From: Eledone cirrhosa
Lineage: Eukaryota
DNA: 64,000 bases
Direction of reading: 5' to 3'
Assembly (NCBI GenBank): GCA_964016885.1
Contig: OZ024743.1
Coordinates: 362,390,001-362,454,000, forward strand
Position 1 is the stretch's first letter, and each line of letters opens with the position of its first letter. Positions 1 through 64,000 of the stretch are shown here, piece by piece. Both the position numbers and the translations under genes were made by a program. The notes below the pieces were generated by a model. That model was not told the DNA's origin. It worked only from the letters and a program-made list of their open reading frames with translations, and ran no database searches.

Positions 1-900
1 ATGCATTTTCTGCAGTTGAGGCTAACAGCTTTCGGTTGGGATGTGAGACGGGTCACGTTGAGACACCTGTTGACATAATTCAAAGCGACGTGCTGAAAAC
101 AACGACCCGCACTACAGAGACAAAAGAACGGAAGTAGACCAAACTCAAGGAGAGGGCAACAAATTGAGTCATGCGCTGCTGTTTGGATTCGGAGCAGACA
201 AAAGACCGTCGAGATATGTCGGCCAAAGGACGACACGATCCTTGAACAAGTTGAACCGCATTTGATGTTGTTTCAGTCTCAGTAAAACCCTCGTCAATTG
301 AGACGACCAGAGCCGATTCAAGTTTTCGACTCACATTAGGTTCAGATGTATAGTAAAGAACGTTGTAGATGAGAGTGTGACTGGAGACAACGGGGGTAAG
401 ATTGACCAGCAGTGCCAATTTAAGTGTTGCCAGCCTGTGTCATCGAAATTAATGTTACTAGTGAATTAGTTGCAAAGAGGAATGGTAGCATCCAGCTTAC
501 CGAAATGTCCTGTGTGGAAATGCCATGGTGCATTACGCAACAAAATAAAATTAGGTATTTGGAGTGGGTGAAGCAGTTCTTCAAGAGAAAGAACATAGGA
601 TGAGAGTCTATAAAATATGTTAATTATCCTCATCAACTAAACTCTTTTAACCTTCAGGCATTCTGGTATGGCGTTCAAGAGAATTGGAGACCCAAGAATG
701 TAGACTTCGTTCCTTGGAATAAGTTGCACCAGAACGGAACGAATATTATTTACGGCATCATTATATATACTTTCACTGTATCTTATGGTTATTACTTCTG
801 AATTGGACGAGTTAATCTTGACTTTGCAGTGTGATAGGAATAGAATGGTGTTGTAAAGGTCGTCACCGACGAACTCAACGACCACCCAGTAGCGTGTCGT
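1..900 (-). pseudogene. Degenerate CRE-clade non-LTR retrotransposon fragment (RT C-terminal half/thumb)
   Basis: Minus-strand peptides KINSSNSEVI..ILGSPILLNAIPECLK, LLRNAPW..NINFDDTGWQ and RKLLASTAENA resemble the post-RT region of CRE-like elements; many stops and frameshifts. Confidence 0.45.
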
Positions 901-1934
901 TTAGCTATCAGACATTGAATGGTTAGCGGATTATCGAAAATCAAATATATAAGTATATATAATTTGATGTTAAACAGAAGCTGCGCGATTGAATAAGGGA
1001 GTATATGAACAGGAGGTAGGTTTGGGGTTCTGATTTATTTATTAAATTAGTTCTCTGCCTATTGTCTCTGTATCTCGCTTTCTCTATTGTATACAAGTAC
1101 TATCATATCCGTCGAAAACAATTATAGCAGGCTATGTAAAAATGTTCAATCCTCGATTTTCTTTGGCCCTCTCCCTATAGTCAATACAGACACCACTATA
1201 TTTCATTTTACATTAAACTAAATCAATTCCAATGGTTTTCTTTCATATTTTCTTTAATCATTATCAAACACTAACAGAAGAACCACCCGCCTCCCGGGGC
1301 GGTTTACTGCTAGCATATGTAGTGTACATATTAATATCATACGCAAATATATATTCATATAGATATGATACGTAAATTGAAAAGTAAATTGACAATATGC
1401 ATATAAATTTGTAGGGATGTTGTTTGCTTGATTTTCCCTCCTCTCTCTTTGCCGTTATGCGTCTGCTGCCAAGCGTTGAGATTTAGATGAGAAATGTTTT
1501 CGGCGCTCCATGTTCACTGTCTCTCGGCGTGTCTCTCATGTATGTATAAATATATATGTTAGCCCTACGGTGAAATCTTAGAAATAAATATATGTTAAAA
1601 CGAAAAAGGAGAAAATGAGATTAGTGACGGAAATATAAACGTCATGATATAACGATGGAAATAGAAACGTTTATATATAATTATACATAGGCGTTATGAT
1701 ATAACGATGGAAATATTATATATAAACGACATTACGGCGAAATGTTATATGAACGCTAGCGAAAGTTGTTATTTGAAAGTTTTAACAGAAGTGAATCTTG
1801 AAATAAGCAATACATTATATATCAGATTATTTATGTTTAATCAAGTGCTAAGAAATTTAGTAGATAAATTACATAATATTCATTCATGATTTGCTCAAAA
1901 TAATCCAAGTTATTTTAATAACGTGATGTAAAAT

Positions 1935-2055
1935 AATCGTTTCTATTCTAGGCACAAGGCCAGCAAATTACCCAGTACATTACTAGTACTTTATTTTATC
2001 GACCCCGTAAGGATGAAAGGCAAAGTTAAACTGGACACGGTCTTGCAGTTCTCCA
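1935..2055. mobile_element. Octopus-type SINE fragment
   Basis: ggcacaaggccagca..tttatcgaccccgtaaggatgaaaggcaaagtt core; same family at 46880-47057 (inverted), 52230-52300 and 63768-63960. Confidence 0.65.
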
Positions 2056-2071
2056 CTCATTATATATAAGA

Positions 2072-3148
2072 CTAGCAGAGGTACCCGGTGTTGCTCGGGT
2101 ATTAAATAGCAGTTGTGTATACCATTTATGTCAATACTTCAGTGCTGCTTCGAAAACTATACTTTTACAAAATCATCGGCTTTTTCCAAAAGGCGGTTCC
2201 TGCCCCCAGGGGTCCCCTACTCAATATGTGCCAATTCTGAGAGTTCACATTCATCTGTAGGACAAACGTAGCCCATGTGTCTAGTTTTGTGAAAATCGGT
2301 TGCGAACTCCAGAAGTTATGACGTTTTGTTGCATTGCACTGCAGTGCTTCAGTCGACTCCAAGGAAGTGGTTAAAAGGGGTTATCTGCCGGGAGGCCCTA
2401 TAATCAATATCTGGAAAAATGAAAGTGCCCATCACCATCCGGAGTACATAAGTAACCTATGTCTTAAGTTTGGTGAAAATACTGTAGAAATGCATAAGGT
2501 TTATACATACGCGTGCGTGCGTGCGTGGGTGTGTGTGTGTGTGTGTGTGTTTGTAGGTGTGTATGTATTTGTGTGTACGTATGTATGTGTATGTCTCGGG
2601 GCATACGTATGTACTGGCCTAAATCTTCACTACTTACTTTTACTATTTTAATAACCTCTGTCATTTTCGCTTTCAATTTTATTTACATCATTCTTAAACT
2701 CCGGGGCTGGAAATCATTCTGTTATTTTAAATAGAATATTAGTCTAACGACTCCATTTATACCATAAACTTGGTCTTGTCTTTGCATGAAATTGTTCTTC
2801 CCGCTCCACATAACGACGTATTATCCTCGCTTTTTTCCCGTTCATTACCAGGGAACGTCTTCACGAACCAAAATATCGTCTTCCTGTTTTCGTTCGGTTG
2901 CAACGTTTCTCAAAATATTTACTTCTGCGTTCACAGATTACTCTCAGTTCAATTTGAATGGGAAATTCCTGTTTCATCGATTTTCTCCGTTACCATGGAA
3001 GCTTGTAGCTTGAAAGTCGACCTAACGCCTCCTCGGGTCATTCTGCATAACTGTTTAAATTTTCGCTGCATTCCACCAAGCCGTTTCGACGTTTATCCGA
3101 CTACACCTACATATACAACGTCCGACCACTTCCAATTTATATAGTAGA
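2072..3148 (-). mobile_element. Non-autonomous Helitron
   Basis: Minus strand starts A|TCTACTATATAAA and ends with hairpin ACCCG-agcaacac-CGGGT followed by CTAG|T; internal (GT)n; no ORF. Confidence 0.75.
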
Positions 3149-3180
3149 TATATCCACTAAATGACGATGACTTTGTTCTA

Positions 3181-3212
<32 letters not shown>

Positions 3213-3242
3213 GAAGTAACACCACAACAGTTAGTTCACCAT

Positions 3243-3285
3243 ACCGAGAACAAATGTTTCACCTTATGCGGATCCCCAGCTCCGT
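3243..3285 (-). ncRNA. Type I HHR, degenerate core (CTGGGGA), in PLE terminus 3213-3465
   Basis: acggag CTGGGGA tccgcataaggt GAAA catttg TT ctcggt; same family as 5328 and 6155. Confidence 0.5.
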
Positions 3286-3462
3286 CTGAATGAAGTCGAA
3301 CGGAAAAGGAAAAACAACCGTACGAATACGCATGCGCAGAATCTGTCACTTCTCCTGGGCGATGTAAAACCACGATCGATCGATGTCAGGGAGATAACTG
3401 CGAATGTGCGGAATAAATTATTCAAGTTATTCAGAATATTATAGTGTGTTAATGTTAGTCAA

Positions 3463-3621
<159 letters not shown>

Positions 3622-3755
3622 AAATAGCGATGTATACATGAATATATATATACAGTATATTTGGCAATATACTGTATACTTAATTAAAAACATTTTGAAG
3701 ACCTTGCGCTATTATTTTAAAGTAGTTACTTCTTTTTTCAACAAACAAAGGGAGA

Positions 3756-3801
3756 TAAGCTGACAGATCTGTTTCATACTGTTGGTAATCATCAGAGCTT
3801 A
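3756..3801 (-). ncRNA. Type I hammerhead ribozyme, canonical core
   Basis: taagct CTGATGA t-tac caaca gta-t GAAA cagatctg TC agctta: 6-bp stem I, palindromic stem III, GUC site. Confidence 0.8.
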
Positions 3802-3918
3802 GCACTCGCCGATGCTTGTTGAAAATGATAGAATTAAAATTTTCCGGCGTATCTTTCGTCGGTAACCTCGTGCCGCGTCCTCGTCAGCAGGGTTCTTCAA
3901 AACACAACAGAACCCTCT

Positions 3919-4801
3919 GTGTTCAGAGAGAGTGAGGCCGGCTGTGAGACGTGGAACCCGCTGGGACTTAGCCCAGTAGACGTCCCTCTTCCTTCACCCC
4001 CTGTTGACGTCAAGTCCCTCCAAAGCACTTGGGATGCCATCCAGTGCAGCCTGGCCTCAGACAGGCTCACGTGTCAACTCGACCAGCACCGCCTTCCTGC
4101 TTTTGTGCGGCCTCCAAACCCCACAGTGGTGCCTGGCTCAATGCCCTGCCCTCATTCTCCACTGGCACGCAGCTAGACAACAATAGCCTGCGCATCGGCG
4201 TTTCCTTGAGGCTCGACCTCTGGATCTGCAAGCCACATCAATGTCGCTGCGGATCTACCGTGGACTCTTTTGGCTTCCACCCGCTTTCCTGTCGCCACAG
4301 TGCCGGCCGCCTCCCATGCCATGCTGCCCTCAACGAGGTCATAAAGCGTGGCTTGGACGCTGCAGGCTTCCCTTCCCAGCTCTAGCCGGTGGGGCTGGAC
4401 CGAGGGACCCCAAAAGGCCAGACGGTATGAACATCTTCCCGTTCCGCGCTGGCAAACCCCTCGTCTGGGATGCTACTTGCACCGACACTTTCTGCAGCCG
4501 CAACCTGGTGCAGACTGCGACTAACCCAGGTTCTGCTGCACATCGGGCTGAGGAGGCCAAACTCCTCAAATACCAGTCGCTCTCCGACAGGTTTGCGGTT
4601 ATACCCCTGGCAGTGAAGACGTCTGGTGTCTTCGGCCCTAGGGCTACCTCCCTACTCACCACCATAGTCTCTGAGCTGGCCAGCCACAGGTGTGAACCCC
4701 GCGAGTTGGAGTGGCTTTTCCAGCGCGTCTCCCTTGCCGTCCTTCGGGGGAACGCCTTCTCCATCCCGTCCGCCGGGATTGTGGGGGGGTCCATCGCGTA
4801 A
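3919..4801 (+). pseudogene. CRE-clade non-LTR retrotransposon 3' fragment (zinc knuckle + restriction-like endonuclease)
   Basis: SGAWLNALP, CRCG..H..SC..H knuckle, RPDG..LVWDATCTD, AEEAKLLKY, FQRVSLAVLRGNA; frameshift near 4385. Confidence 0.8.
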
Positions 4802-5327
4802 CATTCCATATTTAAGTATGTTCACTGTCATATACAGTTCCATTTAAATGTGTAAGCATTTCATCTTTTATATAAAAGAGTACTGGTGGAATGTTCCAGT
4901 CAAAACCCCAATAAAATGCAGGCACAACAGACCAGATATAATGATATGGGACTGGCAAAAGAAGGTGCCTGTAATTTTACCAGCGAATGCTAGGACTCGA
5001 CTCGCCATCTGAAGTGTTTGACGACATCTTCCGCATTCTGTAGGAGAAGCTTTGAGTAAACATGGTTAGAGGGAGTGGGAATATTCTTCATAGAGTAATC
5101 CAGTTCGTACAAATCCATTCAGACGTTGGTAAGATACAAAGTTGTTTAAGACACGAGGATATAAAAAGCGCTCACAGAGTAGAAAGCCAAACTTTCACGT
5201 TGTAAAAAGTATCTGCTGGAGACGTGTATAATAGTAGAACCCTAGTGGGTTATATCCTTAGAAGTAGAGCACTCAGTCCATGGGACGAGTTTGGTAGAAG
5301 TAGTTCCATAACAGTTAGTTCACCATT

Positions 5328-5370
5328 ACCGAGAACAATAGTTTCACCTTATTCGGATCATCAACTCGGT
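5328..5370 (-). ncRNA. Type I HHR (core TTGATGA)
   Basis: accgag TTGATGA tccgaataaggt GAAA ctattg TT ctcggt. Confidence 0.6.
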
Positions 5371-6154
5371 TTAAATGAGATTGTACGGAAAAGGAAAAAC
5401 AACTGTAGTTAACAGCCGCTTCTCGCAACCAATTGCTTACTCCCTTACTAACACCAACAACAATAGGAAAAGAAATCATGCTAATAGAAAAACAATCGCC
5501 CCCCCCCCCCTTTCCATCCTTCTCACTCAACGTTAAAACAAATGTAGGCAAAAGATTGTTAGCTCTCTTAGATAGACACTTCCCCATAGGTTACAAATAC
5601 CGCTCCATCTTTAACAGACACACGGTGAAACTAGAATACTCCTGTGCTAAGAATATGAAGGCCCACATCACCAACAGCAGAGAGCCAATTAAGGAACGCT
5701 TCCTGAATCATCAGTCGACCTTCAGATACCCAGACAAACGATCGTCCACGAAGCTTGCGTACCACGTATGGTACCTCAAGGACACAGGCGTAGGTTACTC
5801 CATCCAATGAAAAATTATTACTAAGTCTAAGCCATACGGAAATGGGAATCCGGATGTGCATTGAAGAAAGAATCGATAAGCTGAAAAGATTACGTAATAG
5901 CACTTGTCTAAATTCAAGGAATGAACTTTTTTCACGTTGTCCACACGTCTATTTATTACATAAATACAAAGCTCTAGATTGACTAACATGAACACACTAT
6001 AATATTCTGAATAACTTAAATAATTTATTCCGAGCATCCACAGTTATCTCCCTACATCGATCTATCGTGGGTTTACCTCCCCCTTGGGAAGTGACTGTTT
6101 CTGAACATGCGTATTCGTACAGTTGTTTTTCCTTTTCCGTACAACCTCATTTAA

Positions 6155-6197
6155 ACCGAGCTGATAATCCGAATAAAGTGAAACATTTGATCTCGGT
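6155..6197 (+). ncRNA. Type I HHR (core CTGATAA)
   Basis: accgag CTGATAA tccgaataaagt GAAA catttgat ctcggt. Confidence 0.55.
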
Positions 6198-6222
6198 AAT
6201 GGTGAACTAACTGTTGTGGAAC

Positions 6223-6271
<49 letters not shown>

Positions 6272-6276
<5 letters not shown>

Positions 6277-6447
6277 GTGAGGGTTTTTTTACAAAATGAA
6301 AAATAACCGAGGTGTCCTACACGAGTGGAAGTATAAAGAAAAAGGGATGAAATCGAAAATGCAACTGAAGTCTTATTTTTTTTTTAAATATATATATTTA
6401 AAAAAAAATATAAGACTTCAGTTGCATTTTCGATTTCATCCCTTTTT

Positions 6448-6454
<7 letters not shown>
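6272..6454. repeat. TA-flanked fold-back PLE-like terminus
   Basis: Near-perfect palindrome 6332-6454; same family at 30795-30913 in the opposite orientation. Confidence 0.7.
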
Positions 6455-6535
<81 letters not shown>

Positions 6536-6538
<3 letters not shown>

Positions 6539-7065
6539 CTACCTGCCTGCAGTATTTTTCTCTATATTTTATTACATATATTTACCACTGCGATTCTGTG
6601 TTTTTTTCTCTCTCTCTCTTACTGCTCCCCCAGTCTCTCTGTTTCTCCCCCTCTGTCATGTCAGTTAACTCTTCCTCACACTTTCACTCACTCACTGTTT
6701 CTCTTCTCTTCATTTCATCCTGTACACCACGAAGGCTATTTTTCTCTCTTCTCAGAGGGCCAGAGTTCGTGTCAGGTCTGTTTTCTAGAAGCTCATATAT
6801 TCACCTAGCTTATGCTAAACAGAATAATTTTGAAGCTTGTTTCTTTCCCCTACGGTTAGCTATACTCTGTGTTGTTCTCCTGTCTCACTCGCTTTGCGCG
6901 TTTCAATTGTCCTAATAACTTATTTTGGTTATTATTGCACCGACGTGAGGTATATGATTTTTAATGCAATGAAATATCGATGATCGTCGGCAAATCACTG
7001 ATGAGGGACTCATTTTATTACATGTTATCCATGTGCTACCTGCAGTATTTTTCTCTATATTTTAT

Positions 7066-7075
<10 letters not shown>
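6536..7075 (+). mobile_element. About 500-bp non-coding element with terminal direct repeat, in TA/TG microsatellite
   Basis: gtgctacctg..cagtatttttctctatattttatta occurs at 6536 and again at 7033. Confidence 0.6.
6909..7009 (+). ncRNA. Candidate rearranged (non-circularly permuted) hammerhead with k-turn, copy 1
   Basis: Six helices plus AUA site, GAAA and CUGAUGA in non-standard order; covaries with 59216-59317. Confidence 0.6.
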
Positions 7076-7125
<50 letters not shown>

Positions 7126-7130
<5 letters not shown>

Positions 7131-7429
7131 CGACGTGGTTAGTCAGTCTAGTCACTACTTCTGATCAGATCCGAGAATAGCCCTTAGAAGGACTGTTATC
7201 GCGAGGCAGAGGCGAGGAACAACGATACGCGAGTTGACTCTGCCAAATGTCGACTGGCGAAGTGTTTGGAACCACACTATTTATACAAAAATAATCGTTT
7301 GATGTTTAGCCGATGTGTAGGCGTTTATTCTGGTAGGTTTTAAGGATTCTTTTGTTTCACGTTGAGGTAGCTAGCTAACAGGTAGATGGCGCTGTATATT
7401 TCGCAGATGTTATTTCCGGTGGCTGTACA
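7126..7429 (-). repeat. 3' LTR, about 190 bp shorter than the 5' LTR
   Basis: tgtagcgacgtggttagtc..ggctgtaca; adjacent minus-strand PPT ggcagggggataa. Confidence 0.9.
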
Positions 7430-8468
7430 TTATCCCCCTGCCAGATCTTTTGAACAACAAAAGAGCGAAATATCGTATAGTAATGGGCCAGTGGTGCATT
7501 TGTCATGACAATAGCCGCAGGAGGGTCCAGCACGTTGTGAAATTTTGTGATCATCGAGTACAGGACAGAGTCGATGTAGAGATGATATGGCAAGATGTGT
7601 GTGTCAGGAAGAGAAAAAAGAAATAAACTATAAAATGACTTTGACCAGATTTATGCAGGCGTGATGAATGAGCCTGTTGCAATTTGGGTTGAGCTGCCTG
7701 TGAATTGCGTGACAAAAAGTCTAACTGGGCAGTGAAGATAACCGTAATGTGTGAACTGAATGGCCGTAAGCATGCTGCCTAAAAGTAACAGTTTGCTCCA
7801 TCACATATGACTTGAGCGAATGCATGTGGTAAAAAAAAAATAGCGAGGCATTCTCGAGCTATTGAGTGACTGTGTACGTGAAAAAAGAAGGTCAATGTTT
7901 TGAGGATGCGATTTGTGAAATGCGTGATCAAAGAGAAAACATTTTGTAGTGTAAGAGTTAGAGGGACACAAATATCTATTTCTCAGTGTATGAACTAAAA
8001 GGTGAAACAAACGTGGTTTTGTAGTGTGCATGAAAAACAGGATATGTACACGCCTTGTATGTATATAAAAATTATGGCAATTACACAATCAATGTTACAG
8101 AACAAGAAAAATATAAATTTTTGCAAAACAAGAGAGTGAAGAAAAAAAAAACATGTTATACACAATAATATACACAATGTATGTTCTTTAGTGTTTGTAA
8201 TAAATAATGTTCATAATAAATAATGTTCTTCGTGACATGAGCACATGGTCACTAAAAATTACAATTGTTCAAGCAGAAAGTTCATTGTATTTGAAACTGG
8301 AAATAGTAAACACAAGAAAAATGGAAATGTTTTGCACGAAGAATGATTAAGAAATGGCGAATGATTAAGAAATGGCGAATCTCAGAGCTTGATAAACTCT
8401 TCGTCCGTCTCTTGGTTAGCTGCGATCATGTATTGCGTTCAGCTGGATTCGGGACAGGGCGTCGGCTG

Positions 8469-8861
8469 CTACGTTGTCTGATCCCTTGATATGCTGAATA
8501 TCAGTTGAATATATTGGGAGACAAAATCCAGGTGTCGGAGTTCTCTCGGTGAATGTCGATCAGGTTTGGTACGGAACGCATAAACTAATGGTTTATGGTC
8601 CGTGTAGATCACGAAATCTGATCCTTCGAGCATGTGCCGAAAATGCTTAACCGAAAGATAGGTTGCCAAGAGTTCGCGGCCAAAGGTACTGTATTTCGTT
8701 TCTGCCGGTTGCAACCGCTTAGAAAAGAAGGATAAGGGTTGCCACACGCCGTCGACATGTTGTTGTAAAACGCCTCCAACCCCCGTGTCTGATGCGTCCA
8801 CTAGCAGCGAAAGAGGAGCGCCAGACCTGGGGAAAACGAGCATGGAAGCGTTTGACAACAT
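8469..8861 (-). pseudogene. Gypsy RNase H
   Basis: LLVDASDTGVGGVLQQ, KYSTFGRELLA, IYTDHKPL. Confidence 0.9.
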
Positions 8862-8899
8862 TTCCTTCAGGCGGTTAAAAGATCTTAATTCTTCCTCGT

Positions 8900-10347
8900 T
8901 TAGAGTGATCTCTTCGTTTTATCGATGATGTGCCCGAGAAAGGACAGTGAAGGGACGCCGAGAAGGCACTTGCTGGGGTTGATGATGATACCATACTCAG
9001 CTAAACGTTGGAAAAGGAGATCTAAGTGCTTCTCGTGTTCCTGCTCGGAAGTACTTGCTACCAGCACATCGTCAATATACGCGTATACGAAGGGTAGATC
9101 GTGTAACACGGTGTCAATAAACCGCTGAAAAGTTTGTGCAGCGTTGCGCAGACCGAACGGCATTCGCATGAATTCGAATAAACCGAACGGTGTTGTGATT
9201 GCGGTCTTCGGATTGTCTGCAGGCTCCATGGGTATCGGTTATATGCACGCACCAAATCTACCTTGGAAAAGATGCGTGCGCCTTGCAGAGAGGCAGAAAA
9301 ATCGTGCAGGTGAGGTACAGGGTAATTATCGGGCACTGTAGAATTGTTAAGTGCACGATAATCCCCACATGGTCGCCAATCATTCTCGGTTTTTTTAGGA
9401 ACAAGGTGTAGGGGTGCAGACCAGTTGCTGGAGGAAGGGCGAATGATTCCGAGGTCCAGCATGTGTTGGAACACCTGCTTGGCGATTCTCAATCGGTCTG
9501 GAGGCAGTCTCCTTGGTCGAGCAGCTGTGGGTGGTCCCCTTGTCTCGATGTGGTGCGTGACACTATGCTTAATGGAACCATCCTTAAATACTGGGCGAGT
9601 GATGTCTGGGTATTTCTGGAGAATGCCGTTGTACCGCGAAGGCTCTGACTGGCAAATTACAGGGCTCACTGTGGATTGCGTGGTATATATACCTCTCACA
9701 GTGAGGTTTGTGGTGGTGTCAATAAGCCTCTGGTTCTTCATATCCACCAGAAGGTTGAAGTGGTGGAGAAAATCGGCTCCTAGGATAGGGGTCGCCAGGT
9801 CAGCCACGACGAACACCCATTGAAAACGCCGCCTCAGGCCTAAATTGAGGGTCAGGGATTTTTCCCTGAAAGTGGGAATTGACGATCGGTTCACTGCCTG
9901 CAGAAAGGACGGGGTTGGGTGTCTTTTGCCCGAGATTAGTGAAACAGGAATAACACTAACCTGGGCTCCTGTATCCACGAGGTAACGGATGCCTGTCGCT
10001 TGGTCGTTAATAAAAAATAGACGACTTTTCTTTTCAGTACCATGGGTGAACGTCGTCGCTAGGCCCTGGGTGGTATTCCGGAAAGAGCACGGGGCTTTGC
10101 ACTTAGATGGCTGTGCGCCGAAATTTGAGTGATACCAGCAGAGGTTGCCAGGCACACGATTTTGACTGGGACTTCTGGATCTTCGACTGTGAAAAGTCCT
10201 GGATCGACTGTTGCTTCGTCGCCGGTGTGTTTGAAAGGTCAAGTTCTCTACTTGATTCGAGAGGGCTTCAATTTGACCAGCCCGCTCTCTGATCATAGCC
10301 CGCAGCTCTGAACTCTCGGCCTCTGTCGTTGGTTGCGACATGTCCAT
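8900..10347 (-). pseudogene. Gypsy gag tail, protease and RT (frameshift near 9230)
   Basis: CWYH..FG..C..PC; [10 protein letters not shown]; [11 protein letters not shown]; [13 protein letters not shown]; AYIDD. Confidence 0.92.
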
Positions 10348-10382
10348 GTTGGTATTTTCTTAGGTGCTGTCTGGTTGTGCGT

Positions 10383-10404
10383 TCGACTCACGTTCGGGTC
10401 ACCA
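10383..10404 (-). promoter_or_regulatory. Primer-binding site, tRNA-Trp-like
   Basis: TGGTGACCCGAACGTGAGTCGA directly inside the 5' LTR. Confidence 0.7.
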
Positions 10405-10406
10405 AT

Positions 10407-10902
10407 TGTAGCGACGTGGTTAGTCAATCTAGTCACTACTTCTGATCAGATCCGAGAATAGCCCTTAGAAGGATTGTTATCGCATACGGTCTGATCAGAT
10501 CTGAAGATAGCCCTTAAAAGGACTGTTGTCGCATATAGCCCTTAAAAGAACTGTTGAGGATGGACAGACGAAAGCACAAATTGAAAGGACGAAGCAAGGC
10601 GAGATGTAAATTCGATCAGCTATTTATTTTCACATGAAGCGACGATACGAGGTACAAGGCGTGTGAGTGACAAACGTGGCAGAGGCGAGGAACAACGATA
10701 CGCGAGTTGACTCTGCCAAATGTCGACTGCTGAAGTGTTTGGAACCACTCTATTTATACAGAAATAATCGTTTGATGTTTAGCCGATGTGTAGGCGTTTA
10801 TTCTGGTAGGTTTTAAGGATTCTTTTGTTTCACGTTGAGGTAGCTAGCTAACAGGTAGATGGCGCTGTATATTTCACAGATCTTATTTCCGGTGGCTGTA
10901 CA
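10407..10902 (-). repeat. 5' LTR
   Basis: Matches 7126-7429 plus an extra segment carrying repeated tagcccttaaaag units. Confidence 0.9.
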
Positions 10903-10912
10903 TATATATATA

Positions 10913-11645
10913 TAAACGGAAAAAATGAAACGAAATTTCATTTCCCACTCTTAGTACTGGTGTTACTTAAATATAAGTATGTATACGTACATACATATAT
11001 GTATACAGACGTACAGTAGTATGTATATATATATACATACATGCACACATATATATATGTACGTATGGATTCACCAAACATTTATTATAATGCTCGGTGT
11101 GTTTGTAAACAAACATCCCGTATAAAGCCGCAGTGTCTAGCAACCACCGTTGCTCGTTTGTTCAACACTAACAAAGGAACGCTGTACTAGTTTCAAGCTT
11201 GTTAGCTATCGTCAGCAACGTATACCTTCCTGCCAGATTGTTGAACGTTCGAAAGTATATACTTTCATTATGCATATCAACGGCTGAGCAGCCCAATTTG
11301 CATATCGAGTGTGTTAATCGGCCGGGTGCACCGAAAACGATAAACGGAAAAAAATGAAACGAAATTTCATTTCCCACTCTTAGTATGGCTGTTACTTAAA
11401 TATAAGTATGTATACGTACATACATATATGTATACAGACGTACAGTAGTATGTATATATATATACATACATGCACACATATATATATCTACGTATGGATT
11501 CACCAAACATTTATTATAATGCTCGGTGTGTTTGTAAACAAACATACCGTATAAAGCCACAGTATCTAGCAACACCGAGCATTATAATAAATGTTTGGTG
11601 AATCCATATGTACATATATATATATATGTGTGCATGTATGTATAT
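10913..11645 (-). repeat. 428-bp tandem unit (about 1.6 copies) plus terminal fold-back, HHR-bearing
   Basis: taaacggaaaaaatgaaacg at 10913 and 11341; homologous to the 28.7-30.2 kb array. Confidence 0.8.
11179..11221 (-). ncRNA. Type I HHR
   Basis: acgttg CTGACGA t-agctaacaagct-t GAAA ctag TA cagcgt. Confidence 0.8.
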
Positions 11646-11663
11646 ATTTATTTATGTGTTTAT

Positions 11664-12281
11664 TTACTTGTCGCTAGTTGGTTGTTTTTCTAGGCCCCTT
11701 CTAAATCTATAAGCTAGTTCGCCTCTAGGGGTTGTATTGACGAACATTACACTCTGGTATTTATTGCTATCATACCATGAGTTGATTTTATTTGCCTTAT
11801 TCCTAATCCTTTCTATTCTGTTCCAAAATTTGCTCCTGTAAATAGGGCAAGTTCGATTTGCATCATTTTCTACAATCTTTGCCCATTTGATTCTGGCTCC
11901 TTTATATACCCTGATCTTGTCTCTTTGGTTGTAGCCAAAGAACTGCATACGGTGGATGAAGTGTTGTATCTGTCTCTCTATTTATTTAGGGTTGCACATA
12001 CGGGACACGTTCCTCATCACTCTTACTAAGTCCGCAATCAGTATATTGATTTTATGTGATCCGAAACAACTGAGCTTCGGTGGATCAGGTATTGGGTTTA
12101 GGATAATGCGAATGGTTTTAGCATAATGCGAATGGAGGATTTGTGTTCTATTACTAATAGTTTCCAACCAGAGTCCTGTGTCTAGTACGGGTATTCTATG
12201 TTTGCCGTGTTTAGTTGAGTAGCCTATAGTAATTTTAATACTCTGGTGAATGGAGTTAACTATTTGCTGGATGCTTTCCAT
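11664..12281 (-). pseudogene. Penelope-like RT thumb/linker fragment
   Basis: NSIHQSIKIT..IPVLDTGLW..HSHYAK; YRSKFW..WY..SVMFVNTTP. Confidence 0.6.
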
Positions 12282-12959
12282 GGTGTTCTAATTCCTTACT
12301 GTTCTCCTGCGTAATGAATTGTTGCATTCCATTATCATAGGCTTTCTGATGAAGTGCAATAAATGATTAAGTATTGCATATGATTGAACAATATATATTG
12401 TAGTCAGCATATGTAGACAATTTATAATAGACACAAACATATGTCAAAGCAAATAAATTCCGAATCTCTTAACACCGACATTTTATTTTTCGTGGTGCAA
12501 TACTGGCTTATATAATACAATATTTTTCAAACACAGATTTTGACATGGCAACAGAAACCGTTGGATTAATGTTTATTTTATATATTTATTTGAACTTTAC
12601 AAATCTATGCTTATTGTTTACACACGCCACAACTATAAATACAACAGTTCCTCCATATACTCTTTACATTACCTCCAGCATAAACACTCTTTACATTAAC
12701 TCCAATATAAATATCTTTGAATGCAATTAATTCTTCATATAATGTTTACATAACATTTATATCTATGTTATCATAGAATACTCTTCTTATAACACCTTTC
12801 AATATTTTGATATCTTTTTACTGTAATATCATGTATATATTTGCTATCATTTTGCATCTGCATTACCTTAATGCATGCTATTATTAACATTCTTTGTGTA
12901 ATATGCTTGATATACTCACTTTTAGTAATAACAACTTTACTCTTTTACTCTTTTACCTG

Positions 12960-14311
12960 TTCCAGCCATCCGGCTGAGGCCATGCTGGGGCACCGCCCTT
13001 GTTGCTACACATTTTATCTCCAGCCTGTATTGGTTGGCCACTGGTGCAAGAGGGAGTTTGTTGCTGCTGCCCTTAGGTTTCCCTCGTGCCTTGCTGTGGG
13101 CTCATCCGGGATCCTGGATAACAAGGTCTCTAGATGTTTCTTGAAAACATCCACCTCCACACCATGCAGATCTCTAAGATCCCTCTGCAGCTTGTTGAAG
13201 AGTTGAGGGCCCTTGAACCTCAGGCTATTGCAATATCTGCTCCTTATTCTAGATGTGGGAGAGGGGACCTTTGGCACCACACAGTGACGTCCTGTCCGAC
13301 GGTTGGTCCAGCTCCCAATGCCAAATTTTGGGTCTGGTCCCTCCAGGATTTTCCACATGTAGATCACTGCGTATCTCTCCCGTCTTCGTTCCAAGAAGTA
13401 GAGGTTCAGTTCTTTTAGCCTCTCCCAGTAGCTTATCTCCTTCATCGTGGCAACCCTCTTGGTGTAGCTTCGCTGGATTGCCTCAAGCTCCGTGGTTAGT
13501 CTGACACTATGGGGTGACCACAACTGGGGGCAATAGTCCAGGCGGCTTAGGACAAGTGTCCTCCATAATGTCAACATGGTGTCTCGGTCTCTTGTCGGGA
13601 AAGTCCTCAAGATCCAGCCAGCGAGTCGTCTGCACATTGTCGCCCCTTTCATGATGTGTGGGGGAAAAAGATGCATCATCGCTCATGTCTATACCCAGGT
13701 CTCGTATCGATTTTGACACGGAGATATCGGTCTCTCCTGGTCCTACGTAACTGTGTTGTACTGTATTTGTGTTTGCAGGTTTGTATTGTAGGGCTTGGAA
13801 TTTGCCAGCATTAAACTGCATGTTGTTGTCTTCCGCCCATTTGTATATGGCATCCAGATCTTGTTGTAAAAGGGCAGCATCAGCCGGGTTTTTGATTGCC
13901 TGTGCTACCTTAGTGTATATCAGCATAGCTAGTGAGGGATTTTGTTGCATGTACTACAGAAGGCATGTCTGAGAGAGCCACCAAAAACAGTAGTGGTCCC
14001 AGGACTGAGACTTGGGGTACCCCACTTGTAATTGATGTTTCCTTTGAGAGGGCCCCGTTTGCTGCGACTGTCTGGTTTCTGTCCTTTAAGAAGTCGTGCA
14101 GCCACTCACCTACATTTCCAGTTATGCCGAGTCCGTGTAGTTTGTGACATATCATTCCGTGGTCTACCTTGTCAAAGGCCTTCGCAAAGTCAAGAAATAT
14201 CACGTCCACATGTGAGCTGTCTAGCAGTTGTTTCAGTACCCAGTCGTAGTGATGTAGCAGCTGTGTAAGGCAGCTTCTTCCTGGACGAAAGCTATGTTGC
14301 GTGCAAGTCAC
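12960..14311 (-). pseudogene. CR1-like LINE 3' fragment (RT)
   Basis: FLDFAKAFDKVDHG, SGVPQVSVLGPLLF, YAD, WAEDNNMQFN, LERRRER; frameshifted. Confidence 0.88.
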
Positions 14312-14458
14312 TTTTCAATATTTTGCTATCTTTTCACTGTAATATCATTTTGTTATTCTTGATTTTCAATATGATGTCACTGACACTGTTAATAATAATG
14401 TATATTAATGAATGTTCTAAAGACTAGGAATGTAATTACTTCTTTAAACATTGTGTAT

Positions 14459-14503
14459 GCTCCGATGTTTCCAGACAGTTATCTGGAAGAAACGATCGTC
14501 GGC
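14459..14503 (+). ncRNA. Type I HHR, C4 variant, degenerate
   Basis: gct CCGATGT ttccaga cagtta tctggaa GAAA cgatcg TC ggc; second copy at 30604-30648 (-). Confidence 0.55.
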
Positions 14504-14543
14504 TATTAAATGCATTAAACAAAAATTTGATTGTTCTATATTT

Positions 14544-14637
<94 letters not shown>

Positions 14638-14639
14638 TA

Positions 14640-14832
14640 TATTTTGAGTATATGTTGGTTGTATACCAACACCTTAGTATGCAGATTGGAGCACTCGACG
14701 AAGTGCGCAGGCTGGTTTGGCTACTTCGGAGTAATGTAAAATAAAATAAAATAAATAAGTCAAATGTTTAAAATTTGGCTTCGTACGAAGCCAAATTTTA
14801 AACATTTGACTTATTTATTTTGTTTTATTTTA
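14640..14832. repeat. PLE-like terminus with hairpin 14737-14832
   Basis: Palindrome centred on cttcgtacgaag; family shared with 16660-17000 and 30935-31150. Confidence 0.7.
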
Positions 14833-14907
14833 TATGAAGATATATATATATAAATATATATATAAATATATAAATATATATATAATTATATATATATATA
14901 TATAAAT

Positions 14908-15075
<168 letters not shown>

Positions 15076-15126
15076 ATAATATTAATTCAAGATATTAACA
15101 AAATAGATATTCTTGTGATCAAGTAT

Positions 15127-15191
15127 ATTTTATTATATATATTTCAGAGGTACTGAGTTAATTTCAACAGTACGTCCTCATCAGATAAAAT
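15127..15191 (-). ncRNA. Type I HHR
   Basis: attttat CTGATGA ggac gtactg..cagtac ctct GAAA tatata TA ataaaat. Confidence 0.75.
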
Positions 15192-15377
15192 AAGATGATG
15201 TATGACATACGGTGACATAGTAGATGGTTAAGATTCAGTCATGGTTGTTAATATTTTGAATTAACATTAATAACTCTGGAAAACCAAAATCTGTTGAGTG
15301 CTTCCAATCTATTGTAAAACTCATTCTTTGATTTATTCATTGAATCTTGTTTAACTTTTAAATATATATATAAATAA

Positions 15378-16665
<1,288 letters not shown>

Positions 16666-16710
16666 AAGTTAAATAAAAAGTCAAATGTTTAAAATTTAGC
16701 TTCGTTTATT

Positions 16711-16765
16711 ACTGCTATATATATTTCAGTGACAGCCATCTTTGGTTGTGACCTCTTCAGGCAGT
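16711..16765 (-). ncRNA. Type I HHR
   Basis: actgc CTGAAGA ggtcacaacca aaga tggctgtcact GAAA tatata TA gcagt. Confidence 0.75.
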
Positions 16766-16997
16766 CCGAATTAGTGTGGTATAGACAAGTACATATGTTG
16801 TTGAGGTGTATAATATTGTCAATACTCTGATATGCCCAGTTCCTGGTTGGGTTGTTATTTCATTGAGGAACATTTTAAACATTTGACTTTTTATTTAACT
16901 TCATTTTACATTACTCCGGAGTAACCAAACCGCGCACCTCGTCGAGTGCTCCAGACTGCATACTGAGGTGTTGGTATACAACCAACATATACTCAAA

Positions 16998-17151
<154 letters not shown>

Positions 17152-17196
17152 GATATTAAACAAACAAATGGAAACTATATTTATAAAACCATATTT

Positions 17197-17260
17197 ATTT
17201 CATTATACATATTTCAGGGATACCATATTAAAAATATGGCATGCCTTCTTCAGATAAAAT
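17197..17260 (-). ncRNA. Type I HHR
   Basis: Reverse complement of 18411-18474. Confidence 0.75.
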
Positions 17261-18410
17261 ACAATATATAAGCAGTTTTATAAATAAATTTGACGTACCA
17301 TAAATATTGATCAACTTTTATGTAAGAAGTTGGTTTGGTAGTGAGATGTTTATAAATATTTAGTGTTAAGCACAGTTAGAAAGAAAGATGGAGAAAAGGA
17401 AGAAATGTATGTAAAGAAAAACAGAGAGAGATAGGGGAGAGAGAAATAGTGAGGAGGTGAAAAATGAGAGGCAGCTGAGGTAACAGATGAATAATAATAA
17501 TTCATCATACAAATTGAGAGATTTAGGAGGGAGGGAGTACTGTAATTATTTATTTATTTATTTAGTTATAGTGTTAAGGAGACGGAGAGAAATAAAAAAT
17601 AAATAAAGAGAAAACAGAGAGGTAGAGAAAGATAGAGGTGGGGGGAAAAAGAGGTAGACCAAATAATAATAATTATATATGGGGAGGTGAGAGAAATAGG
17701 AGAGAAGTAAGAGAGAAAATAAGAGAGAAGCTCGAGAGGCAAAGTTAAAATAACCGATACTTAAATTTCATCATGTATAAAGAGGGAGGAGAAGGATGAT
17801 AGATTTACTACTTTACGTTATGTCCTATCAATTTGAATTATCAATTCATATGAATTGGGTATTATAATGTAAATATCAATATTCATGAATGAGACATAGA
17901 TATATAATGTGTGAAAAATAATGACCATATGTTTAGTTTAAAAATTCTTAGGTCGATGTACCAAAAACTGAGATAAAACTTCAAAAAATACGGAAATACA
18001 TAAGTATATATGTACTTTCCGGAAAAGGAAAGAGAGAAAAAGAGAAGGTCATCTCAAGTTCTAGTTTCTCTCCGTCTCCTTAATACTATAACTAAATAAA
18101 TAAATAAATAAATAATTACAGTACTCCCTCCCTCCTAAATCTCTCAATTTGTATGATGAATTATTATTATTCATCTGTTGCCTCAGCTGCCTCTCATTTT
18201 TCACCTCCTCACTATTTCTCTCTCCCCTATCTCTCTCTATCTCTCTCTGTTTTTCTTTACATACATTTCTTCCTTTTCTCCGTCTTTCTTTCTAACTGTG
18301 CTTAACACTAAATATTTATAAACATCTCACTACCAAACCAACTTCTTACATAAAAGTTGATCAATATTTATGGTACGTCAAATTTATTTATAAAACTGCT
18401 TATATATTGT

Positions 18411-18474
18411 ATTTTATCTGAAGAAGGCATGCCATATTTTTAATATGGTATCCCTGAAATATGTATAATGAAAT
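18411..18474 (+). ncRNA. Type I HHR
   Basis: attttat CTGAAGA agg-c-atgccatatt ttt aatatggtat-c-cct GAAA tatgta TA atgaaat. Confidence 0.8.
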
Positions 18475-18607
18475 AAATATGGTTTTATAAATATAGTTTC
18501 CATTTGTTTAATATCGTATATCTACTCCAAAACTTGTTGAGTGCTTTATATCAGTTCAGTTATAAAATATTTACTTGTTGTAACCCAACAATTTTAAATA
18601 AAACTTT

Positions 18608-18709
<102 letters not shown>

Positions 18710-20155
18710 GTATAATAAAAAATACAATATAATTACCTCATTACCAGAGGTTTCCCGAATAAGACGAATACGAAAGAAACGTCCTCATTCGTTCGTCGGA
18801 CGAGGCAATATAAACATAGTGAAATATTTGGAAAGTCTCCTCAAGAAATGCAAAAAAATATATATATATATAAATAAAAGTAATGCAATAGACATATAAA
18901 ATATATAAAAAAATGTTAAGGAAATATAGTTAGGTGTGTGTATATGTATGTATATACACTCACAGATGTACATATGTATGTACAGATGCGTGTGTATGGT
19001 GAAAATGTGTGCGTAAATATATGTATGAGGGCAAGTATATTTGTGTATATGTAACTACAAATACAGATATAATATGAGTTGAAAATAAAATGGTTGACAA
19101 GTATACAGAAAACAGGGTATTAGATACATTATATGAATATGAAGGCACGCGTATAAACACACACACACGCGCGTACACTTATATGCGGAAGAAAAAGAGG
19201 TAAGGGAGTGTAATAGTTAAAACAAAGTGTCATTCTCGATATATTTATAAAAATGGAACAATATATTAGAAAGAAAAAATGTTTAAATGAAATAGAAAGT
19301 AGTCAATTAACACTAGAGAAGAGAAAAGAAAAGAAAAGAGAACAAACAAGGTACACGCGTACATACACATATATCTATAAGAAACATATATCTATAAAAA
19401 AATATATATATACACGCAATACGTGCAGACAAAAGCGTATGCAAACGTACATACATACACAGGATGCACATATATATATACATACATATCGCCCCATGTA
19501 TATCTAATCACACGTACGTACGCGACTGTATACACATACATATATATATATATATAAATATATATATATATACATACGCACACATACACATCCATACATG
19601 CAGCACATACACACACACATACGCACATACATACATTCACGCACATTGACCCGCTTACACGCACACACATAAAATTAAGAATGTAAAAAAAAACATAGAT
19701 GTAAAAACACGGATATAAAAACACACATACATACATATATATATATACACGCACGCACGCGCACATACGGAGGCGTTCGTGTACATATACAGAAAGTATA
19801 CACACATAAAGACGCTCAAACACATAGATACAGGGTGTGAAAACAGCCTTATGAATAAGTGAGTACAAATATAAAATTATAAAAATATAAAATTGGCTGC
19901 GAAATAACAGAAAATATCTGGAGTGGAAAACGCAAGTGACTCGTATAATCAGGTAGTAAAGAAAATAGGGAAGTAAAATGTGGAAAGTGAAGATATTAGG
20001 TAAGTGAATCGGAGAATAAAGGGGGGGGGGTTACAGGTGGATGTGAAGTAGAAATAAAAATAAAAATAAAATTAATAATAATAATAAGGTTAAAAATGAA
20101 AGTAAATCAGAAAGAGTAGTCTTTAAAGAGAATAATTTAAGTGAAGAATAAGAGC

Positions 20156-20725
20156 TTATGGAGGATAAGTATCTGAAAGTGTGTTAAGTTTATATGAGCT
20201 GGAAAGCAAGTGTGATTTCATGTGTGGGCAACTGGTGAAAATTTCTGTCTTTGTGTTTAGGCAGGTCTTTGGTGATTTAAGGTTTTGCAAAATCCAATAT
20301 TTTTCGTTTATGCAGAGCGTGCATTTTCTTGTTCCTCTTGCATATTCTTTAAATTGGTTCAAAATTGACCAATCCAATTTATATTGGATACCTTGTTCTT
20401 TCAAATCACATATTCTGCTAGCCAGAGCTGTTGTGATTCTTTTTTCTGGATGTCGAAACGATGCGACATGTGAGTAATAACGCGTTTTGAATTTGTCTTG
20501 CGTCATACCCACATATCGTTCACTGGTGGTTGGTTGGTTGTTGATGATGGTTGTCACTTTAGCCGCATATACAATGGCTTTAGTGTTGCATTTACCTTGT
20601 AATGGGCATTCACTTTTGATTCTACAGGAGCAATTTTGATGTTCTCTAGGTGATATTTTGTTGATGATATAAGATTTATTAGGGGGACCGCAGGAGTAGC
20701 TAATTTTTGCTCTGGTACTTACATA
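20156..20725 (-). pseudogene. PLE GIY-YIG endonuclease fragment (Hydra-like), with 3' UTR extending to about 18710
   Basis: CSCRIKSECPLQGKC, IVY..YVG, CTLC, KTEIFTSCPH. Confidence 0.85.
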
Positions 20726-20790
20726 GAGCACTCTTCACTCCTATGACATTTTTAATTTTCAACGGAAACTTCAATACCTATATATAAATA

Positions 20791-20930
20791 TAGGTTAACA
20801 TATGTTGATGCCCTAAGAACAGACACTGGTCTGTTGGAGATGCAGGATATGGCAGCGATAATGAGGGACAGAGACCGCTGGAGAGAACTCGTCCATGGAT
20901 CTCGGGAATTTTACCCGCCTTAGATAGATA
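20791..20930 (+). mobile_element. RTE-like LINE extreme 3' end
   Basis: Nearly identical to 22633-22775; ends in (TAGA)n then (TA)n. Confidence 0.7.
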
Positions 20931-22467
<1,537 letters not shown>

Positions 22468-22773
22468 TAGGATGAAAAACTCAGAGCTGTATGGGAGCAT
22501 CCCAAAAGTCAGCTCAAAAGTGACACAGAGGAGACTAAGGTTGGCTGGACATGCTCACCGGCATCCAGAGTTGACATTGCACTCAGTGCTCCTTTGGGAG
22601 CCCCTACATGGACACACTAGAAGAGGAAGACCAAGGTTAACATATGTTGATGCCCTAAGGACAGACACTGGTCTGTTGGAGATGCAGGATATGGCAGCGA
22701 TAATGAGGGACAGAGACCGCTGGAGAGAACTCGTCCATGGATCTCGTGAATTTTACGCGCCTTAGATAGATAG

Positions 22774-22775
<2 letters not shown>
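22468..22775 (+). pseudogene. RTE-like LINE 3' fragment
   Basis: [32 protein letters not shown]. Confidence 0.8.
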
Positions 22776-22822
<47 letters not shown>

Positions 22823-22969
22823 AATATATATATATATATAAATATATATATATATATTTATAAATATATATATATATATATCTAAATATAAATATATATA
22901 TATAAATATAAATATATAAATATAAATATATATATATAAATATATATACAAATATATATATATAAATAT

Positions 22970-23298
22970 ACAATATTAAATAAATGGAAAACTATATTTA
23001 TAAAACCATATCTATTTCATTATATATATTTCGGGGATATCATATTAACAATATGCTATGCCTTCATCAGACAAAATACAATATAAACAGTTTTATAGAT
23101 AAATATATTCGACATACCGTAATAAACATCAACTTCATGATATCCCCGAAATATATATAATGAAATAGATATGGTTTTATAAATATAGTTTTCCATTTAT
23201 TTAATATTGTAAATATACTCCAAATATTTGTCGAGTGCTTTTATATCAGTTATAAATATTTACTAGTTGTAACCCAACAATTTTAAATATAACTTTAC

Positions 23299-23300
<2 letters not shown>
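22970..23300 (+). mobile_element. Short inverted pLTR plus tail, sister family of 17150-18610; HHR at 23014-23077 (-)
   Basis: attttgt CTGATGA aggcatagcatattgttaatatgatatcccc GAAA tatata TA atgaaat. Confidence 0.8.
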
Positions 23301-23353
<53 letters not shown>

Positions 23354-23393
23354 TAAATATATATATATATATTTAAATATATATATATATATT

Positions 23394-23525
<132 letters not shown>

Positions 23526-23634
23526 AATATATATATAAATATATATAAATAATATATAAATATATATAAAAATATATATATAAATATATAGATATATAAA
23601 TATATAAATATATATATAAATATATATATAAATA

Positions 23635-24435
23635 TAAGAGGGTGTTAAAGTTTGCTTGAAGCATTGTGAAATATGTAAAATGTGTAGTTTAGAAAGCCAC
23701 AACAATGCAGATGGGAAATCTCGAGGTAGGAAGTGAGTGAGAAATAGGAGAAAAGTGAAAATTGAGAGAAACGAAAAAACGAAAACAAAACAAAGGTAGA
23801 AGGGTTACCGTAGTGGAGATTTAATCCCAATATTTCGGGCTCACGCCCATCAACGGGGGGAAAGTTCGAAAAGGGGGGAACAGGCTAAGCTGGAGAAAGT
23901 TGTAATGTCGTTAAAACATAGGAATACCGTTATGGGGAAAAATTCAAACGAGGGAAAGAATGCGCGTGCGCGTGATAGGCTGTGGCAAAAGCTACTGACC
24001 AATTGGGTTAAATCAATAGGGTGCGCTAGCGTGTGAAAGCCGTAAAATATGTGTGTGTAAATATATATGTGTGTGTAGCTGTGTGTGTATATGTGTATGT
24101 GTGTATGTATGTGAGTGTGTGTGTGTGAAAGATAGTGGGCCGTAGAAACTGGAATTCAAAGGGTGTGAAAGGTGGTAGGTTGTATAAACATGTGTGCGTG
24201 TATAAATATAGATGTGTGTGTGTGTGTGTGTATGTGTATGGGTATACATATAAGTGCGTGTGTGTGAAAGATAGTAGGCCGTAGGGGCTGTTACTGGTCG
24301 CTATGGGTAGATTAGCCCTGTCAGCTCATTTCTCTCAGCCCAGTTGTTAAGTGGGGGTCTGAGGTTCTTAATAACAAGTGATTCCTTTATCCTTAAGGAG
24401 CCGATGCTGCGTTCAGTCGCTAGGACTGTGACCAA
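23635..24435 (-). mobile_element. Penelope 3' end (GIY-YIG tail and UTR), degenerate minimal HHR at 23825-23861
   Basis: LRIKESLVIKNLRPPLN; tccc CCGTTGA t gggc gtga gccc GAAA ta TT ggga. Confidence 0.65.
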
Positions 24436-24481
24436 TATATAAATATATATATATATAAATATATATACATATATATATATA

Positions 24482-24571
<90 letters not shown>

Positions 24572-24578
<7 letters not shown>

Positions 24579-26655
24579 CGTAAAATAAGAACATTTTTTA
24601 AAAAAATTAACTTACTTACTTAAATTTTCACTCCAACTAATTAGTTTCTGCAATGGGATAAAGACAGTTACGTAATGAACTGTTGAGAATTTCTTTGCGT
24701 CATCAGGGAGATCTATTCTCAGCCAAGTCTCCAGGCAGTGCGCGGACACTGGGGACTCATATAAAAATAATAATAATTCGGTAATTGGAACAGCTATCGA
24801 GGACTGGATTCCAGGCACTGAAAATTCTCACTGCCACTGGTCATATGGCCGATTCTAAAGAATCAATCACGTGACACAGAGGCTAGTCAGTAGGAATGGG
24901 ATGGTAAGATGACAGACGCCTACTAACACCCCCAAACAAATTTAGAAGTGGTTTTGGCAGGTTTGCTCGACAAATCAGTGATTTGGAGATAAATATAGAT
25001 AATTTAATATATCTACTAACATAAGCGCACAGATGTACGCTAATGCCAGCAAATACACAGGTTATGTCATAGTACCTAGGTGGTTCAATGCAGGAGGATG
25101 CTGAACAATAATATAAAAGACGTAAAATAAGAAAAATTTTAAAAAATTAACTTACTTAAATGTTCACTCCAACTAATTAGTTTCTGCAATGGGATAAAGA
25201 CAGTTACGTAATGAACTGTTGAGAATTTCATTGCGTCATCAGGGAGATCTATTCTCAGCCAAGTCTCCAGGCAATGCGCGGACACTGGGGACTCATATAA
25301 AAATAATAATAATTCGGTAAATGGAACAGCTATCGAGGACTTAGCGTACATCTGTGCGCTTATGTTAGTAGATATATTAAATTATCTATATTTATCTCCA
25401 AATCACTGATTTGTCGAGCAAACCTGCCAAAACCACTTCTAATTTTTTGGGGGGGTGTTAGTAGGCGTTTGTCATCTTTAATAATAATAATAATTCGGTA
25501 AATGGAACAGCTATCGAGGACTGCATTCCAGGCACTGAAAGTTCTCACTGCCACTGGTCATATGGCCGATTCTAAAGAATCAATCACGTGACACAGAGGC
25601 TAGTCAGTAGGAATGGGATGGTAAGATGACAGACGCCTACTAACACCCCCAAAAAAATTTAGAAGTGGTTTTGGCAGGTTTGCTCGACAAATCAGTGATT
25701 TGGAGATAAATATAGATGATTTAATATATCTACTAACATAAGCGCACAGATGTACGCTAAGTCCTCGATAGCTGTTCCATTTACCGAATTATTATTATTT
25801 TTATATGAGTCCCCAGTGTCCGCGCATTGCCTGGAGACTTGGCTGAGAATAGATCTCCCTGATGACGCAATGAAATTCTCAACAGTTCATTACGTAACTG
25901 TCTTTATCCCATTGCAGAAACTAATTAGTTGGAGTGAAAATTTAAGTAAGTAAGTTAATTTTTTTTTTTTATTTTCTTATTTTACGTCTTTTATATTATT
26001 GTTCTGCATCCTCCTGCATTGAATCACCTAAGTACTATGACATAACCTGTGTATTTGCTGGCATTAGCGTACATCTGTGCGCTTATGTTAGTAGATATAT
26101 TAAATTATCTATATTTATCTCCAAATCACTGATTTGTCGAGCAAACCTGCCAAAACCACTTCTAAATTTGTTTGGGGGTGTTAGTAGGCGTCTGTCATCT
26201 TACCATCCCATTCCTACTGACTAGCCTCTGTGTCACGTGATTGATTCTTTAGAATCGGCCATATGACCAGTGGCAGTGAGAATTTTCAGTGCCTGGAATC
26301 CAGTCCTCGATAGCTGTTCCATTTACCGAATTATTATTATTTTTATATGAGTCCCGAGTGTCCGCGCATTGCCTGGAGACTTGGCTGAGAATAGACCTCC
26401 CTGATGACGCAATTAAATTCTCAACAGTTCATTACGTAACTGTCTTTATCCCATTGCAGAAACTAATTAGTTGGAGTGAAAATTTAAGTAAGTAAGTTAA
26501 TTTTTTTAAAAAATTTTCTTATTTTACGTCTTTTATATTATTGTTCTGCATCCTCCTGCATTGAACCACCTAGGTACTATGACATAACCTGTGTATTTGC
26601 TGGCATTAGCGTACATCTGTGCGCTTACGTTAGTAGATATATTAAATTATCTATA
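24572..26655. repeat. Palindromic array of about 540-bp units with four type I HHRs
   Basis: HHRs at 24631-24710 (-), 25167-25246 (-), 25855-25934 (+), 26397-26476 (+): ctcc CTGATGA c-gcaatg..cattgc-a GAAA ctaattag TT ggag. Confidence 0.85.
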
Positions 26656-26665
26656 TATATATATA

Positions 26666-26767
<102 letters not shown>

Positions 26768-26869
26768 TATATATATATAAATATATATATATATTTATCG
26801 GTCATCGGGGTGTTCCATGCTGAAATTGATACTGGCGTCCATGCTGGAGAATGTTGTGTATATTTTATC

Positions 26870-28238
26870 CGCCTCCTCACGGGATCTCTATCCCTACTGG
26901 ACTTCCAACTCAGGGTAACAGAGGAAGACAACATCCACACTTGCTTCTATAAAAAAGCCGCCAGCAGGGACCTGTTCGTACATTTCAGTTCGGCCCTCCC
27001 AGCCAGCGCTAAATTCGGATACATATTGAACGAACCAACACGTACCCGGAACAAATGCACCGACGCTAGAGACCGAGACACACACGCCACACATTTCCTG
27101 GAAGTACTCAAAATGAACGGACACGCGACATCCACCACAAACCGTGCCAGAAAGAACAGAGGACACCACACCCGAGGCACTAACACTTGCTTCCTGAAGC
27201 TCCCACACTTCAGTGACGAAACAACAACAGCCATCCGCAGAGCTATCAGACGAGAGGGACTAGATATCCAACTCAGGTCCTTCTCTGCGCGGACAGCTAA
27301 CCAAAAGACACTCCACCAGACATGACAACCGCTGCAGGCTAGCCAACTGTCCCATCAACGACACAGACCTATGCCACCAGGCTTACGTCGTATACAGACT
27401 AGAGTGCGACAAATGCAGCAACTTCTACGTAGGAAGCACCACCAGACCACTCCACATAAGAATAAAAGAACACCTCAATACTAACGCTTCCTTATTTAAG
27501 AAACACCTAGTTAAATGCAAAAACATCGACAAAACCATAACAGTTAGGATAGAAACTAAGGAAAGAAACCTCGGCAATCTTAGAATTAAGGAGGCACTAA
27601 TAATAGACAAAACACAACCACCAATCAATAATAGACTAGAACTCAACACCCAATTTATAACTTGATATAGCATCTAGCCCCATATTTACACACACACCCT
27701 CCCACACACACGCACACGCACACACACACTTACACCTCCACTTATTCCCTCTCACACACACATACACACACAAAGACCAGTTCTAACACGAGATAACATC
27801 TATCCCCCACATATACGGATAGACATATCTTCTCACACTCACACACACACACACATACTTACACCTCACACATTCTCCCACACACTTAAACAGGCATGTA
27901 CAAAAAAAAACCTTTTAAAGGGAGACTACTCTTTATCCACCTAACCTTAACTCTTTGACATTAGAGATAGAACAGATACTCTATACCATTTCCTGTCAGC
28001 ATGACTTGGCAAGCTATTTAGAACACTGGTTTACAGCGCTTTACTTCCCTCCGAGGAAGAGATATTATCTCGAAAATTAAGGACATTTAAATAAATCTAA
28101 GGTAAAAGGCTAATTGTCAACAATATCTTTTGCATTTGCATTCTTTATTCTATGTCCATACCTGTTTTGGCTTTATTATACATATACAAACGTTTATACC
28201 TCATTACACAATGCTTCAAGTGAACTATTACTTCCTCC

Positions 28239-28240
<2 letters not shown>
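26870..28240 (+). mobile_element. 5'-truncated Penelope element (RT thumb, GIY-YIG, UTR)
   Basis: LSLLDF..FYKK..FVHFSSALP; VVYRLECDKC..YVGSTTRPLHIRIKEH; minimal HHR-like motif at 28048-28082 (cct CCGAGGA a gagat att atctc GAAA at TA agg). Confidence 0.8.
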
Positions 28241-28325
<85 letters not shown>

Positions 28326-28364
28326 TATATACGTATATATATAAATATAAATATATATATATAA

Positions 28365-28475
<111 letters not shown>

Positions 28476-28673
28476 TATATATAGTTTTGCGAGGTTTTTG
28501 ATATGAGATCGTGTGTCGAAACAAATATTGTTATACTTGTGGAGGGTCATATTAGTGTAATATTGCCAGAATTAATAACAGAACACACTCACTGTTTGGT
28601 TGGTTTTCGCTTTTCGCTTCAGTGTCTTTTATATCGGTTAATTTAATTTATTCGGTCCTCAATGTTGCCATTG

Positions 28674-30201
28674 ACTGTACGTCTGTATACATATATGTAT
28701 GTACGTATACATGCATACTTACATTTAAGTAAGTGCCATACTAAGAGTGAGAAATGAAATTTCGTTTTCATTTTGTTTCAATTTATCGTTTTCGGTATGC
28801 CTGACCGATTTAACTCACTCAATATGCAAATTAGGCTGCTCAGCCGTTAATTTTCATAAGGAAAGTATATACTTTCGAACGTTCAACTATCTGGCAGATG
28901 GGTAAACGGTGCTGATGATAGCTAACAAGCTTGAAACTAGTACATCGTTCCTGTGTCAGTGTTGAACAAAAAGGTGACGTGGTTGCCTTAACACCGTATG
29001 GCATAAATTCAGGCTGTTCAGTTTGTTTACAAACGAACAAAGCGACGTTATAATAAGCGCCGCTAAACTGATACGTGCATATATGTATGTGTACCTGTAT
29101 GCATATGTATGTATATATGTATATATATATATATATGTGCATGCTACTGTACGTCTGTATACATATATGTATGTACGTATACATGCATACTTACATTTAA
29201 GTAAGTGCCATACTAAGAGTGAGAAATGAAATTTCGTTTTCATTTTGTTTCAATTTATCGTTTTCGGTATGCCTGACCGATTTAACTCACTCAATATGCA
29301 AATTAGGCTGCTCAGCCGTTAATTTTCATAAGGAAAGTATATACTTTCGAACGTTCAACTATCTGGCAGATGGGTAAACGGTGCTGATGATAGCTAACAA
29401 GCTTGAAACTAGTACATCGTTCCTGAGTCAGTGTTGAACAAAAAGGTGACGTGGTTGCCTTAACACCGTATGGCATAAATTCAGGCTGTTCAGTTTGTTT
29501 ACAAACGAACAAAACGACGTTATAATAAGCGCCGCTAAACTGATACGTGCATATATGTATGTGTACCTGTATGCATATGTATGTATATATGTATATATAT
29601 ATATATATATGTGCATGCTACTGTACGTCTGTATACATATATGTATGTACGTATACATGCATACTTACATTTAAGTAAGTGCCATACTAAGAGTGAGAAA
29701 TGAAATTTCGTTTTCATTTTGTTTCAATTTATCGTTTTCGGTATGCCTGACCGATTTAACTCACTCAATATGCAAATTAGGCTGCTCAGCCGTTAATTTT
29801 CATAAGGAAAGTATATACTTTCGAACGTTCAACTATCTGGCAGATGGGTAAACGGTGCTGATGATAGCTAACAAGCTTGAAACTAGTACATCGTTCCTGT
29901 GTCAGTGTTGAACAAAAAGGTGACGTGGTTGCCTTAACACCGTATGGCATAAATTCAGCTGTTCAGTTTGTTTACAAACGAACAAAGCGACGTTATAATA
30001 AGCGCCGCTAAACTGATACGTGCATATATGTATGTGTACCTGTATGCATATGTATGTATATATGTATATATATATATATATGTGCATGCTACTGTACGTC
30101 TGTATACATATATGTATGTACGTATACATGCATACTTACATTTAAGTAAGTGCCATACTAAGAGTGAGAAATGAAATTTCGTTTTCATTTTGTTTCAATT
30201 T
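28674..30201 (+). repeat. Tandem array of 472-474-bp units (about 3.2 copies), one HHR per unit
   Basis: HHRs at 28905-28949, 29377-29421, 29851-29895: aacggtg CTGATGA t-agctaacaagct-t GAAA ctag TA catcgtt. Confidence 0.9.
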
Positions 30202-30231
30202 ATATATATATAAATATATATATATATATAA

Positions 30232-30284
<53 letters not shown>

Positions 30285-30315
30285 AATATATATATAAATA
30301 TATATATATAAATAT

Positions 30316-30379
<64 letters not shown>

Positions 30380-30496
30380 TATATATATAATATATATATA
30401 TATATAATATATATATATATAATATATATATATATAATATATATATAATATATATATATATAATATATATATATATAATATATATATATATAATAT

Positions 30497-30562
<66 letters not shown>

Positions 30563-30985
30563 AAATATAGAACAATCAGATTTTTTGTTTAATGCATTTA
30601 ATTGCCGTCGATCATTTCTTCCAGAGAACTGTCTGGAATAATCGGAGCATACACAATGTTTAAAGAAGTAATTATATTCCTAGCCTTTAGAACATTCATA
30701 CATATATAAATGTGAGAAAAACCACAGACCCTCCATCTCAATTCTACTTTTGAAAAGCAGAAGAACTGCGAAACCAGTAAAGGAACCAAATAAATATATA
30801 TTTTTAAAAAAGACTCCAGTTGCATTTTCGATTTCATCTTTTTTCCTTATATTTTCACTCGTGTAGGACACCTCGGTTATTTTTCATTTTGCAAAAAAAA
30901 ACTCACTTTCTAATATATATATATATATATATATAAAATAAAATAAGTCAAATATTTAAAATCTGGCTTCGTTTATTAAAGGTGT

Positions 30986-31040
30986 ACTGCTATATATATT
31001 TCGGTGACAGCCATCCTTGGCTGTGACCTCTTCAGGCAGT
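30986..31040 (-). ncRNA. Type I HHR at the end of a non-coding PLE-like 3' region (about 30935-32370)
   Basis: actgc CTGAAGA ggtc acagcca agga tggctgt cacc GAAA tatata TA gcagt. Confidence 0.8.
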
Positions 31041-32384
31041 CCGAATTGGTGTGGAAGAGACGGGTACACGTATTTTTGAAGTGTTTAACTCCGTCAATAC
31101 TCCGATATGCCCAGTTCCTGGTTGGGTTGTTATTTCTCTGAGGAACTGGAATCATATGAATTCGAACAAACGAATTTCGGCGTCAAAGGAAACTCTCTCC
31201 TCCCATTGGTCAGTTGTGAGAACATTCCTCAGTCAAAAGTCTATAGAAATTTTTTCTGAGGCAAGGCAATCTGTTGTGCTTGTTTTTGTTAAGTACAGCT
31301 GACCTCCTCCCTTGTGTTGGTAGTGGTGTTGGTGTTGAGGGTCATTAGCCAGGTCACCTTTAATTCGGCTGCTGCTATTTTTAGAAGAATTTGTGTGTGT
31401 GTGTGTTGGCATCTATCCTGCCACCGTTTCTCGTGGTGGTGGTGGGGGGTAAACAGATGAAGAAATAAGTTAAAGTAAAATGGAGAAATAAAAGAATATA
31501 AGGCAATAAAATTAAGAAAATAAAAATAAAATAAAATAAATAAAAAAAATAAATAAATAAACAAAAAAAAAATAAAATAGTAAAAAGAATAAGATAATAA
31601 AAGAATAAAATAAAATAATAAAATAAAATGCGTGTGTGTTATAACCAATCTCAAGTTTGAATGATTTGGAAGATATTGACCGAAATAGAAAGGCTGTGTC
31701 AGAATCAAGAAGTGCAAAGGATCACAATCTTTACACTATCATGGTGTGGTGCGTTTTAAGAGCAAATGAGACAAGGGTGGAGTGTAAAACACTAGAACCC
31801 AAGTGTTAAAATCCGGAAATGCAGAGGACTACAGTTCCTATTTCGGCATAGAGTACATATGCGTGTATGTCAACTCACATCGTTCCAAGCACCCACGCAC
31901 AGGCCCAGGTGCATCTCTTATGCACACACACGCTAGCATGTTGTTAGTAGTTTTAGAATTGCAACACGTGCGACGGGTCACTCGCAGATTTGCATTTGAT
32001 GTGTAAACACAGATAGTTATTTCTTCCCCCTTGCTGAAGATCCAGTTTTGACTACTGTGACTTTACGCATTATTGGTGAAATATATTTCTTTAATGAAAT
32101 ATATACAAAGAGGATTAATCATTTTTTAAAAGGTAATATTTGGAGCTCTAGTTAAATTTTAATTAGTTACCTACCTAGCTATGTGTAATTACACACTTTA
32201 CAAATTATCCCATGTGATTGTTTCATGTGTTTATTTTAAATATATATATATGTCAATCAATTTGTAGTTGATATAAAATGTCCGGATCTATTCATTGGAA
32301 TATTTGAGTTTATTCTACGGTAGATATGGCGCATGTCTCGGACATGACACCCTTAATTTAATTTAATTTATTTCGGATATATAA

Positions 32385-32447
<63 letters not shown>

Positions 32448-33240
32448 TATAGATATATACATGTTGCAACTGGTCACTTTTAAGCTCTATGAAGAATTAA
32501 TAAATTAAAAAATCAGAGCAATATATCATAAATCATGTCTTTAGAATCATCAGATAATAAAATATATACTATTTCTTCTTCTAATTAGCATAATTAACCA
32601 TATAAAAAACCAATTAGAACAAGCTATAAGAATAAATACGCTTATGGGGAAATCTCCGACAAATAACCGAACGTAGCCTCTTCGCGGCGGCCCCAATCGA
32701 GTATTTATCCAATATTTCGACAGCATGTAGAAACTGACTAAATATACCATCAACCATACACAATTAGGTGTAAAATTAAACTTAGAAGAAATGCGCACAT
32801 ACCGTAGTTATATCTCTACCATGGTTTCTTCCTTATTTTTAGACATCCAAATAATAGGAATGTCCTGAGTTTGGATTCATCAGGAGACAAATTCAAAATC
32901 AGACATCTAGTTTTTCAATCCGATCCCGCCAAAAATAGATTCAAAAATGGCTAAGAATCGCTATGTGGCTGTGGTCAAGCCAGAGAGAAAGAATGTGATT
33001 GGTTGCTTACGGCGGGTAGGCTTGCTGCTAGAAAGCGCAGCCAAATATTATCGAGAAAGAGGCTTGCTGCTAGAAAGCGCAGCCGATATTATCGAGAAAG
33101 AGGAAAAAAAGGGGGGATAGGTGATACATATAGTTATTTGCCAAGTAGCGTACGCCAAAGGTGCTCGATACTAGTGCCGGCAGTATTAAATATTCGAAGT
33201 GTTAATATTTAGTGGGCTAGAGAGTTAGCAGGGCGTAATC

Positions 33241-33548
<308 letters not shown>

Positions 33549-33594
33549 TAGATAGGTAAATATACACGGGTGTGTATGATTGTGTATAGAAGAT

Positions 33595-33827
33595 TATATT
33601 AATAAGAGGAATTGCAACTTTGTCTGATTTACTCGTTTTATTTACAATCCTTTAAAATATATATAATGGTATTATAATGAAATAGTATGATAGAATATTA
33701 AATTCTAAGTGTTTAACACTTAGAATTTAATATTCTATCATACTATTTCATTATAATACCATTATATATATTTTAAAGGATTGTAAATAAAACGAGTAAA
33801 TCAGACAAAGTTGGAATTCCTCTTATT

Positions 33828-33833
<6 letters not shown>
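33595..33833. repeat. Near-perfect palindrome of the 3' tail of the 41-44.6 kb PLE family
   Basis: Arm matches 44514-44632. Confidence 0.85.
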
Positions 33834-33862
<29 letters not shown>

Positions 33863-33916
33863 ATACATATATACACACATACATACATATACACACATAT
33901 ACATACATATACACAC

Positions 33917-33955
<39 letters not shown>

Positions 33956-34279
33956 AACACACACACATATACATATATATATATATATATATATACATAT
34001 ATATATACATATACATACATATACACACACATACATACATATATATATACAAATAAGTACTCATAAATATACGCATATACACTGGCACATAAAAACAGCT
34101 CTACGGGCAGAAAATGCAGATAGGTAAGAGGTACTCACATAGCCATAGTGGCCGTATTTCAGGTTGAGGAGGGGTGGGTGAGGTGGGAAGGAGGTAGAGG
34201 GGCTAAAAAGAGAAAGTCGTTTTTAGCCATCGGGCATTAACACTGGCTTAAGGTATTTAAAAGTTGCAAAGTTCTTGTG

Positions 34280-34843
34280 CATGCAGTTCGGGCAGTGTTC
34301 AGAGAGTTTGTTCAGTAGCGGGCCCTTGGCGAATAAAATTTCATAGCTCTCTGAGATACAAAGATCGCAGCCCTTGTGTCCTCCAAATGTAAGAGCGCGC
34401 TTTTTGGAGTATTTTCCATTTAAGTGTCAAGGGGGTGGAGTTCCTTTTGAGGTCCCAAACATAAGAGGCGAGTGGTGTCTGGTTTGATTTGTCCGGTCTT
34501 CTGAAGGAGTGGGTATGGGCAGACCAACGGGTCTTAAAGTTATTGGAAGTCAAGCCGATGTAAGTCTTTTTGTTATTGCAATCATCGGTGCCTTAGATGA
34601 CATCGCATTTGTATACGATATCATTTGTCAGGCATTTGTTTTCAAGTGGGCAGGCTTCCTTATTTAGGCAATTACACAAGGCCCCAGTCCGGGGATTGTG
34701 TTCGGAGGTGGTTGGCTTATTTAATTTTTTAGAATTGTGGTTGGCTATATTCCTAGCTAGGTTTGGTGTGGTGGAGTAGGAGAGTCTTATTGTGTTCTTA
34801 TTAAAGATGGTGTAGTACCTATATTGTATGGGGAAGTGTGTTT
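34280..34843 (-). pseudogene. Hydra-like PLE GIY-YIG fragment
   Basis: IFNKNTIRLSYS, CNCLNKEACPLENKC, IVYKC, FKTRWSAH. Confidence 0.85.
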
Positions 34844-34875
34844 TATATATATATATATATATAGGAACCAGTAAG

Positions 34876-34969
34876 ACCCCGACAGCGGAGCTCAAGCCGT
34901 TTCGACGGCTAATTCTGGACTAAATGAAAATTTATCCTGGTATTTAAATAGCCGATCTTCTCAAGGGGT
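34876..34969 (-). ncRNA. Type I HHR, U3/A8 variant (sense 3' end of the PLE)
   Basis: Reverse complement of 39990-40083 with one substitution. Confidence 0.7.
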
Positions 34970-36086
34970 AATTCCATATATGGTCAAAGTGATTGTCAAA
35001 AATCAGTAGTAATTCTGTGGTTGCAAATTAGTAGGGGAGATGGTAGCTAAACCTGCCAGTAGGAGAAAGAGGGGAGGGGTGGAGTAGACCCAATCAGGCG
35101 TTTGTAGTGCCAGCTACAGCTGGGCATGAGGTCAAAGAAGATACAGGGGAGGGGGAGGGGGAGGAAGTCGGAACGGTAGGTAGAACAATGGGGGGTAGAA
35201 ATATATAGGAAAGAAAAAATACTGAGAGTGAAGAAAAGCAAATAAGTGTAAAGAAAAGCAAATGAGTGTAAAGAAAAAAGTAAAGTAAATTAAATTCTAC
35301 GACCTAGGTCTCTAGCTATTGTTAGGCTAGAGTAAATAAATAAAGAAAGAAAGAAAGAAGTAAAGAAAGAAATAAAGAAATAAGTAAAAGAACTAGGTGG
35401 GACGGGATAGGCGAGGACCCTTTTAAGAGGTATAAGTACGTAAATGATACGGTGACGGGTCAACAAAAGGGGCCAAAATACTAAAGAGACTACCACGAAA
35501 TAAACAATAAAGGTTTCCATCCCGGGCACAATTCCAGCAACCACCCAGTGCAGCAAAGTGAACTAATACGAGATAATAATTCTGAGTCCCGAGAAAAATA
35601 TATACTAATGCTAACTCTAAAAGATCTAAAACAAGCTACATGAAAGTTCGTACGAAGTAAAGGTAGAATACGGAAAAATAAATTCAGAATCCACCCCGCC
35701 CAAAAGAAAAGCGAAGAAAGAAATACTGAAACGAAAAAATAAGGCATAAGTGCCACTAAGAAATATAGAGGGCACAGAGAATAGTGGGAGCGGTCGGAAA
35801 AAGGGGACAAGTATCCGGGGTCTAAACCAACTGCTATAAAGGGCGGAGTCCGCCAAATCTATCCTAGACTAGGGGAGGGGGTGGGGGTACTAAGGCTACA
35901 ATGGGCCAAAGGGCAGCCTCGGGTGGGCGAGAAAAGACGCCGACAAAGGAGAAGAGCTGGGGTAGAACGACTAAGGAGAGAGGGGGGAAGGAAGGAAATA
36001 AAGGAAGCGATAAAAGAATACAAAGAAGATCTTATGTCTCCCTTGGCAAGCAGGGGTTACCCATTGCAAAATCGGCAAGTGGGGTG

Positions 36087-38256
36087 TTATAGCCCTAGTC
36101 TACCCCCCCCCCCCGGGTCATTATGGGGTTTGAGGGCGAGGTAAGTCCTACGCAATCTATGTTTACATGCAGTAACCAGTTCATCTTTCTTGTTTAGGAG
36201 TTGGTCCGTCGAAAACAGCATTTGTAAAGTTTCCTCCGAGCATAAATTGCACGGACGGCGTCCTCCCGTGTAAGAATTGGCTCTGGACAGTAATCTCCAA
36301 GTGAGGTCATAGGTGATGTTGTTGTCCTTGAGGTCCCATATGTGGCCCGAGAGTGTAGTGGCGTGACGCCGGGCCGGGTTTCGGAAGGTATGTCTATGTT
36401 GGTATAGCCGGGTCTTGAAGTCACATGCGGTAAGTCCTATATAGGCTTTGTTGGAGGTATCCGTCCTCACGTTGCACTGGTAGATCACATTACGGTCTCT
36501 GCATCTATTGTCGAGTGGGCAAATAGATCTATCCGGGCAGTTACACCTCCTGGTCGGTTCTCCACTGCTATTTAGGTTATTTCTGCCATCGGGGTTGAGT
36601 TTTTTGTTGTTAGAGGAGACGATGTTTTGTGCGAAGTTTGGTGTAGTGCTGTAAGAGAGTTTGATGGTATTTTTGTTAATTATGTTGTGGTAGCTGTGTT
36701 GTAATGGGAAGTGTTTTTCAATGAGCCTAAAGAATAGTTTCCCGATGGGAGTTGTCACCTCTGCGTTGTGGGGAGGATTGAACCATGTTACATTGCGTGA
36801 GCGGCGGTGTCTCCTGCTGGTTCCGCTAATGGGAGCTGGACAGTAGGATATTTCCTCCCGGAAACCACTCCGCTTGAGGGCCTGGTTGTAATAAGGCGCA
36901 TGTTCATCGAATATCCGCTCATTAGCTGACAAACGGGATATGCGGAGGGAGATGTTTTTGACCAGGTTGTTTGTGATGTTCCTAGGATGGTTTGATCGGC
37001 GGTGGATGTAGTGCAGATTGTCATTAGGTTTCCTGTATGGGTAGTACAGGTCGTTTTCGAGGTCAAGAGTCACGTCCAGGAAGTTTACTCTGGTCAGGGA
37101 CGTTTGTAGGGTTATTTTAAATCCCCAGTCGCGGAAGAATCTGATTAATTGTTTCCGGACCCGATCTGTACTACTGGGGTTGTACCCTTTAAGGGTAAGG
37201 AGCCCATCATCATGGTACAATCCACCACCGAATGCAGGAAACATATCAGTGAGTTTGGCTATTAGGAATAATCCTATAAGATCTGTGACCTCCGCCGAAT
37301 CCGTGGCGCCCATGCTGACGTCGAAGGGTGAGTCGGGAGCTCTTTTTATCCATTTAGAGTCGTCAAAGAGTAAGACTGTCTTCCTGGCGTGGAGGATGAT
37401 TTTTCTTTCCTGGTCGGTGATGGGCACAAGTGTTTCGGCGAAGTCCAAGGCGGCAGTAAGTAGCGGTAAGGTGATTGAAGCATAGTAGCTCTCTATGTCG
37501 AACTGTATGAATTTAGTTTCTCGTTTATCCTCCATATTGCTGAACCAGGAGATTACTTCCTGGGTGTTGACCCATAGGCTAAGTCGGGTGTGTTGCTTGA
37601 CTTTTGGTATCACGCGGTCTAGGATTTTTTTGCTGATTCTCCCTATGTCGGACTTCGTTGGGTTAATAAGCCTGATAGAGGGTTTACGGTCAAAATCGGA
37701 TTTATGGTCCTTCAGTGTGAAGTATGGTGTCCGTTGGTCTAGAGGTTCCGTGCGGTCGGCGACCCCGAGGCTGGAGGTGATTTGTTGTCCATCTCGATTT
37801 ATGTCCTCGATGCAAGAGTGGTTGGCCTTTTTATAGGTGGAGTTTAGGCTGCTCCTGATCAGTGTGGTATCTGTCAGGGTTGACAAAGTATAGGTTCCCA
37901 GTTTTATCCGAATGCACCATGATGTCATTTGTGTTATCATACTCTGTTAGGTTGCTACGGAGTTTTTGTAGGAATCGGTTGTGTCTGGGTTTAAATTTAA
38001 TGTTCTTGACCAGTTGGAAGAGGTCATTCTCGAAGGGTGCGAGCAAGGGGTTCAGGGGCGGAGATTTGTAGGTAATAAATCCGAATCTCTCCTTGGTGCC
38101 GAAGTCTTGGTTGTCGCAATATCTGTCATAGAAAAAAGTTCTCCATCTAAGTCTTTTCGCAAATAGATCGATTTTTTGCGTGAGCATCCGAAGGTAAAGT
38201 TTTTTCGGTGGGATTGGGATGTTCTTGGTAGAGAAGTCAATGTTGTGTTTTCGCAT
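36087..38256 (-). CDS. PLE polyprotein RT + GIY-YIG; one frameshift near 37862, YHDD at the catalytic motif
   Basis: MRKHNIDFSTKNIPIP..KRLRW; QFDIESYY; MGATDSAE; LYHDDG; FLDV; CNCPDRSICPLDNRC; VIY..YIG; CNLC; KDELVTACKH. Confidence 0.85.
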
Positions 38257-39989
38257 GGTGCGGGTGAAATGAATTGAGCTTAGCGCAAAAGTCTGGATAC
38301 GGCGTGGTAGGGTCGGAAAGTGCTCTACTACGGGGGTAGGAGCTAGATAACGAAGGAAATGTGGTAAGGAACCAGGTGGACCATAACGCACCAAAGTACT
38401 CAATACTTGAGGTAGTAGAGTGGGTAATAGGAACCAGTAAGACCCCGACAGCTGAGCTCAAGCCGTTTCGTAATGTGATCTACCAGTGCAACGTGAGGAC
38501 GGATACCTCCAACAAAGCCTATATAGGACTTACCGCATGTGACTTCAAGACCCGGCTATACCAACATAGACATACCTTCCGAAACCCGGCCCGGCGTCAC
38601 GCCACTACACTCTCGGGCCACATATGGGACCTCAAGGACAACAACATCACCTATGATCTCACTTGGAGATTACTGTCCAGAGCCAATTCTTACACGGGAG
38701 GACGCCGTCCGTGCAATTTATGCTCGGAGGAAACTTTACAAATGCTGTTTTCGACGGACCAACTCTTAAACAAGAAAGATGAACTGGTTACTGCATGTAA
38801 ACATAGATTGCGTAGGACTTACCTCGCCCTCAAACTCCATAATGACCCGGGGGGGTAGACTAGGGCTATAACACCCCACTTGCCGATTTTGCAATGGGTA
38901 ACCCCTGCTTGCCAAGGGAGACATAAGATCTTCTTTGTATTCTTTTATCGCTTCCTTTATTTCCTTCCTTCCCCCCTCTCTCCTTAGTCGTTCTACCCCA
39001 GCTCTTCTCCTTTGTCGGCGTCTTTTCTCGCCCACCCGAGGCTGCCCTTTGGCCCATTGTAGCCTTAGTACCCCCACCCCCTCCCCTAGTCTAGGATAGA
39101 TTTGGCGGACTCCGCCCTTTATAGCAGTTGGTTTAGACCCCGGATACTTGTCCCCTTTTTCCGACCGCTCCCACTATTCTCTGTGCCCTCTATATTTCTT
39201 AGTGGCACTTATGCCTTATTTTTTCGTTTCAGTATTTCTTTCTTCGCTTTTCTTTTGGGCGGGGTGGATTCTGAATTTATTTTTCCGTATTCTACCTTTA
39301 CTTCGTACGAACTTTCATGTAGCTTGTTTTAGATCTTTTAGAGTTAGCATTAGTATATATTTTTCTCGGGACTCAGAATTATTATCTCGTATTAGTTCAC
39401 TTTGCTGCACTGGGTGGTTGCTGGAATTGTGCCCGGGATGGAAACCTTTATTGTTTATTTCGTGGTAGTCTCTTTAGTATTTTGGCCCCTTTTGTTGACC
39501 CGTCACCGTATCATTTACGTACTTATACCTCTTAAAAGGGTCCTCGCCTATCCCGTCCCACCTAGTTCTTTTACTTATTTCGTTATTTCTTTCTTTACTT
39601 CTTTCTTTCTTTATTTATTTATTTACTCTAGCCTAACAATAGCTAGAGACCTAGGTCGTAGAATTTAATTTACTTTACTTTTTTCTTTACACTCATTTGT
39701 TTTTCTTTACACTTATTTGCTTTTCTTCACTCTCAGTATTTTTTCTTTCCTATATATTTCTACCCCCCATTGTTCTACCTACAATTCCGACTTCCTCCCC
39801 CTCCCCCTCCCCTGTATCTTCTTTGACCTCATGCCCAGCTGTAGCTGGCACTACAAACGCCTGATTGGGTCTACTCCACCCCCTCCCCTCTTTCTCCTAC
39901 TGGCAGGTTTAGGTACCATCTCCCCTACTAATTTGCAACCACAGAATTACTACTGATTTTTGACAATCACTTTGACCATATATGGAATT

Positions 39990-40083
39990 ACCCCTTGAGA
40001 AGATCGGCTATTTAAATACCAGGATAAATTTTCATTTAGTCCAGAATTAGCCGTCGAAACGGCTTGAGCTCAGCTGTCGGGGT
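39990..40083 (+). ncRNA. Type I HHR, U3/A8 variant
   Basis: acccc TTGAGAA ga-t-cggcta..tagccg-tc GAAA cggct tgagctc agctg TC ggggt. Confidence 0.75.
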
Positions 40084-40174
40084 CTTACTGGTTCCTATTA
40101 CCCACTCTACTACCTCAAGTATTGAGTACTTTGGTGCGTTATGGTCCACCTGGTTCCTTACCACATTTCCTTCG

Positions 40175-40284
<110 letters not shown>

Positions 40285-40329
40285 GTATATATATATGTAT
40301 ATATGTATGTATGTGTGTATGTATATGTG

Positions 40330-40361
<32 letters not shown>

Positions 40362-41176
40362 CATATATATATATGTATATGTGTGTGTGTGGGTGCGCGT
40401 GTGTGAGTGTGTGTGTTTGTGAATGTGTCTGTTGACATTTGGAATATAGCTTAAGAGAAACTTGAAGATAATGGTATGATAGGCACTCAATATTTTGAAC
40501 TGGTCTATAGAATTATCTAGGCCTTTGTCACTCTAAGTAGAACCTTAAAGAATTAGCTTTTAAAGAATTTCCCTTTTCTTTAAATCAATCAACCATGACT
40601 GACCTCCAACGACCTTATAGACACCTGAAATATAGGCATTGTTAACTTAAGAGAAATTTAAAAATAAGGAGTGGCACCCCATTCTGAACTTGTTTATAGA
40701 ATTCTTTCTGCCTTTGTTACTCTAAATATAAATTATAGCTTTAAAGAATTAGCTTTTAATGAATTCCCTTTTCTATCAACCAATGACCTCTACCCATCCC
40801 ACTCCCTACCCTCTCCTACCACCTGAAGAGGCCTATAAATACCATATTTATTTTTTGATACCCAGATTCGTGATGATTTCTAAAGAATGAAACAGTTCTA
40901 GTCCTTACTCCACCCACCGCCACCCCTACACGCCCCACAACCTTCCACCTCTTGTTTATCTTCATGTTTATTTTATTTTCTATTTGTACCCCTTCCACCG
41001 TTTCCCCCCCCCCCCCCACCTTTTTCTCTAAATGTCTCTCCCCCACTCCCCCACACACCCTCGGAACTCTCTTCCCACCCACTTTTCTCCTAAAGAAGGG
41101 CTTATGCCCGAAACGTCGTTCTCCACCACACACTCCCCTCTACCCATCTCCCACCACCACCCCCACTACAAGAACT

Positions 41177-44100
41177 ATGGATCAGAGATATCTCAAAAGA
41201 AGAAAGTAAATCAAGAAAGTTATGGCAGCAGAAACAATTATTTCTTGACAAATATGCTGCAAATTACGGTAAAGACTCTGGAACTCTGAGAAAAAGCATT
41301 AAAAGTGGACAATCTCGCCAACACAACATACGCCAGAACATGTGCCAACACAAACACTCACCTTACCTTGAATCAAAGAAGACCTACGGTAAGAACTCTT
41401 CACTTTTTCTACAAAAACACCCTAATGCACACAACATGAACAAAACGGACAAACATGATAGATATTCCTTTGACCAGACCATGAGAAGTAGAAAAACCAG
41501 CAGATCATTCTCAAGATCTCAACGGAGACTACCCACAAGGAACGGGGAAAAAACGTAGAATAACCAGATCACTCTCAAGATCTCAACAGAGATTACCCAC
41601 AAGAAACTGGGCGAAAAAACGATCTAAACCTGAAAGCAAACCTAGGTCATTTCCCCAAATTGTTAAAAATAATGCTAACAAGAAATGGAAAAATAATATA
41701 CATAATACCATAACGAAAAACATAACGAAACCAAATATAATATCACGACGAAAAGTCCATCAAGCAAACACCAACAGGAATATAAATCCTGAACAGAGAA
41801 AAATCCATTTTTTAACGGCAGGACAACAAAAACCGGAAAAAGAAAAACTCCAGGAGGAAACATACCCAAAACAACTGTACACGTAGATCCTAAAATAATT
41901 AATTTATCCAAAAGAGATCTTGACAATCATGAAATGCAAATTCTGTCAAAAGGACTGAAATTCACACCGACTCCAACAGTCAACCATAAAGAACTGAAGG
42001 AGGATACCCAAGAATTCTGTTGAAAATTACGTCTTGTAGAATTCTTCGCTGATAAAAGTAATGAGTGATGAATCACTAGTAAAGAATAAATCAAATTTCA
42101 CTCCGCCAAAAGGAAGAAATATCTATCTCGACCAATACATTGACATCCTGTCTAAATTTCCTCTTAGACGTAATACTAATGTCAGGCCAAACATTAACAA
42201 ATCAGAAATGTCTGCACTTAAACGTATACAAAATGATAAAACAATAATAATTAAACAAGCAAATAAAGGGGGTGCAGTTGTTATAATGGATGCTGAATAC
42301 TACAAAGATTTGGTTGAGGAACAACTGAAAGACACAACATTCTATCATGAAATACCGTCAAATATAGACCACAACATCATGAAGAAGATCAACAACCTGA
42401 CTTCAAAATATCATAACTCACTTACTGATAAGGAAAGAGACTACATCACCAATTTTGAGCCAAAACCCAGCAACCTGTATGGCCTACCAAAAGTTCATAA
42501 GTCAAAAGAAATACAACTGGCAGTAAAAGAACAAAACAGTGAGTACATAAAATTACTACACCCAAAAGACTTAAAACTTAGACTTATTATAGCTGGTCCA
42601 ACATGCCCTACCCACCGTCTAAGCAATTTTGTTGACATTATTTTGAAACCACTATGTATTCATATACCCAGTTTCATCCGGGATGATATCGACTTCCTGT
42701 CCCATCTTCCCAAAACCACGGAAACGAATTCACTTCTACTTAGTTTTGATGTGGTAAGCCTTTACACCAACATTACACATGATTTAGGAATAAATGCGGT
42801 TAAATACTGGGTGGAAAAACATAGAGAAGTGATTCCCACCAGATTCACAGTGCCATTTATATTAGATGCAGTCAAACTTGTTCTGGAAAACAACACTTTC
42901 TTCTTCAATGGAAAGAATTACATGCAAATTAGAAGCACAGCGATGGGAACGAAGTTTGCTCCCGTTTACGCGAACTCTGTAATGGGATACTTAGAACAAC
43001 TCTACCAAGAAATAGAGGAAATATATAGTACTGACTTTAGAAAGTACATTGAAAAATCTTGGAAGAGATACCTTGACGACTGTTTCATCATCTGGACAGA
43101 ACCTCTAGATACTCTGGATGAGTTAAATATCCTCCTGAATAACCTACACCCATCTCTCCAATTCACAAAAGAGATGAGTAGTACCAAATTACCATTCCTA
43201 GATATAATGGTAATCAAAACGACACCACCATTACCACGGATATATATTATAAACACACAGACACCCATCAATATCTGAATTTTAAGTCATGCCATCCACC
43301 TCATACAAAACGCAACATCCCATACTGCCTAGCTAGAAGAATTTGTACCATTGTAGAAGATACGAATACCAGGAACAAGCGCCTAACAGAACTAAGAGAA
43401 TTTTTGCTCAAACAAAAATACCCATCTCTACTTATAGAAAATGGCATACAGCGGGTTATAAAAATACCTATACAACAACTTAGGACAACCCAAAGAAGAA
43501 GAAACCAAGAACTGGTCATACCATTTATAATGACACACAAGCCATGTCACCAGAATATCTTCAACACTGCCAAAGCAAACCTACCGATCATTGCTCAAAG
43601 TAATGAATTAAAAGGCTTAATCACAGATCGATCTTTGACTCTTAGTAAAAGACAGCCGAAAAATTTGAAGCAATTACTAACAAAAGCAAAGTTTGACCTT
43701 AACAACAAAGACCAATCATTCACTGTATCTAAATGCAATGATAGTCGATGTGGCACATGTCAATCCATACACACTGGTCAATATATGAAAACAAAAACTG
43801 GAAAAATATTCCCAAATGCAAATATGAACTTCAAAAGCAGAAATCTAATTTACTGCATTAAATGCCCGAATTGTGAAGAGCTATGTCGGTCAAACTGGAA
43901 ATGCACTATCGGAACGTGCATGAGTGCACCGATAGCAAATCAGAGACCCACATGTCCGTCAGATACCCCTGAGTAACCATCTAGCAACATGTGCATGTGG
44001 TCAGAGAATATTTATAATATTTCCATTCTACAAGTTACACAGCCCAAGTGAAATCAAGAGAAAAATCAAAGAAAATAATTTTATTGATAAATTCCAACCC

Positions 44101-44627
44101 AAGCTAAATGAACACTAATAATGGGGTATTAATCCTACTATGACTATGACCACTAACAACAACAACAACAATAATAATAATAAAAGTGATGTTGATGGTG
44201 ATGATTACTAGAAAATGCTATTTTCATCATTTCTAAAAATAGAAAAACAATTGATGCTTTGCATAGGGTCAACTAGTAGTCGTTAGACATGCTCAACCAA
44301 CCGTGACGCCTAAACCAATCAGCTTTAGTAATCCAGTGAAACAACACACCGATTAGTCGAAATACAGTTTGCAAGATTTAGCATTCTGTAGCCACTTTTC
44401 ACTGTATATAAGGCACACAATTTACCCATCTCATTACAGTTAAAAATTGCAAACTTGACTGTCACCACAAAATATGAACCTGAAGAGTGCGAAAGCATGA
44501 AAGTACTTGTTCAATTAACACTTAACATTTAATATTCTACCATACTATTTCATTCTAATAACATTATAAATTTTAAAGGATTGTAAATAAAACGAGTAAA
44601 TCAGACAAAGTTGCAATTCCTTTTATT

Positions 44628-44632
<5 letters not shown>
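41177..44632 (+). mobile_element. Degenerate Penelope-like element (Neptune/Nematis-type linker)
   Basis: KQANKGGAVVIM, LYGLPKVHK, SFDVVSLYTNI, AMGTKFAP, RYLDDCF, CNDSRCGTC, LIYCIKCPNC; stops and frameshifts; ends in (TA)n. Confidence 0.9.
44475..44513 (+). ncRNA. Minimal type I HHR
   Basis: tgaac CTGAAGA gtgc gaaa gcat GAAA gtac TT gttca. Confidence 0.85.
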
Positions 44633-44659
<27 letters not shown>

Positions 44660-45349
44660 TTATTCAAAATGTTAACAAATGAAAAATATTCACATAATCA
44701 AAATATATACTTTATTATACATATTTCACAGGTACTATGTTGTTTAAGTTTAAGATGGTAATATGGATGGAACAAGAGAAGAACTCCTTCATCAGCTGTT
44801 AACTGCAGATCATAGATGTTTTGGCGCTTAAAACAGGACATCGAAAGCGATCAGCAGCGCGCCGAAGGCGTCTTATCGATCAAAAGGCCACGAGGGAAAG
44901 AAAAGAAAAAAGAGTGAGGAGAGAGGAAGCAAGAGGGAAAAAACGAAGTAAACAAACCGAATGGAGGGAGGACTGAGGACAATGGAACATTCAAGTGAGT
45001 AACCGAGAAAAAAATAGAATAAGTTACAACGAACCAATTAGACTTAAGTCTTGTGGTGCAATAACTAGGAGCGATGTAGTTCCGTGCGATCTCAGCAGAG
45101 CGAAGGTAGAGAGAGAGAGACGGAGAGACCGGAAGTGAGAGGGAGAAGGGAAAGGGAGATAATCCAAAAGAGTTTTTCGACATGTGTGCAGGAGAGAGGA
45201 AGAAAGAGGAAAAAGGAAAGAGGTAAAAACGAAGATATATATATATATATCTTATCGATCGACATTCGTCAAATCGGACCGAGGAAACAATGTTTCCATT
45301 GGTCTTTCCAATTGCTAATACTATCTATCGGTCGCAACTCCAGGTAGAA

Positions 45350-45470
45350 GGAGCAACGTGAAATAAAGTGTCTTGCTCAAGGACATAACACATCGCCCGG
45401 TCCGGCAATCGAACTCACAACCTCACGATTGCGAATCCAATTCTCTAACCACTCAGCCACACACCTTCAC
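45350..45470 (-). mobile_element. tRNA-derived SINE 5' part
   Basis: A-box-like tggctgagtgg, B-box-like gagttcgattgcc, tgtccttgagcaagacactttat core. Confidence 0.7.
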
Positions 45471-45499
45471 TTATATACATATATATATATATACATACA

Positions 45500-45544
<45 letters not shown>

Positions 45545-47239
45545 ACATTAAACAACAACAGTACACAGAATGCCAGCCTAAAAAATTTGCTTTACAATTT
45601 TAATTCCGCGAAATCTTCTTCTTCGCCCACCTATTCCTGAGAGGGTTGTGGGGGAAAAAGTCCTCAAACACTCCTTCCAGCGAGTCCTGTCAGAAACAAC
45701 TCTCTCCAACTGATCTGGCTGTATCCCTAAGCATGACCATCCAAGCTCATTCACATTATCCAACTATCTTGCTCCTAGTCTACTCCTGAGTTTCTTATAT
45801 TTCGATGGACCAGATCGAACATCCAATTATGATGCAAAACAGGCCGAGCTCATCAGTCGTCAGCCACAGAATTATTTAACAGGATTATGTTTAACCAAAA
45901 CATATAATGGAAGATAGGGGAAAGAAAATAGAAAATTGAAAAATGAATATTCGATTAAGGGCCCGCCTGCAAAATGTTATATTGGTATTAAGCAGTCCCC
46001 GAATGCCACCCGATGCTAGCTTTTCGTGTTTGTAGGCATGGTGGAGGGGCTAGGAGCGGTCAAGTGGCGACATACACATCCTTCTTAGATAGTGTCACTC
46101 CTTAATTATAGTTGTGGCTACACTGCCACAGAGATCTAAAAATTCTAACCTATCAGTCGCCTTTCAGACAAGTCAGTCTACCGTGTCGGTACTTAAAAGG
46201 GAACATAGCTATTAAGTTTAGAGATAGAAATAATAATATTGTCTAGCAAAGAATAGGTGTTTAGACATGATACTAACAATTATAAGGTAGTAATGTTTCC
46301 TTAATAATAAGACTTATCGAAAACAAAAAAAGTTTACTAGAACTTGTTAAATAAAGGCAGTTATTTTTTTATGCCTCCAACGGCCCGGATTACGAAAGTA
46401 TATTAAGTGGTTAAGATCTTTCGTGTGTATTTCGTGTGTATATACGTGCGAGGGCTAAAATTGGTGTGGCTTATTTTCGACCGGTTCGGTAGTCCAGTAT
46501 ATCATTGTAAAGTCCAAAGTAAGCACGTGACAATTGACCAAGCATATTTAAAAGTGAGGGGAGGGGAAAATTGATTCATTAATTAGTCAGTTTTCAAGCA
46601 CTCTCATAGTCAAAGTTAGTCTGAACAAGGCGTTACTCAAAGGACCACAGGTTACCAGACGATGGATTAATACACCTCACCAACGACCACATATCAAGGA
46701 AAATAGTACGAAGATAGACACATAGGTAGCAGATTCATATTCTAGGTTTTCTCCATGGCATTAAAATTATGAGAGAGAGGATACACATAATGAAAGTTCG
46801 AAAAAATATAGTCAGGAAAAATTATTTCTGAAGTTTAATTAAATTTAAATTTAAATTAATTTAAAATATGGTAGGTGAATTCGCAATATCGGTAGAGGGT
46901 CGGACATGCTTTCCAGTATAGTTACGTCCCTTTATGATCTGAGTTTAAATCCCTCCAAGGTTAACTTTGCCTTTCATCCTTACGGGGTTGATAAAATAAA
47001 GTACCAGTAATGTACTGAGTAATTGCTGGCCTTGTGCCAAAAGTAGAAACAATTATTGAATCTGTGGGGTCACTTAATAATATATAATATATTATATATG
47101 GAATGTACTATGCGGTGTAGTACAATATATTATATACAACCAATTGCCATTAGGTGAGATACAGAAAGGTAAGGAAATAATGACGTGCCAAAAATATATA
47201 GAGGTGTAAGATATAATATGAAGTCTAAATATTAAAAGA

Positions 47240-48310
47240 GCCTACTTGCTGTCATGGTTTTCATTGTTTCAGGAAGGCCTTTGATTCTGTGGACCGAGAC
47301 TGCCTGATGAAGATCTTATGGAGTCCCCAAGAAGATAGTGGACCTGATATCCCTGCTCTACACCAATACCAGAGCCCAAGTCATCACACCTGACGGGATG
47401 ACAGAGTTCTTTGGAATACTAGCTGAGGTGCTCCAGGGTGATACACTGGCTCCCTACCTTTTCATCATCGCAATGGACTATTGTATGCACCTTGCATTGG
47501 AGAAACACCAGGACTCAGGCTTCACTGAAACACAGGCTCAGTGCAGGAGAGTTAAGACTAAAAAGATATCAGATGTTGAAATTGCTGACGACATAATTCT
47601 GGTGGCAAACACAATGAAGGGGGAAGAGTTGATATGAAAAGTGAAGATGGGTGTGGGGCTGAGAATGAATGAGAATAAGATGAAGTATCTGGTGGAGAAC
47701 ATCGAGGTGCCAGAGAGAACCGTGAGTGTGGGTAGGAAGCCGCTAGAGTTTGTTGAGGATTTCCTGTATATGGAAGCAAGGAACACAGAGGAGGGAGTAG
47801 TGGAGAGGAAGAGCAAAGCCTGGGTGGCATGTCACAGTTTGAGGTCGGTGTGGAAGTTGGACCTTCGTAAAGATTTTAAAATCCGACTTTTCGTCATTAC
47901 AGTGGTGTCTGTGCTGCTGCACGGGTTTTAGACTTGGACACTGGCCAGGAGACTCACTCAGATGGTAAATGGGAGCTACTCGAGGATGCTGAAGTTGGCT
48001 CTGAAAATTAACCAGTATGCACTGAGGATAAAAAACTCGAGTTGTACGGGAGCCTTTCAAATGTCAGCTCGAAAGTGACAGAGAAGAGACTGAGGTTAGC
48101 TGGACATGCTCACCGACATTCAGAGCTGACACAGCACTCAGTTGTCCTGTGGGTGCCCCTACATGGACAGATGGAGACCAAGGATGGCATATGTTGATGC
48201 CCTAAATACACACACTGGTCTCCGGGAGACGCGGGACATAGCAGTAATGATGAAGGACAGAGACCGCCGGAGAGAACTCGTCCATGGATCTTGACAATTC
48301 TACCCACCAT
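47240..48310 (+). pseudogene. RTE-like LINE RT fragment (same family as 22468)
   Basis: VLQGDTLAPYLF, ADDIIL, GLRMNENK; heavily degenerate. Confidence 0.8.
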
Positions 48311-48668
48311 ATAATATATATATATATAATGTATAAATACATATATATATATATGTGTGCGTATAAACTTACAATCAATGACAACAAGGCAAACAAACTA
48401 TAAATTATCATTTATTTTGTTTCCGTTTCTTTGGTCTTTTATTAATTTTGTTGTTCTCTGTGTTTTTGCTTACAGTTTAATATTATCATTGTTGTTGTTG
48501 ATGTTCTTTAAAATTATTTATATTCATATATTTGTAAATCGTATTAATTTTTTTTTTTTTTTACAATTTTCTGTAACAATAACGTGTCCATTGAACTGTG
48601 AATACATAATGTACAGGTTTATAGTAAGACAACAGCAAATATTATAGACACAATCACACACATACATA

Positions 48669-48748
48669 TAGAAGAAGAAGAAAAAGGAGAAGGAGAAGGA
48701 GAAGAAGAAGAAGAAGAAGAAGAAGAAGAAGAAGAAGAAGAAGAAGAA
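48669..48748. repeat. (GAA)n microsatellite
   Basis: Seen directly; gives the poly-F ORF. Confidence 0.95.
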
Positions 48749-49295
48749 AACCAACTCGCTTACATCAGCACTGTCAAATGATCTCATTGAGATATCGAAA
48801 AGTTCTGAGGTATATGATTTTTCTGCCCAGGCTACTCCATTATTGAAAAGGAGAGTTTTCTTGCAGTGGGTTATAATATGTCTTTCCATGTCATAGACAG
48901 AGATGTATGTAGTGGCGAACTCCAAAGCTTTATCCAACAGGTTTGCTGAGATCGACGGGTAGAAGTCCACTATGCCGAACTGAGTGAATTTAGCTTTGAT
49001 GGGGTTGCAGGAGTTTAACCACTTAACAACAGAGTCACTGTTTTCCCACTGGAACAGGTTAGATTTCTTCATAATGGTTTTGACTAATCCTCTAAGTATA
49101 GATTTGCTAACTAGCCCTATCTTTGTCCGTGCTGGGTTTAAAAGTCTGCAAGCGGGGTTAGCAGCAAAATCGGCCTGGTGATCCTTAAGGGTGAGAAAAG
49201 GCTCATGCTTAGCTAGGCATTCTAGGTTCTTATCTATAATAAGGGTGGAGGCTAGGTACTTGGCTTCAAGGTCACTCAAGAATGCAGGAGTGAAC
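48749..49295 (-). pseudogene. Hydra-like PLE RT fragment
   Basis: FLTLKDH, CRLLNP, QFGIVDFYPSIS, FDISMRSFDSA; homologous to the 36-38 kb ORF. Confidence 0.85.
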
Positions 49296-49659
49296 TTCTC
49301 CATCCAATGGAAAATCCCCACAAAATCGAGACCATTTCGGAAATGGAACGAAGTCCTGTAAGTTGTTCATCAACGAAAGAACAAATACCTTACAGCGGTT
49401 ACGTAGCAATGCCTGCCTTAACACGAGAGCCGATTTTTGTAATCACTGCCCTCACGCTGTGAAATTTCTAATGCGTAACTAGAAATACCTAGGATAACCA
49501 GAAGTTTCACCCGAGCTGAACTATCACAAGGGGTCGTTCTTCAAAATTTGTCCACACCTACAGCAATGATATTAGGGTTACATTCCTTGTCACTGCTTCA
49601 ACTACTAACATCTGCTGTGTAGAATCAAGCCAGCTCATAAATACTTCCATTCTTGCTAT

Positions 49660-49715
49660 AATCATACATGAGTTGAAGAATCCTTCAGGCGAAACGCATG
49701 TTCTCGAGTATGATT
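49660..49715 (+). ncRNA. Degenerate type I HHR
   Basis: aatcatac at gag TTGAAGA atcc ttca ggc GAAA cgcatg TT ctc ga gtatgatt. Confidence 0.5.
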
Positions 49716-50084
49716 TGTTAATTTGTTATGTAACTTAACTATATATAATGCACATATACACACATATATAATAAAGATATACATAAGCCCTTATGCGTAT
49801 ATAGGTACACACACATATATATATATAGATACACAACTACATATGCACGTACATATATACATACATACACGTGCGTACGCATGAACACACACACACACAC
49901 ACACACATGAAGTGACACTCATAATTACACTTATATTTTTTTGAATTAGAAAAGATTGTTATAGATTTCTTCAGTTGACTCACTACCACCACCATCAGCC
50001 TGCACAGAAATCTGGTGCTTTTTCATCATTGAGTAAAGAGTGGCACTCAATTGACCAGGTATGAGAAGAGGAGATTGATAATAA

Positions 50085-50410
50085 CTCCATCATTAATAGG
50101 GAGGGATGTGAAATCCACTATGAGTAAAGTTATGACATACATTTCACCATAAGTGATGTGTGACAGACATTTCATCATAAGTGAAGTGTGACAGACATTC
50201 CATCATGAGTGAAGTGTAACATGCAATCTGCCATGAGTGAAGTGTGACACAATCCCTCAGGAATGAAGTGTGACCTACAATCCACAGGGAATGGGTGTGA
50301 AATGCCATATATCATGAGAAGTCTAACATGCAATCCATCAGGACTGAAGTTTGACATACAATTTAACATGAGTGGAATATGACATAGAATCCATCATGGG
50401 TGAGGAGTGG
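50085..50410. repeat. Degenerate minisatellite, about 30-bp unit
   Basis: Recurrent ccatcatgagtgaagtgtgacagacatt. Confidence 0.7.
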
Positions 50411-52075
50411 AAGCTGAAGACAAAGTTTGCTGTGGTGCAATGTAGTGAGATGTATGTAGTATGATGTGTGGTGTAGTTTGGTGTGAGATATATACAGTGA
50501 TGGTGGGCTATGATGTGTTGAGTGGAGTTCAGTGTATAGTTTAGTGTGGTGTGTAGTGTGGAGTAATATGTACGATGTGTAGTATAGTGAGACCGGTAGT
50601 AGAGAGAGGGATATAATGAGACATGACAAGGTAAGACACACAGTAGTGTTGGGTTAGTATGTGGCAGGTGGATGTTGTTGTTCTTAGCCCCAGGTTAACC
50701 CTGATGAAGGAAATCTACGATTATAGGCATTCCTGCCATGACCATTCCATATTTCATTAACATACATTGTAACTCAGGCTTACAGTATCCAAAGTATTTT
50801 TTAAGATGACAGAGTGTGCTATGAGGGGGATTTAGTTGCTATTTCTAGTAAGTTTAATGACCATATTGAGGCTCATTTGTTAGCTCAGTATTAGTGTGAG
50901 GTAGCATAGTATAGTAAGATGTTTGATATCATTGGTCATAAGCGACTAATGTTATCTAATCATGAACTTCTTGTCTTGTTATATATTTAAAACATTATTC
51001 AATAAATACTCTCTTCTTTAAGACAATGGAATGTGATTTGAGGGAATTTGGCTGGTTCTTCTAGCATGTCTTGAGACATTGTAGAGACTCCTTCACTATG
51101 TGATAAGGTGGTCTTATGTGTTGCTTCATCAAAAGTATTCCACCTGTGGCAATCCCATTTTAGGCACTGTTACCCTAGATTATATTATGAATGTGTCCTT
51201 TTCAAGATGTTAAGGTGTGATTTGAAAGGCATTCGGTTGCTATTTCCAGAAGACTGGGTGACCATGTATATATTCTCTCATTGTTGTAAGTGTTACAATG
51301 GTTTTACATGGCATGGTTGTTGTAAGTGGTGTGGTAGTGTTATGTAATATGGTAGTCATATGTGGTAAGCTGGTTGTTTTCAGCAGTGTGGAATGATGGT
51401 TTTATATAGCCTTGCTGTCTTATGTGGTATGGTAATGCTATGTCATATAGTAGTGTAGTTATCTCATGTGGGTGTAGTTGTCTTATATGTTGTGGTTGTC
51501 TTTTGCAGTGTGGTTGCCTCATGTCATGTGGTAAGATGGCCACATGTAGTGTTGTCTTATATGGTGTGTAGATATTAATTTGTATATCTGTCTTATGTTC
51601 TTTGGCAGTTTTATCTGGTGTGGTTATCTTATGTAGCGTGTTTATGTTTTGTGGTGAAGTTGTCTTATGTGGTGGAATTGTCTATGTGGAGTGGTTGTCT
51701 TATATGATGTGGCTGACTTATGTGGTATGGTAGTATTATGCAGTGTGATGATCTCATATGATTTAGTATTGTAGGTGGTTTTATGTTGTGTGATTGTACT
51801 GTGAGGTATATTGATCTAAGATGGTGAGGTGTGATAGAGTTGTGTTGTGTGCAGAGGTGTTTAGATGTAGTATAGCAGTTTTAATGTGTGAGATACATCG
51901 GCATTATTATTTGTCTTTTGATTCTCTCCAACAGACACTTGTGTGCTTCAAGACAAACAAACTGATCAACTTGATTCGGCAGATATCACAGCTGAGTTGG
52001 ATGGTGCAACAGCTGTAAATAGATAAAAAATAAAGATATATATAAGGAAAGGGAAAGAGAGGCAAAAGAATACAA

Positions 52076-52113
<38 letters not shown>

Positions 52114-52824
52114 GTGTCTTTCCCTATATATATATGAATATAATCAAATATATAGATGGAAAAATTTGCTTTTAAATCATTTTTAATTCCTTAAACGTGA
52201 TTCAAGAGAGTTGTACATTAAATTATTCAAATAATTGTTTCTACTTTTGGCACAATTATCACAGTGTATTACTGGTAAGGATAAAAGACAAAGTTAACCT
52301 TGGATTTGGAAAGACAAAGTTAACATTTGGATTTGGATTTCTCGGGAAATGTATGCGACAGCGCGAGTTTTGATATATTTTTTTTTTTTTTTACCATCTC
52401 GAAATCCAAACACGGCACGTTAAATTCTAACATTGGCGCAGACATCTTTTCGAAAATTCATTTTTCCTGCCCAAATTCTGATTGGGTGACGCCATATTAA
52501 AAAAGAAAAAAATTTTGACTTTCATTTCCGGAGATACCAAAATGGTCGACTTCCGTCTTCTTCGTTTCTTTTCCCGCCAAATTGACTTTAAGACAACGCC
52601 ATTTTGAAAAATATAGAAAGAAAAAATATATATATATATATATTTTTTTCCCCTTGACATTTTTCTCTCCAATAACGAAAGAGAATACCATTGTTTATAT
52701 ATATTTTTTCTTTTTCATTTTTCCACTCGGATTCTTTTTCGCCTGCATTTTCCCTTGAGTCTCTGTAACAAAGCTGTGCAGAGTCAACTGTTCTTTATTG
52801 CTTACTGTTATCCCTTTATTCACA

Positions 52825-53706
52825 ATGGGTAGCACCTCATTGCCAGTGTTTGCCGGCAATGTCAATGTTTGGTTCGCACAGATAGAGTCGCACTTTACTG
52901 CGAACAACATTACGTCTGAAGTCAGACAACTACACATGCTTTTGAGTGCTTTGCCAGCGTCATTGACGACGGTTGTTAAAGATCTAATAACTGATCCTGC
53001 CCCTGGAGCCTCCTATGAGAGCGTAAAACGCGAGGTTTTGCGATGGACCACGTTGTCCGCGGAGAAGAAATTCCAGACACTCGTCAATGACGAACATTTG
53101 GGTGATCGGACGCCCACACAGCTTCTGCGTCGCATGAGAGAGCTGGCGGAAGATGCCCCAGCTGATAGCGCCCTCCTTACACAGCTTTTCTTTTCAAAGC
53201 TACCGCCCGGTGTTCAGGCGATTTTAGCGCCTATGATGGAGGCTACCACAGTCGACCAGCTAGCAGCTTCGGTCAACAAAATTATAAGTTTCACTGGAAA
53301 CCCTGCCTCCTATGTTGCACCTCAGCCACCGGCTGCAGTCTCTTCATTCTCTCCTGCCTCCTTCGTTGCACCTCAGCCACCGGCTGCAGTCTCTTCGTTC
53401 TCTCGAGCGGCTGCCATCCACACCAATCAGTCGCTCGCGTCGGTGGCAATTCTTCAAGCCATAGAGCAACTCACCAAAGAGGTGAGGAAATTGAGTACCT
53501 CCAGAGCTCATTCGCCCAGACGTCGATTTCAGAGCCATTCGCCCTCGCCACACCGCCGCCCCACAAGTAGGCCAGGACTGTGCTACTACACAGCCGTTTT
53601 GGTGCGGCAGCACACTCTTGTAAACAACCCTGTTCGTTTTCCAACCAGGGAAACGGATTTCAAGAGACCTAAACACAGCACAGACTCCTTTGACGCTCCC
53701 AAATAA
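52825..53706 (+). pseudogene. Gypsy gag
   Basis: Typical gag N-terminus; frameshift in the CYY knuckle; 51-bp internal duplication at 53302-53403. Confidence 0.85.
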
Positions 53707-53711
53707 TCATG

Positions 53712-56700
53712 CGTTCTTTATAAGACACGGATTCCCAAGCACGTTGTTTGGTTGACACTGGCGCTGCTTGCAACATATGGCCGTTAAAATTTCTCAAAGA
53801 GAAGCCGCCACTTTCACCCATCCCGCTGCAAGCTGTAAATCATTCACCTATCCCCATGTACGGTCAAATTTATCGTTCTTTGAACCTGGAATTGCGCAGA
53901 GACTTCACGTGGATTTTCACTGTCGACACTCTGCCTTACCCTATTCTAGGCTTGGATTTCCTGCACCACTATAACCTGTTAGTGGATATGCGCAGACGAC
54001 GCTTGTTGGATGCGAATACGGAACTGTCCGTTCTGGGTATGAGATCGACTGTCTCGTCTATCAGCCCGGTTTTCTTTATCGCCGCTTCAGAAGATCCTTT
54101 TCAGGCGCTGTTACATTCCTTCCCAGAGTTGACAAATTTAAATTTTGTGGTGAGTAAGCCTACTCACTCAACAAAACACTATATTGAGACCACTGGTGCT
54201 CCTGTATTTTCACGCCCTCGCCGCCTCCCTGCGGAGAAATTGAAAGCGGCGAAGGCTGAATTCAACCATATGCTGCAGCTCGGGATCATACGCCCATCCT
54301 CAAGTCCATGGGCCGCTCCTTTGTATTTGGTTCCGAAGCGTTCCGGCGATTGGCATCCCACTGGGGACTTTCGCCGGTTAAACGCGATGACGGTACCCGA
54401 TCGCTACCCGATCCCACACATACAGGATTTCGCGTCTTCGCTTCATGGATGTAAGACATTCTCCAAATTGGATTTGGTCAAGGCGTACCACCAGATATTC
54501 CAAAGACGGCTGTGACAACTCCTTTCGGAGCATTCAAATTTTTTACTATGCCTTTCGGTTTGCGAAACGCAGCCAGTATCTTCCAACGTTTCATGGATGA
54601 ATTTGTGCGTGATTTAGACTTTGTATATAACTACATTGATGACATTCTCGTGGCAAGTGCCTCACCCGAGGAACATGTCACTCACCTCCGTCTACTGTTT
54701 GAGCGGTTTCAGCAGTATCAAGTGCGAATTAACCCGACGAAATGTGTTTTCGGTGCGTCTTCACTTGTCTTCTTGGGCCATGAGGGAACATCACCACTAC
54801 CTGACAAAGTGAAAGCTCTGCAAGACCTTCAACCACCCACTTCACTTCACCAGCTACAACATTTCCTTGGTCTGCTGAACTACTACAGACGTTTTATCCC
54901 ACACTGTGCGAATCTCCTGTCTCTTTTATCCGACCTGTTACGTAACAGGAAAAAGAAAAATGAATCCATCACACTGGACACGAGTCAGCTAAAAGCCTTC
55001 AACAAAGTGAAGCAGAAACTCGCGGAGACATCACTGCTTGCACATCCTGTGTCTGGTGCCCAGTTTTCACTGGTCGTTGATGCATCGGGCACAGCTGTAG
55101 GTGCAGTTTTGCAACAGCATCACCAACAACAACTACAACCTCTCGCGTACTTCTCGAGACTACTGAAACAGGCAGAGACACGATATAGCACGTTCGGCCG
55201 TGAACTCCTAGCTATGTACCTCGCAGTGAAACACTTTCGGCATTCACTGGAGGGTCGTCAATTTGCGATCTACACCGATCATCATCCGCTTACGTTCACA
55301 CTGTGTTCTAAGCCGGATAAATATTCACCTCGCGAAACTCGTCATTTGGACTTCGTTTCGCAATTTACCAGCGATATCCGACACATCTCCGATGAACAGA
55401 ATGTGGCGGCAGATGCCTTGTCTCGCCTCCCAATCAATTCCCTGTCATCACCTTCGGATATTGACCTTTAACGGATGGCCACAGAATAGCCACCCCTGGA
55501 CACCTTGGATCTTTCGTCACCTGAATTTGCAACTGGCAAATTTTCATATCAACCTGTGCTCACTTTGGACACAGATTATTTGTGACACCTCGACGGATTC
55601 ACCTCATCCTCTAGTTCCAGCGACTCATCGTCGAGCAGTTTTCGAGACCTTGCACGGTCTAGCACACCCCGGATTATCAACCACAGTGAAGCTCATTTCG
55701 GCTAGATTCTTCTAGCCGAATATGAGGCGTGACATCACTGCCTGGACACGTTCCTGCTTGTCCTGCCAGAAGTCAAAGGTGCACAAACACATCCGTGCAC
55801 CTCTCGGAACTTTCAGCACTCCAGACGCTCGGTTCAGTCATGTCCACATAGATCTCGTTGGACCATGGCCGGTCAGCCGAGGATTTACCTATCTCCTGAC
55901 CTGTATTGATCGCTTCACATGTTGCCCTGAAGCCATTCCTTTAAGTGCGGAATCTGTGGCACGAGCTTTAGTATCGAGTTGGATATTGCGTTACGGAGTT
56001 CCAACCACTGTCACCACAGACCGTGGTGGACAGTTTGAGTCCCATCTCTTCCGAGAACTTTCAAGGATCCTGGGAATTAAGCGCATCCAAACGACTAGCT
56101 GTCATCCAGCTTCGAACGGAATGATAGAGCGCTTCCACCGCCAATTGAAAGCCGCATTGCGCGCTTATCCGGATCAACAGCAATGGAGCTAGTATGTACC
56201 AATTGTCCTTCTCGGCTGTCGTGCAGCTATCAAGGAGGATCTAGGATACTGCCCAGCTGAACTGGTTTACGGAGTACCTATATCTTTGCCGGGTCAGATG
56301 TTGACTCCAATGGATTTACCTGAAACAGAACCAGCTCTGTATGTGAACAGACTGCGATCTTATTTTGACAATCTTCCGCCTATGAACCCTCGGCAACAGA
56401 CAATAAAGTCTTCGGTCCCGAAAGACATTGCTTCGTGGACCCACGTCTTTCTACGGAAGGACGCCGTGAGAGCTCCTCTCACGTCGCCTTATACCAGTCC
56501 TTATTGTGTGCTTGCACGCACAGATAAACTGTTCACTCTGGACATTGGGGGTTAAAAAACAGACTGTGTCCATTGATAGGGTGAAACAGGCCTTTACAGA
56601 CTCTTATGCAAGAGCCCCATATTCCCCCTACATATACTCTGCATCAGCCAACACATGCTACACATGCAACATTGCACACCCCTTCTCCACCTACACATGT

Positions 56701-56715
56701 CACCACCACACGTAG
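53712..56715 (+). pseudogene. Gypsy pol (PR-RT-RH-IN)
   Basis: Motifs as above, broken by several stops and frameshifts. Confidence 0.9.
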
Positions 56716-57043
56716 TGGTCGCCGAGTACATTGGCCCAAGAAGCTTTGCAAGGCTCTGTATATATGAACTATGCTATATAGAGGAAGCTTTTTGAGTTCT
56801 TGTCCTCTCTTGTATTTATATTAAATGCATTAATTAATGTAAACATTGGACTATTTCTGCTGATCAGTTTTTGTTTTTTTTTTTGTTTTTTTTTCCACTG
56901 AAGCAAAACGCAGACATTTCGGTGAAATGAATATTTATTTTTCTGTGAATTAATATTGTTTATTATATGTTACTGTTATATTTTTCTGTCTTGCAACTGC
57001 TACCCTTTTTTCTCTTTCGGCTTTAAGCCTAAGCAGGGGATCA

Positions 57044-57391
57044 TGTAGCAGTAATATAGATCCTTTGTAATTAAATGTATTTTCCTTCGGCGGAAGAAAA
57101 ATGTTACGGAAGTAAATTGGTTGAAGTGTGACCCATTCAAAACCTTCGGCGTAGCGATACAAGTAACTGGACTACTTAGACCAGAAAACGGAAGTTAAGA
57201 CAGAAGACTAGTCTCCAGAAAAATCTGCTATCGTCAACATGTCGATACGCCATATCCTGTCGTATCTCACACATGGAAATACAGGCAAAATGAGTTTCAC
57301 AGTGTGAAGCAAGAATAAATGAAGTACATACTTGTAATGGAGTTTGTCTATTTAATGCCTTCTGATCTAACGACATACATTCTTCATTATA
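57044..57391 (+). repeat. Putative 3' LTR (right boundary uncertain)
   Basis: Starts TGTAG after the PPT; AATAAA near 57314. Confidence 0.5.
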
Positions 57392-57739
57392 GATCTATAC
57401 ATACCCAATGATATATAGGTATTTGTACTTCTCCATCTTCAGAGAATTAAAAAGTAACATATCAAATTGAAGAAGAATATATCTGAAATTCAATTCCTTT
57501 TCTACCTTTGCTGCGTGTATATACAGATATATATTTATTGAAAATTTAGTAGCTTCAACTTTTTTTTTCTTTTTTTTTTTTTGTTACTATGAAAAGAAGT
57601 CTAACAAATAAAAGCCCTGAACGGAAAAAAGTTAACAGCATTCCACAGGCGCGCTGTCAACTTTTTTCAATTCAGGAGCTTTTATGCTGCTCCATGTTTC
57701 CAAAAACAGATCATTGTTTACATTCTGGTCAATTGATAA

Positions 57740-59145
57740 GATTTCAATTGATAAGATTTCTTTTCTCCTGTACCATACCTCGGATTCCTCTTAAACCCAG
57801 CCTTTCCCTCAACTCATCCAAGCTCTGCTTTTCTCTCACACTCACATTGCACATCCAATGGAGCATGGCTACTTCATTTCTTTCCAGTCTACGCATGTCC
57901 TCTGTAGTCACAGCCCATGTTTCACTACCGTGCAGCATTGCACATCAACGTTATACAGTCGTCCTTTTATACATAGCAAGAAACATTTTGTTGTCAATAG
58001 TGAGAGTAGCTCTCTAAATGTTTCCATCCTATCCTTATTCTAGCTATTATGCTCTCAGAGTACTCTCCTCCATTGCTAATCATCTAGATAGCATAAGATA
58101 TCAATCACTTCTATGCATCCTTCTTGTGACTGGAGTTGGTTTACATCAGTCTCTCTTCCCCTCAGTTATTCCTGTGCATCTTCTACATACAAAGTCTTCC
58201 CTTACTATTAGTCTATCTGTTATCCCACTACATTTCTTGTGTACTCAAGATTTACATTGCGTACATCATATGGAGTTTATACCTACTCCCTTTCTACGTA
58301 TTGAGTAGGGTCACTCCTTATAGCCTGGAGAACTTTAATGAATAGTAGTGGGCTATGAACTGAACCCTGATGAACTCCTACATGTACCTTGAATTCGTCA
58401 CTAAACTTACTTCCTAATCTAACTTTGCTGACAGCTTTTCTGTACATGGCTGGCACTGCTCTCACCAACCATTCTTCCACACCTAATTTCCTTAAGGACC
58501 ACCAGATAATAAATTGAGGTACTCTGTTAAATGCCTTTTCTAGATAAATGGAAGATAGGTATAGTGGCTAAATTTTGGCTAAGAACCTCTCTTGTAGTTG
58601 CCTCACTAAAAAGAGGGCACCTGTAGTACTTTTCCCAGGCATGAAACTGAACTGTATCTCATCTAATTTTACTCTCTCTCTCATTAGTTGTACTACAACT
58701 CTTTCCATCACTTTCATAACTTGGCCCATTAGTTTTATTCCTCTATAGTTGCTTCTAGGGCTTCACCTTTACACTTATACTGCTGCGCCAGTCATTGGGT
58801 ATGACACCTGATTGATAATGCGGGTTATTAGTTTGACTCCTACTTCTCCCAATGCTTTTAACATCTCAGCATCTATTTCTGATCATCCTGCAGCTTTACC
58901 TTTTTTAATCTCTTTGATTACATCTTTAACCTTATAACTGTCAACTTCAATAGCTGGCCCTTCTGTTGGGTAAGGTTGGGGGTAGTTTCTCTTCCTCCCA
59001 TTTATTCTCTACATTCATCAGTTTCTCATAGTAACATTTCTAGGCCTCTTTCTTTTGAGCATCAGTGGTGCTAAATGCTCTGATGTCATTTCTAACACAC
59101 TTTTTCCCCAACAACATCATGATTGACACACTGCCTTACAAGATT
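57740..59145 (-). pseudogene. RTE-clade LINE RT fragment
   Basis: GVHQGSVHSPLLF; MLHGSETWA..RLERNEVAMLHWMC. Confidence 0.85.
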
Positions 59146-59146
59146 G

Positions 59147-59185
<39 letters not shown>

Positions 59186-59215
59186 TGTTTACCCTCGCGT
59201 CCCCTTTATTTACGT

Positions 59216-59317
59216 GTCCCAACGACTTTTTTTAGCCGTTGCTCGCACCAACCGGAGGTATATGGTCTTTAAAGCGATGAAATGCCTATGATGGTTGGAA
59301 GATCACTGATGAAGGAC
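59216..59317 (+). ncRNA. Candidate rearranged hammerhead with k-turn, copy 2
   Basis: About 190-bp insert between two (TA)n tracts; compensatory changes relative to 6909-7009. Confidence 0.6.
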
Positions 59318-59365
59318 AAACTTTTTTCATATATAACCCATTTGCAACTCCGCAGCGCCCTTATT

Positions 59366-59409
<44 letters not shown>

Positions 59410-59878
59410 GGGAATGTTTTGGAGCTGCCTCACTGCAGACATGTTTGTAAATAATGAGGTAACAAAATTGGATGAGGAAGGAGAGGGGTGAGATAGAATG
59501 CAAAGAATGGAGGAATAAGGAAGAAAAACAAGAAACCAAAGATTATGTTACCTTGGTAATATTTATAAATCCCAATCTATTTTGGATACACTATCCATTT
59601 TCAAGGGATCTGTTAGGAACCTTGAAGAATACCAGTGAAGATAGTTTTAGGCCTCCATATGGCTTGTGTTGAAGTTATGACTAAGTTCTGCATCTGCAGG
59701 ATTCAGTCAGGTCCATTTTGGTTTCAGTGGTTGTTGACATTAGCAAGCAAGTAGTAATGTCTATCCTTGTCAGGTGGGGGAAACATAGTCAGTTGGTTGT
59801 CCTTACTAGCAAAGGCTAACAAGCAGATATAGTAGTAAATAGTTTGGAAGATTGAACATGGTAGTCAGTTGTCAGTTA

Positions 59879-60409
59879 CTGCATGTACTCGTATATAAGC
59901 CAAGAAATACGTGGCAAAAAAATATCAATGGTAAAATGAGGGTCAACTTATATTCGAGGTCCTTATTTTGCCGATTTTCACCAACTTCAAAATTCTATGT
60001 AAAGGAGGTGCTAAAATATTTGAGCTTTGGAGGTGACTATTACACTGGTTTCACTTTTGATGTGAAATTCATAGTTCCTATTGTTTTTGATATGTTATGA
60101 ATGAATATGGCCTTCAAAATGTTTAGAAATTAATAAAAAAAATCATTACATAATGGAGTAAAAGAAAATGACACTTAAAATATTTTATGAAAATGACACT
60201 TAAAATATTTTAAATACCAAAATATTAAAACTTCATAAATATATCCTTCACTCATGAGAATTTCAAAACTGAACCTTCTAAACATAATATGTTGATTATC
60301 TGAATAAGATTTTTGCCTATTACTCAGGCATAAAATAAGAGTTTGGCTTATATTTGGATTGGCTTATATTTGGATTGGCTTATATTCGAGTATATTCGAG
60401 TATATGTAG
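59879..60409. mobile_element. Tc1/pogo-like MITE remnant
   Basis: Imperfect TIRs tactcgtatataagcc / ggcttatattcgagta with subterminal repeats. Confidence 0.5.
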
Positions 60410-60559
60410 TAGTAGAAGCAACAGTCAGCTAATCATTCTTTGTAGGGGTCAAAATCGTGGTGTTTGTTTATTTAGGGGAGTGGTGATGTGGGTGTACTGC
60501 TGGTTTATTGGTTTCTTTGGTTTGTTTATTAGATTTATTTTTGGGTTTAAGCAGCTGGA

Positions 60560-61900
60560 TTACATTAACCATTAGACTTCACACCATTCTAGTCTATTAT
60601 TAATGGACACTACTAGTTATTTTATCAATAAGACTTCCTTGATCAACAGGGTGCCTGTGTTACATTCAGAGGCCAATATGGTGCTAGTAAAGCTCCTGTC
60701 CTTATACCTGCTTGAATTGTGCTGCTGATGAAACATTCCTTGCACTTATCACATTCTATTCTGTAAACCATGTATGCACACAGCCAATAGCCCATGTTGC
60801 AGATGAGACAGTTGCTCAGAGAGCATGTGTACTTGTTGAATAACTGTTGGTTTCCAACACCTTGCAGAACTGCTTGGTGTGGGTGACTCTACTCACAGCA
60901 TCACTGCATCTGTGTTCTATGTTTGGTGACTTCATTTTCAATGTATCTTCTTTTGGCACTGTTGGGGATGGTAAATTTGTAGTGGGCAAATAGGTCTCTG
61001 CAGGACACTTACTTTGTGGTAGAAGTTGATGTTATATACTGAATTTTGTATATTTGGCAGTATTGTTGAACAACTCGAATTTCCTACTGGCAATCTCACA
61101 GAAAGATAAGTAAGGATATTATCCCCATATCTTGTGAAGATGGCACAGGAATGGTAGGTGCTGAATGCTTTGAATTCGAGTTGATCCATGTATAAGATGG
61201 CTAGTAATCTCAACAGGCTGGGTTCCAAGGAAGTTGAAAAAAAGCATTGTTGATGACAATAAATAGGAGTTAGTAAATGTCAGTAGAAATGAGACAGAAA
61301 CATTGTAGATTGGTAGATCTATCAGTATGTCTACAGCCAGGAGCACAGATAGCGAGGTGAAAAGGGATACTACGTCAAGGTCGAAGGCATACCGGGGGGG
61401 GGGGGGGATATTGTGACTCTTATGGTCCAAATGGTGGAGTCATTTTATGATCTCATCCAAACTGTTGATGTGACCTAGGAAGGCTTTTAGTAGCAGTTTT
61501 AAGATCTTGGATAGGAAACATGAGATCTTATATAGTGGTATTTCCATACTGGATACGATGGGCTTGATTTTTATTTTGAGTCCTTATTTATAGGTCTTGA
61601 TGAGGTGGTAAAGGTGGGTTGCTTGCTATTCCTTCTTAAGAAGCTGTTCTCAGACATCTTTGGGAGTTTTCGTCTGTCCCAGATGTTGATCCAGGTGGTA
61701 TTGATACCATCCTCAATCTGTGGAGCTATGACTCCTATGATCTTGGAGTAAAGACTGTCGTTGTCAAGGTGTTAGCATGCTAACACATAAACCTCTCTAG
61801 TGATTATGCAAAACTCCTTTTCTTTGTTGAAGGGAGGTAGATGAGTTTCCTTGATCTTAGCTCATTCAAAATGGTGAGTTGTGATCTGGAGGAGTTGTGA
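60560..61900 (-). pseudogene. Old Penelope element (RT + GIY-YIG)
   Basis: DLDVVSLFTS, FTRYGDNIL, MVYRIECDKC; related to the 26.9-kb element. Confidence 0.7.
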
Positions 61901-62974
61901 GATGTAAGTGTGTTTGTCTGGTAAGTTTTTTGATGAGGCTGTGGTTAGTGAGTGGACGGTAAAGTGGGCTTTTAGGGTGGCAGGTGGGAAATTTGGAATT
62001 TGTTGTTGTGGTGGTGGTAATTTGATGGAGGTGAGCAATATTAGTTGGTAAGCAGTTCTGCAGAAGCTGCCATGTTTTGAAATTTCAAAAAATGGCAACT
62101 TACGAGCAAAATAAAAAGAAAAAATACAGCTTTGAAGTAGTTTTTTTTATAAATTTTATGATGAAGGGATTTTATCTTGAAATATAAGAAACTATAAAGA
62201 ACTGCAAACAAGATAACATCATTGTTATTATATTTTTAGTATTTACTAGCTAATTCACATTGTGGAAGCCTTGAAAAAAACATCATTTTCTACACAACAC
62301 ACAATGATTTAAGCTAACAACACCATCTTATATAAACATATTTATATGTATAATTATGAAAAAGTTAAACACTATCAAATTCTTTAGTATAGACAGTATC
62401 TTTCATTAGAAACAGTAATGAAATGGTTTAAAAGTACAAACATGATAGTATTTGTTTTCTCAGTAAAACCAGTCTAGACAACTATATTTCACCAGTAATT
62501 TCTTAATTCTCTCTTTAAATTTAGTATGTGAAGTTTGAATGAAATATAATTTTGAGTTAGCATTCAAGTCAAGAGACTATCCCTTCCATGTTAAAACTGG
62601 GGAAGATGTCAATTCAGCTCTTAAGTTGCTATGGATTTGTTTGCAAAGAGAGGATTAGCTGCTGTATAAGCTCTCATATTGATAAATACATCAACCGATA
62701 CAAAAGATTAGCTGCAGTTTCAGCTCCTATGTTGATATAGTGATTGGCTGTTGCAAATAGCAGAGAGAGAGGGGGGGGGGGGCACGTGCACGCATGTGTA
62801 TTTGTCAGTGTTTCATCACTACAATAATGAGAATGCATTATTTGTATGAGGAGGAGTTATTTTAACATTGAATCGAGTTATTCCTCGCAGTAATGTGTCA
62901 TGCTGAGGTTTTCTTTCCTTCTCTCTGACATTTCTACTGCAACTTTGCTCATATGAATTGTAAGAATTTAATGA

Positions 62975-63275
62975 ATTAAATTGATACAACCACAACATCA
63001 ACATATGCAATTATTCAACCACAATTTATGAACATTTACTTATACAACCACAACCTAAACAATAATACCACAAGAACCTAAACACTTTCAATTATACAAC
63101 CACACCCTAATCCCAATCAGTTATACAATCTAAACATATTCAATTATACTACAATATATACATAGAATTAAACAATTACAACTTATTTGCATTCAATTAT
63201 ATGACAACAACCTAAACACATTCAATTATACAAAATGGTTGGCACAGGTAATGGTTGGCACAGGTAATGGTTGCA
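62975..63275. repeat. Degenerate minisatellite
   Basis: caattatacaaccacaacctaaacac-like units, then repeated aatggttggcacaggt. Confidence 0.6.
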
Positions 63276-63480
63276 AAACATACCTAAAAAAAGAGCCCTT
63301 GATGAGTATGAAGCAACAATAGCCCATAAACTAAGTCAATTTGTATTGCCGTACACGTACAAATGTTCCATGAAGGAATAAACATACCACACAAATTCCA
63401 AGGCTTTACATTCACTGTCAGTTAATACACAATAGGAATAATGTTTTGTTCTTGAAAACAAGATCACTTACAATATAATT

Positions 63481-63600
63481 TTATCTCTGCTGTCGACGTT
63501 TTGAAGTAATGTGAAATATCCAGTGAACCAAAACCGGCCATAATGTGAAGAAAAGAAATGTCTTCAAAGAAATATCTTGGAATGGCCACCAGGAGGAAAT
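63481..63600 (-). CDS. ACBD5: Last coding exon of acyl-CoA-binding domain protein 5 (peroxisomal tail anchor)
   Basis: Acceptor tatttcttttcag then ISSWWPFQDISLKTFLFFTLWPVLVHWIFHITSKRRQQR*, which matches the ACBD5 C-terminal SWWPF..WP..W..RRR pattern. Confidence 0.8.
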   Translation of the reverse strand: MSSWWPFQDISLKTFLFFTLWPVLVHWIFHITSKRRQQR

Positions 63601-63767
63601 CTGAAAAGAAATACAATATATTTAAAAAATAAGAGTGCTATAATCTGCTTGAAACATTGTGGGATATGAAAAGTGGTTATGTTAAGGAAGCCACTACAAT
63701 GCAAGTAGAGTTGTAAATATTAGTGCAACTGTATATAGCAGCAGAGGAAGAAAAACAAGAATTAGAG

Positions 63768-63960
63768 ATAATTGTTTCTACTTTTGGCACAAGGCCAGCA
63801 ATTATCCCAGTGTATTACTGGTACTTTATTTCATCGACCCCGTAATGATGAAAGGCAAAGTTAACCTCGACGGGATTTGAATTCAGACCATAAAGGGCTG
63901 TAACTCATTGCTGCAAAACATGGTGTCCAACCCTCTACCAATACTGCCAATCCACCACCC
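63768..63960. mobile_element. Octopus-type SINE (intronic)
   Basis: Same core as 1935-2055, with ggatttgaattc B-box-like motif on the minus strand. Confidence 0.7.
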
Positions 63961-64000
63961 AAGAATTAGAGATGTTACCCAGAAAATATCTATTATGCCC

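Follow-up and report, generated by a model that had tools for sequence, protein, structure and literature searches.

Many copies of a small mobile repeat in the genome of Eledone cirrhosa very probably carry a self-cutting hammerhead whose parts are joined in a knotted order, as judged from their sequences. Our preferred description, which we hold with high confidence, is of a hammerhead-type self-cleaving RNA with the non-circular block order S-G-C and a new outer frame, residing on non-autonomous retrozymes of the Penelope-like element (PLE) type. The representative described here lies in a 64,000-nucleotide stretch of contig OZ024743.1 (GenBank assembly GCA_964016885.1; hereafter 'the window'), and its component strands are listed in Table 1 together with its carrier repeat and two related motifs.

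Table 1. Positions in the window of the motif, its carrier repeat and related motifs
Feature	Positions	Strand	Remarks
(TA)n microsatellite, 5ʹ side of f1 insertion	6451..6529
Family f1 retrozyme-like insertion	6543..7077	+	one 492-bp unit plus 42 bp (6543-6584 recurs as 7036-7077)
Helix E 5ʹ strand, start of staple strand	6909..6912	+	partner 7006-7009; covariation
Hairpin F	6913..6934	+	7 bp (6913-6919/6928-6934); length variable, missing from families f5 and f7
Helix A 5ʹ strand	6935..6939	+	partner 6965-6969; would substitute for distal stem II
Helix B 5ʹ strand	6940..6945	+	partner 6985-6990; would correspond topologically to the I-II bridging helix of type-SGC RNAs
K-turn non-bulge strand	6946..6948	+	3n, G2n, A1n
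Block S	6949..6960	+	stem III strand 6949-6952 (pairs with 6975-6978), U16.1 6953, A17 6954, stem I strand 6955-6960 (pairs with 6992-6997)
Block G	6965..6978	+	helix A 3ʹ strand 6965-6969, U11.1 6970, GAAA 6971-6974, stem III strand 6975-6978
K-turn bulge strand and helix B 3ʹ strand	6979..6990	+	3-nt bulge 6979-6981, G1b 6982, A2b 6983, 3b 6984, B 6985-6990
Block C	6992..7009	+	stem I strand 6992-6997, CUGAUGA 6998-7004 (G5 = 7000), G10.1 7005, E 3ʹ strand 7006-7009
3ʹ tail running into (TA)n tract	7010..7077	+	f1 and f2 are alike here; reverse transcription probably starts in this region
Third motif, decayed, f4b type	44784..44899	-	G12 changed to A
Second motif, family f2	59216..59317	+	72% identical; 5ʹ-truncated insertion between (TA)n tracts

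Read in the 5ʹ to 3ʹ direction, the window copy shows a layout in which the strands E-F-A-B are followed by the blocks S-G-C and then by the 3ʹ strand of helix E. All the strands that the original prediction had named (E, F, A, B, III and I, plus GAAA and CUGAUGA) were recovered at their sites and in their order; its stem lengths needed adjustment, in that hairpin F has 7 bp and helix A can have 5 bp. With F at this length, helices E, F and A abut without unpaired bases, and a 4-nt linker ties helix A to stem I. The hammerhead core sequences CUGANGA, GAAA and UH are all present, the first two of which also served as anchors in our searches. The GAAA at 6971 is the sole one in the 492-bp unit, as had been anticipated, which rules out a canonical hammerhead completed by a GAAA further downstream. 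Likewise, the order of parts fits none of types I, II or III. Most likely the motif works like a hammerhead, one that lies outside these three types and that has the block order of type SGC without having its stem II. The predicted cut falls within block S, between 6954 and 6955. In the second motif of the window, compensatory changes are found in F, A, B, III and I.

For the comparison of genomic copies, which had been proposed as the way to check the motif, 14 families were each represented by one real copy and aligned with MAFFT, with no editing afterwards. Because copies were picked near their family consensus and the families are related, the resulting figures are not probabilities, and this kinship makes the shuffle controls overstate significance: 85.7% of 456 cells pair, as against 67.6 ± 1.4% after shuffling, with none of 500 shuffles reaching as high, and controls in which the partner strand was slid give 33-44%. 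Changes on both sides occur in 26 of 33 pairs, including all six pairs of stem I, four of the five pairs of stem III and five of the six pairs of helix B. An alignment of 25 copies is 79.4% paired (62.1% shuffled), and RNAalifold recovers B and III unaided from aligned copies. Covariation across families extends to all seven helices, the lowest scores being those of E and F, since families f5 and f7 lack F and are misaligned there. On these comparative grounds the motif is a real, strongly covarying RNA, far beyond chance.

Conservation of the core was evaluated in 177 distinct anchored copies, 117 of which were kept because they have at least 8 of the 10 pairs in stems I and III, whereas the other 60 (truncated, decayed, register-shifted or chance) fell short and were set aside. 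The anchors GAAA, GA, CUGANGA and often 11.1 were part of the searches, such that their conservation is not independent. The bases at the cleavage site, U16.1 and H17, obey the NUH rule in 109 of the 117 copies. Covariation and the conserved core and NUH bases, observed in many families, thus support the rearranged, pseudoknotted hammerhead together with its stems, its k-turn and the site after A6954 that had been predicted for it.

Several properties of the single window sequence count against a ribozyme. Its folding stability is ordinary (z-score -1.14; 23 of 200 shuffles as good), its predicted minimum-energy fold buries CUGAUGA and the 3ʹ strand of E in a competing hairpin, and stem I has little stability, its duplex reaching -2.3 kcal/mol. 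Pair probabilities within the 101-nt motif are 0.94-0.97 for E, 0.27-0.72 for F, 0.40-0.55 for B and 0.38 for III, and they are below 0.1 for A and 0 for I, the latter two values being affected by the inability of the folding program to draw the knotted stems jointly with B and III. No hammerhead occurs in the Rfam listing for the window, which shows 150 of 169 matches, or among the three matches to a 2-kb tandem array; microRNA and snoRNA matches were rejected as microsatellite or chance.

The ordinary z-score is what would be expected if the match were fortuitous, or if a k-turn RNA of the box C/D-like kind had been mistaken for a hammerhead. The string UGAUGA, which resembles box C, points in the same direction, as does a snR57 match of low significance (E 5.4) to the array's opposite strand. 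Nevertheless, this explanation is exceedingly unlikely, and it is largely refuted by covariation, which extends to the pseudoknotted stems I and A, and by core conservation. Searches of the genome with three core-spacing patterns gave 279, 108 and 1,718 matches, as opposed to 0, 1 and 5 for reversed controls, and the 108-match pattern made one base shorter gave 2 (control 0). Stems I and III abut correctly at the UH site in every family. By comparison, chance matches do not fold: none of 50 in viral contigs (48 loci) has at least 8 of 10 pairs in stems I and III, and none of 40 loci in metagenome contigs reaches 13 of 16 pairs.

The carrier of the window copy is a non-coding insertion that is pyrimidine-rich on the + strand and flanked on both sides by (TA)n tracts. 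A first look through the 3.0-Gb genome gave 1,459 candidates for this repeat, and the 40 that were scored are all 99-100% identical. Among 30 loci of this family, f1, some of which overlap, one motif is present in 11, two in 15 and four in 4, the last being a single array. Their 5ʹ ends are ragged, i.e. 5ʹ-truncated, and tandem copies are present. The 3ʹ ends reach (TA)n 51-66 nt beyond the motif in 27 of 30 loci, as do those of family f2 at 47-59 nt in 28 of 30. Inverted partners are present at 19 of 220 loci, where the same core flank can be found in both orientations. Given its non-coding tandem units, each a few hundred bp long, its one ribozyme motif per unit and its many dispersed copies, this 492-bp, 5ʹ-truncated, (TA)n-flanked repeat is a retrozyme-like element. 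Three contig sets of one sample span the f1 unit with a peak over the motif, which is not a measure of expression; their variants include a compensatory change at 6942/6988 and two pair-keeping changes, along with one at 6985 that would by itself break a pair. At some loci (L069/L070, L137, L143, L078, L084 and L126), an inverted partial copy joins inside the ribozyme to create long fold-backs. The sequence just 3ʹ of the microsatellite that follows the window insertion (7126-7430) appears again 3.3 kb downstream at 10407-10903, in two pieces with 97% identity.

Other families carry the same fold on different units. Family f2 has a 616-bp unit and 1,848 candidates in the genome, and units are 426-706 bp long in the seven other families measured, all of which have the fold in common. 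BLAST likeness between families is concentrated on the motif and the tail, and families f3, f5 and f7 keep the fold although they have no BLAST match to f1. Since the sets of 279 and 1,718 pattern matches are disjoint and are without typical f1 or f2 copies, about 2,000 copies is a floor.

Stem II departs from that of an ordinary hammerhead in that its flanks pair with a separate 5ʹ strand, as revealed by covariation. Positions 10.1 and 11.1 form a standard pair in 112 of the 117 copies (A-U in 72, G-U in 27, G-C in 12 and U-A in 1), after which the junction begins; families f11 and f12 have switched to G-C. The window copy has G-U and no continuation. This counts against a ribozyme because in all published SGC and CSG ribozymes described in the accessible sections of Eckert et al. 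2023 (PMC10085705), stem II is a genuine helix that includes G10.1-C11.1. The original proposal of a stem II consisting of a single pair holds in this genome and seems not to hold for most Naiad versions of the motif, discussed below, in which no pairing between 10.1 and 11.1 could be drawn by eye; this suggests that the register there is branch-migrated. In those versions the two positions seem to pair with the staple strand instead, and thus the junction probably has two registers.

The internal loop between stem III and helix B of the window copy matches the k-turn consensus, with a 3-nt bulge followed by G1b-A1n and A2b-G2n between two helices. A1n is kept in 112 of 117 copies and 2n is mostly G or U, whereas 1b and 2b were fixed by the search pattern. 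An A-U combination at 2b-2n is a known variant that folds as a k-turn, according to the part of PMC2790904 available. The k-turn sequence foreseen at this loop is thus supported in the window copy and, more widely, at the A1n base. Not every member has it: in family f4 the loop is reduced to a simple bulge of 3 nt, which counts against the preferred description, and Naiads other than those of Octopus have different elbows. Compared with the standard k-turns and Kt-23 treated in the accessible portions of PMC5061560 and PMC2790904, the bulge length and the G-A plus A-G (or A-U) pairs are alike, whereas the candidate kink found here is located at the end of stem III inside a natural hammerhead.

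The three-dimensional fold, cleavage, circularisation and mobilisation that we infer from the copy structure, covariation and core conservation, together with Naiad motifs recognised by eye, are as follows. The chain would enter as the staple strand E-F-A, with E gripping the strand that leaves CUGAUGA and A gripping the strand that enters GAAA, with the result that a four-way junction of E, F, A and the core arm would replace stem II. Helix A would stack beneath the G12 side of the core, where it acts as stem II, and would run on into B; both strands of B connect, via the k-turn, with stem III at its far end. K-turns have an included angle of roughly 50 degrees (PMC5061560, section available), and the kink would fold B back to tie together the ends of stem I and A. 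In effect, the RNA would be a type-SGC ribozyme that the k-turn makes into a ring and that is opened again immediately after 10.1, both ends exiting through helix E. Tandem transcripts would be cut after A6954 in every unit to yield 492-nt linear monomers, and a host ligase could circularise these, in the way demonstrated for type I retrozymes. The monomers might then be copied into (TA)n tracts by a Penelope-like reverse transcriptase that starts at a fixed point some 50-60 nt 3ʹ of the motif; for one PLE, the accessible part of PMC11167929 demonstrates that initiation is internal and that targets are AT-rich. The motif probably descends from a 3ʹ UTR ribozyme of Naiad elements.

Every covarying helix can also be drawn nested if the RNA acts as a type III (S-C-G) dimer without knots that takes S and C from one unit and G and the staple from the next, and covariation is blind to whether pairing occurs within or between units. 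Tandem copies are common, and for some of the hammerheads in vertebrate retrozymes the dimer is the most effective form (PMC7229834, portion available). However, the pair probabilities show that E, F, B and III form locally within a single unit, and only one motif is present in the window copy, in 11 of 30 f1 loci and in 23 of 30 f2 loci. The nested dimer is less likely because these local helices form first and because one-motif insertions are so numerous. Naiad units, moreover, are 3.4-4.4 kb long (PMC8557442), and single-molecule cleavage has been published for SGC RNAs (PMC10085705), as far as the accessible text of both sources goes. We regard the dimer as very unlikely and retain the single-unit S-G-C fold.

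The precedent for this fold, and for the non-circular permutations that were mentioned in the original prediction, is type SGC. In the available sections of Eckert et al. (PMC10085705), HRIMA-1 and other SGC variants have a 3-nt linker between stems I and II and cleave in vitro as single molecules. There, SGC examples come from metatranscriptomes and CSG examples from metagenomes, and known genomes gave only one GCS candidate. The S-G-C order, the full catalytic core and the short linker between stem I and the stem II arm are shared with the RNAs described here, and their I-II bridging helix is matched by helix B, whose connectivity and covariation (five of six pairs) suggest equivalence. Published SGC RNAs have an uninterrupted stem II, a CGAAA sequence and chain ends outside blocks S and C (accessible text of PMC10085705). 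In contrast, the RNAs described here have block C cut after 10.1, which the six-order scheme of that source, in its accessible text, assumes to be impossible, a staple strand that makes a junction, and a k-turn through which both strands of the bridging helix run into stem III. Relative to this precedent, three features are new: stem II is split, the elbow is a k-turn, and the carrier is an animal retroelement. The descriptor given in the available part of the same paper calls for CGAAA and a stem II of a G-C pair plus 2-6 bp, and would therefore miss the window motif.

Animal non-LTR retrozymes, as presented in the accessible parts of PMC7229834 and bioRxiv 10.64898/2026.07.22.740005, likewise are short, low-GC, non-coding units that occur as dispersed monomers and tandem copies with one ribozyme per unit and a Penelope-like link. 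They differ in that they are defined by, and were searched for with, type I hammerheads, whereas the window motif has the S-G-C order and its RNA circles are part of our proposal. Ordinary retrozymes probably coexist with permuted ones in the same genome, as tandem units of about 470-510 bp, each with a hammerhead core in canonical (type I-like) order, were seen at L310:8068-9553 (+) and in L317 (-). A literature search in which subscription papers were poorly covered yielded neither a description of this motif nor any mention of PLEs or retrozymes with permuted hammerheads, and no natural hammerhead said to contain a k-turn. The words 'kink' and 'k-turn' occur zero times in the accessible part of the Eckert et al. 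supplement (PMC10085705).

Anatomically, the repeat also resembles PLE insertions and especially Naiads, since (TA)n targets, 5ʹ truncation and both tandem and inverted copies are features of the latter (PMC8557442, available sections), although the repeats in the window encode no protein. Craig et al. 2021 report, in the same accessible text (PMC8557442), Naiads without a canonical hammerhead that carry only the flags 'HHR_core' and 'HHR_half_core'. For 35 of the 54 published Naiad consensi we inspected a 3ʹ-terminal stretch of about 330-600 nt, with pairings judged by eye and names assigned by file order. The layout E-F-A-B-S-G-C-E' was recognised by eye in 9 of the 35 ends (Beroe, Clytia-3, three near-identical Acropora, Morbakka-2, two Octopus and Euprymna). 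Thus, the same wiring seems to sit in a class reported to be hammerhead-less. Again by eye, the two Octopus elements have the k-turn and the same 23-nt spacing from GAAA to CUGAUGA as the window motif, whereas the elbow of the others is occupied by bulges, by a hairpin or by a larger insertion; stem I of the Beroe element has only 2 bp, and helix A of the Euprymna element is degenerate.

Clean type-CSG hammerheads were identified by eye in five more of the 35 ends (Nippostrongylus 1-3, Haemonchus and Stegodyphus mimosarum), one further passage in part 13 of the Naiad file also appears to be type CSG, and the Limulus end has the S-G-C order in a different frame. In the parts viewed, 20 of the 35 ends have no hammerhead core, including all six bivalve ends inspected, which weighs against the preferred description, and two of these 20 (Naiad-1_Movir and Naiad-4_Chem) contain twister-like strings. 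A conserved motif at the bivalve, hemichordate and Clytia Naiad ends is one that we take to be possibly HDV-like. This additional structured motif is shared by several of those ends (PMC8557442 file S5).

A fold that is real and yet hardly, or no longer, catalytic could act as a signal for a Penelope-like reverse transcriptase or a k-turn protein, or could cleave only with the assistance of protein. Such a role would suit a split stem II that departs from all tested hammerheads, and it has parallels in the Anolis PLE hammerhead, which is protein-assisted and dispensable for insertion in vitro (PMC11167929), and in the many k-turns that fold only with L7Ae-type proteins (PMC5061560), to judge from the accessible parts of these papers. 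On the other hand, the adherence to the NUH rule and the frequency of the 10.1-11.1 pair among the kept copies, both noted above, are at odds with a loss of catalysis, and the type-CSG cores or twister-like strings at the same UTR position of other Naiads suggest that cleavage is the selected function. An RNA that is non-catalytic or cleaves only with protein is consequently very unlikely, and self-cleavage remains our preferred reading.

On balance, we favour a wider interpretation in which permuted hammerheads are the 'missing' Naiad ribozymes across animals, taking the split-stem-II S-G-C form that lies outside the six-order scheme in a ctenophore, cnidarians and cephalopods, and the CSG form in nematodes and a spider. 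The thousands of genomic repeats would then represent a new, Naiad-derived class of retrozymes, and the k-turn would solve the geometric puzzle of the SGC fold and might give the host 15.5K/Snu13 protein control over cleavage. Permuted hammerheads have so far come almost exclusively from unassigned metatranscriptome and metagenome contigs. If active, the present RNAs would place them in animal chromosomes at thousands of copies, add a connectivity barred by the six-permutation scheme, account for the seeming absence of hammerheads from Naiad elements, and imply that a whole class has been overlooked wherever ribozymes and retrozymes were counted with type I-III descriptors. In addition, Eckert et al. 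left open how a I-II bridging helix can sometimes join the far end of stem III without a spacer even though the two are far apart in a crystal structure (PMC10085705, available text), and the k-turn offers a concrete answer.

The enzyme that could move these repeats was sought in the same genome. No Naiad ORF (an N-terminal GIY-YIG domain followed by a reverse transcriptase) was found with three short patterns, a motif scan and 50 GIY-YIG loci, an approach of low sensitivity whose negative outcome weighs against the preferred description. The three Naiad-derived patterns gave 0, 0 and 4 matches, the last as against 32 for controls, and two of the four candidates were examined and proved to be the antisense strand of a LINE. 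The 50 GIY-YIG loci comprised the 30 best-scoring and 20 others chosen from 150 matches; wherever they have a long ORF, the endonuclease is C-terminal, and they were rejected as partners as the motif copies nearby looked incidental. A Neptune-type ORF beside an f1 dimer was also dismissed as the autonomous partner, for it is on the opposite strand and has no sequence in common with the unit. Long open frames of Neptune-type PLEs are present at L300, L301 and L302 (938, 844 and 1,096 codons, respectively), and these are candidates for the enzyme that moves the young repeats.

Further repetitive sequences were encountered in the window. A decayed Neptune-type PLE, with reverse transcriptase followed by GIY-YIG, occupies 41030-44120 (+) and is 39-58% identical in pieces to the L269 ORF, and minimal type I hammerhead-like strings occur near 41090 and 44480. 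Nested direct and inverted copies, each a few hundred bp long, 95-98% identical, each with CUGAUGA and bordered by (TA)n, lie at 24569-26668 and are possibly another PLE-type repeat. At 28674-30203, a 472-bp tandem repeat of 3.2 copies with 99% matches adjoins (TA)n; it is related to 10903-11502 in the opposite orientation and does not match the permuted-core pattern. Finally, inverted arms of about 1.6 kb with 99% identity (34861-36494 and 38469-40098) surround 2 kb of sequence, an arrangement that is possibly a young DNA transposon.

Follow-up and report, generated by a model that had tools for sequence, protein, structure and literature searches.

This study investigated a stretch of 64,000 nucleotides from the genome of Eledone cirrhosa (contig OZ024743.1, positions 362,390,001 to 362,454,000 of the forward strand), referred to below as the window, and observed that positions 59216-59317 form a real, strongly covarying RNA fold. 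We put at roughly three in four the probability that this fold is a hammerhead ribozyme in S-G-C order with a clamp junction and a kink-turn, placed in a short non-coding retroelement, at its 3' end, and likely cutting itself after AUA (59262|59263). The S-G-C order itself is already known (PMC10085705); what is new is the architecture, with a stem II of at most one pair, and the setting in an animal retroelement. The preliminary description of this DNA missed that the order had been published, that its motif AUGAU is probably a kink-turn strand, and that stem II has given way to helices A and E.

The S-G-C core and its covariation

The hammerhead core at 59216-59317 presents its blocks in the non-circular order S-G-C (Table 1), with CUGANGA between the strands of stems I and II (59306-59312). 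GAAA followed by stem III, with the A15.1-U16.1 pair and an NUH site, is likewise present, and the pairing is kept in all 27 rows of the alignment described below, an agreement partly imposed by the search pattern. With a descriptor covering the six block orders, the cores at 6998 and 59306 yielded S-G-C and no other order, and the conventional types I, II and III (CGS, GSC and SCG) were rejected; only S-G-C fits either copy, so that the conventional fold which the preliminary description had kept in view as a refutation does not apply. Rfam gave nothing in the whole window at gathering scores and no hammerhead match locally. A box C/D snoRNA reading was also tried and gave a chance-level match only (E 5.6). 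The preliminary description had chosen the + strand from G-U wobbles, and the choice was right, but the strand is set by the core nucleotides, folding energy being undecided between the two (z -1.43 on +, -1.41 on -). The energy of the nested fold is not unusual (z -1.43 and -0.63, pseudoknots not counted).

Table 1. Positions of the predicted ribozyme parts and of the elements carrying them, numbered within the window.
Feature	Position	Strand	Remarks
Helix E, 5' arm (clamp strand)	59215-59219	+	pairs with 59314-59318; G-C/A-U covariation at one pair in 25/27 rows
Hairpin F	59221-59240	+	59221-26 with 59235-40; family D lacks it between E and A
Helix A, 5' arm (clamp strand)	59243-59246	+	pairs with 59274-59277
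Helix B, 5' arm	59248-59253	+	pairs with 59293-59298
Predicted kink-turn, non-bulged strand	59254-59256	+	3n G, 2n G, 1n A; motif match
Block S	59257-59268	+	stem III strand 59257-61 (U16.1 = 59261), A17 = 59262, stem I strand 59263-68
Predicted cut site	59262/59263 boundary	+	site AUA; by analogy with the hammerhead
S-to-G linker UUAAA, 5 nt	59269-59273	+	AA invariant in 27/27 rows
Block G	59274-59286	+	helix A 3' arm 59274-77, U11.1 59278, GAAA 59279-82, stem III strand 59283-86
Predicted kink-turn, bulged strand	59287-59292	+	UAU bulge, then G1b A2b U3b; the AUGAU of the preliminary description; motif match
Helix B, 3' arm	59293-59298	+	covariation
Block C	59300-59318	+	stem I strand 59300-05, CUGAUGA 59306-12, A10.1 59313, helix E 3' arm 59314-18
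Family-B non-autonomous retroelement, 5'-truncated 3' end, 189 bp	59181-59369	+	between TA tracts 59151-59180 and 59370-59405
3' tail, about 34 nt	59336-59369	+	missing from inverted partner copies (matches 1-155 vs 1-189)
Family-A copy (492-bp monomer) with first ribozyme copy	6530-7066	+	ribozyme about 6909-7010, CUGAUGA 6998-7004
Third ribozyme copy, decayed, family C	44780-44895	-	GAAA reads AAAA

For the covariation analysis, 27 subfamily representatives clustered at 93% were aligned, one truncated row of the 28 clusters and the copies with a truncated 5' part being set aside. Of the 890 cells for the 33 proposed pairs, 93.4% are paired, and 18 of the 33 pairs show changes on both sides, a level that was reached in 0 of 500 shuffles; slid registers are 28-45% paired. 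Because of the kinship among the rows, some of which are decayed single copies, significance is overstated by the shuffle test, whose count is not a probability. Changes on both sides were noticed at five of the six pairs of helix B, five of six in stem I, three of six in hairpin F, and two each in helices E and A. Stem III barely varies in the main alignment, and on one side only, but its sequences differ in families C and D and in the restriction-like endonuclease (RLE) retrotransposons treated below, with pairing kept. Families C and D, which were retrieved with a different search pattern, differ in the sequences of stems III, I, A, B and E and are identical in layout, and the layout likewise persists with entirely different stem sequences in RLE elements and metagenome matches; helix A is palindromic in subfamily C1, and the C2 copy is decayed. 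Chance pairing is removed by these family data. In one other locus (L098:1540-2020) an inverted family-C copy was observed, whose second ribozyme is chimeric, with an unrelated 5' half.

The fold had originally been proposed from two copies of the window, copy 1 in family A (about 6906-7012) and copy 2 at 59216-59317, which are 72% identical (78 of 108 aligned columns). The substitutions then listed are present: from copy 1 to copy 2, helix A changes from ttgc/gcaa to tcgc/gcga, helix B from ccgacg/cgtcgg to ccaacc/ggttgg, stem I from tgattt/aaatca to tggtct/agatca, hairpin F from aataac/gttatt to aacgac/gccgtt (with one A.C mismatch), and the 11.1-10.1 pair of stem II from U-G to U-A. Stem III also changes as reported, from ggta/tatc to ggta/tgcc, but on one side only. 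As compensatory changes they were weak evidence when taken from two copies alone, and it is the family figures given above that support them; the paired substitutions in other members are not random. The invariance claimed for GGUAUA, UGAAAU, AUGAU and helix E (gtcc/ggac in both copies) gives way in the wider family, where H17 is A, C or U, 11.1 is U, A or C, AUGAU also reads ACGAC or AUGAA, and E covaries from G-C to A-U.

Stem II has at most one pair, and its two arms pair instead with an upstream strand, as helices E and A. The 10.1-11.1 pair can form in 20 of the 27 rows and is impossible in seven; counted by lineage, 11 of 17 can form it, whereas 11.1 (often 10.1 too) pairs with the clamp strand in the six that cannot. 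Since 10.2-10.5 (GGAC) and 11.2-11.5 (GCGA) are unable to pair in any arrangement, the clamp strand is needed anyway. The upstream strand would hold the 10 side through E and the 11 side through A, with F between them, producing a junction that sits either immediately on the G.A tandem or one pair above it, and stems I and III would form the usual hammerhead core. No such replacement of stem II, and no kink-turn, is contained in any hammerhead description that we found, and both set this fold apart.

Where stem III meets helix B, the sequence is NRU-GA-U on one strand and a terminal GA on the other, which we take to be the kink-turn consensus, and AUGAU is probably one strand of a kink-turn joining these two helices. 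In the 12 rows for which the search did not impose the kink, 2n G, 1b G and 2b A are present in all 12, 1n A and a purine at L2 in 11, and U at L3 in eight, and a U.U at 3b-3n occurs in 17 of the 27 rows. The signature is also found in family D and in the Naiad consensus sequences Naiad_Obim and Naiad_Ovul. A strict kink-turn is nevertheless not universal: Watson-Crick pairs replace the G.A tandem in C1, the bulge is large in the coral Naiads, and one extra A is present in the RLE element. The turn would bend helix B backwards and bring the helix's far end to stems I and A, as the S-G-C order requires. Kink-turns are protein-binding motifs, and a eukaryotic L7Ae-type protein (15.5K) could stabilise this one.

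The carrier repeat and its relatives among retroelements

The preliminary description assigned the motif to retroelements, and this proved sound. It saw the copy as standing alone between TA tracts, about 50 nt from the 3' tract; the distance is confirmed, the tract beginning at 59370, 52 nt past helix E, but the insert is no solo unit, being the truncated 3' end of a 617-bp monomer. The full family-B monomer is non-coding and tandem, and has no conserved ORF. When the 189-bp insert was searched against the host genome, which comprises 3.0 Gb and is rich in TA microsatellites, there were 1,843 first-look candidates, the best 40 of which are 99-100% identical. The tandem period is 617 bp in family B, 492 bp in family A and 527 bp in a third family, with one ribozyme per unit, and the best copies of families A and B are 98-99% identical, which suggests young families. 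The 5' truncation points of the copies fall in many different places. Among 42 family-B-type ribozymes from 30 loci, the TA tract is reached 54-73 nt past the core in 29, at 114 nt in one and at 11-16 nt in five, and the sequence runs on in seven; five of the 30 loci are inverted and six are tandem. Three non-overlapping patterns matched the genome 1,761, 12,747 and 643 times (about 15,000 altogether), and their reversed controls 0, 0 and 3 times. Family-B-like sequence was also detected in two other organisms, in one of them as only 2 shallow contigs. On the ribozyme strand the family-B monomer is 67% pyrimidine, and a short way past the tail it has a tract that resembles a splice acceptor and ends in CAG; a 5' intron is present in Penelope-like elements. 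The traits of Penelope-like repeats are present, namely 5' truncation, partial tandems, inverted partners without the 30-40-nt tail and a (TA)n target, and the same layout is described for Penelope-like elements in the available part of Craig et al. 2021 (10.1101/2021.04.23.441226).

Other modules of the window carry ordinary hammerheads, as had been remarked before, since the descriptor calls type I (CGS order) at ten other CUGANGA sites. A 472-bp tandem of 3.2 copies at 28674-30203 (+), with a type I hammerhead in each, is an ordinary non-LTR retrozyme, with a related copy at 11209 (-). Type I hammerheads were also noticed in short TA-flanked modules at 15184-, 16760-, 17253-, 18418+, 23070- and 31035-, with 17253 and 18418 forming an inverted pair. 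Below the descriptor threshold, four near-identical CUGAUGA modules at 24600-26640 (24700-, 25236-, 25859+ and 26401+) form two inverted pairs between TA tracts. Penelope-like elements with a reverse transcriptase together with a C-terminal GIY-YIG domain are found at 36087-38858 (-) and 42040-44600 (+), the latter with a type I hammerhead at 44480, and further Penelope-like fragments at 20156, 26765-27665 and 48524. The window also contains Gypsy-type LTR retroelements with broken frames at 8469-10359 (-) and 52759-56192 (+), and an ORF at 4187-4801 (+) that resembles, by eye, the restriction-like endonuclease end of a CRE-like retrotransposon.

The parent reverse-transcriptase element that the preliminary description proposed to look for was not found as a direct parent of the family, but two types of autonomous element with the same fold were. 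The first came from a metagenome scan with linker and kink imposed, which gave 30 matches; ten of these form stems I and III, most of them with A, B, E and F, and 20 do not fold. In six of the ten the ribozyme follows the ORF end of an RLE retrotransposon, recognised by eye, Pfam giving weak zf-RVT and RVT_1 matches only. Homologues of the protein are reverse-transcriptase proteins of teleosts, lancelets and one clam (74 matches), and the element probably belongs to the HERO clade, whose host range fits. In the Eledone genome the RLE protein gave 141 matches, and the same ribozyme lies within 600 nt downstream in 24 of the best 30 loci, just past the stop codon, with an intact core in 17. These copies are 85-98% identical to the reference ribozyme, frameshifted and older; TA adjoins 13 of 28 RLE matches, some loci being counted twice. 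Compared with the Eledone repeats, the RLE element is autonomous and about 3.6 kb long, with the same ribozyme near its 3' end; R2 itself reportedly has a 5' HDV-like ribozyme and no 3' hammerhead. A second RLE family of the Eledone genome (L359, L370) shows GAAA and then CUGAUGA past the ORF, with a decayed S block. One metagenome contig (L340:910-967) harbors a complete S-G-C ribozyme, kink included, and the ORF upstream of it is neither reverse transcriptase nor endonuclease.

The second type is the Naiads, for which the available parts of Craig et al. 2021 (10.1101/2021.04.23.441226; PMC8557442) describe (TA)n targets, tandem and inverted insertions and a 30-40-bp tail at one end. The same parts describe Naiads as lacking hammerheads, with many entries annotated 'HHR_core' or 'HHR_half_core'. 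The Naiad entries were read by eye and not by program, a minority of the 54 entries was covered, and several arthropod-range passages could not be parsed. Within this range, the tails of the octopus consensus sequences Naiad_Obim and Naiad_Ovul display the full E-F-A-B-kink-III-I layout (PMC8557442 supplement), and S-G-C blocks with stems I and III were observed in 11 entries, comprising Obim, Ovul, Esco, three from Acropora and five more (supplement parts 9, 12 twice, 17 and 19). The order C-S-G was read in six nematode-range passages, and one ctenophore entry has a weak stem I. The Omin, Adux and Skow-1 entries, followed to their ends, have no core there. The Eledone repeat differs from Naiads in lacking an ORF. 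The Eledone genome yielded no young Naiad, and in it two Naiad reverse-transcriptase motif searches gave 0 and 3 matches (control 3); two of the three are decayed Naiad-like fragments with no ribozyme in the 0.7-2.6 kb downstream.

Proposed mechanism, mobilising element and alternatives

It is proposed that tandem read-through transcripts would be cut once per unit into monomers of 490-620 nt, which may circularise and would be reverse-transcribed into (TA)n by the enzyme of a Penelope-like element. For Naiads and RLE elements, this ribozyme would free the element RNA from a tandem or host transcript. Self-cleavage at 59262|59263 is likely by analogy, as published SGC and CSG ribozymes cut at the analogous site according to the available portion of PMC10085705. 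The mobiliser is most likely a Penelope-like element, though the helper is uncertain: among the best-scoring candidates of the Eledone genome no intact autonomous element shares the family-B ends, and Naiad-type ribozyme spacing occurred in 0 of 67 matches. Neptune-type ORFs are intact over 844-1096 codons, and those of their tails in which a core was seen carry type I hammerheads; the GIY-YIG domains of 48 examined loci are all C-terminal.

It is possible, though in our view doubtful, that the ribozyme works as described and is moved by an R2-like RLE retrotransposon or a Naiad instead of Neptune-type Penelope-like elements. Both groups carry the ribozyme near their 3' ends and Naiads prefer (TA)n, and RLE copies form partial tandems, with a 3,599-nt unit between two ribozymes at one locus, one locus is inverted, and the RLE tail resembles the tails of the repeats by eye. 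The ages do not agree with this, families A and B being young where the RLE copies are older and broken, and neither do the Naiad motif matches, which equal the control at most; moreover, the Neptune-type ORFs are intact, and the type I hammerhead repeats of the window share the TA-flanked, inverted layout.

We regard it as unlikely that the fold descends from a hammerhead, no longer cuts, and acts in retroelement RNA as a binding or 3'-end signal that is recognised by the reverse transcriptase or by a protein of the L7Ae type. Such a role would suit a stem II reduced to 0-1 pair, a place near the fixed 3' end, where reverse transcriptases have their recognition signals, and the established binding of proteins by kink-turns; yet CUGANGA, GAAA and U16.1-A15.1 are kept in very distant lineages, including Naiads and RLE elements found without imposing the core, and the SGC and CSG forms that were tested do cleave (available portion of PMC10085705). 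That the core is assembled between two RNA units, as a dimer or between neighbouring tandem monomers, is very improbable: the copies do lie in tandem arrays, and minimal retrozyme and Penelope-like hammerheads are known to cleave as dimers, but the clamp strand is needed in either arrangement, all pairing partners are confined to 105 nt, the minimum-energy fold of a single chain contains the nested part E-F-B-III, and the conserved kink suits an intramolecular geometry.

Beyond the single-chain, self-cutting S-G-C hammerhead preferred here, we lean, by a small measure only, towards a distinct and widespread class of knotted hammerheads with a four-way junction in place of stem II and a protein-bound kink-turn. 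Such a class would be the ribozyme so far overlooked in Naiads and in the HERO-like relatives of R2, in hosts ranging from corals to fish, passing between unrelated retroelements and driving tens of thousands of retrozyme copies, and the published odd-order DNA hammerheads may belong to it. Hammerheads with a non-circular permutation were previously environmental sequence only and thought rare; here they are abundant in an animal genome and present in two unrelated groups of autonomous retrotransposons. The view of Naiads as lacking hammerheads would thereby be overturned. The finding also accounts for standard descriptors missing them, gives an R2-like element a 3' hammerhead, and makes the role of ribozymes in Penelope-like retrotransposition testable. 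How the scrambled order can be accommodated, a question left open by Eckert et al., would be shown by a hammerhead working with a nearly absent stem II and a kink-turn of its own, and such a molecule would, if true, naturally suggest itself as a small ribozyme assisted by a protein.

Comparison with known hammerheads, kink-turns and retrozymes

Type-SGC ribozymes (HRIMA-1 and variants) are, in the available portion of Eckert et al. 2023 (PMC10085705), known from metatranscriptomes only, with none in genomes of known organisms, and their cleavage is shown there at 0.007-0.19 per minute; the same portion names the distance bridged in the S-G-C order as an unsolved point. The search pattern given there requires CGAAA, CUGAUGA(U)G and a further 2-6 stem II pairs, and the Eledone form fails this pattern, having neither the C-G closing pair nor the longer stem II that it calls for. 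The term 'type-SGC' occurs in one paper in our literature search, and 'k-turn' and 'kink' occur 0 times in the Eckert supplement by term search. No paper describing hammerheads of S-G-C order from animal genomes, from Naiads or from HERO elements was found among titles, abstracts and open texts, a range from which subscription papers and preprint supplements are excluded as unsearchable. In a phage collection, a loose pattern gave 96 matches, and 0 of the 80 examined form stems I and III together.

With type-SGC as presented in that portion of PMC10085705, the Eledone fold shares the S-G-C order, the full hammerhead core, a short linker from stem I to the G block (5 nt here) and core pseudoknots. 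Type-SGC has a real stem II and one I-II interaction helix, whereas here there are the clamp helices A and E and the hairpin F, and, unlike in type-SGC, a kink-turn and helix B extend stem III. Type-SGC is marked by a stem II of at least three pairs and by a helix that connects stems I and II at their far sides; neither was found here, and E, A and B take their place. When compared with kink-turns of the box C/D and U4 type, the common features are a canonical helix, a 3-nt bulge with a purine at L2 and U at L3, the G.A/A.G tandem and a frequent U.U; the likeness here is a match of sequence, and it is lost or altered in some lineages.

Similarly, CSG-1 and CSG-2 (available portion of PMC10085705) are a circular shift of SGC with the same handedness; they share the S-to-G linker UUAA with the Eledone form, come from DNA and cleave, but differ in their order C-S-G, in an ordinary stem II and in having neither clamp nor kink, and they are two metagenome sequences. 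Since the nematode-range tails in PMC8557442 (parts 13-16 of the supplement, as far as covered) carry a type-CSG form like theirs, CSG-1 and CSG-2 may come from animal retroelements. The animal non-LTR retrozymes, as presented in the available parts of Cervera and de la Pena 2020 (PMC7229834) and of Li et al. 2026 (10.64898/2026.07.22.740005), resemble the Eledone family in their non-coding tandem units with one hammerhead and in their dispersed monomers, and a dependence on Penelope-like elements is proposed for them in the same sources. They are defined and searched by type I hammerheads, whereas the Eledone family has the S-G-C form.
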